DNA from: Candidatus Bathyarchaeota archaeon
GTDB taxonomy: Archaea; Thermoproteota; Bathyarchaeia; 40CM-2-53-6
NCBI GenBank assembly: GCA_963706285.1
Contig: CAVPLU010000005.1
Location: 1 to 14,536, forward strand
DNA length: 14,536 nucleotides
Direction of reading: 5' to 3'
In this document: positions 1 to 14,536 of the stretch, piece by piece
How the letters are laid out: every line of letters starts with the position of its first letter
Position numbering within the stretch: position 1 is the first letter of the stretch
Notes under the pieces: generated by a model
What the model saw: the letters and a program-made list of their open reading frames with translations, nothing else
The model's database searches: none
What the model was told of the DNA's origin: nothing
Position numbers and translations under genes: made by a program

Positions 1-1
1 G

Positions 2-889
2 CTTCTCTACTCACGACAACTCTCCAGACTTCTCGGATGCCAAGTCTACTTGAAACTGGAGAATCTCCAGCCAACTAGAGCGTTCAAAGTCCGCGGAGGC
101 GTCAACTATATGGAGAGAAGGAAAGAAGAAGCGCTCAGCCGCGGCGTCGTCACGGCCTCTACTGGAAATCATGCTCAGTCAATCGCTTACGCGGGTTCCC
201 TGTTCGGAGTCGGTGTTCGCATCGTCATGCCTCATGGTGTTCCTCAAATCAAGACCGAGGCGATCAGGGATCTGGGTGCGGAAGTGATCTTCCATGGCAG
301 CTACTATGAGGAGGCCCGCGAGTACGCTGAGAAATTGTCCTCTGAGAGAGGATTCCTGTATGTGCACGGCATCAACGAACCACTGCTGTTCGAAGGTGTC
401 GGAACTATGCATCTTGAGGTCTTGGATGAGCTTCGAGACCTGAACGTGGTCATCGTTCCGATTGGTGGTGGGTCGGGAGCTTCCGCCGCATGTATCGTCT
501 GCAAGAGCTTGAATCCCAGCGTCAGAGTGATAGGCGTGCAGGCTGAAGGGGCACCTGCTTTCTACCGTTCTTGGAAGGAAGGCGTCATATCATCAACAGA
601 TGGTGTACAGACAGTTGCTGAGGGCCTTGCGACGAGTCGAGCGTACGAGTTGCCCTTGAGGATTCTGAGAGAGAAATTGGATGATATCGTACTGGTTAGT
701 GATCAGGAGATGAAACAGGCGGTCAAGACGATATTCCGCTCAACGGGGCAGGTGGCTGAACTCTCTGGCGCCGCTTCGACCGCAGCAGCCATCAAGATCA
801 AGGACAAACTGGCCGGAAACAAAGTCGTGCTCGTCCTCACTGGGGGTAACATAGAACCCGAACAGCTTGCTCAAATTCTACGCGAATAG
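2..889 (+). CDS. PLP-dependent threonine/serine dehydratase family protein (fold type II), 5' end outside the window
   Basis: Frame is open from base 2 (LLYSRQLSRLLGCQVYLKLENLQPTRAFKVRG). Motifs: AFKVRG (PLP lysine), ASTGNHAQ, VPIGGGSG, VLTGGNI. No C-terminal ACT domain. Confidence 0.92.
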   Translation, partial: LLYSRQLSRLLGCQVYLKLENLQPTRAFKVRGGVNYMERRKEEALSRGVVTASTGNHAQSIAYAGSLFGVGVRIVMPHGVPQIKTEAIRDLGAEVIFHGSYYEEAREYAEKLSSERGFLYVHGINEPLLFEGVGTMHLEVLDELRDLNVVIVPIGGGSGASAACIVCKSLNPSVRVIGVQAEGAPAFYRSWKEGVISSTDGVQTVAEGLATSRAYELPLRILREKLDDIVLVSDQEMKQAVKTIFRSTGQVAELSGAASTAAAIKIKDKLAGNKVVLVLTGGNIEPEQLAQILRE

Positions 890-908
890 ATACAAGCTAG
901 GGGGAAGG

Positions 909-1874
909 ATGGACTCGCACCCTAAGCCGACCGTCGTCGTGAGCAAATGCCTGGAATTTGAGGCATGTCGATACAACGGCCAACTGATACGAGATGCCTT
1001 CGTTAGGAAACTGGAGAAACACGTCGACTATGTCCCAGTCTGTCCAGAAGTAGCGATAGGTCTCGGAATTCCCCGTTTCCCCATAAGGATCGTCTCCACG
1101 AACAATCCGAGACTCATCCAACCAACAACCAGCAAAGACGTTACAGATGACATGAACGAATTCTCCGAAAAGTTTCTCTCATCCCTGAAAAAGGTGGACG
1201 GGTTCATACTGAAATTCCGATCACCCTCATGTGGATTCAAAGACGTACGGATATATGCAAAAAGCGAGAAATCCCCCGCAACCGGAAAAGGCCCCGGATT
1301 CTTCGGAGCCAAGATACTCAAACACTTCCCAGGCCTCGCCATAGAAGACGAAGGCAGACTGAGAAGTCTGAAGATACGCGAACACTATCTTACGAAACTC
1401 TTCACTCTCGCTCGCTTCCGAACAGTGAAGGAATCCAACGCCATGCGTGACTTAGTCCGCTTCCATACAGAAAACAAATTCATGCTCATGGCATACAATC
1501 AGAAAGAGATGCGACTGCTTGGAAACGTGGTTGCGAACCCCAAGAAAAGGCCCTTGGGAGAAATCATCCATGAGTATGAGATCCATCTTCACAAGAGTCT
1601 TGAGAATCCGCCCAAACGCAGATCCAACATTAACGTTCTCATGCACCTACTGGGCTACTTCTCCAAAGAACTCTCAAAGAACGAACGACAATTCTTCCTA
1701 GAAACATTGGAACTTTACAGGGACGAAAGAGTGCCATTCACATCAGCCGTGAGACTGCTCAAAGCGTGGGCCGTTAGGTTTCAGAACCAGTACTTGCTGA
1801 ACCAAACACTCTTCAACCCTTACCCTGACGACTTGATCGAGTGGACGGATGCAGGAAGACCGATCGAAATCTGA
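909..1874 (+). CDS. DUF523 (2-thiouracil desulfurase-like) + DUF1722 fusion, YbgA family
   Basis: ATG at 909 follows a purine-rich GGGGAAGG. DUF523 motifs SKCL..CRYNG, CPEV.IGLG.PR, SPSCG and G.G.F, then EDEGRL. DUF1722-type tail FHT.NKF.LMAY, NVLMHLLGYFSK, YLLNQTLFNPYP. Confidence 0.9.
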   Translation: MDSHPKPTVVVSKCLEFEACRYNGQLIRDAFVRKLEKHVDYVPVCPEVAIGLGIPRFPIRIVSTNNPRLIQPTTSKDVTDDMNEFSEKFLSSLKKVDGFILKFRSPSCGFKDVRIYAKSEKSPATGKGPGFFGAKILKHFPGLAIEDEGRLRSLKIREHYLTKLFTLARFRTVKESNAMRDLVRFHTENKFMLMAYNQKEMRLLGNVVANPKKRPLGEIIHEYEIHLHKSLENPPKRRSNINVLMHLLGYFSKELSKNERQFFLETLELYRDERVPFTSAVRLLKAWAVRFQNQYLLNQTLFNPYPDDLIEWTDAGRPIEI

Positions 1875-1885
1875 ACGAATCTACT

Positions 1886-3147
1886 TCAAACTGAACGCGA
1901 GATCAATCCCTCGGTCCTACGGGAGTCCACAATGAACGGTAACGAGAGGATTGAGGAGCAGAGCAGGCTTATCGTCAAACGCGGATCAAGCCCCAGCTTC
2001 GCCAGAGTCCTGCCTTGCATGTCAATGTCGTCTACCTTGTTCAAGACGTTTCAACGTCAAATGTTCGGGCGATCGAGAAGATCTTCTCGATTCGACGATC
2101 TGGTAGCTTGAATAGCATTCTTCGGATGTGCCGCATTGCGTCGAGATCGCGACCTATCTCGCTCCTCCATCGCCTCTCATAATTGGAGAGGAAGGCTTCG
2201 GAGAGGTGTCCAGATGTGGATGCGTTGTGTGCGGTTTCTCCGGCGATCTTCCCGCAGATGAGGCTGAACACGACTCCTCCACCGGTTGTGGGCTTCACCT
2301 GTTGCGCAGAATCTCCCGCAATCAACATGTTCGGATAGTACGTCTTCCGAATTGGTCCACCCAAAGGTATGGGATGAAAAGAAACATCACGCCGCTTGGC
2401 GCCTCTTCAGTCTCTGAGAGACGATAGGATGTTTCGTCATGAATCTCTCGAGGAAGAGCCGCGGATTGCCCTCGCGAGCCGCAAGTCCGATCTTTGCCGA
2501 TCCATCTTGCCAAGGAATTATCCACGCAAAGAATCCCGGCGCGTAGGCAGATCCAAGGTACACTCTCCACCATATCCTCGACGCATATCCTCCACGTGGT
2601 CTACGTGGACTTGAGCAGAGTTCGCCCACATCGATCTGCGGCGTTCGTCCGCGGCCCGAGGAGGAGCAAGCGCAGGCGACGCACCTTCACAGTCTACGAT
2701 CATCTGAGAACTGAGTGTCTGTGATTTGGCGCCGACTGAAACTCGCATTTGGACCTGACGGTCGCTAGGAGTTTGGATCGAGATCGCGCGTGTATTGAGC
2801 TGGATCTCTGCTCCTGCTTTTTGCGCTCTGCTTGCCAAGTGTTCGTCGAATGCTTTGCGGTCGAGCACCCACGTGATCGGAGTCTGACGTTCAAGTTGGA
2901 GAACTTGGCCTGACGGCGAATGGAAGATCGCGCCGCGAATCTGATTCTTGATGACTTGTTTTGGCAGTGAAACGCCTAGGCGTTTCATGCTGTTGATTCC
3001 AACGTGGCCTGAGCAGTGTGACGGGACGCCGATTCGATCGTGTTCTTCTAGGAGAAGAACCTTCGATCCCAAGGAGGCGGCGGTTTCGGCAACTGTGGCA
3101 CCGGCTACGCCACAGCCGACTACGATGATGTCAGCATCCAAACCCAT
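1886..3147 (-). CDS. Geranylgeranyl reductase family FAD-dependent oxidoreductase, about 4 frameshifts
   Basis: Consecutive frames give VVGCGVAGA (Rossmann fold), CSG, LDRKAFDEHLA, YLGSAYAPGFFAWIIP..AKIGL and LIAGDSAQQVKPTTGGGV. Shifts near 2580, 2563, 2395 and 2048. The final frame VLNKVDDIDMQGRTL... stops at 1886. Confidence 0.85.
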
Positions 3148-3261
3148 TGGATATGCATGCCTCGGTTGGGAACAGTCTCCTAGCTCAGAGCTTGAGGCTG
3201 GATGTTCGTTCCGAGGCTGATTGTGGTAGATAAGGCTCGTGAACGCGCATGGAATGCGGAA

Positions 3262-3499
3262 CTATGACTGCCTGGACGCAACGAGTTCTACTCGTCTCTT
3301 TCCTTTCATGAGACGCGAGACTCGTAGGATACCGTTGATTTCGAGCTTGAGGAGGACGCTGTTGAGTTCCCGGAAGCTGATGTCGCCGTAGCTCTCCTTG
3401 ACTTGATCTAGCGAGATCACCGTCGGTGAGGGCGCCTTTGCGCTGCAGAGTCTCAACGACGGCCAAGTTGAGGGGGCGCGGCCCCCAGACCTTGTTCAT
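3262..3499 (-). CDS. Small winged-helix-like protein (about 78 aa), one frameshift near 3413
   Basis: Joining the frames gives MNKVWGPRPLNLAVVETLQRKGALTDGDL/LDQVKESYGDISFRELNSVLLKLEINGILRVSRLMKGKRRVELV. The L..LE..G.L helix followed by a beta wing is typical of wHTH domains. GGAG lies upstream of the ATG. Confidence 0.7.
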
Positions 3500-3518
3500 A
3501 GAGTTCTCCTACATTCTC

Positions 3519-5700
<2,182 letters not shown>

Positions 5701-5774
5701 GTTTCTTCATTCCTTTGATCTTGATCGTGTTTGCGGGCCCCGCTTTCCGAACGCGGCCGGGGCTCGCGGAATCT

Positions 5775-5822
5775 GTTACTACAGGTAACGAGGCATGAAT
5801 ATAAGTGTTACTTTTAGTAACA
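5775..5822 (-). promoter_or_regulatory. cdc48 promoter: TATA-like box flanked by two palindromic operator-like sites
   Basis: Minus-strand CTTATATT at 5798-5805. GTTAC-TACAG-GTAAC at 5775-5789 and TGTTACT-TTT-AGTAACA at 5806-5822. Confidence 0.7.
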
Positions 5823-5826
5823 GAAT

Positions 5827-6093
5827 TCAGGTCCGCCAAACATTGACGACCTGAATCTCACCCACATTCTCCACGGACTTCAAGGCCTCTTCAACCTTAT
5901 CCATTTGTCCCTCTTGCTCAGGCATCGCGACCCTTGCAACCAAGGCAACGAGCCCAAAAGCTATGGGCTCCTCATCGAACCGCGCAACCGACGTTCCTGC
6001 CGGCAACCCAGCCTCGACTTTCTTCCTAAGTTCCACAAGGTCCACCGTAGTCTCGGTTGGGAAGATCTTGATCTGTGCAATTACCTTAGCCAA
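5827..6093 (-). CDS. ef1b: Archaeal translation elongation factor 1-beta
   Basis: 88 aa with KIFP...DL..L, EEPIAFGLVAL and D.VEEALKSVENVGEIQVV. Lies directly downstream of a Zn-ribbon gene, the conserved archaeal arrangement. Confidence 0.95.
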   Translation of the reverse strand: MAKVIAQIKIFPTETTVDLVELRKKVEAGLPAGTSVARFDEEPIAFGLVALVARVAMPEQEGQMDKVEEALKSVENVGEIQVVNVWRT

Positions 6094-6107
6094 GCACAGT
6101 CACTACT

Positions 6108-6299
6108 CTATGGCCCTGTGAATCCGCACTTTGCACACTTGTATGGTCTACCGAAAGTCCTGCACTTTTCGCAGCGCCACATAGTGACTTCGCCACAGTT
6201 CGGACAGGGAAAACGTACCGCGCCTTCTCCAGGCATTATGGTTCTCGAACACCATGTGCAGGTTGGCATTCGTACCGTTTTGGTTTCGCTCAGTTCCAA
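6108..6299 (-). CDS. Zinc-ribbon protein (DUF1610 / HVO_2753-like)
   Basis: Four CxxC pairs (CTWC, FPCPNCG, RCEKCR, YKCAKCG) ending in GFTGP; upstream of EF-1beta. Confidence 0.92.
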   Translation of the reverse strand: MELSETKTVRMPTCTWCSRTIMPGEGAVRFPCPNCGEVTMWRCEKCRTFGRPYKCAKCGFTGP

Positions 6300-6331
6300 C
6301 GCCTTCTTTTCCTACAGGGCACCAGCCGCCG

Positions 6332-6340
6332 TTTATTTAT
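6332..6340 (-). promoter_or_regulatory. Putative TATA box for the Zn-ribbon/EF-1beta operon
   Basis: Minus-strand ATAAATAAA in a GC-rich context, about 33 nt upstream of the TTG start at 6299. Confidence 0.45.
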
Positions 6341-6342
6341 CC

Positions 6343-6542
6343 GTTGCTCGGGACCCCGCTCGGCCGATCCACCCACCGGAAACATCGATCCCGACCAACC
6401 GCTTGGGAGCCATGCGTATCACACTGTATCCAAGGAAGGCTAGACTAGGGATAATCTGCTCGACAGAGGGTCTCGCAGAGTCGCGCCTAGATAAATTCCG
6501 AAAGAATGGGAAGTGCATCCTGCTTGGATAACGCAATTGGGC
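6343..6542 (-). ncRNA. Candidate structured ncRNA with two long hairpins, class unknown
   Basis: Pairings 6427-6434/6523-6530, 6445-6449/6486-6490, 6455-6459/6475-6479 and 6343-6355/6387-6399. In the second hairpin, mismatches become G-U pairs on the minus strand. Confidence 0.4.
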
Positions 6543-6649
6543 TATGCTTCTCTGTCTTAGTTAGAAATGTTAATGTCGGTTCTTCTGCAGAACATCGGGA
6601 GGCTATTTATTACGCGGGCCTCTGGATATTTCCAAGTTAGTCGAAGGCG

Positions 6650-7189
6650 TTGGATAGGTTGACGCAGCAACGCCGAGCGTGGACCTTGTACGATGACGTG
6701 AGTAACAGGGTGGTTCACCTTCGGGCGGGAACCCTGCTTCTGGCACGTCGCGATATGATTCTGTTGACCGGAGAAAAAGTCGCAAGGCAGCTATTGTTCA
6801 GACTCGGAATAAGCCTAGGCCGCACTAGCCTTGAAGGGTTCGAAGGCAAAGATGCCCACGAAGAGGACTTCTGGAGTTACATCGAGAATCTGTTTCAAAT
6901 GAATGGTTGGGGCCACATCCTCGACCACAAGAACGGCGGGAGCGAGGACAAGCTATCCTTCAGCATCACTCTGGAGGATTCTGCTCTTGCCGAGGGCGGT
7001 ACAGCAGAGGATATTGCGCCGGTCTGCGACCTTTTTCGGGGAATCCTCACCGGCCAACTGAGTCGCTTCTTTGATAGGCGCATCCTAGACGCTAGTGAAT
7101 CTCAATGTTTGGTTTCGGGGGCAGGATGTTGTGAGTTTGTTATCAATCTTGGAATCACTCTTGAGGACGCTTATGCGAGTGGGACGTAG
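6650..7189 (+). CDS. Stand-alone V4R (4-vinyl reductase) domain protein
   Basis: LFRLGISLG, NGWG, VCDLFRGILTG and ESQCLVSGAGCCEF match the V4R Cys/Glu pattern. TATTTATTA at 6604-6612 is a plausible TATA box. Confidence 0.85.
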   Translation: MDRLTQQRRAWTLYDDVSNRVVHLRAGTLLLARRDMILLTGEKVARQLLFRLGISLGRTSLEGFEGKDAHEEDFWSYIENLFQMNGWGHILDHKNGGSEDKLSFSITLEDSALAEGGTAEDIAPVCDLFRGILTGQLSRFFDRRILDASESQCLVSGAGCCEFVINLGITLEDAYASGT

Positions 7190-7405
7190 AACGGGAGATG
7201 GACGTTCTAGCGGCCAAGCGAGCAGTGTCTAGCCTCCTCACCGTGAGATCTGCAACTGATTCTCCCTCATTGCAGCGTTGCGACCGATCAATTGACCACT
7301 TGGACCACTGAAAATCCGTGGAACCGACAGGCATATCTCACCCGCTCGCCCGTGCCTACTTCTAGTCGCCGTAAACCAACGCCCGCAAGAGAGTGAGCTA
7401 CGCAC

Positions 7406-7816
7406 TTGAAGATTGACACCGTCTGCGATCTGAGCAGCTTTAGACGGTTCATGATCGTGAGCACTTGTGACTCTTTCATTCCCGACCAGTTTGTCAACGA
7501 CGAGAACGTCTTCCCTGAAAGAGCCTCAGAACACGGAACCATGTACGTAGAGGCTGAGGACAAAGAGACCCTCGAACAGATTAGAGAGATAAGATTCATG
7601 CGAGTCTCAAATGTTCTCGGCATCATCTACAACTCGAAGAGCGGAAATACTCACCTGAAATGGAGAGAGTTCAAAGGCGACCTTGGAAAACTCAGCGGCG
7701 AAGCTAGCACAAACACGATAGTAAACTTGAGCACAGTAGGTGCGCTGAGAGAGGGATACGCCAGGACATACCAGCGACCGGTTGAAGAAGAAGCACTCAA
7801 AGGACTAGGCGATTAG
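7406..7816 (+). CDS. Hypothetical protein (136 aa)
   Basis: Clean ORF with protein-like composition that fills the gap and converges on the nre stop. No family recognised. Confidence 0.7.
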   Translation: MKIDTVCDLSSFRRFMIVSTCDSFIPDQFVNDENVFPERASEHGTMYVEAEDKETLEQIREIRFMRVSNVLGIIYNSKSGNTHLKWREFKGDLGKLSGEASTNTIVNLSTVGALREGYARTYQRPVEEEALKGLGD

Positions 7817-7839
7817 CGCTATCCCAGCGCTCCGGAATG

Positions 7840-9163
7840 TTACATGCCGAAGTAGCTGTTGATTTTTCTCTGGAAGAAAGCCTCTCGTAGCATGTGGCTG
7901 CTCTGCAGCCAAGCCTTGCGTGGAATACTCAACTTAGACAATCCGAAGTCTAGCGCCGAGTTGAAATTGTCGAATCGTGTTGGACTTCGGGTCAGCGCAG
8001 CCCGTATGCTCTCCCGCACATTCCAGACTCCAACCGGCAGGATATATCCGGAATGAATTTCTCTCAACACCAAAGCTGAGCATCTGTCTTCTTTCTCTGA
8101 GGAGATGCTCTGCGATTGCGAGCCGACATGCATAGTAGCAGCCGCCGATGCTCGCATACGTTGTCCTTCCCTGATACTCTTCATGATCACCCATCATTGC
8201 CGGATATTCTCCGCCCTCATTCCAAGCGGTGCCAGGGAACCAAGCTTCTATCGACTCGTAATGCCATTTCTCGGGCATGAGCATCACGATGTACCTGTTA
8301 TCGATGTAATTGTAGGTGTGGACACGAAAATCGTCGATTGTGGGTGAATGTTTGATTTCGTCGAGCAATCGTTCTGAGATTGTACTATCGACGGCGGTTA
8401 TGCTCCAGCGGGTCGGGACAAGTTTCCTTCTCGATCCAACTCCGAACATGCCCATGCTGAGGGCTCTCTGTATTCGTGTGACTTGGACTCCATCTTCATG
8501 CAGAGTGAGTATGGCGTCAGAGGCGTTTAGATCCCGATCATAGTATGCCTTCTCAACTCGCCTATCGGCTTTGACTCCCCAAGCCTGAAAACTCTTTAGC
8601 GGGGCTGAGGGACCGAACGGCTGTATCTCATCACTTAATGTCAGAGGACCTCCAGGTTTCTTTGCGAACTTAGCCTCTGACTCTGCAGGCGCCGCGCTCA
8701 AAGTGAGCTCTTGGAGTCGGTCCACTATCCCGTAGGGTTCCTGTGCGTCGAAGATGCTGACGCGAGTCTTGCCCCTAACGAGCGAGTATCGCAAGTCGAC
8801 TATTTCTTGTATGGACTTGCCAAGCCAAAGCTCAGGCGCATCGTAGATTGTCGTGTCCCCATGGTAAGGCGGTATCAGAGGACCAACAGACACGCGAGGA
8901 TACCCGAATCTGCCAACAAAGACTCCTGGCGGCGTAGAGCCGTCTATTTGTTCAGAGGAAATGAGACTGCCGACGGTTGCTATTGCTCTCGCCTTGGTCA
9001 GGAGAGGGCAAGAGATCTTGCCACAGAGCATTCGCCCGCCCCTACAGCGTACACAGAGATCTGCTGATGGACCACGAACTACACGAAGATCTTTGAGGGC
9101 GTCGGGCTCTCGGCCTATCCCGTTTGAGAGAAAATCATTGACCCAGACGAGTTCGGAACTCAA
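7840..9163 (-). CDS. nreA: Nre family archaeal DNA repair protein, one frameshift near 8083
   Basis: N-terminal LCVRCRGGRMLCGKISCP, then GSTPPGVFVGRFGYPRVSVGP, RRKLVPTRWSITAVD and GGCYYACRLAIAE. After the shift: LREIHSGYILPVGVWNVRE and a C-terminal PIP box QRKINSYF. Confidence 0.93.
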
Positions 9164-9318
9164 AGAGATGCAGCCTTGATGATCCTAATGAAATATTCAT
9201 GATGTTGGAGGCTATATTAGGGTGAGAGAGACGAATGAAATTGACTCAAACGTTCATTCTTGTACACTCGCAATAGCCTTTACGAAGTTCCACAGAGACA
9301 CAGAACGAGGCCGCTGCT

Positions 9319-10353
9319 TTGGGAGTAGACCTAGGCGAAGTCTTGCATAAACGCAAGATACTCTTAGACGACCTATCAGGCAAGAGCCTAGCCGTCGACG
9401 CATACAATACACTGTACCAATTCCTTGCGATTATCAGGCAACCTGACGGCACACCACTGAAGGATAGACAAGGCAGAATCACGAGCCACCTCAGCGGTAT
9501 ACTGTATAGAACAGCGAACCTGGGCGAGAAAGGAATTCAACTCGTCTACGTCTTCGACGGACAACCGCCCGAAATGAAAGAGATGGAGATCAAACGTCGA
9601 CGTAGGGTCAGAGAAGAGGCGACTGTCAAGTACGAGGCGGCAATCAAGGCCGGAAGCATGGAGGATGCGAGAAAGTACGCTCAGGCCACCGCAACAGTAA
9701 AGGAATTGATGATCGAGGACTCGAAGAGGCTACTCAAAGGCCTCGGTATTCCATGGGTGCAAGCGCCTTCAGAAGGCGAAGCACAAGCAGCTTACATGGC
9801 TATGAAAGGCGATGTCTGGGCAGCAGCATCCCAAGACCATGACTCGCTCCTATTCGGAGCACCACGCATGGTGAAGAACCTCACCATATCCGGAAAAAGA
9901 AAACTACCCAACAGGCAAGCATACGTAGAGATCGAACCGGAAATGATCGAACTCGCTGAGACCCTCACCGATCTCGGTCTAACACGCGAACAACTCGTTG
10001 ACGTTGGGATACTCATTGGCACCGACTATAATCCTGATGGCGTCAAAGGAGTTGGACCCAAGACCGCACTGAAATTGGTCAGAGAGTATGGCGACATAAC
10101 AACAATTGTGAATCGAACTCCAGACATTGATCTACCTGAGAATGTCAACAGGATCAAGGAATTCTTCCTAAGACCAGACGTAAGATCTGACTACGCACTG
10201 AATTGGACGAAACCGGATGTCGAAGAGATAGTGGATTTTCTCTGCAAAGAACGGGATTTCAGCGAGGACCGCGTCAGAAAAGCTCTAGACAGAATGGAGG
10301 CAGGCTTGGCGAAACCAGCAACGAAACCCACCCTCGACCGCTACTTCGGCTAG
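9319..10353 (+). CDS. fen: Flap endonuclease 1 (FEN-1)
   Basis: MGV start, AVDAYNTLYQFLAIIRQPDG, YVFDG, APSEGEAQAA, SQDHDSLLFG, GTDYNPDGVKGVGPKTA and a PIP-like tail KPTLDRYF. Confidence 0.97.
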   Translation: MGVDLGEVLHKRKILLDDLSGKSLAVDAYNTLYQFLAIIRQPDGTPLKDRQGRITSHLSGILYRTANLGEKGIQLVYVFDGQPPEMKEMEIKRRRRVREEATVKYEAAIKAGSMEDARKYAQATATVKELMIEDSKRLLKGLGIPWVQAPSEGEAQAAYMAMKGDVWAAASQDHDSLLFGAPRMVKNLTISGKRKLPNRQAYVEIEPEMIELAETLTDLGLTREQLVDVGILIGTDYNPDGVKGVGPKTALKLVREYGDITTIVNRTPDIDLPENVNRIKEFFLRPDVRSDYALNWTKPDVEEIVDFLCKERDFSEDRVRKALDRMEAGLAKPATKPTLDRYFG

Positions 10354-10933
10354 GGAGTTCGATTTTCCAGCAGCCAGAGAATTCCGACATGATGCACGGG
10401 ACCAAACGTATGTGTGAGGTGAACATACCGGAGCATACGTATCCCCGCTTAGTCATCAAGAGAATAGAGGAGTAGCAAGAATGCTCGTATGTTGTTCTAG
10501 CGTCTAGTCCTTGCCTGTTGACCAGATTTCTGTAAACACTGTGTGGGATCAGGTGTGGGTTATGGAGTGAGTAAGAGATTATGCAGTATGTACCCATATG
10601 CGAAGTAGACTCGTTTTTCTGTGGTTTGAACTGATTAGGAGACTAGTTGACGATCTTGTGTCTAACCGCCAGTACGGTAGAACTTGCCTAGAACTTGCTC
10701 AATCACCGAGAACTGCTAGATACAACTCGTTTCGTTGTTCTAATCACGCGTCATTCTATCGGAAAACTACGCCCTCAACGGGACTAGAATCACCTTGTGG
10801 CAAGAATGAAATCTATGTGAATTGGCATAAGACAGTCTGGGCGCGCCCGTTGTTGAGAGAGATCACTATTTCGGGCTAGTAATGCAAGATCTTCTATCAC
10901 TACACAGCGCATTTTGGATTTGAGTGGCTTACT

Positions 10934-11146
10934 TTGAATTGTATCTATCTAGTCGTTGATGGCTGCACAGCCCAACCTGTAATGCACGCCTTGGGAGGAG
11001 ATCGTTACAAACCAAGCGGGGATGAGAAAACGAAACTCTGTCAGACAATGGGCGACTTCAAAGACTGTCCGAGATTCGTGGCCTACCGCCTCTATTTGGA
11101 AGCCAAAAGGTGCGGTTGCGGAAGAGAACACCGCTCAGAAACATAG
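10934..11146 (+). CDS. Small Cys-rich, putatively metal-binding protein (70 aa)
   Basis: C-x7-C...C-x8-CPRF pattern plus a C-terminal CGC. GAGTGG lies upstream of the TTG start. Confidence 0.5.
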   Translation: MNCIYLVVDGCTAQPVMHALGGDRYKPSGDEKTKLCQTMGDFKDCPRFVAYRLYLEAKRCGCGREHRSET

Positions 11147-11397
11147 GTCATGATTGCATCTTGAAACCCAAGTGGGATAATTGGATCTACATGCCGAGTT
11201 GGTCTCTTGGCATCTAATAAGCGAATTGACAATTACAATCTATGAAGTTAGCTTCGCGGATGAGAAGCCACTGACCAGACAAGCCTCGATTATCAACTCC
11301 TTGTTAATGGTTAAGCCGATCGATCCTTCATATTTTGCCGTTTAGCGGTCGAATAGAACCATATTCGGACCATCATAGTGTTAATGATCGAGGTACA

Positions 11398-11595
11398 TTG
11401 AAAGGATACACCTCGGTCGCGAAGATTCTCGAACTCGTTTTGGGTCTTCCGCTCGCGATTATTAGCGGTGTTTTGACGCTCTACTACGCTCCGCTCCCGG
11501 AAAATCTTCGATTTCTCATTGCGGGGGTGTTGATCGGCTACGTGCCAACAGCTTTTGTTCACACATATACAGTGGAGCGAATGCGAAAGAGCTAG
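11398..11595 (+). CDS. Small two-TM membrane protein (about 65 aa)
   Basis: In-frame TTG at 11398 preceded by GAGGT. Hydrophobic segments ILELVLGLPLAIISGVLTLYY and FLIAGVLIGYVPTAFV, then a basic tail. Confidence 0.6.
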   Translation: MKGYTSVAKILELVLGLPLAIISGVLTLYYAPLPENLRFLIAGVLIGYVPTAFVHTYTVERMRKS

Positions 11596-11685
11596 CCATT
11601 CTCTATTCGAAAGTAGCTCAGTGGAAACCTACGGGTCTAAACGAGGCTAGACCCGAACGAAAGTGAGTGAAAGCTCCTGTGAGTC

Positions 11686-12102
11686 TCAGTTGAGCACTGG
11701 CTGGCCGCCCCCACGAAGCCAGCCAAGGAGTGAACGGGCTTCATGGTGAATGAGCAAGATCAGAAAAAAACCCAGTACCAAACCTGTTATGATCGACTCG
11801 AACGGATATCCCGGAAGTGGCGGCGGGAAGGGATATGTTGCCCCAGTGACTGTATAGAAAGTAGTATAATGTGTAACCGTTTCCGTTACAACTCTCTTCA
11901 CTATGAGGTCCCTTAAGTCATCCACATGCGCTTCCAACGCGGTGACTCTGCCACTTAGGTTCCACAAGAGTCCTAAGATCGCCAGAATGCCAGCAGAAAG
12001 GATGGTTGAGAGCACGTTCCTCAGAGAGAGAAATTCCGAAAGTTTGGGCCTTGGCTTTGGTTTTGAGTTCTTGCTCCTGCCCACTAATGACCACCTAGGC
12101 AT
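11686..12102 (-). CDS. Membrane protein with Thr-rich linker and PGF-CTERM-like (PGYPFESI + TM) tail
   Basis: Basic N-terminus, TM VLSTILSAGILAILGLLW, short coiled segment, TETVTHYTTFYTVT, then LPGYPFESIITGLVLGFFLILLI. Confidence 0.65.
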   Translation of the reverse strand: MPRWSLVGRSKNSKPKPRPKLSEFLSLRNVLSTILSAGILAILGLLWNLSGRVTALEAHVDDLRDLIVKRVVTETVTHYTTFYTVTGATYPFPPPLPGYPFESIITGLVLGFFLILLIHHEARSLLGWLRGGGQPVLN

Positions 12103-12541
12103 TTACACACTTATTGACCGGCATATTGTTCACTATAGGGCCTCACGTATGGCTCAGTTCGATCGCGATTTAAGACAATGCTTCTTTCGGCTAGGCCTAT
12201 GGGCTAACCCCCCTCTCACCATATCGCGTCGGCTCAACCTCTAGCTTATGCCAATAGCTCGACGTGAAACCTGTAAACATCCTGAACTCGAACCAATCCT
12301 GAAGCTCAAGTCGCCGGATGAGACTGATTACTGATTATCGCTGTCTAGTCTGAGGTGAACATGTGAGGTCACATGCCCCAAACAAATGAAGGGATCAACG
12401 ATGGCGGAGCATCATACAGCAACTGTGAATGGCTAACATGAAATCAAGGATGATTTTGAACCCACCCGCCAGCCATTTCCCACAAACGTTATGACCAGAT
12501 ATGGCACAACTTTCCACCGATATTCTACCGAGGAGACGAAA

Positions 12542-13298
12542 ATGCCTCGTACTTGGCTCAACGATGCTGCACTAGAGAATACCCTACACGAAACCTTCGA
12601 AGAGGCGGACAGGGAGTTCTCTGGATGGCTTCAGTCAGAGATACTTAGTAATGAGGAACGATTGACAGGAGCTTTTGTAAGAACCCTTTGTGACAAAGGG
12701 AGAAACGCTGAGAACATCCTGAAGATCGTGGGCGCACGGTCTTGTTGCCACACCGTGGCATTTTACGACGAGTTACCACGATGTAACACCCTTCAGAGGT
12801 GAAAAGACAATCGGCGCTGATATGGCATTCATCCTATCGGTAAGAGTTCCAGGATACATGGAACGCAAGAAAGCGATACTTGTCCAAGCCAAAAAGATAG
12901 CTACGCGAACCCAAAATTCGACCATAACCTATCTTAGTTCGTGGCCCATTGATCTGGAGCAAGCGAAGAGACTCCGCAGCACGACCTTTTCGTATTTCTT
13001 CCTTTACGGGCCTGAATACGATCATACCATGACCCGCGTAATACCTACAACTTCTGTGCTCGGCATTCTCAAGGCAAATAATCGCACATCTATCATACGC
13101 AAATTTCAAGCCCTACCGTCGTCGCACTCATTATCTGACTTTCTACTGTTAGACTTCATAGGATGCTGGGTAGGTGACGAGAACAAGGAGACGTTGACAA
13201 TCGCCGAGGGGAAGAACCCAGAATTTAGGATAGGACACATAATCGACATAACGGTCGCAAAAGAACCGGTGACTGACATAGAAGACGGCCAGCTCTAG
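12542..13298 (+). CDS. PD-(D/E)xK-like putative nuclease (E..GAD...QAK type), one frameshift near 12722
   Basis: ATG at 12542 follows GAGGAG. Removing one base joins ...NEERLTG...NIL to SWAHGLVATPWHFTTSYHDVTPFRGEKTIGADMAFILSV...KKAILVQAKK...SYFFLYG, about 250 aa in total. Confidence 0.7.
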
Positions 13299-13358
13299 CG
13301 CGCGACGCACCCTAGACGTTGTACATGGCAGGCATGCCACGGAAGAAAGCGTCGAGTT

Positions 13359-14198
13359 TCACCAGTCGACTAGTCTTCGAACGCCCACCACAAAAGATTC
13401 AACTAGCATGGCTAGGCCCAGAGTGACCAACACGCCTGAAAGGAAAGTATCAGTTAACTTCTGACTTTTCAGGGATTCGTCGGTGAAGACTGCTTGAATG
13501 GCACTTGGGGGTCCGTATTGACCAAAGGACCAAACCGGGTTCATGGATCGTTCCATAGTCTTGAGGAAAGTGGGGAGGAGGGATCGTACGCGAGTAATCC
13601 AGCTGTTTCTTCTCGGTCTATTTCGACAATCATTCTGTCAATATGCAGAACACTAGCGCTTTCTATGTAGTGTTCGCGACTCTCCAATTTCCGCACCAAT
13701 GAACGGAGTGCCAAACCCCAACACCAGTCGCTCCTGATCGTAAGAGAGGTCTTCTCGGCAATCATCCAGTCAAACATTAGTCGAATTCGAGCAGGTTTGC
13801 CTTCAGCCGAATAGCTGACGTGGATTGTGCTTCTCATCTGCTTGCTTGTCGTAAGTGGCAGTAATCTCTGGGTCCAGAACCATTGTGTAGTTTATCCATC
13901 CGAAACGAGCTATCTCGAAAGGCATCCAGATTACGAAGTAGACTCTAGGAATACTTGAATTGAATTCCAGTGTTATGTCGCCTGCCAACAACTGCCACTC
14001 AAGTCGACGCGGTCAGTTGTATCACTGATGAAGATGCTCATTATGTCTAGCTTGGTATCGTACAAGCCCATCATGAAGATAGAGCTGGGGTCTGATGGCC
14101 AGCTCATATGTCACTTCATTGTAGAGAGCATATCCAGAACGCACGAACAAAGTTCCTGCGATGACCAGCGCAACCAAGAATACGACTTTTCGTTCCAT
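13359..14198 (-). CDS. Hypothetical membrane-anchored or secreted protein, several frameshifts (errors or pseudogene)
   Basis: MERKVVFLVALVIAGTLFV signal/TM from the ATG at 14198. Overlapping minus-strand fragments at 13803-13991, 13541-13837 and 13359-13556 end in the TM FLSGVLVTLGLAMLVESFVV. Confidence 0.55.
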
Positions 14199-14505
14199 GT
14201 TTCATGAACCTAGATCTGTTGCAACAATCCGACTAGACACCGGGCCCTTCAGGATTTGACTTTTGCGAACAGAAGAAACGAGACGCAAGCCATACCCACT
14301 TGCGTCGAATCTCACGGAGCCCTGTCTAGTGATTTTCCGAACCCTCATTCCCTATAGGTTTGAACATACAATGTTTGGATGCGGAGGGAATTATGACATG
14401 ACGGATGTAAACGAAAGAAGAAACATTCAGGATGAAGATTCGTCGGGAGCCGATGGTCTTCAAGGCTTTCCGAAGGAAACTGGAACGGAGCGAAGCAAAG
14501 TGGAA

Positions 14506-14533
14506 GATCGTGGGTTCAAATCCCACCCCCGTG
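14506..14533 (+). other. tRNA 3'-end-like fragment (variable loop, T-arm, acceptor-like strand); not a complete tRNA
   Basis: GATC-GTGGG-TTCAAAT-CCCAC-CCCCGTG has a perfect 5-bp T-stem and canonical T-loop. No canonical D or anticodon arm at the expected distance upstream. Confidence 0.7.
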
Positions 14534-14536
14534 CTT

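Follow-up and report, generated by a model that had tools for sequence, protein, structure and literature searches.

A tRNA-like hairpin at the end of a Bathyarchaeia contig most likely marks the right-hand end of a mobile element that splits its own integrase gene on insertion

A contig of a Bathyarchaeia genome ends in a perfect tRNA T-arm that is preceded by a series of hairpins, and this arrangement raises the question of whether the region encodes a new tRNA-like RNA, is a real tRNA gene in pieces or marks the edge of an integrated element. The window (the whole stretch of 14,536 nt that was analyzed) is one complete contig (G000:C5) of a metagenome-assembled genome (MAG) of 2.13 Mb in 21 contigs that is 89% complete and has 7.5% contamination. 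Close DNA relatives of this Bathyarchaeia host come from sediment, wetland, and soil metagenome runs. A sequence-only reading of the window had listed a T-arm and several stems, and a sequence check located all of them on the forward strand: the T-arm GTGGG-TTCAAAT-CCCAC (14510-14526) followed by CCCCGTG (14527-14533), the stem ATGGTCTTC/GAAGATCGT (14453-14461/14503-14511, nine pairs of which two are G-U), the hairpin TTTCC-GAA-GGAAA (14467-14479), the stem GACGGAT/ATTCGTC (14400-14406/14438-14444), the motifs CACGGAG (14313-14319) and TGCGGAG (14380-14386), and the hairpin GACGCAAG/CTTGCGTC (14282-14289/14299-14306). The last of these is specific to the window and lies outside the module that is conserved among related copies.

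The origin of the T-arm was identified by a search of the window against its own genome. Positions 14508-14531 are identical (24/24, E 2.6e-5) to C4:5409-5386, the 3' end of a tRNA-Ser(GCU) gene on another contig (C4) of the same genome. The att core derived from this 3' end (14508-14536, forward strand) consists of the T-arm and a degenerated 3' strand of the acceptor stem. A first tRNA-derived block, AGCCGATGGTCTTC (14448-14461, forward strand), lies further upstream; it is identical (14/14) to C4:5428-5415 and corresponds to position 38, the 3' side of the anticodon stem, and the start of the variable arm of tRNA-Ser(GCU). A plain att scar in which only the last 25-30 nt resemble a tRNA is therefore not what the locus contains, as the tRNA homology falls into two blocks (14448-14461 and 14508-14531). 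The insert between the two blocks (14462-14507, forward strand) holds the TTTCC-GAA-GGAAA hairpin, is conserved at the nucleotide level and would be part of an element-side attP arm.

An intact tRNA-Ser(GCU) gene is present elsewhere in the genome (ARAGORN, c[5382,5460] on C4), and because a T-arm scan places its 5' strand 85 nt before the T-arm, the gene contains an intron. The acceptor 3' strand of the window copy reads CCCCG-TGCTT in place of CCCCGGCGCTT. The same CCCCG-TGCTT is found in a relative (G008) and differs by one deletion and one substitution from the core that is repeated at the metagenome locus L028, and the G008 copy additionally carries a G53-U61 mismatch that breaks the G53-C61 pair of the T-stem. 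The degenerated acceptor strand and the broken pair in G008 suggest that the duplicate tail is decaying, as expected for DNA that no longer serves as a tRNA. The att core corresponds to a 30-31-bp exact direct repeat, (C)TCGTGGGTTCAAATCCCACCCCCGGCGCTT, of three metagenome loci (L028, L037, and L027). A genome-wide T-arm scan revealed that each copy of the family bears the T-arm and 3' strand of a different real tRNA. The window, G008, and C4-start copies belong with tRNA-Ser. The C4:371 kb copy repeats the 27-nt 3' end (89%) of a tRNA that lies 1.45 kb upstream in the same orientation, and a copy in a further genome (G001) matches the end of that same tRNA at 27 of 27 positions. The C4:81 kb copy shares 19+10+27 identical bases with a tRNA on contig C8 that ARAGORN calls Gly(GCC); a manual parse of the discriminator and variable arm identifies it as a putative Leu tRNA.

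The T-arm is entered from upstream by an open reading frame. This frame of 46 codons, MTDVNERRNIQDEDSSGADGLQGFPKETGTERSKVEDRGFKSHPRA (14398-14535, forward strand), referred to here as int(N), begins with an ATG at 14398, reads through the T-arm to end in ...EDRGFKSHPRA and runs off the contig end; about 9 of its 46 residues are encoded by att. A BLAST search of 14330-14460 against the own genome yielded three further copies, at C4:371081-371212 (77%), C4:81238-81170 (87%), and C4:43-3 (98%). Thus, the genome holds four copies of the module, and further copies are found in G008 (84%), G001, and metagenome contigs; overall, the module is present in 3 of the 59 genomes of the family. A scan of genome contigs for the core motif returned just two relatives, both of which had been found otherwise, and the same scan of viral contigs gave no match. 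Eleven copies (the window, G008, G001, C4:371 kb, and seven metagenome contigs) were aligned (alignment A1), nine of which are Ser-type. Homology among the eleven starts at about 14336, upstream of which 64 of 66 alignment columns vary, placing the 14282-14306 hairpin outside the module. Likewise, a contig of sequencing run X3 matches the window from 14341 on and differs before that point.

The conserved upstream module (14336-14397, forward strand) displays 17 variable columns out of 62 among the nine Ser-type copies. It contains a TATA-like palindrome, CCCTATAGG (14350-14358), a second palindrome, AACAT-ACA-ATGTT (14363-14375), a pairing of ATTCCCT with AGGGAAT (14347-14353/14385-14391), and GGAGGG (14383-14388) 9 nt ahead of the ATG, all on the forward strand. 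Its position suggests that it provides the promoter, operator, and ribosome-binding site of an integrase gene. The int(N) frame is open in 10 of the 11 aligned copies, and its 138 nt are free of indels in all nine Ser-type copies. Among the latter, 24 of 50 columns vary in the first part of the frame (14398-14447) as against 9 of 60 in the second (14448-14507). Sorted by codon position, the variable sites number 6/17, 9/17, and 9/16 in the first part and 2/20, 3/20, and 4/20 in the second, and the nine copies thus give no third-position excess of substitutions. The 46 leader residues may nonetheless belong to a functional protein, and the conservation of 14448-14507 at all positions, together with the retained GAA hairpin, would fit a constraint that acts on the attP arm as DNA or RNA. 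The region had been suspected to be a member of a repeat family, which holds for the four copies within the genome; what is repeated is the 5' module of an integrase gene and not an RNA family.

What the frame would continue into can be seen at the intact tRNA gene. Following the tRNA-Ser of C4, a 116-aa ORF is read in the same register (...RGFKSHPRRF...) and represents an integrase remnant (L005:1224-1574, minus strand) with 87-88% identity over 94-95% of its length to two intact proteins, P0001 and P0002, of 329 aa. Both proteins carry PF00589 and match the integrase group phrog_1. For P0001 the scores are 66.8 bits (cut-off 27.1) and 1.7e-22, respectively, so its identity as a tyrosine recombinase is established by PF00589 and extends to the C4 remnant by 87% identity. 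The resemblance of the 116-aa remnant to the 329-aa integrases shows that the tRNA-Ser is adjoined by the start of an integrase that lacks its C-terminal two thirds. The same arrangement, with a 104-aa remnant after tRNA-Ser, is found in G008. The two halves also occur in one piece. P0061 (80 aa) is a single ORF that consists of the 46-residue leader, the att-encoded RGFKSHPR, and 34 integrase residues including GLWMQKQGYR, and P0055 and P0057 are likewise contiguous across att. The att site accordingly lies inside an integrase ORF, as the shared RGFKSHPR register, these three proteins, and two further genomes (G066 and G071, described below) agree. The contiguous leader-att-integrase ORFs stop early or are frameshifted, and at one metagenome locus (L026) int(N) adjoins the downstream part, int(C), in a different frame. 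A phmmer search with P0055 against 1.84 billion representatives found no full-length unsplit integrase with the int(N) leader (12 matches, all of 60-131 aa), and the search for longer homologues of the leader-bearing protein returned four matches of only 85-149 aa. The nearest integrase on a viral contig in IMG/VR (L038) has 45% identity and is of a Zn-ribbon type without the int(N) leader.

Both ends of such an element can be recognized in relatives. Among 13 metagenome loci that encode the leader, three display a two-ended arrangement. In L028, a complete tRNA-Ser is followed after 2.1 kb by the module, which ends in an exact 31-bp direct repeat, CTCGTGGGTTCAAATCCCACCCCCGGCGCTT, and the flank beyond this second repeat is the same as the flank beyond the G008 copy, a chromosomal stretch that also occurs in the own genome at about C10:13150. 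L037 carries a 30-bp direct repeat at a spacing of 1.46 kb and L027 a 31-bp direct repeat at a spacing of 2.8 kb. On C4, the tRNA-Ser T-arm (5407-5383, minus strand) precedes the C4:43-3 copy by 5.4 kb in the same orientation, and in G008 a tRNA-Ser lies about 4.3 kb before the 84% module copy, again in the same orientation. The integrase family itself is present in 37 of 105 genomes of the order (E<=1e-20), and the DNA beside six of its intact members was examined for direct repeats of at least 16 nt. Complete elements were identified at two of the six loci. The first (G066:C3) is bounded by a 30-nt exact repeat of a tRNA 3' end, 13.4 kb apart, with a 327-aa PF00589 integrase at the tRNA end (attL) and an ATG eight codons before att, in the integrase register, at the other end (attR); most of its cargo genes have no known function, and immediately beyond the element there is an amino-acid permease gene. 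The second (G071:C10) has a 35-nt repeat 14.1 kb apart, where only a TTG is offered as a start before the far repeat. In both G066 and G071 the far repeat is entered in the frame that the integrase uses at the near repeat. No repeat of at least 16 nt was found at the remaining loci, G023:C2 (40 kb), G008:C1 (20 kb), G071:C5 (6.4 kb to the contig end), and G065:C42 (20 kb). An int(C) beside an intact tRNA combined with an int(N) beside the duplicated 3' end is therefore seen in L028, L037, G008, the start of C4, G066, and G071. The window shows the int(N)/attR half alone; ARAGORN with and without introns and the T-arm scan revealed no tRNA, attL, or int(C) within its 14.5 kb.

That the T-arm copies the tail of a serine tRNA and is entered by an ORF with integrase relatives leads to its reading as the scar of a mobile element. 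We are confident that 14336-14536 is the right-hand (attR-type) junction of an integrated element, and that its frame is the predicted detached int(N) of a tyrosine integrase that carries the recombination site within its own coding sequence. The tRNA-like hairpin is then most likely an ordinary right-hand scar of an element whose integrase gene is cut on insertion and not a new RNA. The sequence-only reading had considered an att boundary that arises when a tyrosine integrase duplicates the 3' end of a tRNA; this was right in kind, except that the upstream part, from 14398, belongs to the predicted N-terminal frame of the integrase. In the free circular element, a promoter, an ATG, about 37 leader codons, the tRNA-like att core, and about 300 integrase codons (a core-binding domain and the PF00589 catalytic domain) would follow one another. 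The predicted enzyme would insert the element by recombining the att core with the 3' end of the tRNA-Ser gene on the chromosome, to which the core is identical. At attL, the intact tRNA would be fused to int(C), and at attR, the end seen in the window, the promoter and int(N) would be fused to the duplicate tRNA tail. The sequence identities, direct repeats, and shared register, the metagenomic ORFs that join int(N), att, and integrase, and the identity of the downstream integrase are direct observations; the steps just outlined are what the anatomy of the loci and the known SSV-type integrases suggest. Splitting the gene would disable excision. The copy in the window is probably a decaying relic, since its acceptor strand has degenerated, the int(C) at the matching tRNA-Ser is truncated to 116 aa, and the repeats at related loci are only 1.5-5 kb apart.

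The setting of the contig bears on how the scar came to lie at its edge. The contig end (14536) coincides with the end of the att repeat. The first part of the contig (C5:1-10623) is a 92-97% variant of C4:95483-85771; past the shared part the accessory DNA of the two variants differs, and each variant ends in a copy of the family, with Ser-like att on C5 and Leu-like att on C4. As C5 stops at the end of the att core and the start of C4 carries the 98% module copy (C4:43-3), an assembly collapse at the repeat is possible, and the last 200 nt of the window could represent two copies collapsed into one. No RNA run was among the sequencing runs listed for the sequence; three DNA runs contain only parts of it (shares of 0.10-0.26) and their contigs do not bridge the C5 end. 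A Pfam search of five window ORFs in the 10.6-13.8 kb region and of int(N) gave no family except for one sub-threshold match, and a PHROGs search of seven window ORFs gave none.

Four other explanations were weighed against the split-integrase junction. A stable non-coding RNA that mimics a tRNA, alone or as one of a family, would keep the T-arm and an acceptor-like stem around a long insert. In line with this, the T-arm is perfect, the minimum-free-energy fold pairs CACGG (14313-14317) with CCGTG, an upstream GCGGGA pairs with the 3' strand in the fold of the C4:81 kb copy, and 14448-14507 is conserved by nucleotide and not by codon. The 5-bp GAA hairpin even displays one compensatory pair (UA to CG in three sequences) and has analogues in Leu-type copies (CGTCC-GAA-GGACG in G071 and G066, GCC-GAA-GGC in C4:81 kb). 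For stems c and a', however, not one compensatory change was seen, and each of the two has a pair that forms in no more than 1-2 of 10 distinct sequences; stem d is not part of the conserved module, and helix 1, in the hairpin at 14282-14306, is paired in only 48.8% of alignment cells. The hairpin richness of 14282-14533 is marginal, with a minimum free energy of -76.4 kcal/mol compared with -68.7 +/- 4.6 kcal/mol for shuffled sequences (a z-score of just -1.68), and 9 of 200 shuffles fold as well or better. ARAGORN finds no tRNA or tmRNA in the window, whether introns are allowed or not, and an Rfam search of the region returns nothing at the gathering score, nor does any tRNA or tmRNA model match at E<=10. 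Nothing within 450 nt could serve the acceptor strand CCCCGTG as a 7-bp partner. TGCGGAG and CACGGAG, once proposed for that role, are not conserved among the copies: acceptor-like partners lie at non-homologous positions and are absent in G008, G001, and the C4:371 kb copy. With the module found in 3 of 59 genomes of the family and the T-arm and acceptor of each copy matching a different real tRNA, an undescribed tRNA-mimic RNA is highly improbable. The genome does make a fragmented tRNA gene (a multi-intron gene, or a split-tRNA 3' half with its leader) conceivable: nearly all of its tRNA genes bear introns (ARAGORN identifies 3 genes without introns allowed and 26 with), the T-arm scan places every 5' strand at least 63 nt upstream, and the block AGCCGATGG... 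looks like the 3' half of a class II tRNA. Several parses were tried, namely a D-arm GCC-GATGGTCTTCAA-GGC, an "anticodon arm" with an 8-nt loop (TTCCG-AAGGAAAC-TGGAA), an acceptor interrupted after position 5, and a BHB intron of 41 nt (whose length is not a multiple of 3, while the frame works unspliced), and none gave a consistent tRNA across the copies. The only candidate for a split 5' half, an 18/20 complement to the would-be leader at C6:72671-72690, falls in an apparent coding region and looks like chance. Neither a D-arm nor an anticodon arm could be placed, the partnerless acceptor strand is itself a degenerated tRNA-Ser copy (one deletion, one substitution), the G53-C61 pair is broken in G008, and an intact tRNA-Ser(GCU) exists elsewhere. 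A fragmented gene is thus exceedingly improbable, and an ordinary intron-containing tRNA, the outcome that would have overturned both earlier models, is not found here by ARAGORN with introns allowed.

The two remaining explanations accept a mobile element. Classical type II (pNOB8/lambda-like) integrases contain PF00589, target the 3' end of tRNA genes, and leave an island flanked by direct repeats; their att lies outside the gene, which stays whole after integration. The junction in the window could be of this kind if the integrase started after att, with att in its promoter or leader, so that integration would remove only the promoter and a non-functional upstream ORF and the gene could stay expressed, for example by tRNA read-through. 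P0012-type relatives (295 aa) do begin with MPVGDIVSFGLWMQKQGY directly past the att position, and G066 has an in-frame GTG 13 nt past att that would give a 327-aa PF00589 protein. Further, the 46-residue leader shows no third-position bias, matches no Pfam family and is absent from any long protein. Against this, in the Ser-type elements the stretch between att and the M of GLWMQKQGY is devoid of in-frame ATG, GTG, or TTG codons, the upstream ORF is open and free of indels in nine of nine Ser-type copies, the integrase register is kept in three att types, and P0061 is one ORF that spans the junction. The ORF thus runs through att in register, unlike in classical type II integrases, and a start after att is an unlikely explanation of the junction, even though the G066 GTG and the P0012-type starts suggest that int(C) might be made without the leader. 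The target-site or end scar of a casposon (Cas1-transposon) would find its basis in the Cas1-like fragments of the genome. The three Cas1 (PF01867) matches are located only on C10 (48.9 kb and 248.7 kb) and C9 (0.5 kb), with none on C5 or near the copies at C4:0-5.5 kb, 81 kb, and 371 kb, and the repeat adjoins a tyrosine-integrase frame that is in register across att; a casposon is extremely unlikely.

The split-integrase junction has parallels in described systems. SSV-type (type I, "suicidal") integrases are described in PMC8371274 and PMC7253208 for SSV1 and SSV2 of the Sulfolobales and for pTN3 and pT26-2 of the Thermococcales. As characterized there, these systems and the family described here have in common an att within the integrase ORF that reproduces the 3' part of a tRNA gene, an integrated state in which int(N) and int(C) sit next to direct att repeats on either side of the element, and trapped, decaying copies that pile up beside tRNA genes (PMC8371274, PMC7253208). 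All three known suicidal families carry PF16795 according to PMC8371274. The present family instead carries PF00589; at E<=1, neither the own genome nor P0001, P0012, and P0036 gave a match to PF16795. The family also differs in that its host is a Bathyarchaeia MAG and not a cultivated hyperthermophile, in that its int(N) is short (46 residues), and in that its att region includes a second tRNA-derived block and a 46-nt insert. Another parallel, by its description in PMC6563490, is NitEve-E3 of the Thaumarchaeota, a cryptic integrated element with a split SSV1-like integrase: in both cases a gene-splitting integrase is found in a non-hyperthermophilic archaeal lineage within a cryptic element that lacks viral hallmark genes. 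Likewise, what the G066 element carries is mostly of unknown function. The lineage is a different one. Intron-containing and split archaeal tRNA genes share with the window the T-arm, the 7-nt strand that follows it, and the class II variable-arm similarity, but the window has no acceptor partner, D-arm, anticodon arm, or covariance-model match. A full-text literature search found no paper on an SSV-type integrase in Bathyarchaeota, and the sole mention of Bathyarchaea in PMC8371274 concerns topoisomerase IB. The mechanism is known; the Bathyarchaeia host and the integrase with PF00589 and not PF16795 are new details.

A more far-reaching proposal is that the Bathyarchaeia have independently evolved self-splitting PF00589 integrases in which the in-gene attP is an expanded mimic of a tRNA 3' half (variable-arm block, conserved GAA-triloop hairpin insert, and T-arm) that is constrained as nucleic-acid structure and not as protein and would act as the element-side arm by which related elements switch between class II tRNA targets (Ser and Leu). 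This proposal is speculative and, on balance, rather doubtful. The finding itself traces what looked like a novel tRNA-like RNA to a mechanism known from archaea, in which a mobile element has its tRNA-derived target within its own integrase gene, and the same reading accounts for the contig break at the repeat. The gene-splitting integrases with PF16795, mostly of hyperthermophiles, appear to have a PF00589 counterpart that is common in Bathyarchaeia, to judge by its occurrence in more than a third of the genomes of the order. Such elements build variable islands beside tRNA genes and bear both on how accessory genes are captured in an abundant sediment lineage and on how MAG assemblies fragment in this Bathyarchaeia lineage.

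In Ser-type and Leu-type copies alike, that is, in copies whose att core matches tRNA-Ser or a tRNA read as Leu, a hairpin with a GAA triloop separates the variable-arm-like block from the T-arm. It was located at 14467-14479 in the window, in the attR (the integrase N-terminal end with the duplicated tRNA 3' end) of the loci L068 (G071:C10) and L066/L067 (G066:C3) of two related genomes, and at ~81130 of contig C4 of the same metagenome-assembled genome, G000. The stems vary among copies (TTTCC/GGAAA, CGTCC/GGACG, and GCC/GGC), as do the reading frames that cross the hairpin. This suggests that within the attP arm the hairpin is an element at the nucleic-acid level. Approximately 30 nt upstream of the conserved module that precedes the integrase frame, a palindrome (CCGGGAT-T-ATCCCGG) followed by TCAATCAC is conserved in seven copies (G008, L027, L028, L029, G001, C4:371 kb, and the start of C4) and may serve as a regulator site of the element; L025, L026, L030, L031, and the window lack the palindrome.

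Positions 1-10623 of the window and G000:C4:95483-85771 are variants of one region with 92-97% identity, apart from ~0.9 kb at window 6404-7312 that is extra in the window relative to the C4 variant, and the pair could represent a strain haplotype within the assembled genome or a recent duplication. Past position 10623 the accessory DNA of the two versions is unrelated. A 130-nt intergenic repeat (window 10518-10648) lies at the left end of the accessory stretch, shortly past a FEN-1-like gene (9319-10353), and has a second copy at G000:C4:253672-253804 (82% identity).

Introns are present in almost all tRNA genes of G000: ARAGORN identified 26 tRNA genes with introns allowed versus 3 without, Rfam gave 16 tRNA matches, and a T-arm scan placed all 5' acceptor strands at least 63 nt upstream of the T-arm, compared with 48 nt in an intron-free tRNA. 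The tRNA at C4:369685-369814, the 3' end of which is the att target of the C4:371 kb and G001 copies, was labeled "Pyl (cta)" by ARAGORN with introns allowed; this label stems from an intron parse that is forced, and it is probably wrong. A second decayed attL (intact tRNA and integrase C-terminal end) of G000 is located on the minus strand of C13 (~93100-93520). Its tRNA, whose acceptor is GCGGGGG/CCCCCGC and whose discriminator is A, is read as a putative tRNA-Leu from a manual parse and is followed by a degraded integrase start (~93 aa) related to the truncated integrase after tRNA-Ser(GCU) on C4. A solitary CACCCCCGGTGCTT is found on the minus strand of C10 (~13150-13170), where the 3' flank equals the flank after the G008 attR and the 5' sequence is unrelated, suggesting either one more rearrangement or an additional insertion into the tRNA-Ser hot spot.
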